Positions 1 through 64,000 of a stretch of 64,000 nucleotides of DNA are shown here, in pieces. The notes below the pieces were generated by a model. The model was given only the letters and a program-made list of their open reading frames with translations, was not told the origin of the DNA and searched no databases. A program made the position numbers and the translations under genes. How positions within the stretch are numbered: the stretch's first letter is position 1; every line of letters starts with the position of its first letter. The DNA is taken from the sequence record AP019559; one strand, given 5' to 3'. This stretch comes from Escherichia phage SP15.

Positions 1-159
1 TTTCCAAGCTAGACGTTTAGTGGTTACGGCAGGGAACCCCTCACGTAGATCGAACTTAGCATAGGAATCAAAAATTGAAACTGTGCCTGTTCCTGTACGA
101 TCATTACGTGGTTCGCCTAGTAGAATTACATCTGTTAGAATTTTTAAATATTGTTGCAT
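1..159 (-). CDS. thyA: Thymidylate synthase, N-terminal 53 codons (gene continues beyond window start)
   Basis: Reverse-complement translation MQQYLKILTDVILLGEPRNDRTGTGTVSIFDSYAKFDLREGFPAVTTKRLAW matches the ThyA N-terminal signature (NDRTGTGT, FPxxTTKR); start ATG overlaps frd stop (TAATG). Confidence 0.85.
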   Translation of the reverse strand, partial: MQQYLKILTDVILLGEPRNDRTGTGTVSIFDSYAKFDLREGFPAVTTKRLAWK

Positions 160-692
160 TAATAAGTAACCAATTCCTGTACAAATCGCAGGCTGTTATC
201 ACTGTTTGCGCCAGTTGCGTAAACTAAACGAGTAGATTCATAGTTGTAATCTAGAATCGTATTATCCAGATGTACATCTGCCTCTAGTTTTTGATTACTA
301 AAGATTGTGGATACAAAAGCACTTTCGATATGTCCATGAATGTACATTTCGTACAGTAATGTTGCGCCACCTAAAACCACTGTCTGTTGATCTTTTAAGA
401 ATGTAGGTAATGTATCCCCAATCTTAGAAATTGGAGTGTAAATATCATGTGTAATATCGTCTGGCAGTGGACGATCAGCACGAATAAATAGGTCAGAAGC
501 TCCAATCATACGTTCTCTAACGGCGTATGGAAGAGCTAAATAAGTACCCGCACCAATGATGATGTTATCTGGATTCAACACGTCCAGTTGAGAATAGAAA
601 GCATCTAGTTCTTCTTTGAAGGAACCCCATGGAAGTTTACCACGGAGGCCGAACTCTCCATTCGGCCCAACTGCGTACATTGCTGTAATCAT
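159..692 (-). CDS. frd: Dihydrofolate reductase
   Basis: 177 aa; N-terminal GxxGxLPW motif and C-terminal VLGGATLLY pattern typical of DHFR; adjacent to thyA and nrdB. Confidence 0.8.
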   Translation of the reverse strand: MITAMYAVGPNGEFGLRGKLPWGSFKEELDAFYSQLDVLNPDNIIIGAGTYLALPYAVRERMIGASDLFIRADRPLPDDITHDIYTPISKIGDTLPTFLKDQQTVVLGGATLLYEMYIHGHIESAFVSTIFSNQKLEADVHLDNTILDYNYESTRLVYATGANSDNSLRFVQELVTY

Positions 693-1834
693 AAGAAATC
701 TCCAAATTCATTACCCAGATCTTTCAGAGTATCAGTAGAGGTCTCAGTTACCTGACCTACACGGTAAGCTGCACCAATCTGGATTTCTTGTGGAGCAGGC
801 TGTAAAGAAGTGGTATCCAACCAGTTCATGATCCACGGAATAGGGTTTTTGGTGATTACTGGTAAATGACTAGGCCATTCTACACCAATGTGCATAAATG
901 CATTACGCCCCACAAAGTACAGATATTCTTCTAGAAGTTCTGCATTCAAGCCAATCAGACTACGACCTTTGAAAATGAAATGACCCCATTCAATTTCAGT
1001 TTTCAGAGTTTTCAGGAGCTGTGCTGGTGCTTTAGCCACTGCTTCATCTACCAGATCTTTGTCAAACTGCTGGAACATAATCTGGATGATTGTTTTAGAC
1101 ATCTGAGTATGTAGGGCTTCATCTTTAGCAATCAATTGCAGATTTTTAGCAATACCTTGCAGAATATCGTTCTCTGCTAACGCAAAGGTACATGCAAAGG
1201 ATGCGTAAAACTGCATTGCTTCCAGACCATAGATAGCAAAGTAAGCGTCTAATAGTTTAGCCTGAGTTTCACGTTTAACTTCAGGGAACTCCGTTTCTGG
1301 GTATGTATTGTCGCCACGATGATCGCGTACTGCGATGAAATACTGACCTAACTGGTATAGTTCATCGAATAGTTCAACAGAATCAGCGATGCGTGCGAAT
1401 GCTTCTTGGTTTTTGGTTACAGAATCAATAAATTCTGCTGGATCAGTCAGAACATTACGAATAATATTGCTATAAGCACGACTATGCAGGTCTTCAAAAT
1501 AGCTCCACTGTTTGAGCATACCTTCCAATTCTGGACGACTTACAAGCGGCATAATAGCTGCTTCAGGGGCACGACTGATAAAGGAATCAGTTTGAGTCTG
1601 CCATGCTAAGTTCAGGAGTGTAATTTCCTGAATTTCACGCGGGAGATTAGGCCATTGTTTCTTATCTGCTTCCAGACTGATTTCAGTTTCAGTCCAAAAT
1701 TGAGAACGTTGCAGAAGTGCCAGACGTTCTAGTTCTGGATGTGCTACACGTACATAATCTGCGATACCGAGAGAATCTCCCAGGAAAAGGTCAGCGTTAG
1801 TATGATCCCAATTCAGGTTTAGTAAAGTAGTCAT
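689..1834 (-). CDS. nrdB: Ribonucleotide reductase class Ia small subunit
   Basis: 381 aa; FYASFACTFALAE and EALH diiron/tyrosyl-radical region. Confidence 0.9.
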   Translation of the reverse strand: MTTLLNLNWDHTNADLFLGDSLGIADYVRVAHPELERLALLQRSQFWTETEISLEADKKQWPNLPREIQEITLLNLAWQTQTDSFISRAPEAAIMPLVSRPELEGMLKQWSYFEDLHSRAYSNIIRNVLTDPAEFIDSVTKNQEAFARIADSVELFDELYQLGQYFIAVRDHRGDNTYPETEFPEVKRETQAKLLDAYFAIYGLEAMQFYASFACTFALAENDILQGIAKNLQLIAKDEALHTQMSKTIIQIMFQQFDKDLVDEAVAKAPAQLLKTLKTEIEWGHFIFKGRSLIGLNAELLEEYLYFVGRNAFMHIGVEWPSHLPVITKNPIPWIMNWLDTTSLQPAPQEIQIGAAYRVGQVTETSTDTLKDLGNEFGDFL

Positions 1835-1940
1835 TGATTTTCCTCTTTCTCACTATTTCAGGAATATTATAGCAAATCTGATAGCGATTAGCAAGTAAAA
1901 TTTCAAAGAAAAAGGAGACCCGAAGATCTCCTTGTTTTTA

Positions 1941-4376
1941 TTAAATAGTACAACCACCTGATGCACAACCGGCTGCTTCTTCTCCAGCACCACCACCATT
2001 TGCGGTGTTGAAGTTAGCATAATACCAAGTTTTCCACCCGTATTTAACAGCAGTCATGAAATCACGAACTACTACTGGGCCAGGAATAATTTCATTCTCA
2101 AACTTGGTGTAGTCGTAGTACATATTCGTACTGATAGACTGACTGAAGAATTTCTGCATAGTTGCTACCCATTTGATCCACTCGATACGATCTACATCAT
2201 AAGCCAGTTTATAGCTCATTAAAGTTTCCCAATCGGTTGCACCTGGAGCAATTGCAATTACTTTATTCACTGCACTACCCTTGATAGACACAATCTTACG
2301 AGGTGGTTCAATAGAGTTAGTAACCCCTAACAGAACGGAAGAACTTTCTCCCGGCATCTGCGCAGTCAGAACAGAGTTACGCATACCATATTTCAGAATA
2401 TCTGCACGTAGAGACTCCCAATCCATTTCTAGACCTACGGATACCAGTTCATCAACAGTTTTCTTGTATGTGTCGATTACCAGAATTCCTTTAGATGGTT
2501 TAGTACGATCAAACCACTCACATGCACCCTGTTCTTTAGCTAGGCGTACAGAGGCTTTATGCAGGAAGTAAGACAGTTTTTCAGCCTCACGGTGAATCCA
2601 GTTACGGGCTTCAATACCTTCATAAGCCAGACCTTCTGCTGCCATTGCACCTGCTGCGTTCATCAGGCCAATACCAACATTACGACGTTTCTTAGCCGTA
2701 TATTCCATAGTTGGGAACGGATAATCCTGAATTTCAATAATTGTATCAACGAATTTCAGGAGGATGTAGCAAGTTTTTTCCCACTCAGCCAGAGATTCCA
2801 TGCGTCCAAGTACAACACCACCTAAGTTACATAGAGATACTTCACCAATATCCTCCGGCTTCATTTGATCAAGTTGTTCTTTTGTTTTATACAGTTCCGT
2901 GATATGGTGGAACGGGCGTGTAGGCTGAGTAATCTCAACACAAAGGTTTGTCATACGGATCGGATCAAGGAAATTACCGTGACGATTAGATTCCCCGATG
3001 TGATGCGCATACATACGTCCTGTTTCCATTCGGATACGTAGCCAAGTATCTAGGATTTCTTTTGCAGAGACTTTAGGAGCTGCTGGAACTGTTTTTCCTT
3101 CGTGGTCGATCTTTGTAAGAGATGCCACACGTTTCTCCGCTGCCACGTAGATTTCTTCAAATTTAGCCTCGTCATCACTATAAAACGCTTCATGAACTTC
3201 TGGAGCATAGAAGTATGACATTAGCGTAATATCTTCGTTTTTAAGATAACGTTTTAACAAAAGATTGTTGAAGCTCAGAGAATAATCCATCTTATCGATT
3301 TTATTCTCATCTGTAGCACGTTGTTGCTTAACCTGCATCAATTGAATGATTTCAGGGTCGAAGTATGGATAAGATACTGTAGCAGAACCACCACGAGTTT
3401 GCTGAGTATTGGCCTTTACTGAGCGGTCAATGTGTCGATAATATGGCAGTTTTCCGGAATGCGGGAATGCCCCATTTCGCACCGGATCAGCAATTGATCG
3501 GCTTTCAAGATGATACCCGATTCCCGCTCTGGCTGCGACCATTTTGAAGACGATGTGCTCGGCGGTGTCGATTGAATCCAACGTGTCAGTGGAATCCACG
3601 AGACAGCAACTAGCAAATCCACGGTCACTAGAGCGCAGACCAACCAGTGGCGGCGTAGGAACGTTGATTTTGTGGAGTGACATTGCGTTGTAGAGGTCGA
3701 TTGCATCTAGAATTGTCCAGTTAGGTTGAGAAAGCATCGCCATTGCCATACCCATGTAGGCAAACTGCGGGGTTTCATAAATTTCACCAGTGGCTATATT
3801 ACGACGGGAATACTTATCAAAGAACTGCTTCAGCCCACCACTAGTAAAAAGACGGTCACGATCATGGTCGATAACCTGATTCAGAGCCTCAAATTGCTCA
3901 TCGGTAATCCATGCACTCATGTCTTCCCATGCACCTACGCTAACCATGTGGTCATGGAAGAAGCGTAGAGAAGGCGGTTCGAAAGAGTCATAAAGGCGTT
4001 TACGCATTTGCGCAAGACGTAATTCCTTTGCTGGCACATCGTATGCTGGGTTATCTTTGATAAGACTTTCAGCAGCTTTAATTAATGCGTCCATCAGAGT
4101 GTCGGAATCTACAACCCCTTTAGGTAGAGTTTTTTGAGCAGCCATAGTAATGGCGGACCAACTTACATCAACTGTTTTGCAACCATACTCTGCCCAACCA
4201 TTGAGTTTTTCAGGAGCAAAGTCTTCTACAGTACCGTCACGTTTAATTACTTTTTCAATGCGATGGCTCATTTGGCTTTCCTTTTTATAGTTATCAGGAT
4301 TTAAGGAATATTTTACTTTATTATCGGTCATTAGGCAAATAAAATTTTCTGATAGAAAAGGCCCGAGTATTTTCAT
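1941..4376 (-). CDS. nrdA: Ribonucleotide reductase class Ia large subunit
   Basis: 811 aa; N-terminal ATP-cone, active-site NLCVEITQPT, C-terminal Cys pair (CASGGC); exact start uncertain. Confidence 0.9.
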   Translation of the reverse strand: MKILGPFLSENFICLMTDNKVKYSLNPDNYKKESQMSHRIEKVIKRDGTVEDFAPEKLNGWAEYGCKTVDVSWSAITMAAQKTLPKGVVDSDTLMDALIKAAESLIKDNPAYDVPAKELRLAQMRKRLYDSFEPPSLRFFHDHMVSVGAWEDMSAWITDEQFEALNQVIDHDRDRLFTSGGLKQFFDKYSRRNIATGEIYETPQFAYMGMAMAMLSQPNWTILDAIDLYNAMSLHKINVPTPPLVGLRSSDRGFASCCLVDSTDTLDSIDTAEHIVFKMVAARAGIGYHLESRSIADPVRNGAFPHSGKLPYYRHIDRSVKANTQQTRGGSATVSYPYFDPEIIQLMQVKQQRATDENKIDKMDYSLSFNNLLLKRYLKNEDITLMSYFYAPEVHEAFYSDDEAKFEEIYVAAEKRVASLTKIDHEGKTVPAAPKVSAKEILDTWLRIRMETGRMYAHHIGESNRHGNFLDPIRMTNLCVEITQPTRPFHHITELYKTKEQLDQMKPEDIGEVSLCNLGGVVLGRMESLAEWEKTCYILLKFVDTIIEIQDYPFPTMEYTAKKRRNVGIGLMNAAGAMAAEGLAYEGIEARNWIHREAEKLSYFLHKASVRLAKEQGACEWFDRTKPSKGILVIDTYKKTVDELVSVGLEMDWESLRADILKYGMRNSVLTAQMPGESSSVLLGVTNSIEPPRKIVSIKGSAVNKVIAIAPGATDWETLMSYKLAYDVDRIEWIKWVATMQKFFSQSISTNMYYDYTKFENEIIPGPVVVRDFMTAVKYGWKTWYYANFNTANGGGAGEEAAGCASGGCTI

Positions 4377-4413
4377 ACCCAGGCCCTGTATATTACCAGT
4401 CTAGCTTTTTAGC

Positions 4414-4635
4414 TTATTCAATTACTTTAGCTCTAGCTACTTCTTTTAATAGAATATCTATGGAGGTGCTCAGCTCGTTATAATTGAATGGTTTATTTGG
4501 ATTTGAGGTTACAATTTTCCACGCTAGGGTTGTCTTAGGACTTTCTTCCCCTTCCTTACGTGTAATCATATTAGCAGCACTCAGTGAAGTACGATGTATT
4601 TTAGTTTTACGGCTCAGATGAACGACGTTTCCCAT
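4414..4635 (-). CDS. Hypothetical small protein immediately downstream of phoH
   Basis: ATG overlaps phoH stop (TAATATG); basic 73-aa product; no recognisable motif. Confidence 0.3.
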   Translation of the reverse strand: MGNVVHLSRKTKIHRTSLSAANMITRKEGEESPKTTLAWKIVTSNPNKPFNYNELSTSIDILLKEVARAKVIE

Positions 4636-4636
4636 A

Positions 4637-5389
4637 TTACACCTTCCCCATGTCTTTAAAGATGTCATAGAATGCTTTAGACTCAACAGAACGAACGTTA
4701 TCCATCAATTCGATCATTGAGAATGGGGCATTTTCGTATTTCTCATAGACTTCCATAAGGAGTGCTAGACCTGAGTCACCTTTAATGTCTTTCTGAGCTA
4801 TATCTCCGCAGATAATTAAACGGCAGTCTTGTCCTACACGAGTTAGGAGACAAATCATTGCCTCAACGGAAATATTCTGAGCTTCATCGACAATTACATA
4901 GGAGTTGTTGAAAGTTCTGCCACGAGCATGTTCGATAGCCAAAAATTTAATTTTCTGACGTTCGACATATCCCTTATAGGCATGTTCGCCGATGGCCCAT
5001 TTCATACCATCAGCTATTGGCTCCAACCAAGGCTCTAGCTTTTCTGCTAGATCACCAGGAAGCATACCAAGAGACTTACCTAGAGGTTCATTAGGACGTA
5101 CGAGGATCACTTGCTCAATATCTGAGTGAATGTCTACGAGTTCCTGAGCTGCAAGAACGGACGGAATAAAGGTTTTACCAGTACCTGGCTCACCGATACC
5201 CACAGTCACTGTGTTGTTCTTGATCATATTGATATATGATTTTTGCTCGCGGTTTTTACCTACTAGGGATTTAGCAACTGGGTTAGCGTAATCATTAGAA
5301 AAATCAGCCTGAATTACGTTATTCTCATACTTGTTGCCACGCTTTCTTGAACCATTGCGGTTCTCTCTTTTTTGACGTGCTTTTCCCAT
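4637..5389 (-). CDS. phoH: PhoH-like ATPase
   Basis: Walker A GEPGTGKTF, Walker B IVDEAQN; start placed at ATG preceded by AGGAG. Confidence 0.85.
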   Translation of the reverse strand: MGKARQKRENRNGSRKRGNKYENNVIQADFSNDYANPVAKSLVGKNREQKSYINMIKNNTVTVGIGEPGTGKTFIPSVLAAQELVDIHSDIEQVILVRPNEPLGKSLGMLPGDLAEKLEPWLEPIADGMKWAIGEHAYKGYVERQKIKFLAIEHARGRTFNNSYVIVDEAQNISVEAMICLLTRVGQDCRLIICGDIAQKDIKGDSGLALLMEVYEKYENAPFSMIELMDNVRSVESKAFYDIFKDMGKV

Positions 5390-5683
5390 AAATAACACTC
5401 CTATAGTGTACTTCGCTAACAGAGGATCAACAAAAAGATCTTGTTTATCAACTTACAAATATATTATACCAATATATACAGTAAAAAGCAACTACAATTT
5501 TAAATAAGCCTATGATATTGCATTTAAATAAAAAATTTGCTTGCTTTTAACGTGAGATGTGTGATACTAGATAATCATTTTATATCGCGTGCACGAGTGC
5601 GTGATTATACAATTTTTAATAGAGATTGGCAAATAAAATTTTTTGACTCAGATCATGTTACAGAACTTTATAGTAAAATATTG

Positions 5684-5712
5684 TTGACATCCGCCCTCGA
5701 ATGAGTTATAAT
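5684..5712 (+). promoter_or_regulatory. Sigma70-type promoter upstream of nrdD (TTGACA, 17-nt spacer, TATAAT)
   Basis: Perfect -35/-10 consensus with 17-nt spacer about 30 nt before the nrdD RBS. Confidence 0.6.
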
Positions 5713-5741
5713 AGTAGTCTTAGTTAGAGAAGGAGAGTATA

Positions 5742-7616
5742 ATGAATCGCAATGAAGAACTGAAGTATAAAGAAATGCAGGCGTTAATTAGAAACTGCAA
5801 AGAGATTATCGAAGGGTCAGCAGATGAAGAGCTGCTGTTTAATAATGCCAATAAACCCTCAGAACGTTTCCCTACACAAAGGGATATGCTTGCAGGTGAG
5901 TTGAGTAAGTATCTAATTCTAGAAGAAATGCCAATTCAGATTCGAAATGCTCATATGATTGGGGATATTCATTTCCATGATGCTGATTATGCTGCATTAG
6001 GCATGACTAACTGTTGCCTGGTAGCTCTGGAAGATATGTTGAAGAATGGTATGAAGGTTGGTAATGCTGAAATTAGCACTCCAAACTCTATCACTACTGC
6101 GGCGGCTATCACTGCTCAGATTATCACTCAAGTTAGCTCCCATCAGTATGGCGGTACTTCTGTAGATCGCCTTGATGAAGTATTAGCCCCTTATGTTCGT
6201 AAATCCTATGACAAAAATCATGCGTTTGCAAAACGTTGGACTAAGGATGAAGCCAAAGCATCCGTAATGGCTACGGAGATGACTGAAAAAGAAGTCTATG
6301 ATGCTTGTCAGGGTCTAGAGTATGAAATCAATACGATGTTCAACTCTAATGGTCAGAGTCCGTTTATTACCTTTGGCTTTGGTCTGGGAACTTCTTGGGA
6401 GGCACGTCTAGTACAGAAAGCAATACTGAAAGTACGTATGGATGGTTTAGGTATCAATAAACGTACAGCTATCTTCCCGAAACTGGTATTTGTGCTTCGT
6501 GATGGCGTAAATATGAAACCAGGAGATGTTAATTATGACATCAAGAAGTTAGCTATGAAATGTACTGCTGAACGTATGTATCCAGATTATATCAGCTATG
6601 ACAAAGTTGTAGAAGTTACTGGAGACTACAAAGTTTCTATGGGCTGCCGTTCATTCCTAGCTGCTACAGAAGATGGTGAAACTGCCGGTCGTAATAACTT
6701 AGGTGTTGTTTCTGTAAACTTGCCTAGAATTGCTATCGAAGCTGAAGGAAATATTGACCTATTCTTTGATTTGCTTGAGCTACGTGTGGATACAGCGTTA
6801 AAAGCATTGGAGTGGAGAGTTGATCGCTTAAAATACATTCAAGCTAAAGCTGCGCCCATCCTCTATATGTCAGGAGCCTTTGGACTGCGCTTGGAGCCTG
6901 ATGAATATGTATTCGATCATTTCTATAACCGTGCTTCTGTATCTCTAGGGTATATTGGTTGCCATGAAATGCTACAGTTCATGTTTGGCAAAGATGTAGA
7001 CACAATGTCCGAGACCTGCATCAAGTTTGTTCAGCGTGTATTGCAGTACATGCGGGATAGAGTAGATCAGAAGAAGGAAGAAACTAAGTTAGGTTATAGC
7101 CTGTATGCTACACCATCAGAGTCCCTGTGTGACCGTTTTTGTCGTCTAGACCGTGAATATTTCCCGGAGCATGAAGATATTCTGTCCAAAGGATACTACA
7201 CTAACTCTCACCACCTTGATGTGGAACGTAAAGTTGCTCCTAACGTCAAATTTGATTATGAGTCTAACTTTACTCCTATTGCTTCTGGTGGGTGCATCTC
7301 CTATGTAGAATTACCGGATATGAAACGATTCCCAGATGCACTGGAATGGGTTATTAATTATGCTGCTAGTAAGGTTCATTACTTCGGTATTAATACTCCA
7401 GTGGATTCTTGTGGTAAATGTGGATTCTTAGGTGAAACAATAGCATCCGAAGATGGATTTAAGTGCCCTATCTGTGGTAATCATGACCCCGAAACTCTTG
7501 AAGTAACTCGCCGAGTTTGTGGGTATCTTGGAAATCCAGGTGCTCGTCCATTTAACCCCGGCAAACAGCACGAGGTGATGGGTAGAGTTAAGCATCAGGA
7601 TATTCGAGCTAAGTAA
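5742..7616 (+). CDS. nrdD: Anaerobic ribonucleoside-triphosphate reductase (class III)
   Basis: 624 aa; C-terminal zinc ribbon CGKCGF...CPICG and glycyl-radical motif RVCGYLG. Confidence 0.85.
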   Translation: MNRNEELKYKEMQALIRNCKEIIEGSADEELLFNNANKPSERFPTQRDMLAGELSKYLILEEMPIQIRNAHMIGDIHFHDADYAALGMTNCCLVALEDMLKNGMKVGNAEISTPNSITTAAAITAQIITQVSSHQYGGTSVDRLDEVLAPYVRKSYDKNHAFAKRWTKDEAKASVMATEMTEKEVYDACQGLEYEINTMFNSNGQSPFITFGFGLGTSWEARLVQKAILKVRMDGLGINKRTAIFPKLVFVLRDGVNMKPGDVNYDIKKLAMKCTAERMYPDYISYDKVVEVTGDYKVSMGCRSFLAATEDGETAGRNNLGVVSVNLPRIAIEAEGNIDLFFDLLELRVDTALKALEWRVDRLKYIQAKAAPILYMSGAFGLRLEPDEYVFDHFYNRASVSLGYIGCHEMLQFMFGKDVDTMSETCIKFVQRVLQYMRDRVDQKKEETKLGYSLYATPSESLCDRFCRLDREYFPEHEDILSKGYYTNSHHLDVERKVAPNVKFDYESNFTPIASGGCISYVELPDMKRFPDALEWVINYAASKVHYFGINTPVDSCGKCGFLGETIASEDGFKCPICGNHDPETLEVTRRVCGYLGNPGARPFNPGKQHEVMGRVKHQDIRAK

Positions 7617-7621
7617 GATAA

Positions 7622-7660
7622 TCAGCCGGGTTGCTAGTCGACCTGGCTTTTATTTTATTT
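7622..7660 (+). terminator. Probable rho-independent terminator after nrdD
   Basis: Imperfect hairpin AGCCGG...CTGGCT followed by TTTTATTTTATTT. Confidence 0.4.
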
Positions 7661-7687
7661 GCTTTCAGCCAAAAATTTATATATAAT
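7659..7687 (+). promoter_or_regulatory. T5-type early promoter (TTGCTT, 17 nt, TATAAT) with conserved ATAAATTTGAGAGGAG leader
   Basis: Member of a reiterated promoter cassette; see findings. Confidence 0.6.
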
Positions 7688-7715
7688 AGATTTATAAATT
7701 TGAGAGGAGAAAGAT

Positions 7716-8096
7716 ATGGAATTAAAGCCCTATATAGTTGAGTCTACGTGTGGTAGTTTCCATCTGGGCGTGGATGATATTGCTGAAGCTGTCTTTGCTG
7801 CCACAGGTGATTACTCGCATATAGAGGGTGTTGCATACCCTACCATTATTGGCGATTGGGTGGGAACAAATCTAGATGTATCGCCTTATAACCCATATTG
7901 CTTGTTTGATGAAGACAGAGATGAAGTAAAATGTAATCTTGAATTTGTGTATAATAGAGTGTTAAAAGTATACCAACGTAGCCCCAATGGATACGAAGAT
8001 ATTACTTGGAGTATTAAACAGTATCTTAAAGATGTATACTCTAGTTTTTCTGACGAAGACCTAGAAACAGTTGCAGTGGAGTTTAATAATGACTAA
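7716..8096 (+). CDS. Hypothetical acidic protein
   Basis: 126-aa ORF with RBS GAGGAG downstream of promoter; no motif recognised. Confidence 0.5.
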   Translation: MELKPYIVESTCGSFHLGVDDIAEAVFAATGDYSHIEGVAYPTIIGDWVGTNLDVSPYNPYCLFDEDRDEVKCNLEFVYNRVLKVYQRSPNGYEDITWSIKQYLKDVYSSFSDEDLETVAVEFNND

Positions 8097-8295
8097 GAAT
8101 GTAAAACATCTTAAATATCGCTTAATTTATAACGGACGTATGGAAACAGAAGATCTGGCCCAGTTAGCTATTAATTCTAATGAGGTTACAGTGCGTGCGC
8201 TGGCAATTGAAAAGTTGCGTGCCTCTTATGAAAATCGTGTTATGGAACTAGAGGAGAAACTTTATGGCATTCTCGAAGCCGATGCTACCAGATAA
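8089..8295 (+). CDS. Hypothetical protein
   Basis: Small ORF whose ATG overlaps the upstream stop; coding-like composition. Confidence 0.4.
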   Translation: MTKNVKHLKYRLIYNGRMETEDLAQLAINSNEVTVRALAIEKLRASYENRVMELEEKLYGILEADATR

Positions 8296-8485
8296 GGGTT
8301 TAAACGCCGCTTTGGAAAACGCATTAATGCAGCACTGGGAAACTGGCTATAAGGATGGTGTTGAATCCTGCGCTACTATGCTAGAAGTTATTGCTAATAC
8401 CTTAATGGAGAAAGGCAATAAAGAATTAGCTGAGCTATTAGACAGTATTGGGCAAAACTTCAGAGAACAGGTGAAAAATGCGTAG
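8264..8485 (+). CDS. Hypothetical protein
   Basis: 73-aa ORF; stop overlaps start of Sir2-like gene (ATGCGTAG). Confidence 0.4.
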   Translation: MAFSKPMLPDKGLNAALENALMQHWETGYKDGVESCATMLEVIANTLMEKGNKELAELLDSIGQNFREQVKNA

Positions 8486-9296
8486 ATTAATTATTATTAG
8501 CGGTGCAGGTTTGAGTGTTGAAAGTGGTGTACGAGCTTTTCGTACTGATACTGCTAGTGGTAAAGCATTGTGGGATGATTATGATCTAGAAGAAGTATGT
8601 AATATTCATGCCTTTCGTGGTAATTTTTATCATAAAACCCATATGTTTTACAACAAGCGTCGTGAAGAGCTAAAAACTGTTGAACCTAATCTTGCTCATT
8701 TGCGTATTGGTGAGTGGTATAAACAATATCCAGGTCAAGTAGTAAACTTGACTACCAACGTTGATGACCTTATTGAGCGTGCTGGCGTTCCACATAGTGA
8801 CATTCTGCACATTCATGGGTACTTAAAAGAGGTTGTTGTGGCTGATAGTCACAATAGTAGTAATAAACGAGTTATTGATGTAGGATACAATTCTATTGAT
8901 CCAGATGACTATAAATGGGTTAAACCTAATGTAATCTTCTTTGGGGAGCATGCTCCAGCATATGCAGAAATGTACAATATTTTTGATGGTATTACCAATC
9001 AAGATATGATCATTGTGGTTGGTTGCTCTAACCAAGTAATTAACTTCTACTGGGAATTATTTCCTATTCTTAACCGTACTGCTGCCAAGCTAATGGTAGT
9101 TAACTACTATGATAGTGCCCTAGCGGCAGAACCAGGCTATCAAGGTATGACTCGTAGTGAGATGTACCAGCTGGAAGAACGCGGTATCCCTTACTGGAGT
9201 AAAGGGGCTGTAGATGCCTTCAGTGATCCTGATTTTATTGCTCGTGTAGAAGCTCATCTAGAGGGTAGACCTTATGTGTCAGGAAGTAAGAAATAA
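8478..9296 (+). CDS. Sir2-family (sirtuin/CobB-like) NAD-dependent enzyme lacking the zinc-ribbon cysteines
   Basis: Sirtuin motifs GAGLSVESGVRAFR, NLAH, TTNVDDLIERAG, ILHIHG; no CxxC...CxxC module between the catalytic His and the C-terminal Rossmann half. Confidence 0.75.
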   Translation: MRRLIIISGAGLSVESGVRAFRTDTASGKALWDDYDLEEVCNIHAFRGNFYHKTHMFYNKRREELKTVEPNLAHLRIGEWYKQYPGQVVNLTTNVDDLIERAGVPHSDILHIHGYLKEVVVADSHNSSNKRVIDVGYNSIDPDDYKWVKPNVIFFGEHAPAYAEMYNIFDGITNQDMIIVVGCSNQVINFYWELFPILNRTAAKLMVVNYYDSALAAEPGYQGMTRSEMYQLEERGIPYWSKGAVDAFSDPDFIARVEAHLEGRPYVSGSKK

Positions 9297-9459
9297 TGAA
9301 TGGGATATTTTCATAACTGAGTCTGGTACTTGGTGCTATAGATTTGCCTATAGGTTTCCTAGTGTAAGAAAACGGCTGGGGTACACATATAAAATTATCT
9401 ACACTACAGATAATATATGGTTGTCCTCTGGAGATGAGGGGAAACAGATATGTCCATAG
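9274..9459 (+). CDS. Hypothetical small protein (WCYR-motif paralog A)
   Basis: 61-aa ORF sharing DIF...G(T/S)WCYR motif with next ORF. Confidence 0.4.
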   Translation: MCQEVRNNEWDIFITESGTWCYRFAYRFPSVRKRLGYTYKIIYTTDNIWLSSGDEGKQICP

Positions 9460-9632
9460 TTAAATCTGTGTATACACATCCCGATGATATATTTGTATGG
9501 GCGGATGGTAGTTGGTGCTATCGATGTGAGCTATGGGAAATGGACTATAAATCTGATGACTATGGTGTCATATATGTTGATACGGTTGAGTATGATACGT
9601 TCTTAGAAAGGGACAAAAATGGAAATAAGTAA
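9450..9632 (+). CDS. Hypothetical small protein (WCYR-motif paralog B)
   Basis: 60-aa ORF, tandem paralog of previous. Confidence 0.4.
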   Translation: MSIVKSVYTHPDDIFVWADGSWCYRCELWEMDYKSDDYGVIYVDTVEYDTFLERDKNGNK

Positions 9633-10125
9633 TACTCCAATTATTTTTCTAGACATTGATGGGGTGCTTAATTCGAGCATCTCCCACCATCATGCACCTG
9701 ATGATGAAAAGATTTTCTTTGGAAGTGACTGGGTTTTTAAGCCACTTCTCAAGGCTTTTCAGGACTTTATTCGTCCTTCTCCAATAATGATTGTTGGGGT
9801 ATCTTCATGGTTCTCTGTCAGGAATGAGATGGAGAACGTTCAGATTATGACCGGATTAGATCTTATCGATCGTTTTCTTGGTACAACGGATTTTACTGGT
9901 GGTGGGCTATCTAGGGGTAATTCTGTTCTTCGCTTCGTTGAAAAGCATAAGCTCAAACATTGGTGTGTGCTGGATGACGCTGGTGCTATGATGTATCAGT
10001 ATCCAACTGTTATAGTCAATGGTAGAATTGGAATAAATCTTCAAGATTTAAGAGCTGTTAGCTATATGTTAGAATTTAGTCCAGATCTTGAAATGTGTAA
10101 AGCCCTACAACAATTTAAGGTGTAA
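9619..10125 (+). CDS. HAD-superfamily hydrolase/phosphatase-like protein
   Basis: Motif I FLDIDGVLN (DxDxV) and downstream VLDDAG. Confidence 0.55.
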   Translation: MEISNTPIIFLDIDGVLNSSISHHHAPDDEKIFFGSDWVFKPLLKAFQDFIRPSPIMIVGVSSWFSVRNEMENVQIMTGLDLIDRFLGTTDFTGGGLSRGNSVLRFVEKHKLKHWCVLDDAGAMMYQYPTVIVNGRIGINLQDLRAVSYMLEFSPDLEMCKALQQFKV

Positions 10126-10127
10126 AT

Positions 10128-10556
10128 ATGTTCAATAATGTGTTCTCTAAAGAAGCTAACCCAATATTAGTTAATTTTTGGCGTACTCTTCCAGCCAACC
10201 TGTACAATGAGGCTATTAATGCTCTGAAAATATGGTGTGAGAATAATGAAATCTCCTTTGCTTTTAAAGGCGAGGTTGAAGAGGCTCCCTGTATTGGTTT
10301 AATTGTGCAGGTGGAGGATGGTCTTGAAGAGATTGTCGGCTGGAAAGAGTTGGATGAAATGGGCTTGGTTTTTGCGTTAAACTATAAGCTGTTTATGCCC
10401 AATAAACACCGTATTGTTGTTAACTATAAAACCAATGAATCTCCTGGTTTTCAAGTTAATGAACGGTATGGTTGGTCTTACTCACCGGAAGAGGTAAATG
10501 ATGGTATCCAGAAACTTCGTCGTTTTGGTTATCAAATTCCGGGTTTAACTGCCTAA
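10128..10556 (+). CDS. Hypothetical protein (tandem paralog 1)
   Basis: 142 aa; shares PCIG, MGL(V/I)xALN, xIPGL with the next ORF. Confidence 0.5.
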   Translation: MFNNVFSKEANPILVNFWRTLPANLYNEAINALKIWCENNEISFAFKGEVEEAPCIGLIVQVEDGLEEIVGWKELDEMGLVFALNYKLFMPNKHRIVVNYKTNESPGFQVNERYGWSYSPEEVNDGIQKLRRFGYQIPGLTA

Positions 10557-10565
10557 GGAGGCACA

Positions 10566-10958
10566 ATGGAACAAGTATATTGGCGTCAGATCGACCCTAG
10601 TTTGGTGAAGCGTGCAGAGAAGCTGCTACAACGTTGGTTGGGGGTAAGACAAGCCTCCTTCACTTTTCCGGAGCAGCAAATAGACGATCCCTGTATTGGT
10701 GTTTTCCTATCAGGCTACGCTAGGGAATGGGAATTGGATTGGAATGAATTGTCTGCTATGGGTTTAATTGTTGCACTAAATTTCTCTTTGTTCCATCCAC
10801 GTGGTTTGGCCATATGTCGTGTGCCTGAGGACGGTTGTTCGCCCCATCTTTTACAGGTGGAAGATGATATTTGGGAGTACACTCCAGATATTCTCAAAGA
10901 AGCCAAAGAACAATTAAACCGTGTTGGAATTTATATTCCAGGCCTGAATGATGAATGA
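10566..10958 (+). CDS. Hypothetical protein (tandem paralog 2)
   Basis: 130 aa; paralog of 10128-10556; strong RBS TAAGGAGG. Confidence 0.5.
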   Translation: MEQVYWRQIDPSLVKRAEKLLQRWLGVRQASFTFPEQQIDDPCIGVFLSGYAREWELDWNELSAMGLIVALNFSLFHPRGLAICRVPEDGCSPHLLQVEDDIWEYTPDILKEAKEQLNRVGIYIPGLNDE

Positions 10959-11097
10959 TTTTTATTGGTTGACCTCTATAATCCGGGCTATTAGTGCTCG
11001 GATTATTGCCTAATCTTTCCAGCTAATTGACAGCATGAATAAATTGTCATTGACAAATTGAATAGATTATGTAATAATATGTGTATTGGAGGTAAAG

Positions 11098-11550
11098 ATG
11101 TCGCTCACACAACAAGAACTTTTAGATAATTTCCGATATGAAGATGGAAAATTATTTAGAACCACAGGAAGAAATGCAGGCAAGGAATGTTGTGTTTCAA
11201 CGGGAAATGGGTATTATCGTATTTCTCTAGGTAGTAAAACTATGCTCCGACACAGAGCCATCTTCTTAATGCATCATGGTTATCTCCCTGATTTAGTAGA
11301 TCATGAGAATACTATAAAAGGTGATGATCGTATTGAAAATCTTAGAGAGCAGACAGTATCCGGTAATCTAAGAAATATCAAATATAAGAAAGGAATGCAT
11401 GTTTACCCTTCTGGTAGTAAGAACTGGCAAGTAGTATTTACTATTAACCGTAAACGTATAGTTAAAGGAACATATGACAACTATGAGGTTGCATGTTCTA
11501 TGGCCAAGATGTTTAGAGGTCAATTATACGGTAGGGAATCAATCCAGTAA
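11098..11550 (+). CDS. HNH homing endonuclease (HNH_3 type)
   Basis: Motif LVDHENTIKGDDRIENLRE; start at ATG preceded by GGAGG; free-standing in an intergenic position. Confidence 0.7.
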   Translation: MSLTQQELLDNFRYEDGKLFRTTGRNAGKECCVSTGNGYYRISLGSKTMLRHRAIFLMHHGYLPDLVDHENTIKGDDRIENLREQTVSGNLRNIKYKKGMHVYPSGSKNWQVVFTINRKRIVKGTYDNYEVACSMAKMFRGQLYGRESIQ

Positions 11551-11618
11551 AATTTCATTTGCAAGGGAGTATTATTTTATAGTATAATATTCCCATAAAT
11601 GAGAGATATTAGTAAAAA

Positions 11619-11648
11619 TTGATTTTGCTAATTTTTCTTGTTTACAAT
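11619..11648 (+). promoter_or_regulatory. Candidate sigma70 promoter (TTGATT, 18 nt, TACAAT)
   Basis: Lies upstream of the long GC-rich leader preceding the helicase gene. Confidence 0.35.
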
Positions 11649-12085
11649 CCGCGATACGGAACAGTTAGGCTGCCCCATTAAGGGTTGTTTTAACTGTTAC
11701 GTGTTAGTTTTTAAGCAAATAATTAATAGAATACTTAGCGATCTGCGTCCCGTAGGAACCCTGGTAAGGCCTCGAAGCAACCTAGATAGAGGTGGTTGTG
11801 AAGTGAGACGGGAGGAGTGAAAAACTCCGAGACGTGATTCTGTAAGTTATATTGCATCTAGTATGAGCTAGTATATGAAGCATTAGGTGAGCAAATCTGG
11901 CTTAGCGGCCATCCTCAAGGATTTGTGCGGTATAGCAAAGCAGCAGCGCAGCGTGAAAGTGGAAGTTGCCACCCCACTTCAGTATTTGCGATTAATTTGT
12001 TGAGAAATTGACAGTAACAGTTGTTCTATTCTTTCTGAATAGTCCTAAAGAAAACTTATTTCATTTCCAACACAGGAGTATTGTT

Positions 12086-14875
12086 GTGTTTTCAATCCTA
12101 CAAGGTCATGCAGGATTTCATCGCGATTTAGCCACAGGCAATTGGCGAGAAGTTAAGGCAGAAGATTATCTTTTTGCTAAAAGATTTTCCTCAAAGCATC
12201 CCGAAGGTAAACCAGCTTCAATGCCCTTCAAGTTTGATGTAATTGATGAAGTTGATCCTCAAACCCTAGTAGAAATGCTTCCTCTTATGAGACGTTTAAC
12301 GTCTGACCCTCATATCGTTGCGGTACGAGGTCGATGTCTTGCACCTAAAAATAATGTGCGACGTAAGAAGGGCAACTTTAATGTATCTAATCCAAGTCAT
12401 ATAATCGCAATGGATGTGGATGGTATTGTAGATACAGGAGGTTGTAACAAGTTTGATCTTGTTGGCATGGCGCGTCATATTATTAGGATGTTGAATAGTA
12501 TTAGTGAGGATATGTTTCCTCTTGATGCAGGGTTTATTGCTCATGCATCATCTTCGGCTGGCCTAAAACCAGGTATCCGAATGCACTTAATACTAGAATC
12601 TAATGTTAAAGTTACACAGGGTCAGATCAAGTTCTTATTTACATCTATCAACGAAAGTAGTAGACAAAAGTATGGCTTTGATATTGCCGACTTAGCTTAT
12701 TACTCTTCCGTACAGCTCCACTATTTTGCAGATCCTTTATTTACTGATGGTATAGTTGATCCGTTTAAAGCGGAGGGTGCTTCACGTCTGGTATTTGTTA
12801 AAGGCTCAAAAGTAAATTTACCTAATAATCTAGTTGACTATGAAACAACTAGAGGAGAGTTTAAAGAGGAATTCTACTCTTTACTCGATCAAATTAAAGG
12901 TAAAAAAGCCGCCTCCGATAAAGTAGAGGAAACTATCAGCGAACTAGAAGAAGCTGAGGATGGAGTGTATCTACGTATTATTCCTAAACTCTATCACAGG
13001 GCTTTAGAGGATGGTGTTGATTTTGCATGGCTAGAAAAAGAAATCCGCCCAGCCTTATCAGAGTATATTGCAACTAAAGATAATAGTCGTAATATTCAAG
13101 ATTATTTTAACAACGGTAGAAAACAGGCTCTGAAAGCGTTTGTTAATAATTCTAAACGTGATATACCGGATGTTTTAAAAGGTATTCCACTTAAAAAGCT
13201 AGAAACTAACTCTCTAGAGACTGATAACTTCTTGAAATTAAATACTGTACCACCAGAAGGTTATATGACTTTTGTAAAAGCAAGTCTAGGTACAGGTAAA
13301 ACTACGGCGGTTGTGCGTTGGTTAGATTCAGGAGTTATTAAGGGTAATTTCTTAGCAATTACCAATACTCGAGCACTGGTATCTTCAAATGCTAAGAAAT
13401 TTAGTGCAGGACAATATGATAAGTCTGTAGATATGCTTAATTTTAAGCGTGGCGCTATTGACCGTATGTCCACAACTATACATTCTTTGCATAAGTTCAA
13501 GAGTTTTATTGGTCAAATCGATGCAATCTTTATCGATGAATGTGACGCTGTAATGAATGACCTATTATTCGCCCCGGTTGTTAAACAACGTCGTGAATGT
13601 ATTCAGGTTCTTCGGGATATTCTTGCAACTGCAAAAATCATTATATTATCTGATGGTGATATTAGTGCTGAAACAATTGAAGCATATGGTTCTTTGATTG
13701 AGTTTGATAAACCGGTTGCATTTTATAATCATCACCGTAAGATGCTGTCAAAAGCTCATGCTTATGAGTTCCCTGATGAATCTAGTATTTGGGTTGCACT
13801 TCAGACCTCTCTAGAGATGGGTGAGAAATCTATTCTGGTATCTGATTGTGGGCCGGATGAGCTGAATGAGAAAGGTATGGCACTGCGTCGTAATACGGGT
13901 GCGTTAGTTAAGGAAATCCATTCAAACTCTACCTCAGATGTGGATATTAGACGTATTCTGGATTACACAACTAATGAACTAATTGATCAACAAATTGATT
14001 GTTTATTATGTAGTCCATCCGTAACGAGTGGTGTTGACTTTAACTATTTTGATAACGTATTTGTTATTACTAGAACTAGTAATCAAGCGCCAAACATGCG
14101 TTTCCAAGCAATCAGGCGCGACCGTGGTGCTCAGAATATCTATTATTTTATTGATAAATCCACTAGTGGATTCTCCGCAGGTTCTGAACAATATAATATT
14201 GATGAGGGTTGGCTGGAGTTAGCACAGCAATTATACGCACGTCGCAGGGAGCTGGAATCTAGGAACTATACTAGTACTTTACGTTATTACTTACTTGATC
14301 AGGGTGCAACTATTGATATTTTCAGTGAAAGCTGGGGAACTATTGAAGGTGCTGGTAAAGAGTATACAGAAGAGCGAATCAAAGCTATTCTGCACTCAAC
14401 TCCTGATTATTGTGCTCCACGTCATGCGGATGCGTATGAAGCTAAACTACTTCTTGTTCGCTATTATCATCTGGAGTCTATTAAAGATGTAACCGTTGAG
14501 CATGTTGAACAATATATCAAAGATAAGCCGAATGATCGAGCTGCATTCTTCCATAAGATGCATGAGATGTTCTGGGAAGATATTAAGAAGTGTTCAAATG
14601 TCACTATCAAACCTTTCATAGAAGCTCTGAAAGGTAAGAAGAAAGATTTCTTCCTTAAAACAGGTCAGAGTGCTAACCCAAAATATGCTAGAATGTATCT
14701 TGGTATGATGGGTATTGGTAAAGATATGAACACGGAGAATATCGTAGACTGGTACAGAACCTATTGTAAAATCGAGTGTATGCCAATTCCTTTCAAATTC
14801 ATGACAGAGGAAGAACGTCAGATGCACGAGGAAGCAATGTCAGAGCTAGGTGCTAGAAATGACAGTGAAGAATAA
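12086..14875 (+). CDS. Large P-loop NTPase / SF2-type helicase, putative replication initiation (origin-binding) helicase
   Basis: Walker A SLGTGKTT, Walker B FIDECDAV; start placed at GTG preceded by AGGAG (ORF track extends to 12008). Confidence 0.65.
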   Translation: MFSILQGHAGFHRDLATGNWREVKAEDYLFAKRFSSKHPEGKPASMPFKFDVIDEVDPQTLVEMLPLMRRLTSDPHIVAVRGRCLAPKNNVRRKKGNFNVSNPSHIIAMDVDGIVDTGGCNKFDLVGMARHIIRMLNSISEDMFPLDAGFIAHASSSAGLKPGIRMHLILESNVKVTQGQIKFLFTSINESSRQKYGFDIADLAYYSSVQLHYFADPLFTDGIVDPFKAEGASRLVFVKGSKVNLPNNLVDYETTRGEFKEEFYSLLDQIKGKKAASDKVEETISELEEAEDGVYLRIIPKLYHRALEDGVDFAWLEKEIRPALSEYIATKDNSRNIQDYFNNGRKQALKAFVNNSKRDIPDVLKGIPLKKLETNSLETDNFLKLNTVPPEGYMTFVKASLGTGKTTAVVRWLDSGVIKGNFLAITNTRALVSSNAKKFSAGQYDKSVDMLNFKRGAIDRMSTTIHSLHKFKSFIGQIDAIFIDECDAVMNDLLFAPVVKQRRECIQVLRDILATAKIIILSDGDISAETIEAYGSLIEFDKPVAFYNHHRKMLSKAHAYEFPDESSIWVALQTSLEMGEKSILVSDCGPDELNEKGMALRRNTGALVKEIHSNSTSDVDIRRILDYTTNELIDQQIDCLLCSPSVTSGVDFNYFDNVFVITRTSNQAPNMRFQAIRRDRGAQNIYYFIDKSTSGFSAGSEQYNIDEGWLELAQQLYARRRELESRNYTSTLRYYLLDQGATIDIFSESWGTIEGAGKEYTEERIKAILHSTPDYCAPRHADAYEAKLLLVRYYHLESIKDVTVEHVEQYIKDKPNDRAAFFHKMHEMFWEDIKKCSNVTIKPFIEALKGKKKDFFLKTGQSANPKYARMYLGMMGIGKDMNTENIVDWYRTYCKIECMPIPFKFMTEEERQMHEEAMSELGARNDSEE

Positions 14876-15092
14876 AAAATGGGAAACAAGGAAGTTTCCA
14901 GTAAAAGAACGCAAAGTTCCTGTTTATGATACTTCGGAGAAGCTATGTAGGGTGGTACCGCATAGATTAGCTGGTATCCCTAACATATCCGAGTGGTTAC
15001 TTAAACAACGGAGGACTAACGTATCTCTTCGCGTAGGGTTTGAGTTAGATAAAGTATATGCTGAACTTTCTTCTTTGCTCAAAGAATCATAA
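14859..15092 (+). CDS. Hypothetical small basic protein
   Basis: ORF overlapping helicase stop; weak RBS. Confidence 0.25.
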   Translation: MTVKNKKWETRKFPVKERKVPVYDTSEKLCRVVPHRLAGIPNISEWLLKQRRTNVSLRVGFELDKVYAELSSLLKES

Positions 15093-15101
15093 AAAATTTA
15101 T

Positions 15102-15130
15102 TTGCTTTCAGGAAAAATTTTCTGTATAAT
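15102..15130 (+). promoter_or_regulatory. Strong early promoter, near-identical to the T5 PN25 promoter as I recall it
   Basis: TCATAAAAAATTTATTTGCTTTCAGGAAAAATTTTCTGTATAATAGATTCATAAATTTGAGAGAGGAG; -35 TTGCTT, 17 nt, -10 TATAAT. Confidence 0.8.
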
Positions 15131-15161
15131 AGATTCATAAATTTGAGAGAGGAGTTTAAAT

Positions 15162-15866
15162 ATGGCTGGTTCTCGCAGAAAGAAACATATCCATGAAATC
15201 CCGGATGAAGTCTTTAAAAAAGTTATAGAGCACCTGGAGAACGGTGGTACTAAGAAAGCAGCATGTGAAATGCTCGGCGTATCATCCAATCCAACTATGG
15301 AAAGGATGATAGAAGAGTGGCAAGACCGGCAGATCCAAGTTGCCGAGATGAAGAAAAAGAAACGCGGTACACTCATTGAAGGCATTGAGTTGGCCAACGT
15401 TATTGAACAGTATCTATCTGGTGATTCCTTTGAGGAGATTGCCGATCGTAATTATCGTTCTGTAGCAATGGTTAAATCTGTTCTGGAACGCTATGGTGCT
15501 CTGCTTCGTTTGAACGATATTGTAGATCCATTGAACCCACCAATTATTCCTGATGATGCTGTAGCAGAAGAATTTGAGGTAGGTGAGCTTGTTTGGGTTC
15601 CTGGATACCAGTGTATCGGTGAAATCAAAAAAGCAATGGATAACCCTGTCGGTTGTTACCGTGTATGGCTTCTATCAGAAGGCAAACAACAGAACGTTCA
15701 TTATATGAATTACGAGCTGGCTTCTGTTAAACATCTGGAAAAGTTAGGGGTTGATGTAAAGTCTCTGGGGTACAAATGGTCCCGGGAAGAAGTTATCACA
15801 CTGATTAACGAAGCTGTTAAGGCTGCCCTGAAACTTGATAAAGAAAAAGGTAAACGTCGTGAGTAG
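15162..15866 (+). CDS. Putative DNA-binding protein with two HTH-like segments
   Basis: 234 aa; N-terminal GGTKKAACEMLGVS and SFEEIADRNYRSVAMVKSVLERYG; immediately downstream of PN25-like promoter. Confidence 0.55.
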   Translation: MAGSRRKKHIHEIPDEVFKKVIEHLENGGTKKAACEMLGVSSNPTMERMIEEWQDRQIQVAEMKKKKRGTLIEGIELANVIEQYLSGDSFEEIADRNYRSVAMVKSVLERYGALLRLNDIVDPLNPPIIPDDAVAEEFEVGELVWVPGYQCIGEIKKAMDNPVGCYRVWLLSEGKQQNVHYMNYELASVKHLEKLGVDVKSLGYKWSREEVITLINEAVKAALKLDKEKGKRRE

Positions 15867-16110
15867 ACTAACTGATTTACTTAAAGATGGGGAAGTAAAA
15901 ACGCTATATCGTAGAAGCTGGGATAACGATAATAACGGCTTAGTGTTACTAACTTTAGATGCTGACTCGGATGTAGCTACTCAGCATACCTGGGTAGCCG
16001 GTAACTATCCATATAGCGAGGTTGTTTCATTAACAGTATGCGAAGCTATTGCGGACGATTGGGAGGTTGCCAGCATTGATGATATGCTCGCTGTTGGCCT
16101 GGTGGAGTAA
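15835..16110 (+). CDS. Hypothetical protein
   Basis: 91-aa ORF overlapping the previous gene end; start ambiguous (TTG 15835 or GTG 15859). Confidence 0.35.
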   Translation: MIKKKVNVVSRLTDLLKDGEVKTLYRRSWDNDNNGLVLLTLDADSDVATQHTWVAGNYPYSEVVSLTVCEAIADDWEVASIDDMLAVGLVE

Positions 16111-16127
16111 CTACTTAAAAATTTCAG

Positions 16128-16156
16128 TTGCTTAATCCTATAATTCTTGATATAAT
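16128..16156 (+). promoter_or_regulatory. T5-type early promoter (TTGCTT, 17 nt, TATAAT)
   Basis: Consensus hexamers with 17-nt spacer upstream of 16214 ORF. Confidence 0.55.
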
Positions 16157-16213
16157 ATTCTCATAGTTTGAAAGAACTATTCTGTTTAATTCTTAATTAA
16201 GGAAATATAAAAT

Positions 16214-16624
16214 ATGACTACTCCAACTCAGTGGACTGATGAACTGTTTGAAAAAATGTCTTCCGAATATGTTGCTCGTATGGAGCAATTCCCAGAGGAT
16301 GAACGTCCGGGTGTTAGCATGGAAATTGTTAGCGAAATTGCCCAGGAAAATGGTGTAACTCCGAACGGTTTTCGTATGAAGCTGACTAAAGCAGGTTTGT
16401 ATATCAAGAAAGCTGCTGGTTCTACTTCGAAATCTAGCGCATCTACTGGAGAAAAAGCTTCCGGTGGTTCTCGTACCTCCAAAGCTCAAGCCCATGCCGA
16501 CCTTCGTTCAGCTTTCTCTGATGCTGGCTTAGCACCAGATTTTCTGGATGATGCAATTATCGACAAACTGACCGGTAAAGCGGCTGCTCATCTGGCAGAA
16601 GCAATCCGAGCTATCACTAAGTAA
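16214..16624 (+). CDS. Hypothetical protein with Ser/Thr/Gly-rich linker
   Basis: 136 aa, RBS AAGGAAAT; host-optimal codon usage. Confidence 0.5.
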   Translation: MTTPTQWTDELFEKMSSEYVARMEQFPEDERPGVSMEIVSEIAQENGVTPNGFRMKLTKAGLYIKKAAGSTSKSSASTGEKASGGSRTSKAQAHADLRSAFSDAGLAPDFLDDAIIDKLTGKAAAHLAEAIRAITK

Positions 16625-16661
16625 TATTTAGATAAATCCACCAACAAAAGGAACTATAGCT

Positions 16662-16958
16662 ATGACTAAAGCTGAAATTATTGCACAGTGCGAAAAATTT
16701 GGTGAGTTTTATCTTCATTACGAGAAACTTCGTCAGAAAGGAACCACGTACCTTCAGGGTACAATGGAATTTGATCCAGCCCAAGATAAATATCTGGCTG
16801 AGCGTATTAAACGTGAACGTATTCGTAAAGCGAAAGATGATGAAATCCTTGTCTTCTCTCGTACTAATGATAGCTTCCGTTTTATTCCTGTCGAGAAAGT
16901 TCGTCGTGTGACTAGCCTCCAATCAGAGTTAGATCGTGCTTCTCCAGTAGGCCGATAA
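16662..16958 (+). CDS. Hypothetical protein
   Basis: 98 aa with RBS; followed by terminator. Confidence 0.5.
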   Translation: MTKAEIIAQCEKFGEFYLHYEKLRQKGTTYLQGTMEFDPAQDKYLAERIKRERIRKAKDDEILVFSRTNDSFRFIPVEKVRRVTSLQSELDRASPVGR

Positions 16959-16968
16959 GAAAACAATT

Positions 16969-16990
16969 AGCCCCTATATGGGGCTTTTTG
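16969..16990 (+). terminator. Rho-independent terminator
   Basis: Hairpin AGCCCC-TATAT-GGGGCT followed by TTTTT. Confidence 0.7.
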
Positions 16991-17008
16991 TGTATTTGGG
17001 ATATGTAA

Positions 17009-17317
17009 ATGAGCGAACAGGTAAATCAAAACTATGAAGGACACGTTGATGACCAGTCCATCATACTTTGGGAGAAGGAGGGGGAACAAGTAAGATTAAC
17101 AGTATCTGAATTTCGTGGGAATCTATACATGGGTATTCGTTACTGGCTTCTTGATATTAATGATGAATGGTTTCCAACGAAATCTGGCTTCTCTTTTCCT
17201 TACACCCTAGAAACAACATCACAGCTTTTCTATGCGTTTACACAGATTCTTAGCGAATCTGAGGTTTTACATGAAGTACAGAAACGAGCTGAAGAACTCA
17301 AAGCCAAGAATGCCTAG
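17009..17317 (+). CDS. Hypothetical protein
   Basis: 102-aa ORF followed by terminator. Confidence 0.5.
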   Translation: MSEQVNQNYEGHVDDQSIILWEKEGEQVRLTVSEFRGNLYMGIRYWLLDINDEWFPTKSGFSFPYTLETTSQLFYAFTQILSESEVLHEVQKRAEELKAKNA

Positions 17318-17333
17318 TTCTTGGCTTTTTCTT
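17303..17333 (+). terminator. Rho-independent terminator
   Basis: Hairpin AGCCAAGAA...TTCTTGGCT followed by TTTTTCTTT. Confidence 0.65.
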
Positions 17334-17344
17334 TATAAATGTAT

Positions 17345-17373
17345 TTGCTTTCAACTCAGTTTTGTTATATAAT
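17345..17373 (+). promoter_or_regulatory. T5-type early promoter (TTGCTT, 17 nt, TATAAT)
   Basis: Consensus hexamers; downstream ATAAATTAATGAGAGGA leader. Confidence 0.55.
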
Positions 17374-17403
17374 ATTTATATAAATTAATGAGAGGATTGC
17401 AAA

Positions 17404-17676
17404 GTGAAAAAGATAAATATAAGTACACTTAAACCTTTTCCATATATCGGACAGCCTCTCATCCTCATGTGGGAGGAAAAGATTAATGGGGAAAAGTATA
17501 CTAAAACTAGAATTGGGTATAAACTGATTTCACTTTATTACGAAAAAGAAGTATTAATAGCTGAAATATACTCTCCATTATCGGATAGGCTAGTAAAAAC
17601 TACATATTTGCATCTTTGCAAAAATTATACGTGGCACGGATCTACCAGACAACCCACGTACTATGAGGCAGAATAA
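17404..17676 (+). CDS. Hypothetical protein
   Basis: 90-aa ORF (GTG start) directly upstream of ligase gene. Confidence 0.4.
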   Translation: MKKINISTLKPFPYIGQPLILMWEEKINGEKYTKTRIGYKLISLYYEKEVLIAEIYSPLSDRLVKTTYLHLCKNYTWHGSTRQPTYYEAE

Positions 17677-18648
17677 ATGACTAATGTAAAAGAATTTATT
17701 AAACGCTGTCAAGAAGCATATTATCGGGGTATGTCTTTAATCTCTGATGAGGAGTATGATTGCCTGGTAAAACGCTTCCCGTTAGAAGAAGAGATCGGGC
17801 CTAAGGGTGATATTCCACATCTGTACCGTATGTATTCTTTACAGAAAGTTTATTATAATCGTGGGGATAAACCACCATTTAATCCTTTAGGTCAGGTAGA
17901 AACTGATAAGTTAGATGGTTGTGCAATTTCTCTGCTATATATTAACGGCGAATTTGTTCAAGCACTAACTCGTGGTAATGGTATTCTAGGGAATGATGTC
18001 ACAAGCAACGTAAGACTGCTGAATATCCCTAAAAAGATTTCCCAAAAAGTACCAACTCAAATCACTGGTGAAGTTCTAATTACAAAAGAAGTAGAAAATA
18101 AACGTAACTTTGCCTCTGGTGCTATTAACCTCAAAGATAGTGATGATTTCGTACAACGTATCGGGGAAGGTGGTTTAATCTTCGTTGCATACGGTATCCA
18201 GTGTTCTGCCGAATCTGTAGGTATTACAGAAGCATACTTAAAAGATATGCTTTGGCTAGAGAATGAGAACTTCTTAACAGTTGTTAATGTGCGTTCCTTC
18301 TTTAAATGGATTCCGACGGACGGTAAAGTTGTTCGTATTAATGACAACAACAAATTCTTCCGAGAAGGCTGGACTAATAAATTCCCTCGCGGGGCGTTCG
18401 CTATTAAAGAGGATGAAGAAGGCGAGATTACAACTCTTACTAAAGTTGAATGGCAGGTAGGGGCTTCTGGTAAAGTAACTCCAGTTGGTTATTTCGAACC
18501 GGTAATTATTGATGATGCTACAATTGTTAAAGCGACTCTTAATAACGTTGATTATATTAACTCTCTCGATCTAGAGATCGGTTGCCAGATTCGAGTGATT
18601 CGTGCTGGTGGTGTAATCCCGTGCATAGTAGAGCGAGTATACGATTAA
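17677..18648 (+). CDS. ligA: NAD-dependent DNA ligase, N-terminal part (adenylation and OB domains)
   Basis: KLDGCAISLLYINGEFVQALTRGNGILGNDVT matches LigA KxDG and TRGDG motifs; ends before the zinc-finger/HhH/BRCT part. Confidence 0.75.
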   Translation: MTNVKEFIKRCQEAYYRGMSLISDEEYDCLVKRFPLEEEIGPKGDIPHLYRMYSLQKVYYNRGDKPPFNPLGQVETDKLDGCAISLLYINGEFVQALTRGNGILGNDVTSNVRLLNIPKKISQKVPTQITGEVLITKEVENKRNFASGAINLKDSDDFVQRIGEGGLIFVAYGIQCSAESVGITEAYLKDMLWLENENFLTVVNVRSFFKWIPTDGKVVRINDNNKFFREGWTNKFPRGAFAIKEDEEGEITTLTKVEWQVGASGKVTPVGYFEPVIIDDATIVKATLNNVDYINSLDLEIGCQIRVIRAGGVIPCIVERVYD

Positions 18649-18698
18649 CTAACAACCCTTTGCTACCCATCTACCATATCGGAATTATAAAGTGGTTA

Positions 18699-18727
18699 TT
18701 GACATTTTCGCCGCTTAGGTATATACT
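18699..18727 (+). promoter_or_regulatory. Sigma70 promoter (TTGACA, 17 nt, TATACT) within the ligase spacer
   Basis: Consensus hexamers between the two ligase ORFs. Confidence 0.5.
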
Positions 18728-18791
18728 ATTATCATTCAGTTGAGGGATAGAAAGTTATGGCGAGGGTAAGCAAAGTTAGTTAAAATTGTAG

Positions 18792-18820
18792 TTGCTAAAT
18801 GCTTAAATACTTGCTATAAT
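18792..18820 (+). promoter_or_regulatory. T5-type early promoter (TTGCTA, 17 nt, TATAAT)
   Basis: Directly upstream of second ligase ORF; ATAAATTGATAAGGAAG leader. Confidence 0.55.
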
Positions 18821-18850
18821 ATTTATATAAATTGATAAGGAAGAAATTTG

Positions 18851-19630
18851 ATGAAAATCGAAATTCCAACACAATGTCCCTCTTGTGGTTCTAAGCTCGA
18901 TCTTGTCAACGGACAATTATTCTGTCGTAATAAGTCCAACTGTCCAGCACAATCAAGTAAGTTAATTGAGAACTTCTGTACAAAAATGAAGTTAAAGGGT
19001 TTTGGCCCAAAAACTATTGAGAAGCTGGAGCTGACGAAGATTTCAGAACTATTTTACCTAACCGAAGAAGATTTGGTTAGAGCCGTGGGTAGCAAGGTTG
19101 CCGCTAAGTTAATTAGCGAATTAAATACTAAAGTTCGCGGAGACATTGACTTTGGTTCAGTTCTCGGTTCTTTAGGAATCCCTCTAATTGGAGAGGTTGC
19201 AGCAAAGAAATTATCCCAAAATTGCACTAGCTTCCACGATGTGAAGGCTGACGGCAAGGCTGGAGAAAACTATAAAGCCTGGCTAAATTCCACACAAGGC
19301 AAGGATGTTATCGAATTACCGTGGAAATTCACAACTGGTATTAAAGGTGCTAAAGCCGAGGTCATCATTACTGATGGTCTAGTAGCCCAACCAAATGGAA
19401 TAACGGTATGTATTACCGGATCTTTGCAAGATTTTGCAAATAGAACGGATGCAACAAACTATCTAGAAGGTCTAGGGTATACTGTTAAAAAATCAGTTAC
19501 CAAAGACGTTAAATACCTAATCTGTGAGGATGAATCTAAGCGTTCTTCCTCATCTTATAAGAAAGCCGAAACGAATGGGATAGAAATCCTGTCGATTAAA
19601 GAACTATTGGAGAAAAATAATAATGTCTAA
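18851..19630 (+). CDS. ligA: NAD-dependent DNA ligase, C-terminal part (zinc finger, HhH, BRCT-like)
   Basis: N-terminal Cys cluster CPSCGS...CRNKSNCP, then GFGPKTIEKLEL helix-hairpin-helix. Confidence 0.7.
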   Translation: MKIEIPTQCPSCGSKLDLVNGQLFCRNKSNCPAQSSKLIENFCTKMKLKGFGPKTIEKLELTKISELFYLTEEDLVRAVGSKVAAKLISELNTKVRGDIDFGSVLGSLGIPLIGEVAAKKLSQNCTSFHDVKADGKAGENYKAWLNSTQGKDVIELPWKFTTGIKGAKAEVIITDGLVAQPNGITVCITGSLQDFANRTDATNYLEGLGYTVKKSVTKDVKYLICEDESKRSSSSYKKAETNGIEILSIKELLEKNNNV

Positions 19631-20390
19631 ACTGAACTGGAACGTAGAGGGTGTAACCGAGTCTCTGAAAGCAAAAGCCACTGCTCTGGGTGTTGATGTA
19701 ATCTCTCAAGAACAAGTAGCTGCTATCGCTGCTGAACTGGCTGCTGAAACTGGCAAAGACGTTACCGCTCGCTCTGTTGGCTCTAAGCTGCGTAAAGAAG
19801 GTTTCGAAGTACAGAAAGCTAACGAAGTACAGAAATCCCCGTGGACTCCTGAGCAGGAAGCTGAACTGGTTGATTTCCTGAACGCTCATGCTGGTCAGTA
19901 TACTTATGCTGAAATCGCTGCTGCTGTAGCTGGTGGTCAGTTCGGTGCTAAACAGGTACAGGGTAAGATCCTGAGTCTGGAAATGACCGCTTCTGTTAAA
20001 CCAACTGAAAAAGCTGCTGCTGTTCGTTCCTTCACCCCTGATGAAGAAACTGATTTTGTTAACCAGGTTGTTGCTGGTGCTACTATTGAAGCTATCGCTG
20101 CTCACTTCGGTCGCAATATTAAGCAGATCCGTGGTAAAGCTCTGAGTCTGCTTCGTGAAGGTCGTATCGCCGCTATGCCGGTACAGGAAACTTCAAGTGC
20201 TAAAACTCGTGAAGATCTGTTAGAAGGTCTGGATCTGGCTAACATGACCGTTGCTGAGATTGCTGAGAAAACTGGTAAGTCTGAGCGTGGTGTTAAATCT
20301 ATGCTGTCTCGTCGTGGTCTGGTTGCTAAGGACTATGATGGTGCCGCTAAGCGTGCTAAACTGGATGCAAAAGCTGCGGCTGCTGAATAA
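19623..20390 (+). CDS. Four-repeat HTH (sigma70 region 4-like / HeH-like) DNA-binding protein, Ala-rich, host-optimal codon usage; possibly the abundant early DNA-binding protein (T5 D5-like)
   Basis: Four ~45-aa repeats each ending in an xIAxxxGxxxxxVxxxxSKLR-like helix-turn-helix; CTG/GCT/CGT/GGT codon bias unlike neighbours. Confidence 0.6.
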   Translation: MSKLNWNVEGVTESLKAKATALGVDVISQEQVAAIAAELAAETGKDVTARSVGSKLRKEGFEVQKANEVQKSPWTPEQEAELVDFLNAHAGQYTYAEIAAAVAGGQFGAKQVQGKILSLEMTASVKPTEKAAAVRSFTPDEETDFVNQVVAGATIEAIAAHFGRNIKQIRGKALSLLREGRIAAMPVQETSSAKTREDLLEGLDLANMTVAEIAEKTGKSERGVKSMLSRRGLVAKDYDGAAKRAKLDAKAAAAE

Positions 20391-20407
20391 TCTGGTAAAT
20401 TAAACCT

Positions 20408-20440
20408 AAGGGGAGGGGGCTATGCTCCTTCCCCTTTTTG
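20408..20440 (+). terminator. Rho-independent terminator
   Basis: GC-rich hairpin AAGGGGAGGGGG...CCTTCCCCTT followed by TTTTT. Confidence 0.6.
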
Positions 20441-20472
20441 CATTTAGAAGGCACGAAAGCGTGCAAAGGAGA

Positions 20473-21945
20473 ATGACCTTGTTTAACGTGCAAGCTGTAG
20501 TGTTGAAGATGCTTCTAGCTTCCGAACAGAAGCAAATAGCATTGGAAACATTCTCAAAACTGCATAAAGATCATTTTAATGACGCTTTCTCCTCAATTTA
20601 CCAAGCCGTCCAGAATTATTATAAAAAATATAACACAATGCCGTCCATTGACGCACTGATGCTTGAGGCTAATAGGAACGCCCGCCTTTCTCAAGCTCTA
20701 GTCGTTTTAGCTAACACTCAAATTCCAGAAGTTAGCATGGAACAGGCACTTGAAGTCCTAGAAGCCGAGTATACACAGGATTTATTCCTGAAGCTTCTAG
20801 AAACAGACGTGCTTCAAGATTTAACAATGCTGGATCAGGGAGAAATTCTTAACCGAGTTGCCTCCCTTCACTTAAAATTAGAAGAGAAAGTAACGAATAC
20901 TGGAAAAGTATTCAACGCAGATAACATGCGTATTTTCCAGAGAGAAGAAGATACCAAACTGAACTTAATCGCTCTTGGTATCTGTAATGAGTTCGACGCT
21001 CAAATTGGTTTAGCTCGCACAGAAACGTTACTGCTTGGTGGTTGGCGTGGTACTGGTAAATCCATTATCTGTTCAAACATACAGGTTCAGCAATATTTGA
21101 ATGGGGATATTGCTCCATACTTCTCAATTGAGATGAAAGAACATGAAGTATTTAGACGTAATCTAGCCATGTTAGCTGGTGTATCCGCACTAGCAATGCG
21201 TAATAATACTCTAGAAGGCGCAGCTCTGTTGAGATTAGCCAGAACTAGAGCTAGGATGTTTAATGGTGGTGAAGAGCTTTTCGATAACTTCGTTAAACAG
21301 TACACAATGGCTAAGATGAGTGATTTCTACGATATGGAAAGTAAGCTAATAGAAGGGTATGAACTACATACTCCTATGATTATTGTTTATGATCCTGAGC
21401 TGTCTATTACAACAGTTGACGTAGAATTAAATAAATTAGTTGCTAGATATGGGGATAAAGTTACAGTAGCTTTACTGGACTATATTAACCAAACCCGACT
21501 TCCAGATTCTAAAACCATTGATATGTATGACTGGAAAGAACAGATGGTTGTTAGCTCGTCTTTCAAATCTATCTGCCAGAAACATAACGTGGCTGGCGTA
21601 GCTCCTTACCAGATCGATCAAGATGGTAGAACACGTATGTCAAAAGGGATTCTTGATTCCGCAGACATGGCTGCTAATCTTAATGCTGCAAAAGCTGATA
21701 ATGGTCAAGGTGCTATTATGTTTGACTTCGTTAAGACTCGTTCTTCTGATAGCGTGAAGTTTATGCCTAAAATGAACTGGGAAACCCTGCGGATGGATAA
21801 TACTACCAACCTAGCAATGGAAGATATATCTCAAATGGAAGCTGAGTTCGTTATCCCTATTGAGAAGGATAAGCCGGCTCAATCTAAACGTGCTAAGAAA
21901 GACAAAGCTGAAAATTCAACAGGTGAACAGGCCAGCGATATATGA
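20473..21945 (+). CDS. DnaB-like replicative DNA helicase
   Basis: Walker A GGWRGTGKSIICSN; start uncertain (ORF open from 20422). Confidence 0.7.
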   Translation: MTLFNVQAVVLKMLLASEQKQIALETFSKLHKDHFNDAFSSIYQAVQNYYKKYNTMPSIDALMLEANRNARLSQALVVLANTQIPEVSMEQALEVLEAEYTQDLFLKLLETDVLQDLTMLDQGEILNRVASLHLKLEEKVTNTGKVFNADNMRIFQREEDTKLNLIALGICNEFDAQIGLARTETLLLGGWRGTGKSIICSNIQVQQYLNGDIAPYFSIEMKEHEVFRRNLAMLAGVSALAMRNNTLEGAALLRLARTRARMFNGGEELFDNFVKQYTMAKMSDFYDMESKLIEGYELHTPMIIVYDPELSITTVDVELNKLVARYGDKVTVALLDYINQTRLPDSKTIDMYDWKEQMVVSSSFKSICQKHNVAGVAPYQIDQDGRTRMSKGILDSADMAANLNAAKADNGQGAIMFDFVKTRSSDSVKFMPKMNWETLRMDNTTNLAMEDISQMEAEFVIPIEKDKPAQSKRAKKDKAENSTGEQASDI

Positions 21946-22475
21946 TAACACAGGAAAGGCTAAAAGAGTTATTTGATTACTCCCCAGAAACTGGGGAGTT
22001 TACTAGAAAAGTATCTAGAGGTAATCAGAAAGCTGGTAGTATAATAACCAGAAAAGACTCTAACGGTTATATAATTATTGGTATAGATGGCAAGGGTTAC
22101 AAAGCCCATCGGATGGCTTTTCTATTTATGGAAAATACATTGCCGGAAAAAGTAGACCATGTAAACAGAATACCTTTTGATAATAGGTGGTGTAATCTAA
22201 GAGACGCCACAGCTCAGGAAAATAGTAGAAATAAAACCGCATGTAGTAAGTCTGGATATTTGGGAGTTGCTTGGGATATCGAAAAACAAAGATGGAGAGT
22301 TCAAGTAAGAGACTCTAATAGCACTCTTAAAAATGGTGGCAGATTTAAGTATGAAGAGCTAGAGCTAGCTGTAAATTCAGCAAATATATTAAGGACTAAG
22401 TTACATGGAGAACGTGCTGTTATAGAAATTTTTGATACATCCAATTATCCTTCACTGGAGGAGTTAAATTCATGA
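21942..22475 (+). CDS. HNH homing endonuclease with AP2-like DNA-binding domain
   Basis: VDHVNRIPFDNRWCNLRDAT and SGYLGVAWD; ATGA overlaps with both flanking genes; paralog of 63412-63948. Confidence 0.75.
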   Translation: MITQERLKELFDYSPETGEFTRKVSRGNQKAGSIITRKDSNGYIIIGIDGKGYKAHRMAFLFMENTLPEKVDHVNRIPFDNRWCNLRDATAQENSRNKTACSKSGYLGVAWDIEKQRWRVQVRDSNSTLKNGGRFKYEELELAVNSANILRTKLHGERAVIEIFDTSNYPSLEELNS

Positions 22476-23362
22476 GTCGAATAACAGAATTACTTGATCT
22501 TAAGGGAATTGAGTATAAAGATACTGGTGGAGATATTTTAATCTGTTGTCTCAATCCAGATCATGACGATAAACACCCAAGTTTGCGTATTGACCCTGAA
22601 ACAGGTATTATGCACTGCTTGAGTTGTGGCTTCGGTAAAGGTATACCGAGCATTTACCATTATTTTAATGAGACTCAGTACCGACAGTCCCCAAGGCTAT
22701 CACAAGTACGTAAAAAGATTTCAGAGATTAGGAATGGATCAACGAATCTTGCAATTCCTGAATCTGCTTACCTTTTTGAAGGTGATTTCCGAGGTATAAG
22801 TTCTAAGACCTTGAAGAAATATTTTGCTTTCCAACACCAAGCAGACTGGGAAGGCAGAATCGTATTCCCAATCACAGATGCTGTTGGACGCAATATCCTA
22901 TTTTTGGGTCGTTCTATAAACAGTTCTGCCCCTCCTAAATACTTAGTAAAACCAAAACAAGTTTCACCGCCAATTTTTCCTGTACGATATAATACTCCAG
23001 TTCTTATTCTAGTTGAAGGCATCTTTGATATGCTGAACCTAGAGGATAATGGTATAGACTACGCTTCTTGCTGCTTTGGTACACATCAGTTTACTTCGGA
23101 TAACATTGCAGATAAGTTCAGTCCTTATATTATTGCCGGTGTAAAAGTTGTTGTTATCTTACTAGATAATGATGCTTCTGGTAATAAAGCTGCACAAGCA
23201 TTGGCCAAGCTAATTCGTACAAAAACGCGTTTAACACCTGTAGTTGCTAACTTTCTTCTGCCTGAAGGTAAAGACCCGGGTGACTTAAATAAAGAAGAGA
23301 TTGATATGTTAGCAAAACGTATTGAAATTTTAGTTGCTGAATCGCTTAAAGATTTGGTATAA
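22472..23362 (+). CDS. DNA primase (zinc-binding domain plus TOPRIM)
   Basis: CCLNPDHDDKHPSLRIDPETGIMHCLSCG zinc motif; TOPRIM LVEGIFDML and LLDNDASG. Confidence 0.8.
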   Translation: MSRITELLDLKGIEYKDTGGDILICCLNPDHDDKHPSLRIDPETGIMHCLSCGFGKGIPSIYHYFNETQYRQSPRLSQVRKKISEIRNGSTNLAIPESAYLFEGDFRGISSKTLKKYFAFQHQADWEGRIVFPITDAVGRNILFLGRSINSSAPPKYLVKPKQVSPPIFPVRYNTPVLILVEGIFDMLNLEDNGIDYASCCFGTHQFTSDNIADKFSPYIIAGVKVVVILLDNDASGNKAAQALAKLIRTKTRLTPVVANFLLPEGKDPGDLNKEEIDMLAKRIEILVAESLKDLV

Positions 23363-23388
23363 TAGTCCTAAATAACTGAGGAGCTACT

Positions 23389-23718
23389 ATGGAATATGTA
23401 TATATTTACGAGGATGTTCCAGTATACGATAGTATAACACACGAAGAGGTTAAACTAGAGCTGTTTACAGTACTAGAGTCCCTTAATAAACGGAAGGATT
23501 TTCATTTATTTGGTGATCCTAAATTACCTGCATCTTATATTTTCTTTAAAGTAAAAGATACAGGTCAAGAGGTGTATCTAACTTATGATTGGGCTGTTGT
23601 AGAAAATACTGAGCAATCTATGAAAGTGTTAGGTGCTTTTCTGCGTATAGTTGAAGAATTTCAGGCACTAGAAAAGCAGCGCAATGAAATGCGTAAATTA
23701 CTACATACCTATAAATAG
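23389..23718 (+). CDS. Hypothetical protein
   Basis: 109-aa ORF with RBS GAGGAG. Confidence 0.5.
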   Translation: MEYVYIYEDVPVYDSITHEEVKLELFTVLESLNKRKDFHLFGDPKLPASYIFFKVKDTGQEVYLTYDWAVVENTEQSMKVLGAFLRIVEEFQALEKQRNEMRKLLHTYK

Positions 23719-23721
23719 TAT

Positions 23722-23750
23722 TTGCTATTATCCCAATATTTTGATATAAT
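23722..23750 (+). promoter_or_regulatory. T5-type early promoter (TTGCTA, 17 nt, TATAAT)
   Basis: Consensus hexamers upstream of DNA polymerase gene. Confidence 0.55.
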
Positions 23751-23811
23751 ATATTGGTAAGTTAGAGAAGAAACACTGAAGTTATACTTACTTACCAAGA
23801 GGAGATTAAAT

Positions 23812-26379
23812 TTGAAAATCGCAGTAGTTGATAAAGCCCTAAATAACACTCGTTATGATAAACATTTCCAGCTATACGGCGAGGAAGTTGATGTATTCCA
23901 TATGTGTAACGAGAAGTTGTCCGGTCGTTTGCTCAAAAAGCATATTACTATCGGGACTCCGGAAAACCCATTTGACCCGAATGATTATGATTTTGTTATA
24001 CTGGTAGGTGCCGAACCTTTCCTGTACTTTGCAGGTAAAAAAGGTATTGGTGATTATACCGGTAAACGTGTAGAGTATAATGGGTATGCTAACTGGATTG
24101 CGAGTATCAGCCCAGCCCAGTTACACTTTAAACCTGAAATGAAACCAGTTTTTGATGCAACAGTAGAGAATATCCACGATATTATCAATGGTCGTGAGAA
24201 GATTGCAAAAGCTGGTGATTACCGTCCTATTACTGACCCTGATGAGGCAGAAGAATATATCAAGATGGTGTATAATATGGTTATCGGACCTGTCGCATTC
24301 GACTCCGAAACCTCAGCACTATACTGTCGAGATGGTTATCTGCTTGGTGTTTCTATTTCTCACCAAGAGTATCAGGGTGTATATATCGATTCTGATTGTC
24401 TCACAGAGGTTGCAGTATATTACCTCCAGAAAATTCTGGATAGTGAAAACCACACTATTGTTTTTCACAACTTGAAGTTTGATATGCACTTTTATAAGTA
24501 CCATCTGGGACTTACTTTTGATAAAGCACATAAAGAACGCAGGCTCCATGATACCATGTTGCAGCACTATGTTCTAGATGAACGTCGGGGTACTCATGGC
24601 TTGAAATCTCTAGCAATGAAGTATACCGATATGGGTGACTATGACTTCGAACTAGATAAGTTCAAAGATGATTACTGCAAAGCACATAAAATCAAGAAAG
24701 AAGATTTCACCTATGATTTAATTCCGTTTGATATTATGTGGCCTTACGCTGCGAAAGATACAGATGCCACCATACGTTTGCACAACTTCTTCTTACCAAA
24801 AATTGAGAAGAATGAAAAACTTTGCAGTCTGTATTACGATGTTTTGATGCCTGGTTGCGTATTCTTGCAACGTGTTGAAGATCGTGGTGTACCTATTTCT
24901 ATTGATCGTTTAAAAGAAGCTCAATATCAGTTAACCCATAATCTGAATAAGGCCCGTGAGAAACTGTACACTTATCCAGAAGTTAAACAGCTAGAACAAG
25001 ATCAGAATGAAGCATTTAACCCAAACTCTGTTAAGCAGCTACGTGTTCTTCTGTTTGATTACGTTGGCTTAACTCCAACAGGTAAACTGACGGATACTGG
25101 AGCAGATTCTACGGATGCAGAAGCTCTAAATGAACTGGCTACGCAGCATCCAATTGCTAAAACTCTGCTAGAGATTCGTAAGCTGACTAAGCTGATCTCT
25201 ACTTATGTTGAGAAGATTCTACTGAGTATTGATGCAGATGGTTGCATTCGTACTGGTTTCCATGAACATATGACTACTTCTGGTCGTCTGAGTTCTTCTG
25301 GTAAACTGAACCTGCAACAGTTACCTCGTGATGAATCTATTATCAAGGGTTGTGTAGTAGCTCCTCCGGGGTATCGTGTAATCGCATGGGACTTAACAAC
25401 TGCGGAAGTTTATTATGCTGCTGTTCTATCTGGGGATAGAAATATGCAACAAGTATTTATCAACATGAGAAATGAACCTGATAAATACCCTGACTTCCAC
25501 TCTAACATCGCACACATGGTATTTAAGCTCCAATGCGAACCTCGTGATGTTAAAAAGTTATTCCCAGCTCTGCGTCAAGCAGCTAAAGCAATTACCTTTG
25601 GTATTTTGTATGGTTCTGGCCCAGCTAAAGTAGCTCATTCTGTTAACGAAGCTCTTCTGGAGCAGGCTGCTAAGACAGGCGAACCGTTTGTAGAGTGTAC
25701 TGTTGCAGATGCTAAAGAGTACATTGAAACTTACTTCGGTCAGTTCCCGCAGCTTAAGCGTTGGATTGATAAGTGCCACGATCAGATCAAGAATCATGGA
25801 TTTATCTACAGTCACTTTGGTCGTAAACGTCGTCTGCATAATATCCACTCCGAAGACCGTGGTGTTCAGGGTGAAGAAATCCGTTCTGGATTTAACGCAA
25901 TCATTCAGTCTGCTTCTTCTGATAGTCTCCTTTTAGGTGCTGTAGATGCAGATAATGAGATCATTTCTCTTGGCCTAGAACAAGAGATGAAGATTGTTAT
26001 GCTGGTTCATGACTCCGTAGTTGCTATTGTTCGTGAAGACTTGATTGATCAATACAATGAAATCCTGATTCGTAATATTCAGAAAGACCGTGGTATCAGT
26101 ATTCCTGGCTGTCCGATTGGTATTGATTCAGATTCTGAAGCTGGAGGTTCTCGTGACTATTCTTGCGGTAAGATGAAGAAACAGCACCCATCAATCGCTT
26201 GTATTGATGATGATGAATATACTCGTTATGTTAAAGAAATGCTACTTGATGCAGATTTCGAGTATAAGAAATTAGCTGCAATGGATAAAGAGCATCCAGA
26301 TCATAGCAAGTACAAGGATGATAAGTTTATTGCTGTATGTAAAGATCTGGATAACGTGAAAAGGATTCTCGGTGCTTAA
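23812..26379 (+). CDS. DNA polymerase, family A with 3'-5' exonuclease domain
   Basis: 855 aa; Exo I FDSETSALY, motif B RQAAKAITFGILYGSG, motif C LVHDS; TTG start after AAGAGGAG. Confidence 0.9.
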   Translation: MKIAVVDKALNNTRYDKHFQLYGEEVDVFHMCNEKLSGRLLKKHITIGTPENPFDPNDYDFVILVGAEPFLYFAGKKGIGDYTGKRVEYNGYANWIASISPAQLHFKPEMKPVFDATVENIHDIINGREKIAKAGDYRPITDPDEAEEYIKMVYNMVIGPVAFDSETSALYCRDGYLLGVSISHQEYQGVYIDSDCLTEVAVYYLQKILDSENHTIVFHNLKFDMHFYKYHLGLTFDKAHKERRLHDTMLQHYVLDERRGTHGLKSLAMKYTDMGDYDFELDKFKDDYCKAHKIKKEDFTYDLIPFDIMWPYAAKDTDATIRLHNFFLPKIEKNEKLCSLYYDVLMPGCVFLQRVEDRGVPISIDRLKEAQYQLTHNLNKAREKLYTYPEVKQLEQDQNEAFNPNSVKQLRVLLFDYVGLTPTGKLTDTGADSTDAEALNELATQHPIAKTLLEIRKLTKLISTYVEKILLSIDADGCIRTGFHEHMTTSGRLSSSGKLNLQQLPRDESIIKGCVVAPPGYRVIAWDLTTAEVYYAAVLSGDRNMQQVFINMRNEPDKYPDFHSNIAHMVFKLQCEPRDVKKLFPALRQAAKAITFGILYGSGPAKVAHSVNEALLEQAAKTGEPFVECTVADAKEYIETYFGQFPQLKRWIDKCHDQIKNHGFIYSHFGRKRRLHNIHSEDRGVQGEEIRSGFNAIIQSASSDSLLLGAVDADNEIISLGLEQEMKIVMLVHDSVVAIVREDLIDQYNEILIRNIQKDRGISIPGCPIGIDSDSEAGGSRDYSCGKMKKQHPSIACIDDDEYTRYVKEMLLDADFEYKKLAAMDKEHPDHSKYKDDKFIAVCKDLDNVKRILGA

Positions 26380-26869
26380 TTTCAAATTGCCCGTCTATGC
26401 GTTACGGGCGTTTGTATCAATTGAGCAAGAAGGTGATTATTCCGTAATTACAACAAGATATAATAAATATGTGCTAGATAACAGGAAGTTGCCTGGCACG
26501 TTTTCTCAACGTAGGCTTATTCTATTTGAGAAACGGAAAGAATTACCATACAAGCTCTATCCTATTAGAGGTAGAATATCAATGTTGTCTCAATTAGTTG
26601 GGTCAAAGCGTAACCAATTTATAGATTCTGATGGAAATCTTATTAATTGGAAGAAAACTACGTTCTACGATGTTGTCACCTCTAAAGTTTTGCATTCAGC
26701 TAGAATTTATAATGGAAAATACCAATGCTATGTGGCTAAAGTCCCTTATCCATTTGTATTATCCTATGTTCCAGCTTATATAAGCTATATTCTGGTAAAT
26801 AATAGCCCTGTTATTTATCAAGTCCATCAAGAGGAGCCTGAAATTCCTAGACTTAGAATAAAATTATGA
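26372..26869 (+). CDS. Hypothetical protein
   Basis: 165-aa ORF overlapping both neighbours. Confidence 0.45.
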   Translation: MLNFKLPVYALRAFVSIEQEGDYSVITTRYNKYVLDNRKLPGTFSQRRLILFEKRKELPYKLYPIRGRISMLSQLVGSKRNQFIDSDGNLINWKKTTFYDVVTSKVLHSARIYNGKYQCYVAKVPYPFVLSYVPAYISYILVNNSPVIYQVHQEEPEIPRLRIKL

Positions 26870-28218
26870 AGGTTGTTATATCTAATAAAGCCTATTTCAA
26901 GCCCGATGATGAACTTTGGGATTATTGTAGTAAGCAAACCACTTATCACATAGAGACAATGACTAGTAAATACCCTATTATGTATAAGAATAGTGGTGTT
27001 GTTGCCAAAGAGATTAAGTGGATTCCTATTACGCGTCTGGACTTACTAGATGCTAAAGGAGTAAAATACGAATTAGTCGATAAACGCACATTAGCTCCGG
27101 TAGATATACCAAAACCTAAGTTCAAACTGCGTGAAGAAGATCAGCTTCCAATATATGAAGAATGCGATGATACCTGTATTATTAATGGTAAGCCTGGATT
27201 TGGTAAGACTATTCTAGCCCTTGCACTTGCGTATAAATTTGGCCAGAAAACTTTGGTAATCTGTACGAATACATCCATTCGTGAAATGTGGGCGGCAGAA
27301 GTTCGTAAATGGTTTGGGTTTGAACCAGGCATCATAGGTTCTGGGAAATACAATATTGATCCACCAATTGTAGTCAGTAATATTCAAACAGTGAATAAAC
27401 ATGCGAATAATCTTTCTAAAGTATTTGGTACTGTTATAGTTGATGAAGTTCACCATTGTGTGGCTACAACTTTCACTAACTTCCTAGAAATATCATGTGC
27501 TCGCTATAAAATTGGACTATCCGGCACACTAAAACGAAAAGATGGTTTACAAGTTATGTTCAAAGATTTCTTTGGATATAAGATATTTAGCCCGCCGGTT
27601 AATAATACTGTTGCACCTACAATCCATAGGTACTCCGTGCCTGTTGAGCTATCAGGAAACCAAAACGTGCCGTGGGCATTACGTGCTAACGATGTGTATA
27701 ATCATCCTGAATATCGAGAGACTATTATAAACCTAGCACATTTATATGTGAATATGGGACATAAAGTACTCATTGTAAGTGATAGAACAGAGTTAATCCA
27801 AACAGTACTAGAAGCACTATCTCAGCGAGGAGTCACAACCTATGAGATTATTGGCGCAACCCACTTAGATAACCGATTAAAAATTCAGGAAGATATAGCA
27901 AAAGGTGGCCCTTGTGTACTTGCAGCAGCTCAAAGTATCTTCTCTGAAGGTATTTCCCTTAATGAGCTATCTTGTTTAATAATGGGAAGCCTCATTAATA
28001 ATGAATCTCTCATTGAACAGCTTGCAGGCCGTGTTCAACGTATTGTCGATGGTAAACTCGACCCTATTGTTGTAGATCTAATTATGAAAGGTGGCACTGG
28101 ACTAAGGCAGGCTTCTGGACGGATGGCAGTATATCGTAACAATGGGTGGAAAACTATTACTATGACTCCTGAGAAAGCAGTTCAATTAGCTAAAATTGCA
28201 TTTGGCAACAGCTCATAA
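26866..28218 (+). CDS. SF2 DEAD/DEAH-box ATP-dependent helicase (T5 D10-like)
   Basis: Walker A GKPGFGKT, Walker B VDEVHHC, helicase C-terminal motifs. Confidence 0.8.
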   Translation: MKVVISNKAYFKPDDELWDYCSKQTTYHIETMTSKYPIMYKNSGVVAKEIKWIPITRLDLLDAKGVKYELVDKRTLAPVDIPKPKFKLREEDQLPIYEECDDTCIINGKPGFGKTILALALAYKFGQKTLVICTNTSIREMWAAEVRKWFGFEPGIIGSGKYNIDPPIVVSNIQTVNKHANNLSKVFGTVIVDEVHHCVATTFTNFLEISCARYKIGLSGTLKRKDGLQVMFKDFFGYKIFSPPVNNTVAPTIHRYSVPVELSGNQNVPWALRANDVYNHPEYRETIINLAHLYVNMGHKVLIVSDRTELIQTVLEALSQRGVTTYEIIGATHLDNRLKIQEDIAKGGPCVLAAAQSIFSEGISLNELSCLIMGSLINNESLIEQLAGRVQRIVDGKLDPIVVDLIMKGGTGLRQASGRMAVYRNNGWKTITMTPEKAVQLAKIAFGNSS

Positions 28219-28230
28219 ATGATGTATAAT
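28202..28230 (+). promoter_or_regulatory. Early promoter (TTGGCA, 17 nt, TATAAT), first of a tandem pair
   Basis: Followed by ACATAAATTTGAGAGAGAAAG leader. Confidence 0.5.
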
Positions 28231-28301
28231 ATATACATAAATTTGAGAGAGAAAGTTTCGGATTGATAAGAAAGTCCGAAGCAGAAAAATAAAAATTTTA
28301 G

Positions 28302-28331
28302 TTGCTAAATTCTCTCGAAATCTAGTATAAT
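28302..28331 (+). promoter_or_regulatory. Early promoter (TTGCTA, 18 nt, TATAAT), second of a tandem pair
   Basis: Followed by ACATAAATTCGAGGAGAAAAC leader. Confidence 0.5.
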
Positions 28332-28438
28332 ATATACATAAATTCGAGGAGAAAACAAAAATTAAATTCTTCGATTATGAAAAGCTATACTTACTAGCTA
28401 GAGGAAATTCCGACCTAATTATTAAGTTATTCAAAAGA

Positions 28439-28723
28439 ATGCTTATAGAGCCTGATGCTCACCAATTATTGGTCGGTTCCTCATTCATTTTGAATGAGTC
28501 AACAATAGTTGATAATCCAAATAAATTGTCTAATAGACAACTGGCAGAATATCTAGGAATTTTAAGTCTACGAAATTATGCCGAATACAAGTTTACAAAC
28601 GATCCTAGTTTGAACATACAATATGTTCCAGTATGGATACCACGTTTAGTAATCGACACTAACCCACTAATCGCAATTAACAAATCGAAATTAATCTTTA
28701 AAGAGGAAATAAAATATGGCTAA
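28439..28723 (+). CDS. Hypothetical protein (doubtful)
   Basis: 94-aa ORF without clear RBS. Confidence 0.25.
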   Translation: MLIEPDAHQLLVGSSFILNESTIVDNPNKLSNRQLAEYLGILSLRNYAEYKFTNDPSLNIQYVPVWIPRLVIDTNPLIAINKSKLIFKEEIKYG

Positions 28724-29489
28724 GTCTTGGGGCGAAACTACTGGCGGTTCTAACGATAAAATCGAATTCCTGAAGTTCAACAACGGTATCACTCGTGTTC
28801 GTATCGTTTCTGGTGTTCTTCCACGTTATGTCTATTGGCTGACTAATAAAGAGGGTAACGTAGCTCCTTTCGAATGTCTCCGTTTTAACCGTGACAAAGA
28901 GAGCTTTGTTCGTGGTAAAGCTGATCCAGTTCATGAGATGGGCTTCTTCGAGAAAGAGCTGGATAAAGATGGTAATCGTGTTCCGCTGAAACCGAAGAAA
29001 AACTATATCGCTTTTGTTATCGACCGTTCTGATAACAAACTGAAAGTAATGGAAGTCAAGGCTACTATTCTGAAAGGCATCCAGTCTATCATGAAGCAGT
29101 TGAATCTGGCAACTCCGTTTGATATTGATATTTCTATCGAGAAAAAAGGTAAAGGTTTCGATACTGAGTATGATGTGCAGCAGATTGCTGCTATGCAGTT
29201 CCAGATTAAGCTGCAAGACCCTAACAGTGCGGAATCTAAGCAATATGCTGCGGATGTAGATCTGATCGGTGAAGCTATGTGTGATGAAGATGGCGACATC
29301 ATTAAGTTCGAAAAAGTTCCTTCTCTGGAACAAACCTATCCGGTTCCTACCTATGAAGAGCAGAAAGAAGCAATTCAAGCCTTCATGGAAGGTCGTGAGA
29401 ATAAAGATGATGATGCCAAATCTGGTAATAGCAATGCAGGCTCCCAGAAAGGTATTGACACAGAAGCTGCAAGCGATCTGGACGACTAA
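28716..29489 (+). CDS. Highly expressed early protein with acidic C-terminal tail, possible ssDNA-binding protein
   Basis: Strong RBS AAAGAGGAAAT, host-optimal codons, C-terminus EAASDLDD; function inferred only. Confidence 0.4.
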   Translation: MAKSWGETTGGSNDKIEFLKFNNGITRVRIVSGVLPRYVYWLTNKEGNVAPFECLRFNRDKESFVRGKADPVHEMGFFEKELDKDGNRVPLKPKKNYIAFVIDRSDNKLKVMEVKATILKGIQSIMKQLNLATPFDIDISIEKKGKGFDTEYDVQQIAAMQFQIKLQDPNSAESKQYAADVDLIGEAMCDEDGDIIKFEKVPSLEQTYPVPTYEEQKEAIQAFMEGRENKDDDAKSGNSNAGSQKGIDTEAASDLDD

Positions 29490-29496
29490 TAAATAG

Positions 29497-29520
29497 AGGG
29501 GCTTCGGCCCCTTTCTTTTT
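29497..29520 (+). terminator. Rho-independent terminator
   Basis: Hairpin AGGGGC-TTCG-GCCCCT followed by TTCTTTTT. Confidence 0.75.
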
Positions 29521-29525
29521 AACAA

Positions 29526-30503
29526 ATGAGAATATTATTTAGTGCTGATCATCATATCAAACTAGGACAAGATAAAGTTCCAAAGGAATGGCAGAAGCGT
29601 CGCTTCCTGATGCTAGGAGAACGGTTAAATGATATATTCCATAATCATAACTGTGATCTTCATATTGCTGGTGGTGATATACTTGATGTTGCCGACCCGT
29701 CGTCAGAAGAAATAGAACTGCTTGAACAGTTCATGTCAAGACTTGACCATCCAGGCAAAATCTTTACTGGAAATCATGAAATGTTAACGAAAACCATTTC
29801 ATGCCTATATCATTATGCAGGAGTTATTAATAAAGTAACGAGTGGGAAGTGGGAGGTAGTTACCAAACCATATCGTTCCCCTGAATTTGATATTGTTCCG
29901 TATGATGAAATCCATAAGTCTAAGTGGAAACCATCTGAATCAAAACTATGTTTCACGCATGTTCGTGGTGAAATCCCTCCACATGTAAAACCAGAAATTG
30001 ATCTAACTAAGTACAACTGTTATGATACTGTAATTGCTGGCGATTTACACTCTTATACTAATAGCCAGACTATCGGATCTACCAGACTCCTCTACCCAGG
30101 GTCTCCATTAACTACATCGTTCCATAGAGAACGCACAAAAGGTACAAATGGTTGCTTTATCGTTGATACCGACACATTAAAAGTAGAATGGATTGAACTA
30201 GGTGATTTACCACAACTGATTCGTAAAACAATCGGAGCGGGTGAAGAGATGGAACCTAGTGATTATGATCGTGTAGTCTATGAAGTTACTGGTGACGTTG
30301 TTCAATTAAAGTCTATCAAAGACTCTGATTTATTAGATAAGAAGATTAACCATCGAGTTACTAAAGACGCTAAGTTAAATCTTGTTGATCTTGATATGTT
30401 AGGTGAACTTGAACTTTACTTCCGTGAAGTTGAGAAGCTATCTCAAGGTGACATTGATAGAATCTTGGCTAGAGCTGCGAAATATGTCAAAGATTACAAT
30501 TAA
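29526..30503 (+). CDS. SbcD/Mre11-like recombination nuclease subunit
   Basis: Calcineurin-like phosphoesterase motifs DHH, GDILD, GNHE, GDLH. Confidence 0.8.
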   Translation: MRILFSADHHIKLGQDKVPKEWQKRRFLMLGERLNDIFHNHNCDLHIAGGDILDVADPSSEEIELLEQFMSRLDHPGKIFTGNHEMLTKTISCLYHYAGVINKVTSGKWEVVTKPYRSPEFDIVPYDEIHKSKWKPSESKLCFTHVRGEIPPHVKPEIDLTKYNCYDTVIAGDLHSYTNSQTIGSTRLLYPGSPLTTSFHRERTKGTNGCFIVDTDTLKVEWIELGDLPQLIRKTIGAGEEMEPSDYDRVVYEVTGDVVQLKSIKDSDLLDKKINHRVTKDAKLNLVDLDMLGELELYFREVEKLSQGDIDRILARAAKYVKDYN

Positions 30504-32322
30504 GACACTAAAATTTAGTAACGTTATGTCTTACGGTAAGGACATCGTAATTCATTTCGACAAGAATCCAGTTACTCAACTAATTGGTGGCAATGGGCTA
30601 GGGAAATCCACCATCGCTACGGTTATCGAGGAATTGTTTTATAACAAGAACTCACGGGGTATTAAGAAAGATGCTCTGTTCTCTTGGTCTTCTCCGAAAA
30701 AAGAGTATGATATGCACGCTTATTTCTCGAAAGATGAAGATGAGTATGAATTGCATAAAGTAGTTAAGTCAACTGCTAAAGTAACTCTTATTAAGAATGG
30801 GGAAGATATTAGTGGACACACGGCAACCCAAACATACAAGATGATTGAGGAGATTATGGGCGGTGACTTCCAAACATTCACCAAACTAATTTATCAATCA
30901 GTGGGTTCCAATCTAGACTTTCTAAAAGCAACAGATGCAACACGTAAGGCTTTTCTTGTCAACTTGTTCAATCAAGAACAGTATAAAGAAATGTCAGAAA
31001 CTATTAAGGCTGATCGTAAAGAAATAGCAAATACCTTAAATAATTTGCAGGGCCAAATGGCTGTAATTACGAAAATCCTTAATGGAAAGAATAATCTGGG
31101 AACTTTGCAGGAACCTGTAGAAGTACCAGAGTTTGATGAAGAGCCATTAGCACAAGAACTTACTGAATCGAAAATTAAGGCGGCATTAGCCAAGTCTCAA
31201 GAGGCTAATATTACTAAATTGCGTAATTTGGACAAAGCTGTACAAGTTGCCGAACAATCTTTCGAGCCTTTCAAAAATTTACCCGCGCCCACTGACCAAA
31301 ATGAAGAGATCTCGAGTGTTACGCGTGACCTAACGATTGTGACCTCACGTGCGAGCGAAGTTAAGAAACGTTATCAGAAGTTCAAGCAAGAGGCTTCAAA
31401 TACTGAATGTCCTACCTGTGGTACTCATCTGGATACAACTGCTGCGCAAAAAGCAATGGATATGGCTAGAACAGAATATGATCCTCTGTTCAAAGAGAAG
31501 CAATCTCTTGAAGCTAAGCTAGAACAGTTGAAGAAAGAACAACTTGAGTACGTTGCATATACTAGAGCAAGGGATGCTTTGGATAAGGCAGTAGCATCTA
31601 GAGACGAATTCAAAAATTCAATGAGTGATACTTCTTTTGAAGAACTCAATGTGCAAAACCTACAGGTGCAAATCCGACAACTAGAACAGGAAATCGCTGA
31701 TGGCCGTTCTAAGGTTGCAATTGCCAAAGAGCATAATGCAAATGTTGAATTAGCCAATGCAAAATATAAAGCGAAACTAGAACAGATTGAGAAAGCTGAG
31801 GCAGAAATGTCTGAGATTACTTCCAAACTGGATGGAGTATCAGAAGCTGTTGCTGATCTCGATATTCTGATTGCTGCATTGAAGAATCTAGTAGGATATA
31901 AACTAGAGCATAGTGTGAAAGTATTTGAAGAGCTTATCAATAAATACCTTTCTATTATGACTGGCGGTAAATTCGCACTTGGATTTGAACTTGATGAAAC
32001 AAAATTACAAGTAGTAATCTTCAATGATGGAAATCGTACCAGTATGGAGAACTGCTCTACTGGTCAACAGAGTCGAATTAACCTAGCAACCCTGTTAGCT
32101 ATTCGGATGCTGTTAACATCTATTAGTAAAGTTAATATTAATCTTCTATTCCTTGATGAAGTAATTAGCTTTATTGATACAAAAGGACTTGATACTCTTG
32201 TTGAATTATTAAATGAGGAAGAAAGTCTAAATTCTATCATTGTTTCTCATGGGCATACGCATCCATTAGCCCATAAGATTACTGTCAAAAAAGATGCAGA
32301 AGGATTTTCCTACTTAGAATAA
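30484..32322 (+). CDS. SbcC/Rad50-like recombination ATPase subunit
   Basis: N-terminal Walker A GGNGLGKST, long coiled coil, C-terminal LFLDE signature; start overlaps sbcD-like end. Confidence 0.8.
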   Translation: MSKITIKTLKFSNVMSYGKDIVIHFDKNPVTQLIGGNGLGKSTIATVIEELFYNKNSRGIKKDALFSWSSPKKEYDMHAYFSKDEDEYELHKVVKSTAKVTLIKNGEDISGHTATQTYKMIEEIMGGDFQTFTKLIYQSVGSNLDFLKATDATRKAFLVNLFNQEQYKEMSETIKADRKEIANTLNNLQGQMAVITKILNGKNNLGTLQEPVEVPEFDEEPLAQELTESKIKAALAKSQEANITKLRNLDKAVQVAEQSFEPFKNLPAPTDQNEEISSVTRDLTIVTSRASEVKKRYQKFKQEASNTECPTCGTHLDTTAAQKAMDMARTEYDPLFKEKQSLEAKLEQLKKEQLEYVAYTRARDALDKAVASRDEFKNSMSDTSFEELNVQNLQVQIRQLEQEIADGRSKVAIAKEHNANVELANAKYKAKLEQIEKAEAEMSEITSKLDGVSEAVADLDILIAALKNLVGYKLEHSVKVFEELINKYLSIMTGGKFALGFELDETKLQVVIFNDGNRTSMENCSTGQQSRINLATLLAIRMLLTSISKVNINLLFLDEVISFIDTKGLDTLVELLNEEESLNSIIVSHGHTHPLAHKITVKKDAEGFSYLE

Positions 32323-32325
32323 AAC

Positions 32326-32808
32326 ATGGCTGTAGATAGTAGAGAGAAAGGTAAACGTGGTGAATATCAGGTAAGAGATATTCTACGTGAGCGTACAGGT
32401 CTTGAGTGGGAACGTGTTCCTGGCTCTGGTGCTTTTGGCCAGAGCCACGGATTGAAGGGTGACATCTACCTTCCACCACAAAGCGGACACATTAGTAAAT
32501 ACTGCTTCGAAGTTAAGTGGTATAAAGATGATAATATATCAAGTAATTTATTTAATGTTGGTGAATCCACTCTAGAGAAGTGGTGGCAGCAGTGCTCACG
32601 TGAAGGCGAGCAGATGAACTCCAAACCTGCATTAATATTCAAAAAAGACAGAGGACAGTGGTTAATAGCTTTGGATAGCTCAGACCCGATGGTTGACAAC
32701 TTAATGAGTCGTACCCATATGGTGTTAAATAAGAAAGACATGGAAATCGTAATTGGTTTATTTGAACCGTGGCTACATCATGCATCTGTTGAGGACTTAA
32801 TTAAATAA
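32326..32808 (+). CDS. PD-(D/E)xK nuclease, Hjc-like Holliday junction resolvase
   Basis: Pattern KGxxGEYxVRxxL...G...R..GSG...GDIYL...FEVKW resembles archaeal Hjc catalytic E/D/E-x-K. Confidence 0.5.
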   Translation: MAVDSREKGKRGEYQVRDILRERTGLEWERVPGSGAFGQSHGLKGDIYLPPQSGHISKYCFEVKWYKDDNISSNLFNVGESTLEKWWQQCSREGEQMNSKPALIFKKDRGQWLIALDSSDPMVDNLMSRTHMVLNKKDMEIVIGLFEPWLHHASVEDLIK

Positions 32809-33683
32809 TGAGTAAATCCTGGGGAAAATTTATTGAAGAAGAGGAAGCTGAAATGGCTTCCCGTCGTAACCTAATGATTGTTGATGGAACTAACTTAGGC
32901 TTTCGCTTCAAGCATAACAATAGTAAAAAACCCTTTGCCTCAAGTTATGTTTCTACAATTCAATCTCTAGCAAAATCTTATTCTGCTAGAACTACAATAG
33001 TTTTAGGGGATAAAGGAAAGTCTGCATTCCGCTTAGAGCATCTTCCCGAGTATAAAGGGAATCGAGATGAGAAATACTCTCAGCGCACGGAAGAGGAGAA
33101 GGCGTTAGATGAGCAGTTCTTCGAGTATTTGAAAGATGCTTTCGAACTATGTGAAACTACATTCCCAACCTTCACTATTCGTGGCGTAGAAGCAGATGAT
33201 ATGGCAGCTTATATTGTTAAGCTGATTGGGCATCTATATGATCATGTTTGGCTAATTTCTACCGATGGTGACTGGGATACTTTATTAACTGATAAAGTTT
33301 CTCGCTTCTCTTTCACAACACGTCGTGAATATCATCTTCGTGATATGTACGAGCATCATAATGTTGACGATGTAGAGCAGTTTATCTCTCTGAAAGCAAT
33401 TATGGGTGATTTAGGAGATAATATCCGTGGTGTTGAGGGCATTGGGGCAAAACGCGGGTATAACATTATTCGTGAATTTGGTAACGTTCTGGATATTATT
33501 GATCAGCTTCCACTGCCTGGAAAACAGAAATATATACAGAATTTAAATGCTTCGGAAGAGTTGCTTTACCGAAACCTAATTCTGGTTGATTTACCTACCT
33601 ACTGTGTGGATGCTATTGCTGCTGTAGGTCAAGATGTATTAGATAAGTTTACAAAAGATATTTTGGAGATTGCAAAACAATGA
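32808..33683 (+). CDS. Flap endonuclease / 5'-3' exonuclease
   Basis: 291 aa; STDGDWDTLL and helix-3-turn-helix region GDxxDNIRGVEGIG. Confidence 0.8.
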   Translation: MSKSWGKFIEEEEAEMASRRNLMIVDGTNLGFRFKHNNSKKPFASSYVSTIQSLAKSYSARTTIVLGDKGKSAFRLEHLPEYKGNRDEKYSQRTEEEKALDEQFFEYLKDAFELCETTFPTFTIRGVEADDMAAYIVKLIGHLYDHVWLISTDGDWDTLLTDKVSRFSFTTRREYHLRDMYEHHNVDDVEQFISLKAIMGDLGDNIRGVEGIGAKRGYNIIREFGNVLDIIDQLPLPGKQKYIQNLNASEELLYRNLILVDLPTYCVDAIAAVGQDVLDKFTKDILEIAKQ

Positions 33684-34126
33684 TTAAAATTAAACTAACT
33701 CATCCAGATTGTATGCCTAAGATTGGTTCCGAAGATGCCGCAGGTATGGATCTGCGAGCATTCTTTGGTACTAACCCTGCCGCAGATTTACGCGCTATTG
33801 CACCAGGCAAATCCTTAATGATTGACACCGGTGTCGCGGTAGAAATTCCGCGAGGTTGGTTCGGTTTGGTAGTTCCTCGCAGTTCTTTAGGTAAACGCCA
33901 TTTGATGATTGCAAATACCGCAGGAGTGATTGACTCAGACTATCGTGGAACTATTAAGATGAACTTGTTCAATTACGGTTCTGAAATTCAAACTCTGGAG
34001 AATTTTGAAAGACTTTGTCAGTTAGTAGTAGTACCGCACTATTCAACTCATAATTTTGAAATCGTTGACGAACTAGGGGAGACTGATCGTGGGGAAGGCG
34101 GATTTGGAAGCTCAGGAAGTAAATAA
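33680..34126 (+). CDS. dut: dUTP pyrophosphatase
   Basis: Five dUTPase motifs: AAGMDL, PRSSLG, IANTAGVIDSDYRG, V, RGEGGFGSSG. Confidence 0.9.
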   Translation: MIKIKLTHPDCMPKIGSEDAAGMDLRAFFGTNPAADLRAIAPGKSLMIDTGVAVEIPRGWFGLVVPRSSLGKRHLMIANTAGVIDSDYRGTIKMNLFNYGSEIQTLENFERLCQLVVVPHYSTHNFEIVDELGETDRGEGGFGSSGSK

Positions 34127-34148
34127 TCTACGTATCAAATAAATAATA

Positions 34149-34180
34149 AACCCCAGTGGATTTTGTCCACTGGGGTTTTC
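34149..34180. terminator. Bidirectional rho-independent terminator between convergent early and late gene blocks
   Basis: Hairpin CCCCAGTGGA-TTTTG-TCCACTGGGG flanked by A-run and T-run. Confidence 0.75.
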
Positions 34181-34185
34181 TTACA

Positions 34186-35934
34186 TTACTGCACTAGGTT
34201 TGCTCTTAATTGCTTGAGTTCTTCCTCTAAGTCTTCAACCCTTTTAATAAGATCCTGCACAACATGCATAGTATCAAGAAGCATTGGAGTTGTATCTAAT
34301 TCCTTTTGCTCCTGTTCTACTCCGTCATCATTATAGAATCTTCTAGTCTTTACATAGAGTGGCTCTATAGTCTCTACTTGCTGTGCAATAACCCCACGTC
34401 GGATACGAGATTTTTCATCGTTATTATATATAAAGGACTGGAATTCTAATCCTTTTAATACCTCGATGGACTTAGTTGCATCTATAGCTTTAATATCATG
34501 CTTTAAACGAGAATCAGATATAGCATTTAACTGCAGAGTATACGTTGCTGCGCCATTGGGCCACCAAGAATAGAAATAAATACTATTATTGTTCGGTTGA
34601 ATTTTTAAACGTACACCATATCTGTTATCCGCGTCTCCCGATACGTGCCAGCAAGAATCAGCAAAGGAACCTAAGTCATTATGAATTAATCCAAAATGTG
34701 CAGATGTTTTATACCCCGCATTAGAATACTGGGAACCACTCAAAATACTGTTAAAAGCGTAATTTGTTCCAATAGCCTGTTCTTCTGTACTAAATGTACC
34801 TTTAACAAGACCTGTTTCACTCCAAGCCATCATAGTCCCATAGCGGGCGCTATATCTATCAGAGTTTAATGTACCTGTGTCATCAAAGGCAAGGTCTTTT
34901 GTCACCCCTTTTGTCTTGTTGTATACAGACAGAATCGCATAATAAAGGCCATCCATGTACGCATCGCAACGAAGGCCAGCATCAGCTTCAACAACGGTGC
35001 CGATTTTGTATTGCGCCTTTACCTGCCCAGAGTATGCTCTTACTCCAGAACCTGGGCGAACAGCATCACCATTGATCACACTCCAAGAGGTATTCGCAGC
35101 AACAAATCCACCAGATGCACGAATCACCCAGACGCCGACAAAGTTTCGTGTAAGGATTTCGTCATTTGATGCCCCGTAGATCGGGCTTGAGCGTGACGCA
35201 TCAATCTCAAGGGTGTTGTAGCGCCCAGATATTGAAATTGCACCCGTCATTGGGATTGCATCACCTGCCGCAGCAGGGTATAGATCATTACTTGTTCTAA
35301 ATGCACCTTGATTGATATCGCTGAATACCTGAGCATATGACGAGCCAGAATAACTAGCAATACGCCCATAGATATTAGGCGCAGCGGATTCAAAAACACG
35401 CCCGTTAGCGTCGGACATACCACCATCTCCACGGCCATAAAGAGCACGTATTGATCCCTCCTGCACCCCATTCTTATCTGGAACACGAAAAGTTGTTGCT
35501 CCGTCACCATTAGAGTATTTGCCACGCTGGAATTTATCAGCTAACCATACCGAATCCTCTATAACACCAACCATTTGAGCGTACGCCCAAAGCTCCGGCC
35601 AGTCGGCTCTATTAAGAAGTTGTCCATCAGAAACCACTTCGTACGGTTGGATATACGCACGACTATCTCGAAGGTGGAAATCACCAACCCCGTAATTCAT
35701 AACGCCGTTCATAGTAGGACCGACTGTGCCAGTATTAATCTTATTCTCCACCCAACGTTTAGTTGCAGCGTCATAGTCTCTCACAGGATCCCCCGCAAGA
35801 GGGGTAGACCCAATAGGACGTACATTTAGCCATGCTGCTGCACGGTCCGCAAGATCGGATAAGTTATTACTTTTATCCATCTTTTCATCTTTAAGTTTTG
35901 TAATGTCCCGAGGGATATTAGTATAAGTAGTCAT
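34186..35934 (-). CDS. Distal L-shaped tail fibre protein (LtfB-like) with C-terminal intramolecular chaperone (peptidase S74-like)
   Basis: N-terminal tail-fibre attachment motif; C-terminal SDSRLKHDI...GLEFQSFIYNND autoproteolytic chaperone signature and coiled-coil tail. Confidence 0.75.
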   Translation of the reverse strand: MTTYTNIPRDITKLKDEKMDKSNNLSDLADRAAAWLNVRPIGSTPLAGDPVRDYDAATKRWVENKINTGTVGPTMNGVMNYGVGDFHLRDSRAYIQPYEVVSDGQLLNRADWPELWAYAQMVGVIEDSVWLADKFQRGKYSNGDGATTFRVPDKNGVQEGSIRALYGRGDGGMSDANGRVFESAAPNIYGRIASYSGSSYAQVFSDINQGAFRTSNDLYPAAAGDAIPMTGAISISGRYNTLEIDASRSSPIYGASNDEILTRNFVGVWVIRASGGFVAANTSWSVINGDAVRPGSGVRAYSGQVKAQYKIGTVVEADAGLRCDAYMDGLYYAILSVYNKTKGVTKDLAFDDTGTLNSDRYSARYGTMMAWSETGLVKGTFSTEEQAIGTNYAFNSILSGSQYSNAGYKTSAHFGLIHNDLGSFADSCWHVSGDADNRYGVRLKIQPNNNSIYFYSWWPNGAATYTLQLNAISDSRLKHDIKAIDATKSIEVLKGLEFQSFIYNNDEKSRIRRGVIAQQVETIEPLYVKTRRFYNDDGVEQEQKELDTTPMLLDTMHVVQDLIKRVEDLEEELKQLRANLVQ

Positions 35935-35944
35935 TAATCACCTC

Positions 35945-36211
35945 TTATGCCCAGTTACGTACACGGGGATTCTTAATAATAAATTGTTCAAGATTTGATA
36001 AGTCCACATCGTCCCCTATTATTCTTATGTTTATATAATACCCCTCTTTGCCAATGACAACTGGAGTCTTACTTTTAGGGTCATCTACTAGGAGGACAAA
36101 ACCAATTTCATCTACAAACACTTTACCATAGTTTGTCTTAAGCCACTCACTATCAATGACAACATCCCGATAATGTTTTTCGTCTTTAAATTGCAAATTA
36201 ATATCTTTCAT
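35945..36211 (-). CDS. Hypothetical small protein between tail-fibre genes
   Basis: 88-aa ORF tightly packed between the two fibre ORFs. Confidence 0.4.
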   Translation of the reverse strand: MKDINLQFKDEKHYRDVVIDSEWLKTNYGKVFVDEIGFVLLVDDPKSKTPVVIGKEGYYINIRIIGDDVDLSNLEQFIIKNPRVRNWA

Positions 36212-36212
36212 T

Positions 36213-38384
36213 TTAAACTTTCTCCCTCATTTGATTATCCGTTAATACTCGATTCCATATTCTAAGGTTACGAATATGACCGTACAATTTTGACGGATCA
36301 GTTGGTCTTCCACCTATTTCCACTAGCGAGTCCGAGTCCGTTCCTTTCCATGTAAAACCGTGTGAGGTCCCACCTTTATTCCCATTAACAAACGATGTGA
36401 CATCCCCATTACCACTAAAAATAAAACCAAATATATGTGGAGAAAATTTATTTTCAAACGAATAACCTCTAGACAACGTAGCTGATTCATCCTCATTTAG
36501 TACATACGTGTAAGGTGTCACGGAGATTATGTCAAATTCCGCAATAAATGCTTTTCCTCCTACATTGTATTGATTATTATCAATTATCATTGGGTATATA
36601 TTATTTAATTGAAAGCTATCCCAGTTAACGCTCACTTCAGCAAGGAATGAAATATTCGTCCCCGAGAAATTATTTCTTGCAGGTATAGTAACATAATCCA
36701 GAGTCCTTGTTGCAGGCGTGCTTCCCGTAATAATGAAGGAGGATGCACAAAAGCCCTTTTCAAATTGCGGAGTACAAAATGATATTGTATCCCCAACTTG
36801 CACAGGTTGATCATTATTTCGACAATAATTTACAGATCCAATAGAACTACCTCCACGTTCTACAAATTTACACATAGCTTCAACTTTCAACCATCCGTTG
36901 TCTTCTCTATATATTCTATGTGTTATAGTCCCTCTCCCTTCTACTACAGAAGAAACTTCGCCGGTTTCGCAATTTATGAAAGATCTAGCGCCGAGAATAA
37001 GACCTCCATCCTCACCTACTAAATAAAATTGTGGGGTGATATAGATATCCAAGTTTGCCTTTACTCGTATAGATAAAGAAACGTATTCATTTTGCTGACA
37101 GTTGATTGCATTTACTGTTTCACAATAAAATAATGAAGGATACTCACCTTGTGAATTTTCGTTTGCTGTTGCGGTTGCATATGCAAAACCATACTTATCA
37201 ATATTATAAGTAACATCACTACGGTATTTATCTGTATTTAATGAAGCGGGGTCATTACTGAAAGTAATGTGATTTGTCCGCTGGCCTTCAATTAAGAGTC
37301 CTTGCTTTTCAAATCTAGGTTCATCGATATTAGCAATACAAAATTCACCATGCTTATTTATATATGTTGCGTTTGATGCACGCGAGAAACTAACAACCTT
37401 ATCAGAAGGCATTGTAATAACATCTTCACCAACTGTTATTTTCTTATAGCCTGGTGAATAACCTGCAAGCATATCAAGCGAGTCATTAAATGGAATCCAT
37501 ACGTCAGGGAATGGTTGAAGATCCGGAGCCCTGTTAGCTGCAACTTCCGCACGGTCTGCTTCTGTTTTTGCACGGTCTGCTTCTGCTTTAGAGCTGTTTG
37601 CACTACCAGCAGCATTGCTAGCTTGTTGCCCGGCCTCAATAGCACTATTACCAGCTTGTGTAGCAGAAGCAGCAGCTTGGTTTTTTAAAGCTGTTGTATC
37701 AGATACCGCGCTATCCTTAATACCTTGTGTATCCGTTTTTAATTGCTCAACATCTGCTTTTAAAGTTGTTATCTCGGATACCGAGCTATTTTTAATGGCC
37801 TGGGTATCAGATTTTAACTGTTCTACATCTGCTTTTAAAGCTGTTGTCTCTGTTACAGCACTATTTTTAATGGACTGGGTATCAGATTTTAACTGTTCGA
37901 CATCTGATTTAAGTCCTTGAATAGCAGCTACAGATTGGCTGGCAGAAGTTGCAGATCCCGCAGCATTAGTTTCACTAGCCTTAGCTTTTGTTTCCGAGGT
38001 TTTTGCATTGGTTTCAGAGATTTTTGCCGCAGATGCCGATGCAGCAGCTTGCCCAGAAAATATTTCCGCCTCATTCCTAAAACCGCTAGAATCAGCCGCT
38101 GATTGAGCTGCATTAGTCTCACTTGCCTTTGCGTTACCCTCGCTAAGTTTTGCATATTTCCGCCTCATTCCTAAAACCGCTAGAATCAGCCGCTGATTGA
38201 GCTGCATTAGTCTCACTTGCCTTTGCGTTACCCTCGCTAAGTTTTGCATCAGCCGCTGATTGAGCTGCATTAGTCTCACTTGCCTTTGCGTTACCCTCGC
38301 TAAGTTTTGCAGCAGTAGCTGATGCGTCAGCGTTAGTTTCACTAGTCTTTGCATTAGTTTCACTAGCCTTTGCGTTAGTTTCAC
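36213..38384 (-). CDS. ltf: Proximal L-shaped tail fibre protein, C-terminal fragment; real coding begins near 38154, upstream part of this ORF is out of frame
   Basis: Ala/Ser/Thr-rich coiled repeats (LKSDVEQLKSDTQ) then globular C-terminal domain. Confidence 0.6.
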   Translation of the reverse strand: MKLTQRLVKLMQRLVKLTLTHQLLLQNLARVTQRQVRLMQLNQRLMQNLARVTQRQVRLMQLNQRLILAVLGMRRKYAKLSEGNAKASETNAAQSAADSSGFRNEAEIFSGQAAASASAAKISETNAKTSETKAKASETNAAGSATSASQSVAAIQGLKSDVEQLKSDTQSIKNSAVTETTALKADVEQLKSDTQAIKNSSVSEITTLKADVEQLKTDTQGIKDSAVSDTTALKNQAAASATQAGNSAIEAGQQASNAAGSANSSKAEADRAKTEADRAEVAANRAPDLQPFPDVWIPFNDSLDMLAGYSPGYKKITVGEDVITMPSDKVVSFSRASNATYINKHGEFCIANIDEPRFEKQGLLIEGQRTNHITFSNDPASLNTDKYRSDVTYNIDKYGFAYATATANENSQGEYPSLFYCETVNAINCQQNEYVSLSIRVKANLDIYITPQFYLVGEDGGLILGARSFINCETGEVSSVVEGRGTITHRIYREDNGWLKVEAMCKFVERGGSSIGSVNYCRNNDQPVQVGDTISFCTPQFEKGFCASSFIITGSTPATRTLDYVTIPARNNFSGTNISFLAEVSVNWDSFQLNNIYPMIIDNNQYNVGGKAFIAEFDIISVTPYTYVLNEDESATLSRGYSFENKFSPHIFGFIFSGNGDVTSFVNGNKGGTSHGFTWKGTDSDSLVEIGGRPTDPSKLYGHIRNLRIWNRVLTDNQMREKV
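38061..38248. repeat. Perfect 94-bp tandem duplication (2 x 94 nt) inside the tail-fibre gene
   Basis: 38061-38154 and 38155-38248 are identical; 94 is not a multiple of 3. Confidence 0.85.
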
Positions 38385-38754
38385 TAGTTTTTGCGTTAGT
38401 CTCAGATATTTTTGCAGCCGCCGCTGATTCTGCAGATCTATCCGCGGATGCAGCAGATTGAGTAGCAGATGTAGCGGATTGAGTAGCAGAAGTTTCAGAA
38501 GCTCCAGCAGAAATAGCAGCTTCCTGTTCAGAGTTCTTAGCGTTAAGTTCCGAAGTCTTAGCAGCTATCTCAGAATCTTTTGCAGCTGCAGCAGACTTAG
38601 CTGCTGCCTCAATAGAAGATACTAACTCACTTGCAGTAATAGAACTAATAGAGTTACCAAGAGTTACTGTATATCTAGGAAATTTACTCGCAGTAGCCTT
38701 AGTATCATCAATATTTAATATCTGTTGTACAATAATTTTAGTAGTTACTGCCAT
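38143..38754 (-). CDS. ltf: Proximal L-shaped tail fibre protein, N-terminal fragment terminated by frameshift
   Basis: N-terminus [17 protein letters not shown] typical of T5 pb1-like fibre; ends in EICKT stop inside a 94-bp tandem duplication. Confidence 0.6.
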   Translation of the reverse strand: MAVTTKIIVQQILNIDDTKATASKFPRYTVTLGNSISSITASELVSSIEAAAKSAAAAKDSEIAAKTSELNAKNSEQEAAISAGASETSATQSATSATQSAASADRSAESAAAAKISETNAKTSETNAKASETNAKTSETNADASATAAKLSEGNAKASETNAAQSAADAKLSEGNAKASETNAAQSAADSSGFRNEAEICKT

Positions 38755-39176
38755 TATTTAGTTACCCCATCACTGATAAATACTTTACCCTCCATTATAC
38801 GAAAGGAGCTAATTGCAGATCCTATAACATCTCTAGTCATAATTATATCATAGTATCCTGCGAATCGCTGACGAGGATTATACTTATCTCTATCTTTAGA
38901 TGCTTTAGCTCCTATATTTTCCACGGATTCTACGGGTAAACTTATAGCTACAGCTCCTTGAGCAGCATCAATAATATTAGTAGTAAAGGATGCTAATATC
39001 TCCGCATTCTCATCTAGGCTACTTTTTATAGTGCCCCTTAAAGAATACCCAGTTAAGTTAACGGGGGTATTTGTAGGTGGATAAGCACTATCATCAACGT
39101 CTAAGAACTGCATCATTAGACCATATGGTACATTTTCGTCTATTACTAAATCTATAACTCTATTTTCAGTACTCAT
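38754..39176 (-). CDS. Tail collar protein (T5 p132-like)
   Basis: 140 aa, position between fibre gene and pb4-like gene as in T5. Confidence 0.5.
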
Positions 39177-39179
39177 TAT

Positions 39180-41252
39180 TTACCTTATATGAATGTACCC
39201 GTTTTGCAGGTCTATCTTCATTCTATAATAGGCTTCCGGATTATCAGATAATGCAGCGTTTCTATCATAAATAACGTTAACACCGATCTGAGATAAGAAG
39301 GCATTATTTGCTACAATCTTACTGGCGGTTACCGTACCGTTAACTATCATATCGCCATGCAGTACCATTGCAGGGTTAATCCAACCGGAACCATTCCATT
39401 GACGAGTAAATGCAGATTGCGGAGCATTACTATTAAACTCAGTCAATACATCATATCTAACTGGTGGACTACCAAAGTTATTCTGGAAGAAGGCATTAGC
39501 TTGTCCATCATCCCAGCCTCCAAGACCTGGAATACCTAAGGAGTACATGCCAGGCCCCCTTTGACCATCTGCACCAATAGTACCTTCAGTACCGCTCCAC
39601 TGAACTACATCAGACCAGCTAGTACCTTCAAGAAGTTTGTTAGTAACTGGATCAAGTGTACCCGTAGTCGCATAAATATTTTGAGTCATATCTGTGCGGT
39701 TAGGTGGGGTTTTAGACCAACCAGGAGGTGGGTAATCTTGTTCTAGTGGTTTAGCAGGTAGAGATGTTGCTAACTTATAAACAAATACTGTTTGCTTACC
39801 TTGCATACCAGTACCTAGATCTACATCGCCATTAGGAGTTCCAATAACTACTCCACTAGAAATACGTAGCACATCACCATCATAACGAATCCACTGTGTG
39901 GCATTACCAATGTCTAATTTAGCTTTGGCAGAGGTATTATCCATACCCATCCAAATACCAGAGTTATTATCTCCCCAAGATTTACCTTGAGTGTAAATTG
40001 CTGGGTTATCCTTACCAGATAAGTTAGTCATGATAAAGTTCGCAGCATTAATATCTCTAGTAATTACTTTACCATCAACGTTAACAACACGGTTTATAGG
40101 GTCGAAAGAAATAGGTGCTTTTCCTTCTTCATCTAGCAGACCAATGTTAATAGCACCAGTAGCTGCGTCGATTAAGAATGTCTGTCTCCAGATTTCTCCA
40201 TCTTTCATGCTGCCCTTAATAAAGGCATAATTAACATCAATACCCGTCTCATTGACAAAGCTGTTGTCTAGAGGAGTATCTTCATTCAATATAAATGTTA
40301 CAGGAGCTGATTCTGTTATATCTTGCTTATTTGGTCCCCAGGCAATTGATGATACCTTAAAAGTATGCTCAACTTTCCATGGGAATGATATAATTGTTGC
40401 AGCTCTAGCAGCCCCAACGTTTATCTTTTGAGCTTTAGCCCAACCAGTCTTAGCGTATTCTTCAGAGTTTATATAAGTAACCAGAAATTCACGGACATTA
40501 GCACCAGCACCACGTTCCCAGTCCCATTCTATTCTAACATCATATCGTTCCTTACCGTCTGCGATTCGTGCAGCTTTAAAGGCAATGTTAGTAGGTGCAG
40601 TAGGTGGTACGAAATTATAAGCTACAGTGAAAACGCTAGGATATTCATAATAACCAGATGAGTCAACTGTAACACCATCTGGCATCGTAACTTGACCAGA
40701 TATTCTGATCTTATAGTCACCAACAGGAACACCACCAAATTTGATAGTAGGTCCCAGTGCGCCTATATAATATTTAACCCATTCACTATCTTCTGATGCA
40801 GTACTTTTTAATTCAATAGTGCAGTAATTAGCTTCACCAGCAGTCTCTACAACAACTATTGGAGCACCAACACCAACGTCAACGGGTTCTGATTCAGATC
40901 TTGCTGCAGTAATTATTGGCTTTTCCTTTGTTCTAAAGTTAGTTTCATTAGAGAGGTTGATACCAATCTTAGCTTCCAGTAACTCTGAGTCAATAATTGA
41001 GTCATAGAAAGCCCCCTGAATCTCATAGGAGGTAGAGGGGGTTAGATTATTAATCATTACGAAGAAAGTATCTATACCGGTGTAATCACGTCTATCTATA
41101 CTTTCTCCTATTTTTAACCAAAAAGATCTACCAATAACATCATAATCAGTATAAATGGAGTGCTGGACATAAGCCAAAGTATATCCAGTCATTATACTAT
41201 TTAAGACCATTTTGGCTGGTGCATTATTTGAAATCATTAAATGGATGCCCAC
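39180..41252 (-). CDS. Baseplate/tail tip protein pb4-like
   Basis: 690 aa, fibronectin-III-like repeats, synteny with pb3-like gene. Confidence 0.65.
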   Translation of the reverse strand: MGIHLMISNNAPAKMVLNSIMTGYTLAYVQHSIYTDYDVIGRSFWLKIGESIDRRDYTGIDTFFVMINNLTPSTSYEIQGAFYDSIIDSELLEAKIGINLSNETNFRTKEKPIITAARSESEPVDVGVGAPIVVVETAGEANYCTIELKSTASEDSEWVKYYIGALGPTIKFGGVPVGDYKIRISGQVTMPDGVTVDSSGYYEYPSVFTVAYNFVPPTAPTNIAFKAARIADGKERYDVRIEWDWERGAGANVREFLVTYINSEEYAKTGWAKAQKINVGAARAATIISFPWKVEHTFKVSSIAWGPNKQDITESAPVTFILNEDTPLDNSFVNETGIDVNYAFIKGSMKDGEIWRQTFLIDAATGAINIGLLDEEGKAPISFDPINRVVNVDGKVITRDINAANFIMTNLSGKDNPAIYTQGKSWGDNNSGIWMGMDNTSAKAKLDIGNATQWIRYDGDVLRISSGVVIGTPNGDVDLGTGMQGKQTVFVYKLATSLPAKPLEQDYPPPGWSKTPPNRTDMTQNIYATTGTLDPVTNKLLEGTSWSDVVQWSGTEGTIGADGQRGPGMYSLGIPGLGGWDDGQANAFFQNNFGSPPVRYDVLTEFNSNAPQSAFTRQWNGSGWINPAMVLHGDMIVNGTVTASKIVANNAFLSQIGVNVIYDRNAALSDNPEAYYRMKIDLQNGYIHIR

Positions 41253-44086
41253 TCCACAGACTGTTCTCCATCATCCCCTTCTGCCCTAATACGAAAATAC
41301 AATTTTCTATTTATACCTAGAGCACCGCTGTTCTGGAGAGCAAAGTCTGCCTTATTATATGTTAATAAATAGTCATAAGTATACTGATTTTCAATACGTA
41401 CACTTCTTAACATCCTATTTTGCGAATCGTGTATTTCAAGGGTATAAAATATACTCTCTATTATATCTTCTTCAGGTATTCTATCCCAGGCTAGTTTCAC
41501 ATCTGGGCCAACAAACTCAGTTACATCTCCAGAAGCAGTATTAGTTACCCTAAAATTAGATACTACACTAAGGTTTTTAGCAGAGTTAAGTTCTATAGAC
41601 AGAGTCACCGGGGAACTTCTTCTACCATTAATATCTACTGCCCTTATCTCAAATATAGCCAGACCTGCTGGTTCCCCAATTATTTCTTGGATCATACGTT
41701 CGTTAGGATTGGTCTCTAACTGTTGTATTATGTAAGGTTCAGCATGACCGGAATGCACGATAGAGTAATAAACTACATTATTGGTTAGACTCGGAAGCCA
41801 GGATAACTCACCATTTTTACCTATAGAACCAACTAAGCCACCGGGTGTAGGAGTATACTTAAAATCTCTAGGAGGAAGAACATTGTTACTAATATCTGGT
41901 ATATCATTACCGCTATTATCAACCTGCTCAGAGTTGATGAATACATCTTCTCCATACTCCTGTAGAGTAACATTTATCTTACCCTCTCTAGAGTTTTCAA
42001 CCTCATCAACTAGGAAATACTTTTTGTCCCATCCATAACGATCATATGTGAATGCAATAGCATCATTAGGCTCAATACCAATGAATTGATATGGCAATGA
42101 AAAAGAAAGTGTTCTTGAGTATCTGGATTTCTTAAGTTCTCTATCCGCAAAACTTCTTGCAGTATAGTAATTAGTAATATTAGCAAAAGATAGTTGTAAT
42201 TTTTTATCCAGGTTCTTGTCCTGTTCCTTATACTTGGAGTTATAGAATGTAATGGAATTAGTTTTCCAGCTAAGGGCTGGGTCTACGATAGATGCTTGAA
42301 CTGAGTTGAATTTATTTCTACCAGTAGTATCTGATAGCTCCAAATCACCATAAGTATCTAGAAAATTAATCTCTAATGGAGTATTAGAGTATTTTTCTAC
42401 AGTAACCCTGTACTGGCCAGATAAGTTGTTAATAGCCCCACCGTAGGACTCTAATAAACCTTGCACATTTTTAAATACTGATTCAGATGTATCCAGAATA
42501 GTATTCATTTGTACTATTTGTCTATTTTCTGCTAGTGGATCAGTCCACCCAACGTATCTCCAATATGGCTGCCAAGATACCTGATAGGATTCATCTATAA
42601 TATCTAAAATAGCTGCTTCCTGTATTAATTGCTGAAGAGGGAACTGATCAATGGTAATATTAGCACCGTATCTATCAGAGGTTAAGTAATCAAGTGTTTG
42701 CCAAATACCATTTAAACTAGTACTATTAGCAGTTACTCTACCATCAGAATGATAGACTTTTACTTTTTTACCTTGAATTTCAGCACTAACTTCAGGAATC
42801 TCAGTCCTATTTTCATTAATAGTGAAGCGCACCACTGCGTATGCAGTATCTAGTAGTTTATATCTAGCATCCCAGTACTCCGGTCCATTGCCATTCATAT
42901 TCTGAAGGTAGAACCCACGTTCTTTAGCTATATCTACTAGTACTTCAGAAGCCGTTTGATCAGATTTTCCATGATACGTCCAGATTCTTATATCACCATT
43001 ACCATCATTATACTTATACTCCTGCCCATGCATAGAAGGACTACTAGAAGGTGTTCCTGACGCTATTCTTTGCATGGTATCTCCGGCTACTTTTTTAACA
43101 CCGAAACAGGTTCTAGCAGAGCTATCATTAGAGTCCATACAAATCATGGGGTTATCCCCAAATGAAAAGTCAAGAAAACCGTCTATCTCTCCTTCAGCAA
43201 AAGCATATACTACGTAAACTATATTAGGATTGTGTAATTCCGTATCCGCAAAAATAGGTATTCCCGGTATTTTTTGAACTCCATAAACCACCGGTATATA
43301 TTTAGCAGCAAGGTTAAAATCTATATCTACTTCTTTAGTAACAGTCTCATAGTACTTTTTAAGACTATAGCTTCTAGATAGACCAAATAGTTTTTTCTTA
43401 GACTTTAGCTTGTATCTTTCTTCCTGTACCTGATATTTTGCTAGGATAGAGATACTTTTATTAGAGTGGAAGAATCCATAGTCTTCTTGGTACTCAGGTC
43501 TTTTAGCCCCATTAGATGGTACTAACTGTCCAGCTACAACTTCAAGCCCCCTATGGGAAGCGTCATCAGTATATCTGCCATTAACTCTATCAAAGTCATA
43601 GAATTGGTTAGAACAATTCCAGGTAATTATAGAGGTTCCTACTCCAGAGGTACTAATGTTATCTTTAATGCCCCCTCCAGTAATCCTCCCCCTAAAATAT
43701 AGTAAAGGACCATTTGTATCTGGGTCTACTGGTAGAATAGAACCATCTTCAGTAATAATTGCTTGATGAATTGATACGGTTCTATCTAAGAAGGATACAC
43801 CATTTTGTACTAGTTTTAGTACTTCATCCTGTGCTGTACCAGTAATAGTAAAAGATAGACTACCAATAGATAAATCTCTATTTTGTTTGTGTGAGCTAAT
43901 AGACTTAACTTTACCCGCCTGGTATAAGATGCCATTATATAGTACATCCCTAAAATAATCAGTTAAATAAATAAAAGCAGTACTAGTACCAGTAGAGCCA
44001 GGTAACTCTAGAGAAATTAGACTAGCAGTTTTTATTCTGCTATTATTTTTTAAGTAGTTTCTAGCACTATCTAGTATTTTTTTCAT
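41237..44086 (-). CDS. Baseplate hub protein pb3-like
   Basis: 949 aa, same length and position as the T5 pb3 gene. Confidence 0.7.
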   Translation of the reverse strand: MKKILDSARNYLKNNSRIKTASLISLELPGSTGTSTAFIYLTDYFRDVLYNGILYQAGKVKSISSHKQNRDLSIGSLSFTITGTAQDEVLKLVQNGVSFLDRTVSIHQAIITEDGSILPVDPDTNGPLLYFRGRITGGGIKDNISTSGVGTSIITWNCSNQFYDFDRVNGRYTDDASHRGLEVVAGQLVPSNGAKRPEYQEDYGFFHSNKSISILAKYQVQEERYKLKSKKKLFGLSRSYSLKKYYETVTKEVDIDFNLAAKYIPVVYGVQKIPGIPIFADTELHNPNIVYVVYAFAEGEIDGFLDFSFGDNPMICMDSNDSSARTCFGVKKVAGDTMQRIASGTPSSSPSMHGQEYKYNDGNGDIRIWTYHGKSDQTASEVLVDIAKERGFYLQNMNGNGPEYWDARYKLLDTAYAVVRFTINENRTEIPEVSAEIQGKKVKVYHSDGRVTANSTSLNGIWQTLDYLTSDRYGANITIDQFPLQQLIQEAAILDIIDESYQVSWQPYWRYVGWTDPLAENRQIVQMNTILDTSESVFKNVQGLLESYGGAINNLSGQYRVTVEKYSNTPLEINFLDTYGDLELSDTTGRNKFNSVQASIVDPALSWKTNSITFYNSKYKEQDKNLDKKLQLSFANITNYYTARSFADRELKKSRYSRTLSFSLPYQFIGIEPNDAIAFTYDRYGWDKKYFLVDEVENSREGKINVTLQEYGEDVFINSEQVDNSGNDIPDISNNVLPPRDFKYTPTPGGLVGSIGKNGELSWLPSLTNNVVYYSIVHSGHAEPYIIQQLETNPNERMIQEIIGEPAGLAIFEIRAVDINGRRSSPVTLSIELNSAKNLSVVSNFRVTNTASGDVTEFVGPDVKLAWDRIPEEDIIESIFYTLEIHDSQNRMLRSVRIENQYTYDYLLTYNKADFALQNSGALGINRKLYFRIRAEGDDGEQSVEWASI

Positions 44087-44697
44087 AAACTTTCCCGTAA
44101 ATTTAATGAGATGCCGGAGTATGTTCCGTTATTATTTAATGTAGATCCGAAAGCATCACCATTCATGAGTTTTGTTCTAAATAATATCCCATTAAATACT
44201 GGTTTTTCAGCTCCAGTAGTAGTTACAAATAAATCAGGATATACGTTAATAGACCATGAATTACCAGATCTATTAAATGATGTTATTTTATAAACTTTTG
44301 GGTGATTGGATAACTTAAATAAATCACCTGGTTTAGGAATACCGGTAAGAACACCTTTTGTATCCATAGTAATATTGGAACCTTTCTGTCCAGCAGGTAT
44401 ACTTACTAAGTTAGTATTGCCACTAACCCTAAAAGCCTCATACTGAGGTAATATAACATCAATGTAGCCTCCTGTCCTCTTATACTCTAGAATAAAGGAA
44501 TCTAGAACACTGAATTCATCAGGAAACAATTCTGGGTAAGAAATGTTTATACCCCAGTACTGAGCGGATACCTTAACTTCGTTAACTTTACCATTAGGTA
44601 ACTCATCACGAATTACTGGGTCATTATCAATCAGGTTAACACTTTCGAATCCTAAGCCTGAAAGTTCTGGATTCGTGTATGGGTCTGGTAATCTCAT
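44083..44697 (-). CDS. Distal tail protein pb9-like
   Basis: 204 aa immediately downstream of tape measure gene. Confidence 0.65.
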   Translation of the reverse strand: MRLPDPYTNPELSGLGFESVNLIDNDPVIRDELPNGKVNEVKVSAQYWGINISYPELFPDEFSVLDSFILEYKRTGGYIDVILPQYEAFRVSGNTNLVSIPAGQKGSNITMDTKGVLTGIPKPGDLFKLSNHPKVYKITSFNRSGNSWSINVYPDLFVTTTGAEKPVFNGILFRTKLMNGDAFGSTLNNNGTYSGISLNLRESL

Positions 44698-44779
44698 AGT
44701 TAATTTCTCCTCTTTAATAACAATATTATAATAGTATTAGAAAATTTTATCAAGAAATTTTTATTTTTCCATAAAGAAA

Positions 44780-44800
44780 AGGAGGACTCAAAGTCCTCCT
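44780..44800 (-). terminator. Rho-independent terminator after tape measure gene
   Basis: Hairpin GGAGGACT-CAA-AGTCCTCC, T-run on minus strand. Confidence 0.6.
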
Positions 44801-44806
44801 CCAGTT

Positions 44807-47800
44807 TTAAGAATTTCCTAATGTTTTCAGACTAGCACCGTTCTCATTCAGAGCTAGTTCTACTGCGTCTCTTAGAGCACTACTATTACTAGAGGCAAAC
44901 TCTCTAAAACTTGCAGCATCCATAGCACTAATATTCAGGATGATAGGTCTTCCTGAAGTTGAGTTAGACGAGGTTTTTAGCTCATCATTAGGTGTAGCTT
45001 TCATAGGAATCATAGGTGTAATTACTTCTGTACCATGTTCTCCCATCTGGTAGCTAACCCCGGGGTACATATTACCACCTTCGGCACGCGGCACAAATGA
45101 ATTAGCGTTACCAATACCTTGATCGCCACGAATATAAGATAGTTCACCTGCATTAGCAGACATGGACACATCAATGTTCTTCTGTCGCTCCCCTAAGGTT
45201 AAGTAACTAGTTGTATCTGCCCCAGAATCCGCAATACTTGACATACTAGATGCAGAGGATGCCTGAGCAAGAGCTAATGCACCTGCCAAACCTGCCGCTA
45301 CCATTAGAGGAATAGAGAACGGGTAAGGTACAGCTGTTGCTGCCTGCATAACTGCTACTGCAGTTTGGATGATAATCTGCTTCTTAGCTGCATCTTGTTG
45401 AATCTTCAGCTTTTCAGCTTCTAGCTTCTTCAATTTAGCTTTAGATGCTTCTGATTTACCATCACGTTTCTGCTCCGCTGCGATAGCTGCATCAATAGCA
45501 CTAACCTGTTGACTAGTACTATACTGAATCATAGAAGATACAGTTTGCATGCCAGAAGCAATCAAGGAGGTAGTATCTAGTGATCCCTGAGAGAACTGGA
45601 TCATAGCGTTAGTTAAGTTACCCATACTTTGAGCCACAGCGGTTGCTTCAGAATTTAATTCAGATAGCTTAGAGATTGCCTGATCATAAGAAGCCATTCT
45701 ATTTTGCATATCTGCAAAATCTTTGTCTTCCCCAGATAGTCCAGTTGTAGGAGTGTACACAGCACCCACAGAAGATCCTACCTGTTGCTGCATTTGGCCT
45801 TCTCTTTGCTTTCTAAGTTGCTCTAGAGCAGCAGCAGTTTTATAGATCTCATTACGATACTTGATCTCTTCTTCGGTATTGCCCTTAGATAGTTCTAGCT
45901 GTTCTTGCAAAACAGATAATCTTTCCGTAAGAATCTGAGCTTGGCCAGTAACATTTCTTTGTGTTTGGCTGACTTCTAGTGCATCCATGAGAGCTGATAC
46001 ATGTGAGGCAGTTGCCTGCTTCTCCGTTTCCCATAGTTCCCTGCTTATTTGTGCTTGAGCACGTCTAGACTGTTCCGCCTCTTTCTGTTTGTCCGCTTGT
46101 TTTGTATACCATTCGTACTTCTCTTTCTCTACAGTTAGTTCTAGTTTTAGCTGAGCTAATCTATATTGAGTAGTAGTCATAGTACGGTCATTCAGAAGAG
46201 CTATCTCACGATCTACACCAAGAATTTTATCTGTGTAATCCTTGACCTTCTTCTGAGCTTCCATACCCTGATTGGTAAGTTTAAGTTTCTCCAGCTGAAT
46301 TTTTTCAATTTCTTTCTCAACAGCTTTATTCCCCTGGTTTGTTTGAAGAACACGGCGTAAAGCAGCTTCTTGCTCTTCTAACTGTTGCAACTCTAAACGT
46401 CTACCAGCTTCCTGAGCCTTTTCCTTATCCTTAGTTTGATTGTATACATCAGCTATCTTCTGTTGAACTGCTAACTGATTTTTAGTTTCATTACCAGTTA
46501 GTTTAACATACTCAGATAGAGCCTGAGATGCAGTTTTCATTTCAGACAGGGTGTTATAACCCAGATTAAGGTTTTTAACATATTCATCAGCACTCTTACC
46601 AGTACCTAGAGATAGAGATTCTATGTTTTTTATAGCATCTGCTAAAGTAGCACTAGTTTTAGCAGCAGTATCTGTATTCTGAGCAACGTTCTGTATGTCA
46701 TTAGCTAAGTCACTAGCCGTTTTCTTAGTCTGATTGTACGCTTTCTGCTGCTCAGTTAGTCCTTTTAATACAGTAGAGTTAAAATCGTATACAGCATCAG
46801 GATCAGTAGTATCTCTCTGTAGATTAATTTGCTTCTGAAACTCTGGACTAGCCTTTGCAGCAGCGGCCCCAGCAGCTTGATACGCTGATTTCCAAGCATT
46901 GAGATTCTCTGTAGAATCCTCTACTTCCTTACCAAGTCTAGTTACTTGTAAACCCATAGCTGCAGTTTCTGCTACAAATTGCTTATTGGCCTCCGAAGCA
47001 CCTGCTGCTGCAAGACCAACAGGAATACCTTCACCAACTTGACGTATAGCTAATTTTGTATAGAAATCTGCTTGTTCCATTCGTTTATCGAACTCAGATT
47101 TTAGCTTATTACGCTTATCAAGAGATTCCTTATACATATCTAGAGCTTTATTATACCCTTCTTCAGAAGCGGCTAAACTTAAAGCAACAGCACCAACGTT
47201 GGTAGGATCTATCTGTCTATTAGTTTTTTCTTGAGCTCTAGCTGCTTCAGCAGATACAGAAGCCTGAGAAGTATAAAATACTGTGTTGATAGCATCAATT
47301 ACGGGCCCTAAGTATTTAGCAGCAGCCTGCTGAATCTTTCTCAGTGCGGCATCAGCATTAGCGGCAAATTGCTCCCACGGAGTAGCACGTAAAACTTCAT
47401 CTAAGTAGCCAAAACGTTTAGTAGACTCTGCTATAACAGCATTAGCATACGCCTGCTGTTTCTGGAAAGTAGTAAGGCTGTTAATATTATATGTTATACC
47501 TGTGTTTGCAGCATTTAACTGCTTAACGTAATCAGCATAAGCATCATTAAGACGAATAGTAACACCAAGTTCATCCAGAAGTTCGATTTCTTGTTTAGAT
47601 ACACCCTTAATTACACGGTTAAGTGCATCAGTCATATCAACGCCAAGAACAGCAGCAGCACGACGAGCTACTAAACCAAATTTATTAAGTTGTTCGGCGT
47701 CAAATCCATAAGCGGACGCTGAGGATGCTTGCCTCATAGCTTCTTCAAAAGAGATTGCATAGCCAGCTGCCTCTTGTAGTGATCTAGCAAGGGACTGAAC

Positions 47801-48487
47801 AGGAGTACCTGTCTGAGTACCTACTATAACACCAAATTTTTCTAGACGATTTAGCTGATCACCTAGTTTAAGTTGCTCGAATGCAGATTGCAAAACGAAG
47901 ATGTTGGAAGCAAGAGCTGCGTACATAATAGGTAAACTACCACCGATCTTAGCCATTGCTGCAAAATCACGAGTTGCACCGCGTGCCGAACCAGAAGTAT
48001 TACCGATAGCTCTGGAAGCTCTTCCAGCAGCACCAGTAGTATCATTAAAGCCCTTAGCTGTACCACCTAAAGCTCTATTAGTATCGTATAACCTATCTTG
48101 AACTTTCTCTGTTGCAGCTGCAACATCATTGCCCATTGTTTTAACAGATCTAGAAACTCCATCGAATCCAACTTCTAGTTTATCTGCTACTTCAATCATT
48201 GTAATAGCTAGGTCATCCAGCTTAGTCCCTATATCATTAATAGATTTAGTAATACTAAGCATGCCCCTACTAGCCTGCATTTTAGTAAGACTTTTCGCTG
48301 CTCTATCTGCTGCCCTCTCAATGGAGTATAGAGTTTTGGGCATTTTACCTAACTGTTCATTCGTTAGCTCAGAAGCCGCAGCAGCATTCTCTAATGCATC
48401 AGATACGTTTTCAATAGACTTTGCAGTACGAGTTGCCCCCTTCTGTTTAACGTCTATCAGTAATTCTCGTATTAGCTTATCAGTCAT
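44807..48487 (-). CDS. Tail tape measure protein (pb2-like)
   Basis: 1226 aa, extensive coiled coil and Ala/Gln-rich, hydrophobic segment near C-terminus. Confidence 0.85.
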   Translation of the reverse strand: MTDKLIRELLIDVKQKGATRTAKSIENVSDALENAAAASELTNEQLGKMPKTLYSIERAADRAAKSLTKMQASRGMLSITKSINDIGTKLDDLAITMIEVADKLEVGFDGVSRSVKTMGNDVAAATEKVQDRLYDTNRALGGTAKGFNDTTGAAGRASRAIGNTSGSARGATRDFAAMAKIGGSLPIMYAALASNIFVLQSAFEQLKLGDQLNRLEKFGVIVGTQTGTPVQSLARSLQEAAGYAISFEEAMRQASSASAYGFDAEQLNKFGLVARRAAAVLGVDMTDALNRVIKGVSKQEIELLDELGVTIRLNDAYADYVKQLNAANTGITYNINSLTTFQKQQAYANAVIAESTKRFGYLDEVLRATPWEQFAANADAALRKIQQAAAKYLGPVIDAINTVFYTSQASVSAEAARAQEKTNRQIDPTNVGAVALSLAASEEGYNKALDMYKESLDKRNKLKSEFDKRMEQADFYTKLAIRQVGEGIPVGLAAAGASEANKQFVAETAAMGLQVTRLGKEVEDSTENLNAWKSAYQAAGAAAAKASPEFQKQINLQRDTTDPDAVYDFNSTVLKGLTEQQKAYNQTKKTASDLANDIQNVAQNTDTAAKTSATLADAIKNIESLSLGTGKSADEYVKNLNLGYNTLSEMKTASQALSEYVKLTGNETKNQLAVQQKIADVYNQTKDKEKAQEAGRRLELQQLEEQEAALRRVLQTNQGNKAVEKEIEKIQLEKLKLTNQGMEAQKKVKDYTDKILGVDREIALLNDRTMTTTQYRLAQLKLELTVEKEKYEWYTKQADKQKEAEQSRRAQAQISRELWETEKQATASHVSALMDALEVSQTQRNVTGQAQILTERLSVLQEQLELSKGNTEEEIKYRNEIYKTAAALEQLRKQREGQMQQQVGSSVGAVYTPTTGLSGEDKDFADMQNRMASYDQAISKLSELNSEATAVAQSMGNLTNAMIQFSQGSLDTTSLIASGMQTVSSMIQYSTSQQVSAIDAAIAAEQKRDGKSEASKAKLKKLEAEKLKIQQDAAKKQIIIQTAVAVMQAATAVPYPFSIPLMVAAGLAGALALAQASSASSMSSIADSGADTTSYLTLGERQKNIDVSMSANAGELSYIRGDQGIGNANSFVPRAEGGNMYPGVSYQMGEHGTEVITPMIPMKATPNDELKTSSNSTSGRPIILNISAMDAASFREFASSNSSALRDAVELALNENGASLKTLGNS

Positions 48488-48511
48488 ATTTTATTTTTCC
48501 CAATAAAAAAA

Positions 48512-48536
48512 GGCTCTGGGCAAATCACCCAGAGCC
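48512..48536 (-). terminator. Rho-independent terminator just upstream of tape measure start
   Basis: Hairpin GGCTCTGGG-CAAATCA-CCCAGAGCC, T-run on minus strand. Confidence 0.6.
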
Positions 48537-48571
48537 AAGCCTCATCGTGGAACGCCCATTGGAGGAAACTT

Positions 48572-48940
48572 TTATCGCGCCCGAGATCTAGCATGTGGCT
48601 TAACGTTAGGTATTCTACCGTTTTGCGGCTTATGCTTCTCAGCACGTTTACGTGCAGCGTCTACAGCTTTAGCATCAAATATATTGATAATGTGTAGAAC
48701 AAATTCTTTCTCTATAGGATCGGTAATCCCATAAATATCAAATAAAACACCTAGAGCAGCTTTATCTTTGCCTATAAAGATAGGAAAGTCACCCGGTATG
48801 AAACAGTCAACTAGACTATTATAAATATTCATACTAATAGCTACAATAGGTGGAAAATCTTCAAGTTCAACAGGCATAGCCTTAGGATCAGGTTCTATAC
48901 CCATTGACTCGCAAAGTATTAGATATTGTTGTTTAGTCAT
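48572..48940 (-). CDS. Putative tail assembly chaperone, downstream ORF (no obvious RBS)
   Basis: 122-aa ORF upstream of tape measure; its frame is open back into the end of the preceding ORF. Confidence 0.45.
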   Translation of the reverse strand: MTKQQYLILCESMGIEPDPKAMPVELEDFPPIVAISMNIYNSLVDCFIPGDFPIFIGKDKAALGVLFDIYGITDPIEKEFVLHIINIFDAKAVDAARKRAEKHKPQNGRIPNVKPHARSRAR

Positions 48941-49001
48941 TTTAGACGCTGAGCTTTTAATACATTTATCAGCAAAGTCGGCAACAGCATCTAGTAGTTC
49001 T

Positions 49002-49406
49002 TTACGCTTTTGAGCTACGAAAAGTGTCTAAGTGGAACACTGTCTGGTTGATCCAAGAATCAAACGCAGCAGAGTTCTGCATGAGCATTACAGCATTATC
49101 GCGGCTAAAAGGAACTTCAGTAGCAGGATCAGCATCTGTTTCAATCAGCATCAGTTTTTCAACGTCACCTACAGTCAAACCGGTCCAACCTTTAATAGCT
49201 GCGTCAACGAAGGCTTCAATGAACTTATCATCATCCTGTACCTGAATCAAAGTACCATTAACCCATTCATCGCGTTTAGCAGAAGAAATAACACGTTTAG
49301 AGGTAGCACGAGACATATAGTTAAGTTCTAATTTAAAGTTCGGCATACCTGGGTAGGAAAGAGTAATAGTACGAGTATCAAGAGTAATATCTTTTAAATT
49401 AATCAT
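49002..49406 (-). CDS. Putative tail assembly chaperone
   Basis: Acidic 134-aa ORF with GGAG RBS, upstream of tape measure gene. Confidence 0.5.
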   Translation of the reverse strand: MINLKDITLDTRTITLSYPGMPNFKLELNYMSRATSKRVISSAKRDEWVNGTLIQVQDDDKFIEAFVDAAIKGWTGLTVGDVEKLMLIETDADPATEVPFSRDNAVMLMQNSAAFDSWINQTVFHLDTFRSSKA

Positions 49407-50301
49407 TTTTAATTTCTCCAAAGAAATCTATTCTCACTGGGTCTGAAGAAGCAGTAGGTATAATATCCCACTCAACTCTATACACATCTGAGAAATCTAG
49501 GCGTTTTGTAATACGTGCTGAAGGAAAATCTATAGAAATATTATTATTTCTTATATTTAAAGGTACATCTGTCTCCGGTTCGATATTGTAAACCATATCT
49601 CCTGCAAAACGTTTTAAGTAATATAGAGAAATGGTTGCCGAAGCATTCATTTCATTTACATAAGCTCTTTTATTATTATAAATTTTATTTATATCAAAAA
49701 CACTCTTATCCTCTCTCCAGGAGCACTGCTGTTGGAAAGATAAAGAGGCAGAAATAAGACCGGGTAAGATGCTGCCATTAGTAGAAGCTATTACTGGGCT
49801 GTAAGACATTACTTCACCCTGTATAATAGAAGCTGCTTCTCTATAGGTAGATACTTCTGAGAATTTCCCAGACTCAATACCAACATTAAGAATTGGTATG
49901 TTCTTATCTAAAGAAAAATCTACCGTAGATACATAACAGTTTTCAAAATATACACAGTTATTATCTTTATTTACTATATAGATATTGAACATAATAGGTT
50001 CAATATTACTACTATATAGTGGGAGTAAGAAAGTATTACCTTTTCTATCAAAACCTAACCATTCAAAGAAGTTAGCCTCTGTAAGAGTATTACTGAAATT
50101 TATTGCTAGAGAGATAGAAGAGGGGGTTTGAGCATTTATAATAGAGTCTGCATAGTTAGTTCTACGATGAACAGTCCTACGAAGAGTCTTGAATTCCTCG
50201 TAGGAAGTCTGTATATCATAGTTTGATAGGGCATCAAAATGAAATGCCCTACCATCATACTCAACTATAACTTTTGACTCTCGCATTAGAGAGTAGTACA
50301 T
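49399..50301 (-). CDS. Minor tail protein (T5 p140-like)
   Basis: 300 aa directly downstream of tail tube gene. Confidence 0.5.
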   Translation of the reverse strand: MYYSLMRESKVIVEYDGRAFHFDALSNYDIQTSYEEFKTLRRTVHRRTNYADSIINAQTPSSISLAINFSNTLTEANFFEWLGFDRKGNTFLLPLYSSNIEPIMFNIYIVNKDNNCVYFENCYVSTVDFSLDKNIPILNVGIESGKFSEVSTYREAASIIQGEVMSYSPVIASTNGSILPGLISASLSFQQQCSWREDKSVFDINKIYNNKRAYVNEMNASATISLYYLKRFAGDMVYNIEPETDVPLNIRNNNISIDFPSARITKRLDFSDVYRVEWDIIPTASSDPVRIDFFGEIKND

Positions 50302-50305
50302 TTAT

Positions 50306-51712
50306 TTAACCACCAGCACTAACTGTGATAGTTTTAGTACCTTCTACACCAGAACCATCTTTAGCTACAGCCTTCACAGTAACTGCACCAGTTTTAGAGG
50401 CATCAGCTGTTAATAACCCAGATTCTGCATCAATTGTAGCTGCGTTACCACTAGAAATAGACCAAGTTACAGCCTTATTAGTAGCTTCTGAAGGTGTTAC
50501 CTCAACAGACATCTGTAAAGTATTACTATTTGTTACAGAAACAGCCTCACCTGCCGACTTAACTGTAATGGATTTAACGGGAACTGGAGGAGTTTTAGCA
50601 CCATCCCCCGTAGCAATCAGATTAGCCACAGTAGTTTTTGTATACTTGTTAGAAAATCCAAGATAACCTTCGTCACCAGTATCCAAATCAGTAGGAATAG
50701 CTTTAAACTCTACTGAAGTACCAAGTACATCATCAGTCTCAATAGTAGGGATATTAACATGCGCCTGTTTAGCAACTAACACAGCTGCCGGACGTTCCTC
50801 GTCATATTCTCCACCCAAAATAAGTGCGATTTCAAAACGGTTAACTACCTTAAGGGTTTTAATCAGATCTTTGTACAGTTCCATAGAACCAAGAGACTTA
50901 TCATTAAGGTAAGCTGTCAAAGAACCCGTTAACTCAAACGCACCCGTAAATGAGCCGATTGGAATATTTACACGTGACATAATATTCGGGGTTAGGTACG
51001 TGATGTTGTTATTAATGGTAAAAGTACCACCAGTAATAGGAATATCATATGCCTTATCAGAATCCATATCCTTAATTTTTAGGATAGTTAACTTGTTCTT
51101 AATGTAAGAACTCTGAATAGTCATATAAGTTTCATCATCAATACCTAATGCATCAGGGTCAAATGGTTGGCTATCTAACGGAATGAGCTGATTACCGTTA
51201 CCAGACCAAGTTACACGACCAATATCTTCAATATCAACGTTAACTTCTGCCTGGTTGATCTGGCAAGAGTCAATGTAACTCCACGCATTGTCAGTTAGAA
51301 TGTAAATATGCAGCATAGCCAGTTCGTGATATGCGTTATCTTTGAAGTTAACCATGAAGTTAGTAGCATTATTATGTGCTCCAGTATCTCCATCAAGGTT
51401 AATAGCTTTACCACTAGAAAGTGCATGCCATAACATATAGTCAGGAACAATTTGTTTGCTAGTAGTTTTATCCATGTATGGCAGGATATAGGTGGAGAAG
51501 CTCCACTCAGCTGCATTCAAGGAATCGTTAAAACGTTTAGAACCACGAGTAGGACGCGGACCAGCTTCGTTAACAGTAATATCTGTTGAGTTACTGTCCT
51601 GACCCCAAGAAATATCATCCTGAACTAGAATCTCTTGCGTGTTGGTCTTATCGTGACCAGTCTTAACCGTAGACACGAAGATTCGAGTATTACGTAATAG
51701 TTGTAAAGACAT
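50306..51712 (-). CDS. Major tail tube protein (pb6-like) with C-terminal Ig-like domain
   Basis: 468 aa; C-terminal Big_2-like segment VTVKSAGEAVSVTNSNTLQMSVEVTPSEATNKAVTWS. Confidence 0.8.
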   Translation of the reverse strand: MSLQLLRNTRIFVSTVKTGHDKTNTQEILVQDDISWGQDSNSTDITVNEAGPRPTRGSKRFNDSLNAAEWSFSTYILPYMDKTTSKQIVPDYMLWHALSSGKAINLDGDTGAHNNATNFMVNFKDNAYHELAMLHIYILTDNAWSYIDSCQINQAEVNVDIEDIGRVTWSGNGNQLIPLDSQPFDPDALGIDDETYMTIQSSYIKNKLTILKIKDMDSDKAYDIPITGGTFTINNNITYLTPNIMSRVNIPIGSFTGAFELTGSLTAYLNDKSLGSMELYKDLIKTLKVVNRFEIALILGGEYDEERPAAVLVAKQAHVNIPTIETDDVLGTSVEFKAIPTDLDTGDEGYLGFSNKYTKTTVANLIATGDGAKTPPVPVKSITVKSAGEAVSVTNSNTLQMSVEVTPSEATNKAVTWSISSGNAATIDAESGLLTADASKTGAVTVKAVAKDGSGVEGTKTITVSAGG

Positions 51713-51738
51713 TTAATTATTTTCTCCTAATCTGTAAC

Positions 51739-52224
51739 TTATCTGCGAAGTGACCTACGTGGAGGCTGATACCTCACTGTTACATTTATTTCTGCTAAAC
51801 CATATGGGGCCAGTAGACCCTCATCTGTACTAACTGATGTAATGCTCATATCAGTCGCCTCACATGGGAAGGTCGATCCATTAGGTTTACTAACAGTATA
51901 TTCTAAATTTCCACCTGTGTCAATAACGGTTTTTATATCCGCTACGAGTTTTTCAAGTTGCTCTTGAATGTCTGTTTTCTCTTTATCATACACCAGGATA
52001 GGAAGTTCTAAAAACATCCACTGTTGACCTGAGGGAAGATACTGCCCAGTTTCAGTTCCGATATGAACTGCAACATAAGGAAACTCTCGTATCTCCTCAA
52101 ACTTATAAGTTTGACGTGAGACGTTTCCATACAAGTTATTAAAATATTCATCTGGTTGAGAGCCATCCATTTGTTTGGCTATTCGATCAACCAGAGCTTG
52201 TGCTATACTTGTTCTGTGATCCAT
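51739..52224 (-). CDS. Tail terminator protein (p142-like)
   Basis: 161 aa, synteny. Confidence 0.5.
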   Translation of the reverse strand: MDHRTSIAQALVDRIAKQMDGSQPDEYFNNLYGNVSRQTYKFEEIREFPYVAVHIGTETGQYLPSGQQWMFLELPILVYDKEKTDIQEQLEKLVADIKTVIDTGGNLEYTVSKPNGSTFPCEATDMSITSVSTDEGLLAPYGLAEINVTVRYQPPRRSLRR

Positions 52225-52227
52225 TTA

Positions 52228-52995
52228 TTAGGTTCCTTGATTAACCTTAATTTTGTATCTGGAGTGAATTAAGTCTCTTGCAGCTTTAGCTATCGCCTCT
52301 CCAATTAATCTTTGAGGGTTTCTAGCACCTGGGTAGGGTCGTAATGACAATCTTCGATATGTGGATACTGCAGGATTAAATACTGAATATGGACGTACCA
52401 TATAATTATATGTAACATTTAATTCAGGAGCACCTTTGCTAGTTCCAACATCTCTAAGCATAACATCTTTAACTTTTAGAGAATTTGCAAAACGACCTGT
52501 TCTAAATTTAAGTGGAGCTCCTGCTTTTTTCATATCCTTTATTAAGTATTCTTTAGCAACCAACTCCAGAATAACCTTCATATTGCTATTTGATACAAAA
52601 CGTCCTGAAGCACCTGTTACTGCACCAGAATATCCATCTTCTACGTCTCTAGGATCCCCAAAGTTTACTTGAACTCTACCAGTAGAACGTTTTTTACCTA
52701 CAGAGGATTTTTTACCAGTGGTTGCTTGTATTAAATTCTCTAAAGCACCTAAGTCTCCTGTTAGATCTAAGCTAGAAGAAACTGCTTTTAGAATAGAAGC
52801 GGTCCTAACATTAAGGAGATCTTGGGATACAGGTTTTGAGAACTTAAAAGATACCTGAGCAACAGTACCGTCCCTAGTAGGATCTTTTAATCCTGTTTCA
52901 ACAGAGTATACAACAGTATTCTTATTGTTCTCGGAACGTCCGACAGTATCTAGTTGCTCCTTAATAATTTGTGTAGCTAAATCAGAAAGAGACAT
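52228..52995 (-). CDS. Tail completion protein (p143-like)
   Basis: 255 aa, synteny. Confidence 0.5.
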   Translation of the reverse strand: MSLSDLATQIIKEQLDTVGRSENNKNTVVYSVETGLKDPTRDGTVAQVSFKFSKPVSQDLLNVRTASILKAVSSSLDLTGDLGALENLIQATTGKKSSVGKKRSTGRVQVNFGDPRDVEDGYSGAVTGASGRFVSNSNMKVILELVAKEYLIKDMKKAGAPLKFRTGRFANSLKVKDVMLRDVGTSKGAPELNVTYNYMVRPYSVFNPAVSTYRRLSLRPYPGARNPQRLIGEAIAKAARDLIHSRYKIKVNQGT

Positions 52996-53507
52996 TATAC
53001 TCTCCTGTAAACTTCAATAATAGTACGAATATGCTCTGGAATACCAGACTTAGTATTATTAAAAGTAACTGTTTCTCCACCAATTGTTTTAGCTTGACGG
53101 TAATCCTGTTTATGCCAATGATCTACTAGCATACATGCTGCAAGTTTGAGATCCTCAGGTATTGGATTAAATCCACCTTGTGTGTACTCTACATCCATAT
53201 AACCTTCCGGAGGATTAAATTTAAGAAGTATAACCCCATCAGAGTACAACTTATACTGTTCGGGATCTATCTCCTTATCATTAATAGTCATTTTGGTTAC
53301 TGAAGTAGCCGAGGGAGAACTTAAGAAGTATTTTTTACGAGTAGGTTTTGTATTGATTAACTGGTCTACCGCATCAGCATCATCCATACCTAAAAGGCTA
53401 GTAATCAGCGCATTGGCAGCAGTAATCATCATCTCTACTCCAGATTCTAGTTCAGGTCGTTTTAACCCGCCGTATAATCTATAGTCTTCAGCTGTGATTA
53501 TTTGCAT
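52995..53507 (-). CDS. Head completion / head-tail connector protein (p144-like)
   Basis: 170 aa, synteny downstream of major capsid gene. Confidence 0.5.
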   Translation of the reverse strand: MQIITAEDYRLYGGLKRPELESGVEMMITAANALITSLLGMDDADAVDQLINTKPTRKKYFLSSPSATSVTKMTINDKEIDPEQYKLYSDGVILLKFNPPEGYMDVEYTQGGFNPIPEDLKLAACMLVDHWHKQDYRQAKTIGGETVTFNNTKSGIPEHIRTIIEVYRRV

Positions 53508-53526
53508 TTATTTTTCCCAATAAAAA

Positions 53527-53546
53527 AGGAGAGCCGAAGCTCTCCT
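53527..53546 (-). terminator. Rho-independent terminator after major capsid gene
   Basis: Hairpin AGGAGAGC-CGAA-GCTCTCCT, T-run on minus strand. Confidence 0.7.
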
Positions 53547-53566
53547 TATCGGCTGAAAAGCCTGTA

Positions 53567-54943
53567 TTAAGCGGTAGCGTAAGCACCGGATACAACACCA
53601 TTACTAAAGTAACGTTGCAGGTTAACACGCTGAGTAACGTAGTATGCATCACGCTGTTTACCAGCTTGGCGCTCACGTTCAACAGTAACAGCACGCTGGC
53701 GTGGCATCACGAAGTTATCTTTATAAACAATAACTGCGAACTCTTTCTCAGCTGCTTTAGCTGGGAAGTACTCAGAAACTACAACCGGCAGACCGTAAAT
53801 ACGACCAACCTGACCTTGCAGTTTAACAGCATCGTTGCCAACCTGTGCAACATCCTGCCATTCTTCATCTTCCAGCAGATCGTAGTAAGCATCCATAGAT
53901 ACGATCAGTACCAGTTTGCTCAATTTCAGACCATGACGGCCAAGTTTACGACGCAGTTTAGAAATAGTTTTAGCAGTTACCAAAACAGTACCATCAGCTT
54001 TAGCTTCAGTAGTAACTTTAGCACCATCTTCACTAGCAAGAGTCAACAGACCTTTCGGCTGACCAGTACCATTACCAGTCATAAACGCTTCTTCGATAGA
54101 AACGGCATGTGCTTCGATCAGACGCTTACGCAGCAGAGGCAGCAGGGAGAAGATTGCATCTTCTTCAGTTTCATCAGTGATGAAGGACTTAGCAGCCAGC
54201 TTGTAAGTTTTGAAACTAATCTCAGTCAGAGTACCTTTAACTTCGTCACCAACAGTTTCGTCAGTACCGAATTTGGAAGCATCTACCCAAGTAGCTTTTC
54301 CAGCTTCTGGTTCAACCAGCATAGTAAGAATTTTGCTGGACATTGGCAGTTCATCGAACAGTGCGCCAACTACTAATTCTTTCTGCAGGTCACGGATAAT
54401 ACGAGTGGAGAAGATAGTTTCATATGCTTCGCTAGACATAGAAACGGAAGAAGAACCATTAACAGCCTTAACGTGGGCTTTACCATGTTCAGTTTCAAAT
54501 ACATCCTTCTCCATCATATAAGACAGAAGAACCAGTTTTTCAACTTCATCTTCAAAAGCTTCCTGAGTACCATACAGTGCTTTAGCTACACTATCACCAA
54601 CGAAGGAACGGCCTTCACGAGCTGCTAGCAGAGATTTAATTTCATCCTGAAGACCAACAATAGTTTCCTGTTGTTTTTCTACAGTTTGTGCAAATAGTTC
54701 TGCGCTCTTCTTAGATTTCTCATCCAGGGACTTAACCAGATCCAGAGCCTCTTCCAGACGCTTACGGTCTTCACCAACAGCTTTAGAAACCAGGTCATTC
54801 ATACGAGCCAGTTCTTTTTCTTCCTGCTCTTTACGCATACGTTCAGCTTCCTGAGCTTTCTGAGCAGCGGTCAGACCTTCCAGAGATTTAGCCAGATCAC
54901 CCAGACCAAGTTCTTCTTTCAGCTTATTAATATCAATAGTCAT
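53567..54943 (-). CDS. Major capsid protein precursor (pb8-like, HK97 fold with N-terminal scaffold domain)
   Basis: 458 aa; N-terminal coiled-coil delta domain; host-optimal codon usage. Confidence 0.85.
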   Translation of the reverse strand: MTIDINKLKEELGLGDLAKSLEGLTAAQKAQEAERMRKEQEEKELARMNDLVSKAVGEDRKRLEEALDLVKSLDEKSKKSAELFAQTVEKQQETIVGLQDEIKSLLAAREGRSFVGDSVAKALYGTQEAFEDEVEKLVLLSYMMEKDVFETEHGKAHVKAVNGSSSVSMSSEAYETIFSTRIIRDLQKELVVGALFDELPMSSKILTMLVEPEAGKATWVDASKFGTDETVGDEVKGTLTEISFKTYKLAAKSFITDETEEDAIFSLLPLLRKRLIEAHAVSIEEAFMTGNGTGQPKGLLTLASEDGAKVTTEAKADGTVLVTAKTISKLRRKLGRHGLKLSKLVLIVSMDAYYDLLEDEEWQDVAQVGNDAVKLQGQVGRIYGLPVVVSEYFPAKAAEKEFAVIVYKDNFVMPRQRAVTVERERQAGKQRDAYYVTQRVNLQRYFSNGVVSGAYATA

Positions 54944-54960
54944 TTTTAAATAATTCTCCG

Positions 54961-55593
54961 TTATTCTTTAACGTAGCCTAAAGCTATCGCAAGTTTTTCT
55001 AGTTCAGAAAGATTACGTTCTTGAGCTGGGACAGCTTTAGAACTTATTGCAGTAAAAGATTTACGCCATTCAGTATAATCATAACCATTCATGCTCTTAG
55101 CGAGATTGAACGTTGAGTCCTGATTACAAGGTACAGAAACTACCGAAACTTCGTATAGTTCTAAATCTTTAATAATAAATATATCAGTAGCTTCATCCCA
55201 CTCTGCATCTAGGCAGCGGAATCCGATACTAAAAGTTTTCAGTACACCGTTTTTAATTAGTGAAAAGATAGCCGGGTCAGAACTTTCATAGATCTCGCAT
55301 TCTATTTCGAGACCCATTTCAGTAGGGTTAAGATCAATACACTTACCGATTGGACGACGATGATCGTGTCCGAAAAGAATAATCGGGTTTTTCATATAGT
55401 TAGCAAGTGCATTAGATGTTTTCCACGCAGAAGCAGGAATTACATCACCAGCGCGATCTTTACTAATTGTATTAGCGAATCCACGGATTTTTACAACACC
55501 TTCTTTGGATTCGCTATCAATAGATTTAATATAAGCATCTAAATGAACGGGTGCTGATTTTAACTTGTTATAGTCAATAGCAGCTTGTGTCAT
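54961..55593 (-). CDS. Prohead protease (pb11-like)
   Basis: 210 aa between decoration and capsid genes. Confidence 0.65.
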   Translation of the reverse strand: MTQAAIDYNKLKSAPVHLDAYIKSIDSESKEGVVKIRGFANTISKDRAGDVIPASAWKTSNALANYMKNPIILFGHDHRRPIGKCIDLNPTEMGLEIECEIYESSDPAIFSLIKNGVLKTFSIGFRCLDAEWDEATDIFIIKDLELYEVSVVSVPCNQDSTFNLAKSMNGYDYTEWRKSFTAISSKAVPAQERNLSELEKLAIALGYVKE

Positions 55594-55596
55594 TTA

Positions 55597-56088
55597 TTAG
55601 CCTCCAACACCAGGGTTAACTGTCACAGTACACGCAGTAGAATCCTTACTTACTCGCTTACTATCTGTTACAGTTACTTTATAAGAGCCGGCATCCTCAG
55701 CTGCTGCTGCAGGCTTAGTATATGTAGCTCCTGAAGCTTCCGGAATAGGGGAACCATCTTTAGTCCATGCATAAGTGTATGGACCAGTACCACCAGTTGC
55801 AGTAACAGAAAGAGTTAACGTTGCTCCAGTATCAACTGACATGCTAGCAGTTAAATCTTTAGAAAGAGTTAACGGTGGGGCCGGTGGAGCAGGAGGAACT
55901 GCTTTAACATAAGCCTCTACAAATTTCTTCCATACTTTACGGTTAGTATGCGCAGATGAAAGCCCTAGTTCTCTACGCAGAAAAGCATAGCTAGGAACAT
56001 ATTTATGCGCAGCAACCGTAGCAAAGAAGATATGAGATTCTGGCAGTTTTTCACCAAAAATGGTCTTTAGACCATTATAATCAATCAT
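55597..56088 (-). CDS. Capsid decoration protein (pb10-like) with C-terminal Ig-like domain
   Basis: 163 aa; Pro-rich linker PPAPPAPP then TLTLSVTATGGTGPYTYAW Ig-like segment. Confidence 0.7.
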   Translation of the reverse strand: MIDYNGLKTIFGEKLPESHIFFATVAAHKYVPSYAFLRRELGLSSAHTNRKVWKKFVEAYVKAVPPAPPAPPLTLSKDLTASMSVDTGATLTLSVTATGGTGPYTYAWTKDGSPIPEASGATYTKPAAAAEDAGSYKVTVTDSKRVSKDSTACTVTVNPGVGG

Positions 56089-57302
56089 TCTTTATCTCCC
56101 TCGGTGGAACCTTGAGGTCTACCACCTTCTTGACCAGATACACCTGTTGCAGAACCAGCAACGTTAGCAGGAATACGAATCCTATCCATCTGCTCATCAT
56201 CTAAAGGTTCAAGGTTCAGCTCTAAACGAGCTTCGTTACCAGTCATAATACCATTATTAACCAATGAGGTTAAATGTTTAGCCTCAGCTTCTTTATCTGG
56301 TGTTAATGCAGCTACCTCCTTAGTATTAGGGGTAATCTTATAACCAAAAAAGAAAGTAAGAGAACTAGTCAGTTTGTTCAGCATAGGAATGATAGTCATA
56401 TAATAGAACAATTCGATGTTTGGTCGAATATTCGCATTATTACCACCATCAAGTAGTACTTGCGGAACTCCAAAGGCTAGACAAATAGATTTATTAAATC
56501 CTTCGATGTCTTCCTTAAAGTCTAGATCTTTAAAAGAGGATATTTGGGAGTACGGTTTAGCTTTCATACCACCATCTAGAATCAGGACAGAAGACTGACC
56601 CGTACTAGGATTATAATCGAGTTGTAATTCTTCTTGTTTACGCTCACGCAATTTCTTGTTCAGGATTTCATCCGTTTCAAGAATAAGACCAATCACGGTT
56701 CCGTTATCGAGGAATTTCTCTTTAAAATTAAGCATCTTGGAACGCTTCTCAAGAGAATCAATAACAGTAGCAACACGAGATTGTCCAGAAATTTGAGAAT
56801 TTGTGCCACACACGTAACTGTTATCCTTTATAAAGATAATCTCATCTACGCGATAGTCTATCTGATTATTAAATATAAATTTTTTGATAAACTTATTGGC
56901 ATCTGCCTCGACCTGCATAAGAGCAGCCGGGACATGGTAAAGCGATGTGCCATCCCAATAGATGTACGCACAACCTTCAAAAAGTAGGTCAGTGACTACA
57001 AGTCTACGGAATGTGCTTATATCCATGAATGGATTAGGTCGTACATTTAAGAGAGTGTCTAGAGTCTTTGTCTTAACGCCATTAGCGTACGTAACAATAT
57101 TATATTTATCTCCGACAGTATAAGAACACTCCGCCGCACTATCTATAACCATATTGGCAGTTCGATTGAGAATCTCAATCTTGCTATAGGCTTGTCCAGT
57201 GGTAAAAGGCTTACGGTTAGTGCGATGACTAACTGGTTCCATGTCTCTTATAATACGTTGACCCGGATTTAACTTTTCAGTAATCCAGCTTTTTAAACCC
57301 AT
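56085..57302 (-). CDS. Portal protein (pb7-like)
   Basis: 405 aa, position between terminase and head genes. Confidence 0.75.
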   Translation of the reverse strand: MGLKSWITEKLNPGQRIIRDMEPVSHRTNRKPFTTGQAYSKIEILNRTANMVIDSAAECSYTVGDKYNIVTYANGVKTKTLDTLLNVRPNPFMDISTFRRLVVTDLLFEGCAYIYWDGTSLYHVPAALMQVEADANKFIKKFIFNNQIDYRVDEIIFIKDNSYVCGTNSQISGQSRVATVIDSLEKRSKMLNFKEKFLDNGTVIGLILETDEILNKKLRERKQEELQLDYNPSTGQSSVLILDGGMKAKPYSQISSFKDLDFKEDIEGFNKSICLAFGVPQVLLDGGNNANIRPNIELFYYMTIIPMLNKLTSSLTFFFGYKITPNTKEVAALTPDKEAEAKHLTSLVNNGIMTGNEARLELNLEPLDDEQMDRIRIPANVAGSATGVSGQEGGRPQGSTEGDKE

Positions 57303-57739
57303 TATAAGAACCTTGCGAATCCTGATTTTGTTTCAGTCTTGACTTGTGTCTTTTCTTGAGGATTCTGTAATTTGTCTTTCTGCTTTTGAACCCATGCTTT
57401 CTGTTTATTAGCAGAAAATAATGGAGGTTCTTTCGTGTAAACCTTATGTAATAGTTGGTGATGGTGCTGGCACAATGTTACCACGTCCCTAACTAACTCA
57501 TGCTCATATTTCTTGTAGAATGCTTCCCTATTTGAAAGGACGATATTCTCATCAGTGAAATCCAGCTGGAGTTCTTTAGCAAATTTTTTTATTAGCTGAG
57601 ATATAGTATGATAATGGTGAAGTTCTAGGTCTTCACTACTACCACATATAGCACAGCAACCATCCTTACTATACCTAGATTTTATGCCATCCCTCATTAT
57701 GGAAATGGCATCACGTTTGTACTTAGTATTAGTGGCCAT
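57302..57739 (-). CDS. Small HNH endonuclease
   Basis: CAICGSSEDLELHHYH...CQHHHQLLH HNH/zinc motif; start uncertain. Confidence 0.6.
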   Translation of the reverse strand: MATNTKYKRDAISIMRDGIKSRYSKDGCCAICGSSEDLELHHYHTISQLIKKFAKELQLDFTDENIVLSNREAFYKKYEHELVRDVVTLCQHHHQLLHKVYTKEPPLFSANKQKAWVQKQKDKLQNPQEKTQVKTETKSGFARFL

Positions 57740-58403
57740 AATCCTCCAATCCAAAGCTACTTAGAAAGATTACTATATTCTCGGGAGCAACATTAAAAAA
57801 TTCCGTGCTTCCTGTAAAATTAGAAAACCCACAGTTTTTATTATAATATTCTCTGTGAACTTCCTTTTCTAAATCTAAAGCAGTCTCTCTATCTGGCAGA
57901 TGATACATGGTGAACAAGTATAGATCAGAAAATCCAGATTCTCTTTTAACTTCATTCAGCCGTTTCTCAGGGTATAAGCTTATGCCTACTTTAGTACCCC
58001 TAGAGGAGGACATGATATAGAGGAACCCGCCATTCTCCCATTTAAGAGAACAATAAGGGCATCTCTTACCTTGAGTCAATCCATCTAAGGTAATGAAACA
58101 GTCATGCCCATTATTGCAGCGTAGATGTAGTTTTGTTTTAGCATTAGTATAGCTGCTTAACAGAGTATACCCTATATTAGATATTCTGTTACTAACTTCA
58201 TCTAACGATATTGTATTATTGGAGCAGTGTGGACAACCTCTCCTCATATGGAGTATAGAATGTGGTGTTGCTTCCCAAACGTGTGCTCTCTGGCATTTAA
58301 ATACTGTTTTTGTACGTTGGTTTACATATTCACCGATAATTTGGATTCCACGATCAGCTAATCTAATATTTATATCTTTTATTGTTAGCTTTTGTCGACC
58401 CAT
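57729..58403 (-). CDS. T5orf172/GIY-YIG-like nuclease domain protein with two N-terminal zinc-ribbon modules
   Basis: Paired CxxxH...CPHC and C...CPYC modules then GFLYIM...KVGIS...R...E segment; start at ATG after GGAG. Confidence 0.5.
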   Translation of the reverse strand: MGRQKLTIKDINIRLADRGIQIIGEYVNQRTKTVFKCQRAHVWEATPHSILHMRRGCPHCSNNTISLDEVSNRISNIGYTLLSSYTNAKTKLHLRCNNGHDCFITLDGLTQGKRCPYCSLKWENGGFLYIMSSSRGTKVGISLYPEKRLNEVKRESGFSDLYLFTMYHLPDRETALDLEKEVHREYYNKNCGFSNFTGSTEFFNVAPENIVIFLSSFGLEDYGH

Positions 58404-58573
58404 AGAATCTCCTACACCCATGTAGAGCATTAATTTTTCTTGTTTACGTTCTATTATGGGAGAAGTTCTCCCGATCAATGAATATAGTATACATAATCGT
58501 ATCGAATTTGTAAAGGGGATTTTAAAATACAGGAATGGGATACCAACTGAGTAGTATCCCATCCTATACTTAT

Positions 58574-59890
58574 TTATTTACCACGGGAAATAGAGTAAAT
58601 TCCATAGCGGAGCGCATCACAAAGGTGAGAGTTAGCATCATGACGTGGTTTTTCACGCGATAATTTCTCTTCGCCTTCTTGGAAGTCCCACTTATAGTTC
58701 TGCAATGCATGAATTAAGGAGGAACATGAGGCATCTACAATAATCTTGCCCTGCTGGAATAGCGCTTGCAAGCATGCTAGACCATCTAGGACAGATTTTT
58801 TAGCTGGAGCCGATGCAATTTCATGCTCATAAGCTAAGTCTTGACGGAACTGAGCTGCCGCGGAGTCAACAAAAATACGATCAACTTTATAACGATCTAT
58901 ACAGTGCTGAATATAAGCAGCATGCTGAGCTGTAGTTTTCTCCGCCTGCTGGTACTCTTCTAACACATAGTAAGTATCCGTATCGTAATGATATTTAATA
59001 GTAAGAACTGCTGTAGGATCACGATAACCAACGTCAATACCAAGCAACGTTTCGAATGCTTCATCATCTTTAAAGAAGTGACGCATACCTTTGAGATCTT
59101 TAACATGATCTATAGCATTGAAAGTATCAAATATCTGCCCTTCGAATACAGAGAAGTCAGCCTCGTATTCTTGGCGGAAATAGTTTTTACTAACTGTACG
59201 ACGTGCTTCCTCAATATCATTCAAATCAGCACGTGGGTTATCACGATATGTACCATGAATAGACACCCAGTTAGGTAATGTATCATCAAATCCATAGGCG
59301 TAAAACTCTTTAAACCAGTTACCCCCACGAGGGGTGGAAATAAATAGAGCCTTAGAATTAGGTTTATCTAGAGTAGGACGCAGCTGAACCCTGAAGGCAT
59401 CACCACCCACATCGGAAATTGCCGCCTCGTCAAAGATGATAAAATCATATGAACGTCCAACTGCGGAGTCAGCCTGAGCCGCGGAAGCTAGTTTAAATAG
59501 GGAACCGTTTGCCAGCTCAATCTCTTTATCTTTAGCATTCTCACGTTCTGTTTGCAACCCATACTTCTTAATAAGACCACGAATCTGAGACCATCCGATA
59601 TTAGCCAGTGAGTAGTTAGGGGCGACTACTAGTACCTTCACATTGGGTTCCAGCAATTTTAGGAACCCAAGTGTATACGCTATAAAAGATTTACCTACAC
59701 GGCGTGATACACACGCCGTTACAAAACGATGTCTAGGGTCTTCTAGGGCATTGATAATTGCTATTTGAGGGCCATTAGGTGTAATACCCTCTTGTGCTAG
59801 TATTCCGGAAACAGGTAAACGAAAGAAACGCTTATCTATTCCGAAATCAATAACATCTACTGTATTAACGTAGGGTCTTGATACTTCCAT
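58574..59890 (-). CDS. Terminase large subunit
   Basis: 438 aa; ATPase Walker A-like RVGKSF, Walker B IIFDEAA, C-terminal nuclease domain. Confidence 0.85.
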   Translation of the reverse strand: MEVSRPYVNTVDVIDFGIDKRFFRLPVSGILAQEGITPNGPQIAIINALEDPRHRFVTACVSRRVGKSFIAYTLGFLKLLEPNVKVLVVAPNYSLANIGWSQIRGLIKKYGLQTERENAKDKEIELANGSLFKLASAAQADSAVGRSYDFIIFDEAAISDVGGDAFRVQLRPTLDKPNSKALFISTPRGGNWFKEFYAYGFDDTLPNWVSIHGTYRDNPRADLNDIEEARRTVSKNYFRQEYEADFSVFEGQIFDTFNAIDHVKDLKGMRHFFKDDEAFETLLGIDVGYRDPTAVLTIKYHYDTDTYYVLEEYQQAEKTTAQHAAYIQHCIDRYKVDRIFVDSAAAQFRQDLAYEHEIASAPAKKSVLDGLACLQALFQQGKIIVDASCSSLIHALQNYKWDFQEGEEKLSREKPRHDANSHLCDALRYGIYSISRGK

Positions 59891-60372
59891 TACTTCTTAC
59901 CTCCAGTAGCTAGGGAAGTAATTAAGTCCATGTAGTTTTGATCCCCAGCTCCAGCAATAATGTTATTCTGGATATTAGTCTGATTAGCAGGAGCTCGAAC
60001 GGCAGCTTTAGCTTTTTCTAACTCCACCATCATTTTCATTTCTTCCATCTTCATTTTGTGAGCTTTCCATAGAATATCCATAATATCTTGGTCAGAACCC
60101 ATGCCAGTTTCTTCTAGCTCTTCTAGCTTACGCTTAATAACTTCATCTAGAACACCGAACAAACGATCTCTATTACGGAATCCACTCTCCATAAAAATAT
60201 CGTTTAAGTAGTTCTTAACTTCACTACGATTCATAATATCTCGGAAAGCAATTTCGGACATTCCAAGACTACGTGCGGCAGAAGGCACATCGCTGCCACA
60301 CTGTAAATAAGCTTCAATCACATCCATCCCTTCAGGGGACATAAGATCTGGTACTAATACATCATTTGCCAT
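59890..60372 (-). CDS. Terminase small subunit
   Basis: 160 aa immediately upstream of large subunit, strong RBS AGGAGG. Confidence 0.6.
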
Positions 60373-60382
60373 ATTTCCTCCT

Positions 60383-62305
60383 TTAGGTAAGGCGTTGAAT
60401 TATAAGTTTAATATTTGGTAAGCATGCTTTCATGCCAATTATATTGCTCATAGAGGATTCTAACCAAATAGAGATATTATTATTTCCATCATTTCTCATA
60501 TAGTATGTTAGAGTATAGTAACCCGTTTGACCTACGGATCCTGGCAACCCAGATACCCAGTATGGAGTTGGAGTATACCCAGCAGCCTGTAATTTACAAG
60601 CATTTACTACAGTACCTTTAATAGTAAAAAATGGTACATATTCTCCTGCAGGTAGGGACAATATTTGGTGAAGTTTTTTATCAATAGTATTGCCACCCAT
60701 TCTAAACCTACTATCGCCATATTCAGCGCCTTTAGATAGCATTTCCGTAGGATTAAAGCAGCCAATACCTCCTGCAGACAACCATGTGTCATCTAGGAAC
60801 TCCATAGTACATACAATTGCACCATTTCTACTACTATTAAGATCTAGTCCCACGGTACCAACATGCACGGAACCATTACCCTGAAATACTATGTTACCAG
60901 ATAGTACAGTACTTCCGCTACCACCTAGAAGTCTTAAAGGTAGAAGATTTTCACTCCAAACGTCCCCATAATTACTCCCTATTTTTGGAGGATTACTAGA
61001 AACATACCAAGATGCTGAAGGTAAAAAGTTATAAATACTAACTACATTAGTATTTAAACCACCAACGTTACCACCCTTAATACTTGGTGCGTTATTGCTT
61101 TCTGTGGTTGGTAGTCCAAATGTTGCTATGCCAGAGATCCCAGTAGAGGGGCCACCCATACTCAAGTTACACCCAACATCACGAAAATCAGCTCTGCTCC
61201 CTACATTAAAGTTTTTCTCAACAAAGTTAATAAACTTCCACGACGTATTATTAACGTTAACCCCTTTAATAATAAATTCTCTTGGACTAAGTTTAATATC
61301 ATTGCCAGTAAATAGCCCACTATCGATACTGTATCCTGAGCCATTGTATACTAGATTGGTAACATACCAAGTAATTTTAGATGGATAAATACCGAGGTGC
61401 TCACTATATATACCTATGGGCCCATTAGCAGCATCATTCGGATCACCCATACTTTCCCAATACGCATAGTTAGTGGGATCAGCACGTGCGAAACCTACAG
61501 AGTACTTAGGAGCCGAGGGATTGCTAGGATTAGACATAAAGTTAAGAGCCCCTGAACTCGACGCCCCATGTACAGCTCCAGCAGTGGTGTAGTTGGGCCC
61601 TTCCATACCATAAAGAACTCTATTACAAGACCTACCACGAACATATATGGCGTTAAATCCAAAGTTTCTAGCTCCGGGATGCCTAACGTAGTCGCTAGGG
61701 ATAGTTAGAGTTCCTGAATCCGGCACTACATATCCTGAACCATCCCAGGCAGACTTATAAAGAGCGGCACCTCCTAAATACATTGCACTAGATGCAAACC
61801 CTCTACGCCCACTAAAGGCGCCAAACATATGCTGACATCCAGTACCGTCTCTTAATTTCTGGGGGATAGTTCCACTAGTACCACTATTAAAATAGCCCAC
61901 ATCAAGAGATAGATCAGCACTAGCTGTTATTTGTGTTTTTAAACCACCTTGAGACATGACCTGCGGATTTATAATTCCATACGCTTTAGCCCCTACCCCC
62001 ATAGACATGCCAGATAACATATGTCTAGAGCCATCAGAAAACTCAATTTCTGTTAGCACAACTCTATTGGGGTCATTATTATGTAACTGGGTAATTCTGC
62101 TAGGCATATCAGACCAGTAGTAATCTCCAGCACCTTGATCTAGCCTCAACCCTGTGGAGTGAGTTTCTGTTATGATAACATGGGGCATATCTGAATGGAA
62201 TATGGTCTGAGAGTCAGGATTAATATGTTGATTAGTATCTCCGCCACTACCCCTTCGCAGTGAGAGTATAGATTTGTTATTTAGCTTACCAGCGAAAAAA
62301 CTCAT
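60383..62305 (-). CDS. oad: Receptor-binding tail protein pb5-like
   Basis: 640 aa, divergently adjacent to llp-like lipoprotein gene as in T5. Confidence 0.65.
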
Positions 62306-62324
62306 AAGTTCTCCAAAAATTTAG

Positions 62325-62353
62325 TTGCTTATACTGCCATAATTCTGTATAAT
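62325..62353 (+). promoter_or_regulatory. T5-type early promoter (TTGCTT, 17 nt, TATAAT) driving llp
   Basis: Consensus hexamers 30 nt upstream of llp RBS AGAGGAG. Confidence 0.6.
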
Positions 62354-62384
62354 AGTATTATAAATTAAATAGAGGAGAATGTAA

Positions 62385-62618
62385 ATGAAAAAATTATTTT
62401 TAGCTCTGGCAGTGGTACTTCTTTCGGCTTGCTCTACTTTTGGGCCTAAAGATATTAAATGTGAGGCCTACTATGTACAAGATCATGTGAAATATAAGGC
62501 TAATGTTTTTGATAGAAAAGGGGATATGTTCCTGGTGGCACCAATCATGGCCTATGGATCTTTCTGGGCTCCAGTAAGCTACTTTACCGAGGGGAATACA
62601 TGTGAAGGAGTTTTCTAA
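62385..62618 (+). CDS. llp: Lytic conversion lipoprotein precursor (Llp-like)
   Basis: 77 aa; signal peptide with lipobox LLSAC; divergent from pb5-like gene. Confidence 0.75.
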   Translation: MKKLFLALAVVLLSACSTFGPKDIKCEAYYVQDHVKYKANVFDRKGDMFLVAPIMAYGSFWAPVSYFTEGNTCEGVF

Positions 62619-62778
62619 GTAAAAACCACCCCAGTAATCATCACCTAAGATGAACCTAGTGCAGAATTAGTTCAGGATGCCACACAAGACACTATGGAAG
62701 GTGTAATGAGAATAGTTACACTAACCACTGCAACTATTAGAATACTTCAAATACCACACTTATAGGAGCATGAAAGAT

Positions 62779-62907
62779 ATGTCAAACAAAAGAAAGAGTA
62801 GACGCGGAGAAGTGTATGAGAGTTGGATAAATAGTTTTGGGTTCGGAACTATCCTATTCTTTATTTTCGTAGGTTTTTGGTTAGCAGCTATGGCGGGGTG
62901 GATTTAA
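62779..62907 (+). CDS. Tiny membrane protein (42 aa, one TM helix)
   Basis: RBS AGGAG; basic N-terminus then hydrophobic helix; below ORF-track length cutoff. Confidence 0.4.
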   Translation: MSNKRKSRRGEVYESWINSFGFGTILFFIFVGFWLAAMAGWI

Positions 62908-63014
62908 TGGAATGGGTAATTATTGCGTTGCTAGGGATTGTGATTATTGGGCAATGTATTTTAGATAATCACTTAGCTAGAATTGAAACTTTACTAACGG
63001 AGAAACGTAAATGA
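62907..63014 (+). CDS. Tiny membrane protein (35 aa, one TM helix)
   Basis: Start overlaps previous stop (TAATG); N-terminal hydrophobic helix. Confidence 0.35.
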   Translation: MEWVIIALLGIVIIGQCILDNHLARIETLLTEKRK

Positions 63015-63205
63015 TGGAAGTAGTAGCTACACTAATAGTAATACTAGTCTGGGCAACTTTCATTGTTTCTTATAACGCGTATGTTCGCCTAAAAACTCTA
63101 GAAGCTCAAGTAAAACAACAACAATTTGCTCTAGAAAAATTAGTAGAACTCCAACGTTGTGATAGTACCCGTATTCTGCAAATTGAGGGGGAATTAGATG
63201 TTTAG
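63011..63205 (+). CDS. Small membrane protein (64 aa), N-terminal TM helix plus coiled-coil tail
   Basis: Start overlaps previous stop (ATGA). Confidence 0.45.
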   Translation: MMEVVATLIVILVWATFIVSYNAYVRLKTLEAQVKQQQFALEKLVELQRCDSTRILQIEGELDV

Positions 63206-63422
63206 TATTATAATTGCTTTTATTATCGGGGTACTTGCGGGAATTTTCGGAATGACTGCGGCTATTAACAAGCATCGTAAGTATACTGCGGAAGTATCGC
63301 GGGAGATTGCGGAAAGGGAGCGGAAGTTTGACGAGAAACGTGCGGAGTTCGAACGAGAGTGGTCGGATGGTTCTCGGGCGTCGCGGAAGAGATTTCGGGC
63401 TAAGGTGAGTGATGAAGAATAA
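63198..63422 (+). CDS. Small membrane protein (74 aa), N-terminal TM helix plus charged tail
   Basis: Overlaps previous ORF end; hydrophobic N-terminus, Arg/Glu-rich C-terminus. Confidence 0.45.
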   Translation: MFSIIIAFIIGVLAGIFGMTAAINKHRKYTAEVSREIAERERKFDEKRAEFEREWSDGSRASRKRFRAKVSDEE

Positions 63423-63948
63423 CTTAAGTATACAGGACATACAAGAAGCATTTGCTTATGATCCCGAAACCGGGGTTATTACCTGGAAAAGTGGTAGTCG
63501 TAAAGGTAAAGAAGCTGGTACTTTAAATAGAGGATATAGGCAGCTTAAGTACAAAGGGTTTAGAGCTTATGCACATCAAATAGCTTTTGTTATTATGGAA
63601 AATAGATGGCCCGAGGAATGCGTTGACCATATTGACAGGAATAAACTAAATAATAGATGGTCAAATCTGCGAGAAGCTACAATTACGGAAAATAATCATA
63701 ACGGTAGAACTTCAAAAACATCCTCGGGCTATCTAAATGTTACGTGGCATAAAGGACTCCAGAAATGGATGGTAAGATTACACGACAAACATGGACTTAT
63801 AAAGGGTACTACTGAGTATTTTTCCTACGATAGATTGGAAGATGCAGTAAATTATGCGAATTTACTAAGAAAGAAATTTCATGGCAGCTTTGCAGTACAA
63901 GAGGCATTCAAAGGGAACATACCAGATGTTGTTCAGTTAAACAGTTAA
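63412..63948 (+). CDS. HNH homing endonuclease with AP2-like domain
   Basis: VDHIDRNKLNNRWSNLREAT and SGYLNVTWH; paralog of 21942-22475. Confidence 0.75.
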   Translation: MKNNLSIQDIQEAFAYDPETGVITWKSGSRKGKEAGTLNRGYRQLKYKGFRAYAHQIAFVIMENRWPEECVDHIDRNKLNNRWSNLREATITENNHNGRTSKTSSGYLNVTWHKGLQKWMVRLHDKHGLIKGTTEYFSYDRLEDAVNYANLLRKKFHGSFAVQEAFKGNIPDVVQLNS

Positions 63949-64000
63949 TTAGCACTAAAATGACTTTTGCCAAATTCTTTGGATTACGTACGCGTGGGTG

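Follow-up and report, generated by a model that had tools for sequence, protein, structure and literature searches.

Two late-gene junctions of a T5-like phage probably join a terminator tail to a weak ribosome-binding site

At two places in the late region of Escherichia phage SP15 (record AP019559) a hairpin is followed by a near-identical short sequence and then directly by the start codon of a structural gene. What does this shared sequence do? The first-pass annotation had offered a late promoter, or a re-initiation or translation element specific to late genes, and had pointed to a related third copy. The window, that is, the whole stretch of 64,000 nucleotides analyzed here, comes from a T5-like phage (Tequintavirus) with its late structural genes on the minus strand; positions 47000-55000 are 97.5% identical to Escherichia phage vB_EcoS_FFH_1, and several hundred T5-like phages match as well. 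Gene identities were taken over from homologues in the annotated T5 genome (AY543070). The late order begins with pb5, the terminase, the portal, the protease, the major capsid protein and a 170-aa head completion/adaptor gene; it continues with the tail completion genes, the tail tube pb6, a minor tail protein and two tape-measure chaperones, and it ends with the tape measure protein pb2, the distal tail protein, pb3 and pb4. The tape measure gene has no promoter of its own.

The hairpins, both copies of the motif and both gene starts lie where the first-pass annotation had placed them. At site A, hairpin A is followed by TTTTTTTATTGGGAAAAATAAAAT and then by the tape measure ATG at 48487. At site B, hairpin B (AA-GGAGAGC-UUCG-GCUCUCC-UU, a stem of 7-9 bp closed by a UUCG loop, with its core at 53545-53528) is followed by TTTTTTATTGGGAAAAATAA and, at 53507, by the ATG that opens the 170-aa gene. 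The two sites are identical over a stretch of at most 21 nt, TTTTTTATTGGGAAAAATAAA. A third hairpin, C, lies behind the tape measure gene. Hairpins A, B and C begin 4-35 nt past a stop codon (stops at 48572, 53567 and 44807, respectively), and all three have the layout of an intrinsic terminator, a stable GC-rich hairpin with a U run; at A and B, which lie 19-38 nt behind a stop codon on the coding strand, the run after the hairpin consists of at least six T and then ATT. The T5 record labels all three hairpins as putative rho-independent terminators. Coordinates are collected in Table 1.

Table 1. Window positions of the features at the two junctions and around them, with the sequences of relatives at the GGGA position.
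Feature	Position	Strand	Details
Operon promoter	62385-62357		
Major capsid gene	54943-53567	minus	stop codon 53569-53567
Terminator hairpin B, (AA)GGAGAGCTTCGGCTCTCC(TT)	53547-53526	minus	-14.6 kcal/mol; after major capsid stop codon
U-tract of terminator B, TTTTTTATT (U6AUU)	53519-53527	minus	first half of the motif of the first-pass annotation
Putative head completion gene initiation region	53508-53518	minus	GGGA 53518-53515; A-rich spacer AAAATAA 53514-53508
170-aa head completion/adaptor gene	53507-52995	minus	ATG 53507-53505
Late promoter P-J5	51923-51895		boosts tube and chaperone genes
Second tape-measure chaperone gene, 122 aa	48940-48572	minus	stop codon 48574-48572
Non-coding box UUUCCUCCAAUGGGCGUUCCACGAUGAGG (UUUCCUCCA...GUUCCACG)	48540-48568	minus	between chaperone stop and hairpin A
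Terminator hairpin A, GGCTCTGGGTGATTTGCCCAGAGCC	48536-48512	minus	-20.3 kcal/mol, 10-bp stem; between 122-aa chaperone gene and tape measure gene
U-tract of terminator A, TTTTTTTATT (U7AUU)	48502-48511	minus	
Putative tape measure initiation region	48488-48501	minus	GGGA 48501-48498; spacer AAAATAAAAT 48497-48488
Tape measure gene pb2, 1226 aa	48487-44807	minus	ATG 48487-48485, stop 44809-44807
Terminator hairpin C	44778-44802	minus	-15.5 kcal/mol, then UUUUCUUU; after tape measure stop
A-rich block GGAAAAATAAAAA, the 'related' copy of the first-pass annotation	44758-44770	minus	just upstream of P-G25 -35 hexamer
P-G25 core TTGATA-17-TATAAT	44725-44753	minus	11/12 matches
Relative L026, site B	after U-tract		ATTAGAGGTATATAATG; AGAGG at GGGA position
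Relative L028, site B	after U-tract		ATTTGGAGTAAATATG; TGGAG at GGGA position
Relative L028, site A	after U-tract		ATTTGAGGTAATAAAATG; TGAGG at GGGA position
Vibrio phages	after U-tract		AAGGAG or AGGAGG

A search of the window did not find copies of the motif at a similar frequency inside coding regions, so the motif is genuine and not a product of chance. Searched for with as many as three mismatches, the 18-mer TTTATTGGGAAAAATAAA gave three matches where 0.18 were expected, a number reached in none of 100 shuffles; the third of these matches (48778, three mismatches) lies in coding DNA and is a chance match. The exact string GGAAAAATAAA occurs three times in the window, at 53517, 48500 and 44770, each time on the late strand, intergenic and directly behind a terminator. 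It is absent from the plus strand and from the coding DNA of the window, as well as from the first 48 kb of T5.

Comparison across relatives separates the motif into two halves. The sample comprised about 30 Tequintavirus loci. Beyond these it covered representatives of Epseptimavirus, Sugarlandvirus, Novosibvirus and Priunavirus, along with two Vibrio phages and the divergent IMG/VR relatives L026 and L028; the junction is conserved across several Demerecviridae genera. Hairpin A has covaried: five of its ten stem pairs have changed on both sides across genera with 97% of cells paired, a result reached by none of 500 shuffles. The 18-nt core of hairpin B is invariant in seven lineages and is therefore uninformative on compensatory changes. 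Together with the TTTTTTATT tail, the hairpins are the most conserved part of the neighbourhood across genera. Intergenic regions are mostly better conserved than the flanking coding DNA, and at site B 18 of the 20 columns are invariant, which is above the capsid gene. The tail TTTTTTATT is near-invariant in the enterobacterial Demerecviridae genera sampled, with one T-to-C change in L028; the length of its T-run does change, being 6, 7 or 13 within Tequintavirus, and at site A most relatives have 6 T while the window has 7.

The G/A-rich half of the motif varies more across genera than the U-tract half. Within Tequintavirus its G part reads GGG, GG or TTAGG and its A-run has 4 to 6 residues; among relatives the spacer measures 7-10 nt, with TAAATG, TAAAACATG and TAAAATATG as variants before the tape measure gene. 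These length changes in T-run, A-run and spacer exclude coding across the junction and argue against a site of fixed geometry. Two minus-strand +1-frame ORFs, 48484-48645 and 53488-53694, run from the upstream gene across hairpin and motif, the former ending in an ATGA that overlaps the tape measure start; as candidates for coding through the hairpins both were rejected, since the polymorphism in T-run and spacer length breaks them.

At the position of GGGA the divergent relatives and the Vibrio phages carry a canonical Shine-Dalgarno sequence (Table 1), which puts GGGA in the Shine-Dalgarno place. It stands 7 nt from the ATG at site B and 10 nt from it at site A. The first-pass annotation had seen no classic Shine-Dalgarno at either gene, and this was right in part: GGGA does pair with the 3' end of 16S rRNA, at -4.2 kcal/mol, a weak value compared with -5 to -11.6 kcal/mol for most late genes. 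The pb3 gene is preceded by GGGAAAG in the same usage (-4.3 kcal/mol). At site A of T5 a 250-aa ORF, T5.141, is inserted right behind the U-tract and separates it from pb2, which is nevertheless still preceded by GGAAAACATTAG-ATG (GGAAAAC...ATG). We infer from these observations that GGGA works as the Shine-Dalgarno of both genes. The proposal of a translation element thus holds in its ordinary sense, a G-run being present where other genera have GAGG, GGAG or AGGAG. Literal re-initiation by ribosomes arriving from the upstream gene is, by contrast, unlikely, given a distance of 59-84 nt from the upstream stop codon and a stable hairpin in that interval. In the minimum free energy folds of site A, GGGAA is paired with upstream sequence, so the site may not simply be open.

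Several other structures were considered and set aside. GGGAAAA as a frameshift slippery site would lie outside any conserved ORF. An AU mini-hairpin, UUUAUU/AAUAAA with GGGA in its loop, has folding energies of only -1.5 and -2.4 kcal/mol and is not significant, being equalled by 12-18 of 200 shuffles. At site B, single-sequence minimum free energy folds show GCCGAUA paired with UAUUGG in an extended helix, which is missing from the consensus fold. The covariance models of Rfam 15 gave no match between 43000 and 55000 with E up to 1.

We therefore consider it likely that in the 21-mer a terminator U-tract passes without a gap into a weak ribosome-binding site, that of the late gene which follows. 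Its initial 9-10 nt, UUUUUU(U)AUU, would be the U-tract of an intrinsic terminator inside the late operon; the 11-14 nt after them, made up of GGGA and an A-rich spacer, would serve translation initiation of the directly adjoining gene. The majority of late transcripts would stop at the hairpin and yield abundant, 3'-protected mRNA for the major capsid protein (B) or for the tail tube and chaperones (A). On the fraction that reads through, a 30S subunit would bind an unstructured U/A-rich stretch with its weak Shine-Dalgarno, and translation of this fraction would supply the low-copy head completion and tape measure proteins. Terminator B would be set behind the most abundant virion protein and ahead of low-copy connector proteins, and terminator A behind the P-J5-boosted tube and chaperone genes and ahead of the tape measure gene; terminator C would close the tape measure transcript, after which P-G25 would restart transcription. 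Terminators A and B thus probably act as attenuators, keeping capsid far above head completion protein, and tube and chaperones far above tape measure protein. We infer both the termination efficiency and the read-through at these sites; literature searches turned up no maps of transcript starts or RNA 3' ends for T5-like phages. That A and B look alike would follow from the same constraints being stacked within about 20 nt, namely a U-tract, a G-rich Shine-Dalgarno and an AU-rich spacer, and the form of the junction would have been retained since the common ancestor of the enterobacterial Demerecviridae.

Known systems offer parallels for each part. In phage T7, T-phi is an attenuating intrinsic terminator inside an operon, placed behind the highly expressed structural gene 10 for the capsid. 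As at site B, a GC-rich hairpin and a U-tract come right after the major capsid gene and the lower-copy genes are left to read-through; the same logic also fits the hairpin before the tape measure gene. The junctions described here differ from T-phi in that the ribosome-binding site of the next gene starts within the terminator tail, and in that two junctions of one genome have 21 nt in common. The initiation region of T4 gene 32 (...AAAGGAAAUAAAAAUG) is AU-rich with a short Shine-Dalgarno of the GGA type. It shares with our sites a GGA/GGGA core, an A-rich spacer and U/A-rich surroundings that would suit S1-assisted binding of the 30S subunit, and the Vibrio-phage orthologue of the junction reads AAAGGAAAUAAAAUG; unlike gene 32, no operator, pseudoknot or autoregulatory protein is known here. 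In the tR2-type tail of phage lambda a hairpin is followed by UUUUUAUUUGG and then by a Shine-Dalgarno; this U-tract too has a single A interruption, with G residues at its end. The consensus for elemental pausing is also matched by a U-to-G step where the transcript is released; such a step may favour a pause there and is a possible contributor to the strict sequence. The elements are of known kinds and the finding is an ordinary one, with the unusually strict and recurrent sequence as its modest remaining point.

The compact arrangement is widespread. Hairpin GGAGAGCTTCGGCTCTCC was found in more than 120 unrelated viral contigs, some of jumbo-phage size (IMG/VR loci L076-L195). A T-run comes after it in most cases, and in many of the contigs a T-run, a Shine-Dalgarno and an ATG follow within about 20 nt; the terminator-ribosome-binding-site junction is thus a common phage arrangement. 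The hairpin itself, GGAGAGC-UUCG-GCUCUCC, appears from this distribution to be a generic terminator used convergently. Some T5-like genomes (L086, L138) carry a second copy of hairpin B elsewhere.

The strictness of the sequence is what leaves room for other explanations. A weak Shine-Dalgarno with its spacer would be expected to drift freely, yet the 20 nt behind hairpin B are identical in T5, Epseptimavirus and the Priunavirus PSTCR5, while the downstream protein is only about 30% identical. Moreover, an exact-match scan found nearly the same 26-nt string, including ATGAC, in an unrelated siphophage of 42.6 kb, where the hairpin AAGCCGC-TTTTA-AGCGGCTT is followed by TTTTTTATTGGGAAAAATAA-ATGAC and a tape measure gene. 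That tape measure protein belongs to phrog_9483 (E = 9e-104) and has no significant similarity to pb2. A relative whose tape measure protein is 49% identical to it has a different hairpin, followed by TTTTTTATTGGGCAAAAAAATG. We found no cultured relative of the motif-bearing siphophage in the phage collection. Identity across genera and recurrence in an unrelated phage together indicate that a constraint beyond that of 'any weak Shine-Dalgarno' seems to act, and this suggests either stacked constraints that leave few good solutions or else horizontal spread of a small cassette.

In the lineage of this siphophage (L247 5544-6003, also L218 and L235; L248 1278-1650) an antisense ORF of about 100 aa, zinc-ribbon-like, lies between the tail chaperone genes and the tape measure gene; after this insert come a terminator hairpin and the junction TTTTTTATTGGG(A/C)AAAAA...ATG. 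The relatives L249 and L250 have neither the antisense insert nor the junction.

Could the post-terminator sequence be a specific cis-regulatory RNA element instead of a plain ribosome-binding site? One version makes it the operator of a phage or host factor. Another has it pair over a long range, as the Shine-Dalgarno strand, with the UUUCCUCC or GUUCC boxes upstream of hairpin A, with the consequence that tape measure translation would depend on ribosomes finishing the chaperone gene, or on read-through of the terminator. Several observations speak for such an element: identity across genera exceeds that of the flanking genes, the motif is found again before an unrelated tape measure gene, and a pyrimidine-rich box begins 1-13 nt past the chaperone stop in every lineage, the Vibrio phages included. 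Sugarlandvirus, Novosibvirus and Priunavirus all retain the box of site A, UUUCCUCCAAUGGGCGUUCCACGAUGAGG, which contains an anti-Shine-Dalgarno-like CCUCC, and the Vibrio phages retain the first part of it (UUUUCUCCA); an IMG/VR scan with the conserved box gave no genera beyond those already sampled. Both RNAalifold and the minimum free energy folds pair the pyrimidine or the GUUCC box with GGAAA. In the RNAalifold solution the UUUCC of the box pairs with the downstream GGAAA in 94% of cells; the changes in this helix, however, are all one-sided, and in 2-18% of trials a shuffled box pairs with GGAAA equally well. A box of this kind is absent from site B, whose consensus fold is the hairpin alone, and the polymorphic length of the T- and A-runs does not suit a binding site of fixed geometry. 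Also against the element are the replacement of the motif by an ordinary Shine-Dalgarno in L026 and L028 and the absence of an Rfam match. On this balance we regard a specific cis-regulatory element as unlikely.

The same evidence bears on a more ambitious proposal, in which UUUUUUAUUGGGAAAAAUAA-AUG would be a dedicated module, convergent or horizontally spread, that links terminator read-through to the translation of low-copy structural genes. It could do so, notably for the tape measure protein, through sequestration of the Shine-Dalgarno by the conserved upstream boxes or through a trans-acting factor. Such a module would account for the identity across genera with only about 30% identical proteins and for the recurrence before an unrelated siphophage tape measure gene; we nonetheless think it improbable. 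Translational coupling by long-range sequestration of the Shine-Dalgarno, as in MS2 (coat-replicase) and rpmI-rplT, offers a parallel, since at site A a pyrimidine box within the ribosome footprint of the upstream stop complements the downstream Shine-Dalgarno region. Here, by contrast, there are 5-6 weak pairs, no compensatory changes and nothing at site B.

Less still can be said for a copied or mobile regulatory cassette, a reading we consider quite improbable. The identity of the sites would then stem from duplication, gene conversion or horizontal transfer of a module made of terminator tail and ribosome-binding site, possibly helped by homing-endonuclease traffic at the junctions, and the exact sequence need not be under selection. 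ORFs with T5orf172/CapR domains are indeed inserted exactly at the junctions, T5.141 at site A and inserts of about 700 nt at site B in L010, L019 and L021; in the unrelated siphophage the motif accompanies an antisense insert that L249 and L250 lack; and cassettes of promoter and leader are widely reused in T5-like genomes. Hairpins A and B, however, are not homologous, the tail alone being common to them, and the two sites drift independently within the genomes L009, L010, L019, L021 and L026. Both sites, moreover, keep the motif between genera with about 30% protein identity, which implies selection and not recent copying.

The inserts at the junctions deserve a description of their own. 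Their ORFs have CapR-homology, treble-clef zinc-finger and T5orf172 domains (L001 23781-24530, which is T5.141; L010 7578-8150; L019 7546-8145; L021 about 7490-8200), and they are likely to be homing-endonuclease-like mobile genes. In L010, L019 and L021, all IMG/VR relatives, the insert lies between the capsid stop codon and terminator B. In Vibrio Demerecviridae an extra ORF of about 245 aa, without a Pfam match, stands between the chaperone and tape measure genes (L073 10131-10980; L075 14677-15528); it and the tape measure gene each have their own terminator hairpin and Shine-Dalgarno upstream.

A late-gene promoter or polymerase recognition element at A and B, as the first-pass annotation had envisaged, is highly improbable, since neither site has a -35/-10 pair, the ATG comes too close and T5 has its late promoters elsewhere. 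The resemblance that invites this reading is confined to the A-rich part of the motif, which looks like the A block that T5 promoters have ahead of their -35 and matches the block of late promoter P-G25 at 12 consecutive nt. Aligned with P-G25 over 34 nt, site A is 74% identical and places CTGATA opposite the -35 hexamer TTGATA, but a -10 element at the right distance is absent behind this CTGATA. A consensus scan for sigma-70-like -35/-10 pairs, with hexamers 16-18 nt apart and at least 9 of 12 matches, found none at A or B; the best candidates picked manually have 7 of 12 and lack A2 or T6. The candidate of site B, TGCAAA-17-TATAGA (7/12), was rejected, as it falls within codons and is not conserved in other genera; any such downstream 'core' sits in coding DNA that other genera do not conserve. 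The ATG follows the motif by 0-3 nt at both sites, so that a transcript begun by the motif would be without its start codon. Neither site contains the T4-type late element TATAAATA. The T5 record puts late promoters elsewhere, at P-G25, P-J5 and upstream of oad, and these are ordinary sigma-70 promoters (PMC7472727). [quoted passage not shown] Compared with T5 sigma-70 promoters, then, the A block is present at A and B while a -35/-10 core is missing, and a start codon comes immediately afterwards.

The third site is of a different kind. A sequence related to the motif, CTTTATGGAAAAATAAAAA, does follow hairpin C (44802-44778) as the first-pass annotation had described, but it is the A-rich block of P-G25, a late promoter known from experiment: GGAAAAATAAAAA falls inside the feature 'promoter P-G 25' of the T5 record, directly after the third terminator. 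Behind the P-G25 core come a strong Shine-Dalgarno, GAGGAG, and an ATG at 44697, and transcripts from P-G25 are seen late in infection (PMC7472727). When all annotated T5 promoters were compared, an AAAAAtt block was present at the same position in early and late promoters generally; P31B, for instance, carries AGAAAAATAAAAATTT there. The A-rich block at 44770-44758, upstream of the -35, thus resembles the P-G25, P31B and early promoter family, and because the block is common to early and late promoters, the late-gene specificity proposed for the third site does not hold. Although GGAAAAATAAA is present at all three sites, it is meaningful as a promoter A block only at C, where a core follows.

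If the junctions are indeed a terminator tail joined to a weak ribosome-binding site, the gain is mostly tidy annotation. On this reading, two attenuating terminators fused to weak ribosome-binding sites would be the means by which T5-like phages balance capsid, tube and chaperones against head completion and tape measure proteins. One spurious candidate would also drop out of the search for what switches T5 transcription from early to late, a step still without an explanation. It would also provide a compact natural part of 40-45 nt, terminator plus weak ribosome-binding site, conserved over the whole phage family. The strict retention, and the recurrence ahead of a tape measure gene with no relation to pb2, would be of consequence only should the coupling or regulatory reading prove correct.

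Other repeats were seen in the window. Positions 37683-38603 hold families of tandem and dispersed direct repeats with spacings of 75, 94, 21 and 63 nt and copies up to 100% identical, probably inside the homologue of the gene for the L-shaped tail fibre of T5. On the plus strand, 7654-28348 and 62320-62372 contain repeated early-promoter/leader cassettes (TTGCT..., TATAAT, ATAAATT-GAGAG) that match annotated T5 early promoters; the A block of P31B corresponds to the copy at 28283-28293 (AGAAAAATAAA).

Follow-up and report, generated by a model that had tools for sequence, protein, structure and literature searches.

Two open reading frames, named here ORF1 and ORF2, lie directly before the tape measure gene of Escherichia phage SP15 (sequence record AP019559), and they raise the question of how ORF2, which has no recognisable ribosome binding site, is translated. 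A first-pass annotation of the window (the whole stretch of 64,000 nucleotides analysed here) suggested that a +1 translational frameshift at or near the ORF1 stop codon joins the two into a G-T-like chaperone. Comparison with related phages, which that annotation had itself proposed as a check, favours a +1 shift on every comparative test. To judge from the sequences compared, the likely explanation is a +1 slip on UUU_CGU, which would join ORF1 and ORF2 into a fusion chaperone like that of the lambda G/GT pair. The proposed joining is supported by coding constraint in the spacer between the ORFs, an unconserved ORF2 start, an invariant tetranucleotide in the overlap of the two frames, -1 heptamers in homologues and an end-to-end match of the fusion to the family phrog_313. 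The suggested shift thus stands; its position does not, as the candidate site lies five codons before the stop.

The locus and its reading frames

The window comes from a T5-like phage (Tequintavirus). The 961 bases round the locus have matches in 442 phage records (80-98% identity), of which Escherichia phage vB_Eco_mar004NP2 (Tequintavirus) is the best. On the minus strand, the order is pb6-like gene, p140-like gene, ORF1, ORF2, terminator and pb2-like tape measure gene, with both chaperone ORFs between the tube and tape measure genes (Table 1). The p140-like gene and ORF1 overlap by 8 nt, and a GGAG is located 9 nt 5' of the ORF1 ATG. In T5 (NC_005859), the counterpart of the strong terminator-like hairpin between ORF2 and the tape measure gene is annotated as a putative terminator. 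The pb2-like tape measure protein is the expected client of the ORF1/ORF2 chaperone. No tRNA gene, sought as a modulator, was found in the window.

Table 1. Features of the chaperone locus, with positions in the window
Feature	Position	Strand	Remarks
Tail tube protein pb6-like gene	51712-50306	minus	Annotation of relatives
p140-like baseplate tube gene	50301-49399	minus	Annotation of relatives; PF23779 Baseplate_Tube_p140 on homologues
ORF1, G-like tail assembly chaperone	49406-49002	minus	134 aa; ATG 49406, TAA 49004-49002; product of standard decoding
Predicted G-T fusion CDS	join(49406..49020, 49018..48572)	minus	277 aa plus stop; span 48572-49406
Overlap to which a 0 to +1 shift is confined	49002-49027	minus	26 nt; bounded by the +1 TAG 49030-49028 and the 0-frame TAA 49004-49002
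Proposed +1 site UUU_CGU	49017-49022	minus	TTT (Phe) 49022-49020, CGT (Arg) 49019-49017
Predicted fusion linker, VAQKRKELLDAVADFADKCIKSSASK	48941-49018	minus	26 codons, +1 frame; mostly annotated as non-coding spacer now
ORF2, T-like domain	48940-48572	minus	122 codons; ATG 48940, TAA 48574-48572
Intrinsic terminator-like hairpin	48512-48536	minus	11-bp stem, then T7; between ORF2 and the tape measure gene
Tape measure protein, pb2-like	44807-48487	minus	1226 aa; annotation of relatives; PF24164/PF24165 on homologues

Most of the frame relations described in the first-pass annotation can be read directly in the sequence. ORF1 ends in TCA AAA GCG TAA. Its codons start at positions of 2 mod 3 and those of ORF2 at 1 mod 3, which sets ORF2 at +1 relative to ORF1; a TAG at 49017-49015 closes the -1 frame. 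The 30 nt 5' of ATG 48940 hold no GG dinucleotide; ORF2 therefore has no Shine-Dalgarno core, in agreement with the lack of a recognisable binding site. The ORF2 frame is also open upstream of its ATG, as had been stated; the open run, however, extends over 29 codons (to the TAG at 49030-49028) and not 21, the latter figure being only the distance between the ORF2 ATG and the ORF1 stop. An open run of 29 codons has a chance probability of about 0.15 at the base composition of the window. Taken alone it is not beyond chance, and the argument depends on what related sequences show.

By sequence family or fold, ORF1 is a gpG-like chaperone. It matches phrog_313 ('tail assembly chaperone') with E = 3.9e-34 over profile positions 12-141 of 258. 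ORF2 matches phrog_3914 (E = 1.6e-56) and, at positions 170-258, phrog_313 as well (E = 1.6e-17). The conceptual fusion matches phrog_313 in a single stretch, in which residues 1-262 correspond to positions 12-258 of 258 (E = 6.9e-54). Precomputed Pfam assignments for ORF1 homologues give PF27119 (Phage_YdaY). No match for ORF1, ORF2 or the extended ORF2 was found in the local copy of Pfam-A, the sequence search of PDB returned no match, and neither lambda G nor lambda T itself is detectably similar in sequence. In a word-indexed homologue search, ORF1 alone gave 12 homologues and the conceptual fusion gave 0 matches. The 146 representatives that match the extended ORF2 frame include no natural in-frame G-T fusion of about 270 aa; two long matches to this frame (P0006 and P0132) are repetitive junk and not natural fusions. 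The AF2 model of ORF1 is folded up to residue 128 and disordered from F129, and a fold that ends at residue 128 would place the shift at a domain boundary.

Coding constraint ahead of ORF2

Two sets of relatives were compared. The first, used for the 61-nt spacer between the ORF1 stop and the ORF2 ATG, comprises 29 distinct sequences from T5-like phages that share 85-97% identity with the window. The second consists of +1 junctions from 20 diverged lineages (25-98% identity): T5-like phages, Epseptimavirus, Yersinia phiR2-01, Pectobacterium DU_PP_V, phage Eos, Klebsiella Shiner/Sugarland (Sugarlandvirus), Pantoea AAS21, Enterobacter KKP_3711, the Vibrio phages PG07, Ceto, JSF12, D51 and D28, and seven metagenomic contigs. 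In an initial alignment of conceptual fusions from eight of these lineages, identity to the window falls as low as 25%.

The spacer varies in the manner of a coding sequence. Its variable sites number 5, 1 and 15 at the first, second and third codon positions of the ORF2 frame, a pattern like that of the ORF bodies in the same comparison (25/4/86 and 18/12/73), and the periodicity in this frame has a binomial P of 4e-4. The variable codons of the spacer are purely synonymous in 12 of 15 cases when read in the ORF2 frame and in 0 cases in either of the other frames; a serine codon has even switched from AGC to TCC. Across the 20 lineages, the linker peptide aligns without gaps. Judged by this pattern of substitution, the 61-nt spacer is translated in the ORF2 (+1) frame. 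From the TAG at 49030 to ATG 48940, the ORF2 frame contains zero ATG, GTG or TTG codons. Without a start codon in this frame 5' of ATG 48940, ribosomes must enter it from ORF1.

The ATG of ORF2 itself is kept in only part of the family. It is present in T5-like phages, phiR2-01 and DU_PP_V, where its context is A-rich and apparently unstructured; in 12 of the 20 lineages, the column of Met48940 is occupied by I, V, L or F. In these lineages the first ATG is often found inside or past the conserved YLxxCE motif. The position of the first start-like codon shifts from lineage to lineage, and database calls of ORF2 begin at differing places. The annotation of Salmonella phage NR01 omits ORF2 altogether, and in the T5 RefSeq record (NC_005859) T5.143 and T5.142 are annotated separately. 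None of 13 database records contained a joined CDS; ORF1 and ORF2 were given as separate genes, or ORF2 was left out.

These observations bear on whether a free T-like protein is made. T5-like phages may use both routes, producing the +1 fusion together with a free T-like protein from ATG 48940. All of the evidence for frameshifting applies equally to this arrangement, and the Met retained in the T5-like/Yersinia/Pectobacterium clade, in its A-rich context, could support weak initiation independent of a Shine-Dalgarno sequence. We consider the double route unlikely: the M, I, V, L and F at the Met48940 column look like ordinary internal hydrophobic variation, and no Shine-Dalgarno sequence precedes the ATG. 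To our knowledge, lambda makes no free gpT, which also counts against a free T-like protein.

Absence of any recoding is very unlikely. ORF2 would then be translated only from ATG 48940, by initiation independent of a Shine-Dalgarno sequence or by re-initiation after ORF1, and two separate polypeptides would result. The conserved and apparently accessible ATG of the T5-like group and the records cited above fit this picture, as does a genome announcement which, citing Zivanovic et al. 2014 (the main paper on T5 morphogenesis), denies a predicted frameshift signal to the T5 chaperone (PMC6256483). Translation from ATG 48940 alone, however, does not account for the periodic and mainly synonymous variation of the 61 nt before this ATG, for the TTT_CGN found in 20 of 20 lineages or for the canonical -1 heptamers of homologues at the same position (the last two described below). 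It would also have to operate on an ORF2 lacking a Shine-Dalgarno sequence, and in the 12 lineages without the Met the first ATG often lies within or beyond the YLxxCE motif.

The probable shift site and its distant counterparts

A +1 slip from ORF1 therefore remains the preferred explanation, and the overlap of the two frames indicates where it would occur. All 20 of the +1 lineages carry TTT_CGN in frame shortly before ORF1 ends, with CGT in 14, CGA in 5, CGC in 1 and AGR in none; a restriction of the A-site codon to CGT or CGA was considered and dropped on account of the CGC in lineage L139. Elsewhere in the same genes, TTT and TTC are used 87 and 92 times (a TTT share of 0.49), and AGA is the most frequent Arg codon, CGT and CGA together contributing 38%. 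With so mixed a use of Phe and Arg codons elsewhere, the TTT and the following C must be held at the nucleotide level. The naive chance of TTT in 20 of 20 is about 5e-7 (0.49^20), a figure that assumes independent lineages, an assumption only approximately true. The codon in the E site is variable (ACT, AAC, ACC, ACG, GGG, TTG, CGA and AAT), and TCC occurs in one lineage only.

The peptide read in the +1 frame points to the same place. F129 is invariant in the fusion alignment, and from this Phe onward the +1 peptide is gapless in all lineages (F-[V/E]-x6-L-x3-L...). The 0-frame stop is found 1-19 codons after the TTT across the lineages (5 in the window, 12 in JSF12, 19 in L079), and a peptide that stays gapless from the Phe despite this varying distance speaks against the stop codon as the place of the shift. 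The narrowest stretch in which a shift is permitted measures 14 nt, in Vibrio phage D28 (AAC AAC TTT CGT TAA); it measures 17 nt in Eos and L042. Within these narrowest stretches, TTT to TTC is the only cognate re-pairing possible.

A +1 shift elsewhere in the 26-nt overlap is accordingly improbable, slightly more so than the absence of recoding. At the stop codon (GCG_UAA_A), movement from GCG to CGU gives no re-pairing. At AAA_G (49010-49007), tRNA-Lys could re-pair from AAA to AAG, and this site is conserved in T5-like phages and Sugarlandvirus; it is absent, however, from most lineages, such as AAS21 (TTT CGT AGC TAA), D28 (TTT CGT TAA) and PG07. Any site further downstream must also contend with a +1 peptide that is gapless from the Phe although the 0-frame tail may be as short as 1 codon or as long as 19, and with the AGC[T/C]CA polymorphism, in which the T/C change is synonymous in the +1 frame and exchanges Ser for Pro in the 0 frame. 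In Sugarlandvirus, the overlap contains substitutions of both kinds, some silent in the 0 frame and some silent in the +1 frame, and this mixture means that the Sugarlandvirus comparison does not place the shift.

A change of frame at the RNA or DNA level (for example, RNA polymerase slippage on CTTTTC, where T5-like phages have four consecutive Ts) or a -2 ribosomal shift (which yields the same frame as +1 and has a precedent in Mu gpGT) is hardly credible, since most lineages have three Ts only (AAC TTT CGA), a run of a length not known to support productive slippage during transcription, and re-pairing after a -2 shift would be mismatched (UUU to CUU or ACU; CGU to UUC). We infer that the slip on UUU_CGU is a ribosomal event. 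In every full-length match listed, from 908 matching phage records, tblastn splits the pair into two pieces, as the +1 arrangement requires. Hundreds of genomes, each sequenced independently, share an identical arrangement, and a sequencing error can therefore be dismissed.

More distant homologues (29-40% identity, from metagenomic viral contigs) have their ORF2 in the -1 frame. A canonical X_XXY_YYZ heptamer is present in the overlap of all 39 distinct homologues of the -1 type, in the forms G_GGA_AAC (30), A_AAA_AAC (3), A_AAT_TTT (3) and A_AAT_TTC (3). These heptamers coincide with, or slightly precede, the conserved Asn-Phe (...G-N-F) position where TTT_CGN is found. A heptamer in 39 of 39 cases indicates that the whole family depends on frameshifting at this place. 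In the T5 clade, the canonical -1 heptamer is absent from the overlap. With the -1 frame closed and ORF2 in the +1 frame, the SP15 locus would work like G/GT, but as a mechanistic variant. Homologous genes that slip -1 and +1 a few nucleotides apart would show how the direction of recoding can change.

Proposed mechanism and known recoding systems

In the proposed mechanism, most ribosomes would read ORF1 to its TAA and produce the 134-aa G-like chaperone. A minority would shift +1 with peptidyl-tRNA-Phe on the P-site UUU, the tRNA re-pairing with the overlapping UUC (49021-49019), its fully cognate codon. The next codon would be GUA (49018-49016), followed by the remaining ORF2 frame. The resulting fusion would consist of residues 1-129 of G, the 26-residue linker and the T-like domain, and its predicted tryptic junction peptide is DNAVMLMQNSAAFDSWINQTVFHLDTFVAQK; the linker upstream of Met48940 would also yield peptides such as ELLDAVADFADK. 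By analogy with lambda, the G part of both proteins may coat the tape measure protein pb2. The rare T domain, by the same analogy, may recruit the tail tube protein pb6, with the frequency of slipping setting the G:GT ratio.

Known kinds of stimulator were sought around the site. CGT is the commonest Arg codon in the ORFs of the window (401 of 880), and CGU is used at 20.2 per 1000 codons in E. coli (PMC3498833). It is not a rare codon, and the usual 'hungry codon' stimulator is thus missing at this site; only the CGA lineages would fit a rare or slow A-site codon. An upstream SD-like stimulator was not seen in an alignment of 12 lineages, and the upstream sequence in the window, CAGACAGTGTTCCACTTAGACACT, contains no GGAGG-like element. 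Downstream RNA structure was also not apparent: the segment 49050-48930 folds no better than shuffled sequences (z = -1.08). The hexamer TTT_CGT occurs in frame 10 times in the long ORFs of the window. As it is not unique to the site, either the efficiency of the slip is low or a stimulator has gone unrecognised. A low efficiency is probably the case, and would fit a G:GT ratio like that of lambda. The lambda ratio is 30:1.

A broader proposal is more tentative, and we are somewhat more doubtful than confident of it. UUU_CGN may be a self-sufficient +1 cassette that acts on bacterial and eukaryotic ribosomes alike, with codon rarity irrelevant, and the whole family Demerecviridae may have switched from an ancestral -1 shift (G_GGA_AAC or A_AAT_TTY) to +1 at the same Asn-Phe. 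If this is true, T5 would become a genetically tractable bacterial model of PA-X-type frameshifting, and the locus would clearly exemplify a single protein family in which the direction of frameshifting has changed.

The +1 shift, if real, has more immediate consequences. The G/GT rule would hold after all for T5, a model siphophage, and models of T5 tail assembly should include the 277-aa fusion. Family-wide use of UUU_CGN for +1 shifting in bacteria with abundant CGU would also argue against codon rarity as the explanation of the motif. The phage collection contains more than 900 Demerecviridae genomes, in which the gene for the T domain is inconsistently annotated; in those sampled, its starts are arbitrary or the gene is missing. 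The G/GT strategy is itself known; here it would be carried out by a +1 UUU_CGN slip across a whole phage family. The full-text literature searched contained no account of +1 shifting in the chaperone genes of T5-like phages; an earlier statement elsewhere is possible.

The site proposed here is unlike that of a +1 shift stimulated by a stop codon or SD element (prfB type). The phage shift codon does not adjoin the stop, being 1-19 codons away, and no SD-like element is located about 3 nt upstream. According to the PRFect paper, a general +1 motif has yet to be identified. Other shifts in tail genes depart from -1 as well: -2 in Mu gpGT, +1 on CCC_UGA in the tsh genes of Listeria phages PSA, A118 and A500, and +1 in SPP1 gp17.1*. 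A +1 G-T shift is predicted in the haloarchaeal virus HSTV-2. Like the SP15 locus, these cases indicate that recoding in tail genes is not only -1 and that direction can differ between relatives. They are unlike it in their slip codons (in Listeria, Pro CCC at the stop) and in that most of their products are not G-T chaperones; UUU_CGN was not found in the accounts of the Mu, Listeria, SPP1 and HSTV-2 shifts.

The sequence UUU_Ynn is prone to +1 shifting in enterobacteria, and the YopN-TyeA fusion of Yersinia probably arises at such a site (PMC5009743). In both YopN-TyeA and the present proposal, bacterial ribosomes would shift +1 on a UUU that precedes a pyrimidine, with no stop codon adjoining, and so fuse the products of neighbouring genes. 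The phage site differs in being conserved across a virus family and in belonging to a pair of tail-assembly genes, whereas YopN-TyeA is a secretion regulator for which the benefit of fusion is unclear.

A close mechanistic parallel is influenza PA-X, for which mass spectrometry has proven P-site slippage on UUU_C in the context UCC_UUU_CGU (Firth et al. 2012; PMC3498833). The affinity of tRNA-Phe is higher for UUC than for UUU, and a class of +1 signals consisting of UUU_C plus restricted flanking codons was predicted in the same work (PMC3498833). The phage site has the same core hexamer, UUU_CGU/A, and the same proposed mechanism, in which tRNA-Phe moves from UUU to UUC with CGN in the A site. 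It differs from PA-X in that the ribosome is that of a bacterial host, CGU is abundant and codon rarity cannot be the stimulator; moreover, the E-site codon of the phages is variable (ACU, AAC, ACC, GGG and others), with UCC not conserved. Plant amalgaviruses also carry the UUU_CGN motif.

In arrangement, the locus is closest to lambda, where gpG/gpGT are produced by a programmed -1 frameshift on G_GGA_AAG that is described as conserved in long-tailed phages (Xu, Hendrix & Duda 2004, as cited in PMC5009743). The differences lie in the direction, which is +1 and not -1, in the use of a single-tRNA P-site tetranucleotide (UUU_C) instead of a tandem X_XXY_YYZ heptamer, and in the presence of an extra gene (p140) between the tube gene and the chaperone genes. 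As in lambda, two ORFs lie directly 5' of the tape measure gene, the second without a conserved start of its own; the rare fusion, as predicted here, would share its N-terminal domain with the abundant short product; and distant homologues of this family use G_GGA_AAC, nearly the lambda heptamer, at the same position.

Phenylalanine codon choice and candidate fused homologues

Across the 55 long ORFs of the whole window, the choice of Phe codon depends strongly on the base that follows it (chi-square 87, P ~ 1e-20). After TTT, the next base is a pyrimidine (T or C) in 92 cases and a purine (A or G) in 346; after TTC, the corresponding counts are 169 and 143. This bias fits a genome-wide avoidance of the shift-prone UUU_Y; despite this pattern, TTT_CGT, the proposed +1 shift site, is still found in frame 10 times in these ORFs.

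In a word-indexed protein search, no match was obtained for the 277-aa conceptual fusion of the G-like chaperone (ORF1) with the T-like ORF, although ORF1 alone gave 12 homologues, including proteins of 98% identity. In one protein, P0036 (NCBI, from a 51-kb contig), the G tail continues into the T frame (…FRSSKRKLLDAVADF…). A natural fusion is disfavoured here; the sequence diverges again after this segment and looks like the product of an indel-ridden assembly. Another protein, P0147, is a T5-like phage protein yet is labelled Enterococcus faecalis, and is thus probably a contaminant.

Surroundings of the chaperone genes

Features adjoining the chaperone genes
Feature	Sequence	Position	Strand	Description
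Overlap of p140-like gene stop and ORF1 start	Window	49399-49406		8 nt, ATGATTAA
Intrinsic-terminator-like hairpin, strong	Window	48512-48536	minus	11-bp stem, 7 GC pairs, then T7
T5.141, endonuclease gene	L037 (T5, NC_005859)	651-1403		Inserted between chaperone genes and pb2

The overlap at the start of ORF1 suggests that this chaperone is translationally coupled to the baseplate tube (p140-like) gene. At the other end of the pair, the hairpin separates the T-like ORF from the tape-measure gene, and its counterpart in T5 is annotated in RefSeq as a putative terminator. Transcription into the very long tape-measure gene may therefore be attenuated at this point. Neither the window (48487-48572 compared) nor most relatives in the comparison have the T5 endonuclease gene, which looks like an insertion of a mobile homing endonuclease adjoining the terminator.

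T5-like phages carry a tRNA cluster. No tRNA genes were detected by ARAGORN within the 64-kb window, and the cluster of this phage must therefore be located outside it. A phage tRNA-Phe or tRNA-Arg, should one be encoded there, might modulate the shift.

Frameshift direction in distant homologues

Among distant homologues of the chaperone pair, found in IMG/VR metagenomic contigs (loci L043-L046 and L077-L128), canonical -1 heptamers are present, namely G_GGA_AAC, A_AAA_AAC and A_AAT_TTT/C. These heptamers are located at the homologous Asn-Phe position, which, as read from the sequences, would mean that the direction of frameshifting has changed within one chaperone protein family.

Follow-up and report, generated by a model that had tools for sequence, protein, structure and literature searches.

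A T5-like phage has the predicted nickase gene sciA and a putative homing endonuclease gene between its terminase and portal genes

The interval between the terminase large subunit and portal genes of the T5-like phage considered here very likely holds two mutually unrelated nuclease genes: sciA, which specifies a nickase, and an optional homing-type gene, referred to below as ORF B. The overall finding is an ordinary one, both genes being already known and present in the T5 reference genome. We set out the identity of each gene, the distribution of ORF B among relatives, and the sharply bounded stretch of sciA that accompanies it.

Results

The window, a stretch of 64,000 nucleotides from Escherichia phage SP15 (AP019559), derives from a Tequintavirus, a close relative of T5 to which it is approximately 96–97% identical. 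Two open reading frames lie on the minus strand between the terminase large subunit gene (58574–59890; Pfam Terminase_6N and 6C) and the portal gene (56085–57302; Pfam Phage_portal, 9e-51). A first-pass annotation, made from the letters alone, had placed two nuclease-like genes between portal and terminase; both frames, coordinates included, and both flanking genes are confirmed. Its description of the pair as inserted stands for ORF B, an addition when set against close relatives, but not for the smaller frame (ORF A, here sciA), which is found at this position in the T5-like genomes examined. A tblastn search with the two proteins revealed no paralogues elsewhere within the window.

The smaller gene, sciA (57302..57739, minus strand), encodes a predicted site-specific nicking endonuclease of 145 amino acids. 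A GGAGG ribosome-binding site precedes the ATG, and the stop codon shares one nucleotide with the portal ATG. The product is identical to the T5 protein at 144 of 145 residues, the sole substitution being at position 124, and matches PDB entries 9qgv and 9qgx at 99% identity over residues 1–143 (E = 2e-67). These entries (release March 2026) bear the title "SciA(H42Q/H42A) endonuclease from phage T5 with GCGC DNA"; the catalytic residue, His42 (57614–57616, minus strand), is mutated in both crystal constructs, and the fold predicted for the window protein matches that of the solved T5 enzyme. Judged by sequence, SciA is the T5 nicking endonuclease, named for the single-chain interruptions of T5. 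The role of nickase rests on the PDB titles, on GenBank and UniRef names, and on older sciA/sciB genetics cited in PMC3517423. Our literature search found no publication behind 9qgv and 9qgx, nor the source of the label 'nicking site-specific endonuclease'; a retron Eco2 paper and a preprint on host-DNA degradation by T5 had no bearing on SciA. In many GenBank records, RefSeq T5 included, sciA is still 'hypothetical'.

SciA carries the motif C-x2-C...HH...C-x2-H-H-x3-H. The elements that the first-pass annotation had picked out (CAICG...HHYH...CQHHH) are present and conserved: C29, C32, H41, H42, C90, H93, H94 and H98 are invariant across 26 homologues with identity down to 39%, and C29, C32, C90 and H93 are putative zinc ligands. 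The call of an HNH-type nuclease is borne out by the motif, and that of a nuclease by the identity of the protein with SciA. Searched against Pfam, SciA gave nothing with E < 0.1, and an NCBIfam scan was likewise without a match at threshold. The HNH_2 model gave E = 0.5 with the window protein and at best 0.037, below threshold, among the 26 family members. PHROG 8048, 'HNH endonuclease', matches residues 29–104 (2e-7), while fold searches produced no significant link to other HNH enzymes. Sub-threshold in the Pfam HNH comparison and yet a nuclease, SciA is a case in which the rule offered with the first-pass annotation – that domain searches without support for a nuclease fold speak against a nuclease – would have misled.

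We also considered SciA as a candidate for the group of packaging HNH proteins typified by HK97 gp74 and rejected it. Alignment of the SciA profile with gp74 by hhalign gave a probability of 1.1% with just 10 columns aligned; with no relationship detectable, SciA is left out of that group.

Across phages sciA was found in 898 records, apparently all T5-like (Demerecviridae); it is full length in 897 of these and essentially single copy per record. PF26848 is assigned to 74 of 74 SciA homologues in precomputed annotations, and the slot between terminase and portal is shared by T5, BF23, SPC35, DT57C and one Sugarlandvirus. Being a single-copy core gene in the 898 records, sciA is not a mobile insertion, and the suggestion that ORF A might be a selfish homing element falls away.

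ORF B (57729..58403, minus strand) encodes a putative free-standing T5orf172-type homing endonuclease of 224 amino acids. It is the orthologue of T5.154 ('YomD-like'), with 97–98% identity; the annotated start of T5.154 in RefSeq is probably 53 codons too long. The ATG of ORF B is preceded by GGAG, and its stop codon overlaps the start of sciA by 11 nt. The protein matches PHROG 681, 'endonuclease' (3e-59), and exceeds the Pfam thresholds for T5orf172, MUG113, the DUF4379 treble-clef zinc finger and the CapR zinc finger, in keeping with the earlier reading of a T5orf172/GIY-YIG-like protein with two zinc-ribbon modules. The nuclease domain, of the GIY-YIG clan, occupies residues ~126–210 (57774..58028, minus strand): PF10544 scores 33.8 bits (5e-8; cut-off 20) and MUG113 33.6 (cut-off 22.3). 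Its core motifs LYI, K-V-G-I-S, R and T-E-F-F align with those of homologues, and the top two Foldseek matches, though weak (E 0.1–0.2), are the GIY-YIG proteins 1zg2 and Slx1 (7cq2).

Ahead of the nuclease domain ORF B has two tandem zinc-ribbon modules of the treble-clef, CapR/DUF4379-like kind (58044..58391, minus strand; residues ~5–62 and 64–120), recognized by DUF4379 (3e-7) and, in two stretches, by CapR (5e-8). The C-x3-H...C-x2-C ligands are invariant in both (C37/H41/C57/C60 and C96/H100/C115/C118), and each module is modelled as a helix with beta-hairpins. Together they are presumed to form the DNA-binding part of the protein.

Compared by presence and absence across relatives, as the first-pass annotation had advised, sciA is core (the 898 records above) and ORF B variable: among 440 T5-like records matching the region ORF B is intact in 72, and approximately 360 keep only a 96-bp terminator/promoter piece. 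In most matching records the site is empty and the promoter directly abuts sciA. Alignment of filled and empty sites defines both junctions and places the start of the insertion 8 nt past the -10 box. Pseudogene remnants of ORF B, with ATG changed to ACG and with internal deletions, are found in DT57C, Gostya9 and SA001. A homologue of 53% identity occupies the same slot in a different genus, which could have come about by repeated site-specific invasion or from an ancient insertion that has since been lost many times.

Genes of the T5orf172 type with repeated CapR-like zinc fingers have been described as homing endonuclease genes; T5-like phages have many of them, and terminase genes are their most frequent neighbours (PMC10448857). 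The sporadic presence of ORF B, its remnants and its empty sites fit that description of free-standing elements, and we conclude that ORF B is probably an optional, selfish endonuclease gene of the T5orf172 type. The notion of a selfish homing element, misplaced for sciA, thus fits ORF B well.

Upstream of ORF B, directly past the terminase large subunit stop codon, is a terminator-like hairpin (58533..58564, minus strand) with a 13-bp stem followed by a T-run (-25 kcal/mol, z = -6.2); it falls within the 96 bp conserved in approximately 440 T5-like records. Next to it lies a sigma-70-type promoter-like site (58486..58514, minus strand), TTTACA and TATACT with a 17-nt spacer, which matches the consensus at 10 of 12 positions and is annotated as 'promoter' in the Bf23 record. 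Such a site would drive sciA in phages with an empty site, and ORF B together with sciA here. The 5' leader of the ORF B cassette (58404..58477, minus strand) is missing from empty sites in the filled/empty alignment. In the predicted RNA fold of 58390–58480 (-21.8 kcal/mol, z = -2.45; 4 of 200 shuffles as good) an anti-SD segment of the leader, CUUCUCC, would pair with the ribosome-binding site of ORF B. ORF B has inserted downstream of the sciA promoter and ahead of the start codon of sciA, and the 3' end of ORF B supplies the ribosome-binding site of sciA.

The neighbouring part of sciA is mosaic. A divergent 5' tract, comprising codons 1–91 (57467..57739, minus strand; mosaic edge at 57467), travels with ORF B. 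In comparison with BF23, 52 of the 56 codon differences in sciA fall within these codons, whereas the portal and terminase flanks are mostly 92–100% identical and the sequence just beyond the tract is 98–100% identical. One end of the tract coincides with the ORF B junction; the other is an abrupt break within sciA. The T5-type tract is present in exactly 81 phage records, and all of those checked have ORF B or its remnant; the two classes of SciA allele differ by 24 amino acids in the 91 residues. We found no description in the literature of ORF B being linked to the divergent allele in codons 1–91 of sciA. From its sequence, the sharply bounded tract looks like the product of homing co-conversion.

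Since SciA is nearly identical to the crystallized T5 enzyme, it is expected to nick GCGC-containing sites. One candidate, GTGG/GCGCGGG (the stroke marks the nick), lies in gene D13 (31282..31289, minus strand) and was recognized by motif search and by homology to a T5 site; the nick would fall on the minus strand between 31289 and 31288. At the homologous position the T5 record AY543070 has a 'major DNA single-chain interruption', an annotation that is itself a consensus match. RGCGCRGG occurs twice in the window against 1.6 occurrences expected by chance, a count that is uninformative alone; it is the annotated T5 counterpart alone that gives the site meaning. The D13 site is also kept in BF23. 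The idea of different target sites for the two SciA allele classes accordingly finds no support, the shared site giving no evidence of altered specificity.

Discussion

SciA would be a small, zinc-containing, HNH-like nickase, the product of a late gene that is core in T5-like phages (Demerecviridae). It would recognize GCGC-containing sites and cut one strand, and such cuts would give the fixed interruptions characteristic of T5 virion DNA. The analysis establishes which protein SciA is, which domains ORF B contains, how ORF B is distributed and decays, and where the mosaic boundary lies; for ORF B we infer nuclease activity, target and homing. In a mixed infection ORF B would cut the allele that lacks it, at a target within or close to the 5' part of sciA, and repair templated by the ORF-B-bearing genome would carry over ORF B along with the 273 nt of sciA next to it; co-conversion of this kind would explain the sharply bounded tract that accompanies ORF B. 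We advance tentatively, as a possibility short of an even chance, the full proposal that homing of ORF B starts with a cut in the 5' part of sciA in phages without ORF B, that each invasion swaps the N-terminal two-thirds of the nickase for the donor version, and that the allele classes may differ in nick-site preference. If true, the replaced part of SciA would include the catalytic hairpin and the helical insertion, and a selfish endonuclease would be driving allele replacement of a second endonuclease that benefits the phage.

The sciA tract could instead reflect ordinary mosaicism, an old recombination event whose link with ORF B is mere adjacency. T5-like genomes are mosaic, and other parts of the region also vary in their identity to T5 and SPC35; subgroups with ~90% identity in ORF B show ~94% in the sciA tract, as simple linkage predicts, and the association of alleles could stem from shared descent in one clade plus a single old recombination. 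Yet the tract runs from the exact ORF B junction to an abrupt end in sciA, with 98–100% identity to BF23 beyond, and every tract record checked has ORF B or its remnant alongside; we regard mere adjacency as rather unlikely, if a serious contender. A different kind of doubt concerns ORF B itself, which might be a domesticated accessory – a regulator, or a nuclease that targets competitors or satellites – kept for the benefit of some lineages and not mobile. T5orf172 domains have indeed been recruited for anti-satellite nucleases, phage satellites use related CapR zinc fingers to bind DNA (PMC10448857), and ORF B is embedded in a late operon on a transcript common with sciA. But most close relatives are without ORF B and several have decayed remnants, which is the life cycle of a selfish element, and homing typically leaves a sharply bounded, co-inherited tract at the flank; domestication therefore seems improbable.

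The position of sciA invites one further reading, in which SciA is mainly a packaging accessory that cuts concatemers together with terminase and portal, nicks being a by-product. HK97 gp74 is the prototype of packaging HNH proteins, and related proteins occur in phage packaging modules (Kala et al. 2014, cited in PMC5714182). sciA sits between the terminase large subunit and an HK97-family portal; moreover, in older T5 records the gene for the small terminase subunit is labelled 'sciB', the name of the second locus needed for nicks, a hint of a link between nicking and the packaging machinery. Set against this are the lack of a detectable sequence relationship to gp74 (hhalign probability 1%), the solved structures and record names, which point to a site-specific nickase, and the reported viability of nick-less T5 mutants (PMC3517423), which implies that the nicking function is dispensable. 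We hold a mainly packaging role to be quite doubtful, and the helper function in packaging cleavage once suggested for ORF A is not supported, SciA being a named nickase without detectable similarity to gp74.

Taking SciA as a site-specific nickase and ORF B as a homing-type gene, the locus has little weight as discovery: structures of SciA have been solved by crystallography, and phage homing genes of the kind to which ORF B belongs have already been described. There is value for annotation, the small frame being the SciA nickase and not a generic or homing HNH gene. The linkage of ORF B with the sciA tract, moreover, offers a concrete and testable case in which the edge of a recombined segment within a functional neighbour gene is marked by a homing endonuclease gene.

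Among known systems the closest is T5 SciA itself (T5.153, ORF142 or T5p149; PDB 9qgv, 9qgx), which has the same length, slot, catalytic H42 and Cys/His ligands and a fold matching that predicted here; L124 in place of the I124 of T5 is the only difference of note. As a small, putatively HNH-type zinc protein whose gene adjoins those for the terminase and an HK97-type portal, SciA resembles HK97 gp74, but the two share no detectable sequence similarity, the beta-hairpin and helix of the SciA motif are separated by an insertion of ~45 residues, and SciA is named as a site-specific nickase for internal genome sites.

The Seg proteins of T4 are free-standing GIY-YIG homing endonucleases. ORF B is like them in its intergenic insertion by essential genes, in combining a GIY-YIG-clan nuclease with a separate DNA-binding part and, as far as sequence can indicate, in the co-conversion of flanking markers; it differs in belonging to the T5orf172 subfamily, with K-V-G and not Y-I-G as second motif, and in having zinc ribbons as its DNA-binding part. 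ORF B also has counterparts in T5.154 and in the T5orf172 homing genes described for ICP1 and for T5-like phages (Barth et al. 2023, PMC10448857), which share with ORF B the repeated CapR/DUF4379-type zinc fingers, the C-terminal T5orf172 domain, and a variable, decaying presence adjoining a terminase gene. What sets the present case apart is that the homing of ORF B is putative and that the co-inherited flank lies inside another nuclease gene, sciA.

Genomic context and gene boundaries

In nucleotide sequence the region shares 96–97% identity with T5 and the phages nearest to it (453 phage records match), and it shows the T5-like gene order; on these sequence grounds we assign the window to Tequintavirus. 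All genes concerned lie on the minus strand: the receptor-binding protein pb5 (60383–62305), the small (59890–60372) and large (58574–59890) terminase subunits, ORF B (57729–58403; 224 aa), ORF A (57302–57739; 145 aa) and the portal (56085–57302), followed downstream by the decoration protein, protease and major capsid protein. The orthologues of ORF A and ORF B in the T5 reference genome are T5.153 and T5.154, respectively. The 640-aa pb5 and, transcribed in the opposite direction, the 77-aa lipoprotein Llp (MKKLFLALAVVLLSAC...) together occupy 60383–62618 in a T5-like layout, which suggests that SP15 uses the T5-type receptor, FhuA. Some short records named as Listeria, Corynebacterium, Campylobacter or Klebsiella phage contain near-identical T5-like sequence, and one Enterococcus entry (P0063), a partial "PhoH family protein", matches a stretch of SciA at 100% identity; all of these appear to be contaminated or mislabelled.

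Both ORFs are real and lie where the first-pass annotation had placed them. ORF A begins with an ATG at 57739, preceded by GGAGG, and its stop codon shares one base with the start of the portal gene; ORF B begins with an ATG at 58403, preceded by GGAG, and overlaps the start of ORF A by 11 nt. The T5 RefSeq entry gives T5.154 as 277 aa (NC_005859; 4730–5563 of the extracted locus), with the remark "contains single transmembrane domain"; the 53 additional codons cross the terminase terminator hairpin and promoter. The 224-aa form is used in AY587007, IrisVonRoten and the protein database, and we consider its start, with the GGAG ribosome-binding site, more likely than that in RefSeq.

ORF A corresponds to the T5 nickase SciA

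Scans of ORF A against Pfam (no match with E below 0.1) and NCBIfam gave no assignment, and PHROGs returned one family of unknown function together with a weak HNH family (2e-7). A profile built from 26 homologues, however, matches two PDB entries, 9qgv and 9qgx (E 2e-67; released 25 March 2026), which are structures of T5 SciA with GCGC DNA, and a single residue separates the window protein from T5 SciA. In the records of DT57C and Gostya9 the gene appears as sciA and is described as "nicking site-specific endonuclease (T5p149, ORF142)"; the UniRef family is named "Nicking endonuclease". By homology, then, ORF A is SciA, the conserved nickase already known from T5. The single-chain interruptions at fixed positions in T5 DNA depend on the sci genes, and T5 mutants lacking the nicks are viable (PMC3517423).

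The HNH-type motif reported from the sequence is real, and is invariant across the 26 homologues: C29-x2-C32, H41-H42 and C90-x2-H93-H94-x3-H98. The crystal constructs were inactivated at H42. Between the motif hairpin and the motif helix lies an insertion of about 45 helical residues, the usual HNH asparagine position is not conserved across the homologues, and the Pfam HNH models remain below threshold (HNH_2, E 0.5). Because the motif and H42 are present but the Pfam models fall short, we call SciA HNH-like by motif and catalytic residue only.

In the T5 record AY543070 a "major DNA single-chain interruption" is marked at 78573/78574 on the minus strand, in gene D13, a position assigned by consensus match. 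Its homologue in the window, GTGG/GCGCGGG at 31282–31289 (minus strand), is also kept in BF23 and is a likely SciA nick site. RGCGCRGG occurs at just one further place in the window (AGCGCAGG; 8367–8374, minus strand, as for the D13 site), which is not known to coincide with any of the five major nicks classically mapped in T5; with 1.6 matches expected by chance in the window, this second match may be either a minor site of nicking or a coincidence.

Neither mobility nor packaging assistance is indicated by the distribution and profile of SciA

The gene is found in 898 phage records (tblastn), 897 of which have it at full length, with essentially one copy in each; the hosts of these phages include Escherichia, Salmonella, Klebsiella, Proteus and Vibrio. 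All genomes inspected have it between terminase and portal, and a published network analysis counts the nicking endonuclease among the signature genes of the T5-like group (PMC4981718). We therefore conclude that sciA belongs to the core genes and is no homing element.

The prototype packaging HNH protein is gp74 of phage HK97; a profile comparison of SciA with gp74 revealed no relationship (probability 1%). Older records for T5, SPC35 and DT57C call the small terminase gene (59890–60372, minus strand) "sciB" or "SciB protein", a label that hints at a link between SciA and packaging and which we treat as a lead only. Should the early mapping of sciB be correct, SciA would need the small terminase subunit in order to nick, and nicking would be tied to packaging.

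ORF B is a sporadically occurring T5orf172-type gene

ORF B matches T5orf172 (5e-8), MUG113, DUF4379 and CapR in Pfam, all beyond the cut-offs, and its conserved features are two C-x3-H...C-x2-C zinc modules followed by the T5orf172 core motifs. The best two PDB neighbours of its structure model (pLDDT 82) are the GIY-YIG proteins 1zg2 and Slx1, both weak (E 0.1–0.2). From its domains, ORF B is classed as a T5orf172-type endonuclease gene. T5-like phages, and other phages too, have many paralogues with 25–38% identity at other loci; tblastn found none within the window.

The interval between terminase and sciA (57740–58573) matches 440 T5-like records (blastn), of which only 72 cover at least 80%. 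Some 360 retain just the 96 bp adjoining the terminase stop (58478–58573), a piece that contains a strong terminator hairpin (z −6.2) and a TTTACA-17-TATACT promoter, annotated as such in the Bf23 record. In the empty site of BF23 and SPC35 this piece is followed by 18 nt and then the sciA ATG, the junction being TATACTATATTCAT joined to ACAGTTGAGGAGAACACTATG. Remnants of ORF B of about 518 bp persist in DT57C, Gostya9 and SA001; that of DT57C has its start codon changed to ACG and carries internal deletions. In the Klebsiella phage AmPh_EK80 a homologue with 53% identity (2501–3181 of the extracted locus) occupies the corresponding slot and likewise overlaps sciA by 11 nt. This phage belongs to a different genus, Sugarlandvirus, so that either a single site has been invaded repeatedly or an ancient insertion has since been lost many times.

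In SP15, transcription from the conserved promoter would pass through ORF B into sciA, the ribosome-binding site of which lies within the 3' end of ORF B. In a 74-nt leader specific to the cassette (58390–58480 folded, minus strand), CUUCUCC is predicted to pair with the ribosome-binding site and start codon of ORF B (−21.8 kcal/mol, z −2.45). Such pairing would fit restrained translation, and may hold in check a potentially harmful nuclease.

ORF B and part of sciA form one block

Compared in 200-nt windows with BF23, which lacks ORF B, the portal is 96–100% and the large terminase gene 92–99% identical, while the 5' part of sciA is about 80% identical or does not align. Differences affect 56 sciA codons, 52 of them in codons 1–91 and four in codons 92–145, placing a mosaic edge at nucleotide 273 of sciA (window position 57467). 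Exactly 81 records match the 273-nt tract (megablast), which is also the number with at least 95% SciA protein identity, and among the matches listed and checked the tract comes with ORF B or a remnant of it. A single inherited block of about 1 kb (57467–58477) thus comprises ORF B together with the 5' two-thirds of sciA.

A block of this kind is as expected if ORF B were to cut, near this point, the allele that lacks it, with donor flank co-converted during repair. Alternatively, simple linkage after an old recombination event would explain the same block.

The first-pass annotation, which saw two nuclease genes serving either as packaging helpers or as selfish homing elements, was correct in nuclease type and, for ORF B, in selfishness; it had not recognized ORF A as SciA. 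Both genes are already known, and the allele linkage is a small observation of which we found no earlier description. The exact architecture of ORF B is that of a described class of homing endonuclease genes, one that T5-like phages carry in abundance and that is commonest near terminase genes (Barth et al. 2023, PMC10448857).

Follow-up and report, generated by a model that had tools for sequence, protein, structure and literature searches.

Do the four very short open reading frames that follow the lytic-conversion gene llp in Escherichia phage SP15 encode real proteins, and what might such proteins do in the infected cell? The sequence analysed (the window) is a stretch of 64,000 nucleotides from record AP019559. 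The four overlapping frames, called A to D here, lie on its plus strand at positions 62779 to 63422, 3' of a T5-type llp. A sequence-only reading had described them as a chain of consecutive tiny ORFs of 42, 35, 64 and 74 amino acids, and both the coordinates and the lengths proved exact.

Identity of the locus

The neighbouring gene was named correctly as llp. Located upstream at 62385 to 62618 on the plus strand, it encodes a 77-aa precursor of the FhuA-blocking lytic-conversion lipoprotein that is 96% identical to T5 Llp, carries the lipobox LSAC and matches PHROG 1119, the Cor superinfection exclusion protein (E = 1.7e-18). Llp is a known blocker of FhuA, non-essential and expressed early.

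Each of the four frames has a counterpart in T5. A (62779 to 62907) corresponds to orf1, or T5.159 (95% amino acid identity; PHROG 8596, E = 3.9e-32), B (62907 to 63014) to orf2, or T5.160 (97%; PHROG 6369, E = 2.8e-26), C (63011 to 63205) to orf3, or T5.161 (83%; PHROG 5851, E = 1.9e-34), and D (63198 to 63422) to orf4, or T5.162 (93%; PHROG 6447 'membrane protein', E = 1.4e-43), all on the plus strand and each with a PHROG match that spans the whole protein. Over llp to orf4 the window and T5 share 92.7% nucleotide identity. Judged by sequence, A to D are T5 orf1 to orf4 of GenBank X75922, that is T5.159 to T5.162 of AY543070 / NC_005859, and not new genes, an identity that the sequence-only reading had missed. 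As the result of a genome scan, the locus is a re-discovery of annotated hypothetical genes; the annotation of orf1 to orf4 dates from 1994 (X75922), and T5.159 to T5.162 already carry the note 'contains single transmembrane domain' (AY543070).

The gene order in the window is pb5 on the minus strand followed by llp and A to D on the plus strand, and the cassette is divergent from the receptor-binding protein (RBP) gene, as in T5. The T5 genes have the same order, the same overlaps (-1/-4/-8 nt) and the same place between llp and the right terminal repeat, which in T5 comes directly after D; the window ends short of this repeat. The two phages differ in the length of D, which is 81 aa in T5 and 74 aa in the window because an HNH homing endonuclease gene (63412 to 63948, plus strand, outside the cassette; PHROG 99, E = 1.9e-52) has been inserted at its 3' end. 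Homology of D to T5 ends at codon 67, and Salmonella phage vB_Sen_I1 has the same HNH insertion after D and the same D tail, RAKVSDEE. From these alignments, the insertion has evidently rewritten the C-terminus of D. The window also has G59 in C at a position where relatives have R.

Coding capacity, coupling and transcription

An obvious concern with ORFs of this size is that the frames might be open by chance, or that only some of them are translated; two of the four are shorter than 45 aa, and no proteomic evidence for A to D was found. Lack of conservation of the reading frames in related phages had been named as a possible refutation of the chain. On the contrary, frames, starts, Shine-Dalgarno (SD) sites and overlaps are conserved at 69% to 96% nucleotide identity across about 440 genomes, and the A to D arrangement is kept in 24 related loci. 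The ratio dN/dS is well below 1 in all four ORFs, both over their whole length (A 0.11, B 0.17, C 0.39, D 0.34) and with the overlap zones left out (A 0.10, B 0.13, C 0.42, D 0.26), and substitutions pile up at third codon positions in every ORF (p = 2.6e-5 to 0.011). Antisense ORFs across the locus show no conservation in relatives. The arrangement is far beyond chance, and the comparative data effectively refute open frames of accidental origin, an explanation we now consider scarcely credible. On the strength of these substitution patterns, A to D are genuine protein-coding genes under purifying selection.

The overlapping stop/start junctions had been reported for A/B and B/C, and both stand: A and B overlap by 1 nt (TAATG) and B and C by 4 nt (ATGA). 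The C/D junction, undescribed earlier, is an 8-nt overlap (ATGTTTAG). Shine-Dalgarno-like motifs lie 8 to 13 nt 5' of the starts, namely AGGAG for A, GGGGTGG for B, GGAGA for C and GAGGGGG for D. The start chosen for A (ATG 62779) is correct: this ATG and its GGAG are kept in relatives, which have ACG, ATT, ATA or AGG in place of the in-frame ATG at 62770, 5' of the A start. Overlaps of -1, -4 (or -1) and -8 nt are kept, together with the SD motifs, across Tequintavirus and Epseptimavirus. Where C is deleted, B abuts D through TAATG and the overlap is re-created, as it also is where a paralogue of B has been inserted. Since the conserved SD sites lie inside the preceding gene and the stop/start overlaps are kept, the four genes appear to be set up for translational coupling and synthesis in a fixed ratio, in line with the original proposal of coupled membrane-protein genes beside llp.

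The llp promoter can be read from the sequence at 62325 to 62353 on the plus strand, with a -35 element TTGCTT (62325 to 62330), a 17-nt spacer and a -10 element TATAAT (62348 to 62353). It precedes the llp ATG by 32 to 60 nt, an offset identical to that in the X75922 annotation (82 to 110, with the ATG at 142), and was missed by a consensus scan because TTGCTT fits only three of the six positions of TTGACA. The scan did return a candidate internal sigma-70 promoter 5' of A (62715 to 62743, plus strand; GTTACA-17-TAGAAT, a 9/12 match). Conservation across phages with unrelated upstream modules begins at its -10-like TAnAnT and a downstream ATTTY-AAATACC. Most relatives carry ATATT at this candidate promoter, where the window reads ATACT; T5 early promoters are reported to have ATATT as their discriminator motif (PMC7472727). 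The interval between llp and A contained no terminator-like site in our scan and no stable hairpin (spacer folding z = -0.03), and an Rfam scan returned nothing credible. The cassette is probably transcribed early, as these elements suggest, by read-through from the llp promoter (proposed because no terminator separates llp from A), from the conserved early-type promoter about 45 nt 5' of A, or from both.

Predicted topology and distribution among relatives

All four ORFs had been credited with an N-terminal hydrophobic helix. This is the case for B, C and D (residues ~1 to 23), whereas in A the hydrophobic segment is C-terminal (residues 19 to 42) and follows a basic N-terminal tail with five K/R residues; A also has an invariant GEVYxSW motif. 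The expected membrane character itself is supported by hydropathy, with one hydrophobic segment of transmembrane (TM) length per protein (17 to 24 uncharged residues; KD hydropathy 2.2 to 2.8 over 17 residues). The TM helix of B is followed by a short amphipathic basic tail and that of C by a helical, coiled-coil-like tail. In D, the TM helix contains an invariant GxxxGxxG (G11, G15, G18) and is followed by an E/R/K-rich helix with a conserved EREWxDGSRxSRxRF motif, the last 7 to 14 residues being variable. AF2 predicts both C (residues 2 to 62, pLDDT 89) and D (residues 2 to 73, pLDDT 77) as one long helix, so that a fold search would be meaningless.

None of the four proteins has a lipobox or a signal peptide, and in B, C and D the N-flanks of the TM segment are acidic or neutral and the C-flanks basic. 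A would be a tail-anchored N-in peptide of the inner membrane, and B, C and D would be bitopic N-out/C-in inner-membrane proteins, with the consequence that all soluble parts would face the cytoplasm. Insertion and topology are predicted here from hydropathy and the positive-inside rule only, and for short bitopic proteins this rule does not settle the orientation. Lambda Rz, for example, is N-in, yet basic residues follow its TM helix. The unusually conserved TM helices, with their small-residue motifs of the GxxxG type, may pack together or with a host membrane protein.

Among sequenced phages, A was found in 446 records and D in 442, close to the number that carry a T5-type small terminase at 80% identity or more (~440 records). 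C is present in 194 records and often absent, as in IrmaTschudi-type phages, and a 51-aa paralogue of B is inserted between A and B in two related loci (L015 and L019). The divergent relatives KKP_3711 and Eos retain A as the only member of the cassette. KKP_3711 has lost B, C and D, and about 100 nt separate its RBP gene from the A ORF, which is unannotated; Eos has no annotated llp, and the first gene divergent from its RBP gene is A, at a distance of 124 nt. At the same locus, Eos and Klebsiella phage Roth39 hold non-homologous genes whose products combine an N-terminal TM helix with a coiled coil. The FhuA-type pb5 of the window occurs in only 29 records; llp types swap upstream of the cassette, which is kept whatever receptor-binding/llp module lies there. 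The best reading of this distribution is that A to D are a conserved operon of non-essential accessory genes, present in essentially all Markadamsvirinae (T5-like phages). They are among the most widely conserved accessory genes of T5, a classical model phage, with ~440 sequenced relatives, and the comparison adds a near-universal core of A and D, dispensable or duplicated C and B paralogue (B'), independence from the receptor module, conserved motifs predicted to face the cytoplasm, and analogues at this locus in more distant Demerecviridae.

Outside the T5-like phages, a homologous-protein search returned no relatives of A and D, and an exhaustive search of 1.84 billion representatives with C returned T5-like phage proteins only. 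A 302-aa match at 25% identity in the homology searches was set aside as probably a hydrophobic artefact. Pfam, NCBIfam and PADLOC scans of A to D gave nothing above threshold, a PDB profile search with D gave coiled-coil noise only (E >= 0.1), and no homologue of known function emerged from the family, homology and structure searches. In profile comparisons, B against C gave a probability of 64% (hhalign), which makes the two candidate paralogues at most, and the 74-aa Roth39 protein against C gave 44%; no relationship was seen between C and D, or between Eos65 and C or D. We found no paper that names T5.159 to T5.162 in its main text and no functional study of them, and the papers on BF23, phiR2-01, T5 two-step injection and the FhuA-Llp structure are silent on these ORFs. 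The phages covered by HIDEN-SEQ do not include T5-like ones.

Possible roles in the infected cell

Knock-down of T5.159 to T5.162, and of lpp, by CRISPRi-ART was scored 'Not Fit', with no measurable fitness effect (PMC11879866, Source Data Fig. 6a). This call is weak because many T5 structural genes scored likewise, and the screen is a one-host laboratory assay in which an exclusion function would escape detection. Accessory status is also seen in natural losses, of C in many phages and of B to D in KKP_3711.

We put at roughly 45% the probability that A to D are non-essential, translationally coupled inner-membrane proteins that act as a second arm of the lytic-conversion module, one that does not depend on the receptor. 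The idea derives from the traits that A to D have in common with Llp and Cor: a common locus and orientation, small envelope proteins and non-essentiality. While Llp blocks the outer-membrane receptor, these proteins would protect the infected cell's cytoplasmic membrane or change its properties, and they might, for instance, stop superinfecting phages from delivering DNA or forming pores. Superinfection exclusion or membrane remodelling is plausible for such proteins, and the more specific role as an arm of lytic conversion is speculative. The case for exclusion was argued only from the position beside llp and the membrane location.

A to D are not themselves lipoproteins of the Cor/Llp type, an assignment we rejected on the missing lipobox and the lack of co-variation with the RBP or receptor type. 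Unlike Llp, they are predicted to sit in the inner membrane with cytoplasmic tails and have no signal peptide and no sequence similarity to it; and whereas llp co-varies with the RBP, the A to D cassette (~445 records) is kept regardless of the type of receptor. Functionally, a second conversion arm would most resemble T4 Imm, P22 SieA and HK97 gp15, small inner-membrane proteins that are dispensable in the laboratory and block DNA entry by other phages. These are single proteins and not three to five single-helix peptides from a coupled chain, and PHROG, Pfam and NCBIfam scans revealed no homology of this type in A to D.

A variant that we regard as possible, if doubtful, gives A a separate status. 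Here A would be a core tail-anchored peptide that joins exchangeable partners, each an N-out TM helix plus a cytoplasmic helix, in a receptor-independent inner-membrane complex, universal among T5-like phages, serving a new kind of exclusion, pore protection or inhibition of a host machine. The partners meant are B, B', C and D, and the non-homologous analogues in Eos and the Klebsiella phages.

An equally tentative alternative holds that A to D do not exclude phages and are host-takeover effectors that inhibit or re-program an inner-membrane machine of the host. The targets considered were the divisome or elongasome, LPS regulation via LapA/LapB-FtsH, the TonB-ExbBD energiser and a membrane-bound defence system. 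PHROG 6447, to which D belongs, has the category 'moron, auxiliary metabolic gene and host takeover'; the independence of the cassette from the receptor module would fit a target that all hosts share; and the conservation of TM helices and C-terminal motifs suggests a specific partner. D also matches LapA_dom (PF06305) in 16 of 17 family members, aligning with its second TM helix and juxtamembrane helix, but the best match (E = 1.8e-4, 21.8 bits) is under the 28-bit gathering threshold, and the 17 members are more than 68% identical, so that their matches are not independent. Weaker still are the matches of D to ZapG/YhcB-like proteins (PF06295; 15.9 bits, under the 33.5-bit gathering threshold) and to FtsL, and of C to DivIC. 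All of these family matches fall below curated cut-offs and are of a generic 'TM helix plus charged helix' type, and searches of PADLOC and the PDB produced no relative. Membership of D in the LapA domain family was rejected on the Pfam threshold. ZapG has the same overall outline as D, a TM helix plus a cytoplasmic helix, and the likeness of D to LapA and ZapG is probably compositional or architectural. If the cassette is an inner-membrane exclusion or host-control module, it would add a second layer to textbook Llp 'lytic conversion' and would be relevant to designing cocktails of T5-like phages.

Lysis timing, also suggested from the sequence, is disfavoured. On this reading A to D would be additional proteins of the holin/antiholin, pinholin or i-spanin type that adjust when lysis occurs; like many holins and antiholins they are small single-TM proteins, and a lipoprotein gene, llp, lies upstream. 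As in Rz/Rz1, the genes are small and overlapping, and C and the Eos and Roth39 analogues have the i-spanin outline of an N-terminal TM helix plus a coiled-coil-like helix. However, the match of C to the Rz-like spanins of PHROG 214 is very weak (E = 0.14), and i-spanins are N-in/C-out type II membrane proteins with a periplasmic coiled coil, an orientation opposite to the one that the flank charges of B, C and D would predict. An o-spanin partner is absent from the chain, where no protein has a lipobox; the nearest lipoprotein is Llp, 160 nt upstream, and it has a demonstrated different function in blocking FhuA. No endolysin is encoded nearby, and the PHROG, Pfam and NCBIfam scans gave no holin or antiholin match. 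The holin, the endolysin and the spanin pair of T5-like phages are encoded in a cassette of their own (PMC6658699, PMC4342426), which in T5 is distant (lys, T5.040, at about 20 kb versus ~111 kb for T5.159 to T5.162), and lysis specialists annotated A to D as hypothetical in phage Sepoy. The early type of the putative promoter upstream of A and the 'Not Fit' knock-downs also speak against lysis. Canonical lysis roles are unlikely, and we consider lysis regulation of any of these kinds improbable.

Slightly less probable again is a role as membrane tethers, in which phage DNA, or complexes for replication or packaging, would be held at the inner membrane by the cytoplasm-facing helices. In favour are the length and charge of the predicted cytoplasmic helices and their conserved terminal motifs, and in T5 the A1 protein is membrane-associated and FST DNA has been argued to be likely membrane-bound (bioRxiv 10.1101/866236). 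Yet a fitness effect would be expected of tethers, and the knock-downs were 'Not Fit'; C, or B to D, is dispensable in natural relatives; and the Pfam and NCBIfam scans found no DNA-binding or known interaction domain.

A part in injection of the phage's own DNA, the remaining suggestion of the sequence-only reading, is disfavoured by position. A to D occupy the right-hand extreme of the unique region and border the right terminal repeat, a position that places them on the DNA of the second-step transfer. T5 DNA is transferred left end first (Davison preprint, bioRxiv 10.1101/866236), and the cassette should therefore be among the last unique genes to enter the cell.

Locus layout and identity of the genes

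The phage is T5-like (Tequintavirus), and the window closes on the right end of its unique region. There, the gene for the receptor-binding tail protein pb5/oad (60383-62305, minus strand) is followed by llp (62385-62618, plus strand), the T5-type gene for the FhuA-blocking lipoprotein, and by four short plus-strand ORFs, jointly the cassette: A at 62779-62907 (42 aa), B at 62907-63014 (35 aa), C at 63011-63205 (64 aa) and D at 63198-63422 (74 aa). At its end, D overlaps with an HNH homing endonuclease gene (63412-63948). The A/B junction is TAATG, the B/C junction is ATGA and the C/D junction, ATGTTTAG, is an 8-nt overlap. A Shine-Dalgarno (SD)-like motif lies 8 to 13 nt 5' of all four starts and, for B, C and D, within the preceding gene. 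The sequence-only reading, which had proposed a chain of four coupled genes for tiny membrane proteins, is confirmed with two small corrections. Its coordinates and lengths were correct on re-reading of the window, as was its start for A, the alternative in-frame ATG at 62770 not being kept in relatives.

A to D are already known as annotated hypothetical genes. T5 matches 62300-63450 by megablast at 92.7% identity, and the llp/oad/dmp fragment in GenBank (X75922) already lists the four as orf1 to orf4. The complete T5 genome has them as T5.159 to T5.162, each noted 'contains single transmembrane domain', with lpp/llp on one side and, 42 nt past T5.162, the start of the right terminal repeat on the other; RefSeq names T5.162 'membrane protein'. 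A, B, C and D are full-length matches to PHROG 8596, 6369, 5851 and 6447, respectively (E 1e-26 to 1e-43). It is practically certain that they are real genes, identical to T5 orf1-4.

Selection on the reading frames

Conservation of the frames in related phages was examined in 24 related loci of the genera Tequintavirus and Epseptimavirus, together with more distant relatives. Start codons, frames and overlaps were kept throughout (A/B -1, B/C -4 or -1, C/D -8). Pairwise Nei-Gojobori dN/dS was 0.11 for A, 0.17 for B, 0.39 for C and 0.34 for D, with third codon positions more variable. Recomputed without the terminal codons that double as the next gene's SD, and without D's variable tail, the values were 0.10, 0.13, 0.42 and 0.26, with position-bias p values of 2.6e-5 to 0.011. 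This dual use was found at 62889-62907, where A's last codons (AMAGWI) hold B's SD (GGGGTGG), and at 63186-63205, where C's last codons (ExELDV) hold D's SD, and it explains part of the extreme C-terminal conservation in A and C. In the window, C carries G59 where every relative has R, and D's SD is changed from GAGAGGG to GAGGGGG.

A few relatives have in-frame stops (C of locus L015, D of locus L012), and D of locus L017 has an internal deletion of 17 aa; such cases reflect either gene decay or errors in sequencing. Two antisense ORFs over C/D (63060-63440 and 63194-63451, minus strand, 126 and 85 aa) are fragmented in relatives, as in locus L019, and were rejected as artefacts, mere by-products of coding on the opposite strand.

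Probable membrane proteins and their predicted topology

Every one of the four proteins contains a single hydrophobic stretch of 17 to 24 uncharged residues (Kyte-Doolittle hydropathy 2.2 to 2.8), and we regard A to D as very probably membrane proteins. The helix had been read as N-terminal in every product, which holds for B, C and D, where it stands at the start, its N-flank being acidic or neutral and K/R residues following directly. In A the order is reversed: a basic tail with 5 K/R residues comes first, then the invariant motif GEVYxSW and last the helix, at the C terminus (residues 19-42). By the positive-inside rule, the somewhat favored topology is N-in and tail-anchored for A and N-out/C-in for B, C and D, which would place every soluble part in the cytoplasm. 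AlphaFold2 models C (pLDDT 89) and D (pLDDT 77) each as one long helix. In D, GxxxGxxG in the transmembrane (TM) helix and the motif EREWxDGSRxSRxRF are both invariant, and the protein also has an E/R/K-rich helix; the C terminus of C is an invariant RIxQxExELDV, in part doubling as D's SD. The degree of TM-helix conservation suggests specific helix-helix contacts.

The homology search proposed earlier matched A to D to T5 orf1-4 and their own PHROGs, with no relative of known function. Scans of the four against Pfam, NCBIfam and PADLOC gave no match above threshold, and a PDB profile search with D gave no relative. Only T5-like phage proteins were matched by A and D in a collection of 5.8 billion protein clusters and by C in an exhaustive search of 1.84 billion representatives. 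D gave a consistent match to LapA_dom, seen in 16 of the 17 closely related members scanned, that stayed sub-threshold (21.8 bits, cut-off 28). B and C are possibly paralogues at a distance (hhalign probability 64%); C and D are unrelated to each other.

Distribution, expression and possible role

Across 50,697 phage records, the cassette was found in 444 by blastn (69-96% identity), and tblastn found A in 446, D in 442 and C in 194 (E <= 1e-3). The T5-type small terminase (>=80% identity) occurs in about 440, so that A and D are near-universal in Markadamsvirinae. The llp/RBP (receptor-binding protein) modules upstream vary between loci while the cassette is retained, and cross-locus conservation starts about 50 nt upstream of A; the cassette is therefore independent of receptor specificity. 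The FhuA-type pb5 and llp (60383-62743) form a swappable module, this pb5 being found by megablast in only 29 records versus about 445 for the cassette genes, with the recombination boundary falling on a conserved promoter-like element about 50 nt before A.

A T5-style canonical promoter precedes llp (TTGCTT-17-TATAAT, 62325-62353), at an offset equal to that of the promoter annotated in X75922, and neither a terminator-like site nor a stable hairpin was found between llp and A. The second, promoter-like element (GTTACA-17-TAGAAT, 62715-62743) coincides with the start of cross-module conservation. Immediately past its -10, most relatives have ATATT, a motif common to T5 early promoters (Klimuk et al., PMC7472727); the window copy is ATACT. 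From these features we infer early expression of the cassette, through llp co-transcription, the internal promoter or both. In a transcriptome-wide CRISPRi-ART screen of T5, 'Not Fit' was the score for guides against each of T5.159,.160,.161,.162 and lpp (PMC11879866, Source Data Fig. 6a). This is compatible with accessory status, but the screen is insensitive, since many T5 structural genes received that score too.

We read A to D as a conserved accessory operon whose products, small proteins of the inner membrane, are probably synthesized in fixed proportions. Of the roles suggested earlier, canonical lysis is unlikely, since T5-like phages carry holin, endolysin and spanin genes in a cassette of their own, A to D have no lipobox and their predicted orientation is opposite to that of an i-spanin. 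The phage is also unlikely to use them for the entry of its own DNA, as they are part of the second-step-transfer DNA, at the right end of the unique region. The most economical hypothesis, to which we assign a probability of 0.25 to 0.3, is exclusion, argued from adjacency to llp, likely early expression, location in the membrane, dispensability and receptor-type independence. On this view the cassette would add to lytic conversion an inner-membrane arm that does not depend on the receptor and serves exclusion or protects the membrane. In the main rival reading, A to D would act on a conserved host membrane machine.

Natural variants also occur at the locus. IrmaTschudi-type Epseptimaviruses (in IrmaTschudi itself, locus L024, 2471-2954) are without C, and the B stop there overlaps the D start. 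Loci L019 (2242-2397) and L015 (same position) have an additional 51-aa B paralogue between A and B, with the MEWVII start and RIETLLxExK end of B and a helical segment inserted; TAATG overlaps join it to its neighbours in a five-gene chain. In Enterobacter phage KKP_3711 (2992-3108) A alone is left, as an unannotated 38-aa homologue about 100 nt from the RBP gene. In Eos (1626-2324) A is directly divergent from the RBP gene and is followed by two unrelated proteins with an N-terminal TM helix plus coiled coil. Klebsiella phage Roth39 (165-854) encodes two proteins of this type at the corresponding place, again divergently from the RBP gene, with an A homologue absent from the annotation. The genes for these proteins in both phages are non-homologous to those of the cassette.

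Some GenBank records that overlap these small ORFs bear labels such as 'tail assembly protein', 'tail fiber protein' and 'lysozyme' (e.g., OSYSP, GEC_vB_N3, SP01, EC100), and short D homologues are named 'H-N-H endonuclease' (SP-3) or 'tail fiber protein' (PS3-1); our analysis gave no support for tail, lysozyme or endonuclease labels, taken at record level, on A to D. The insertion point of the HNH gene is precisely the 3' end of D (63397-63948 region). Homology of D to T5 ends at codon 67, with a new tail, RAKVSDEE, in the window and in Salmonella phage vB_Sen_I1. Across relatives, the final 7 to 14 residues of D exist in at least four versions that vary with the downstream insertion: the tails RAKVSDEE and RMSESGDKPVDRRSS adjoin downstream HNH genes, and T5's own tail adjoins the terminal repeat directly.
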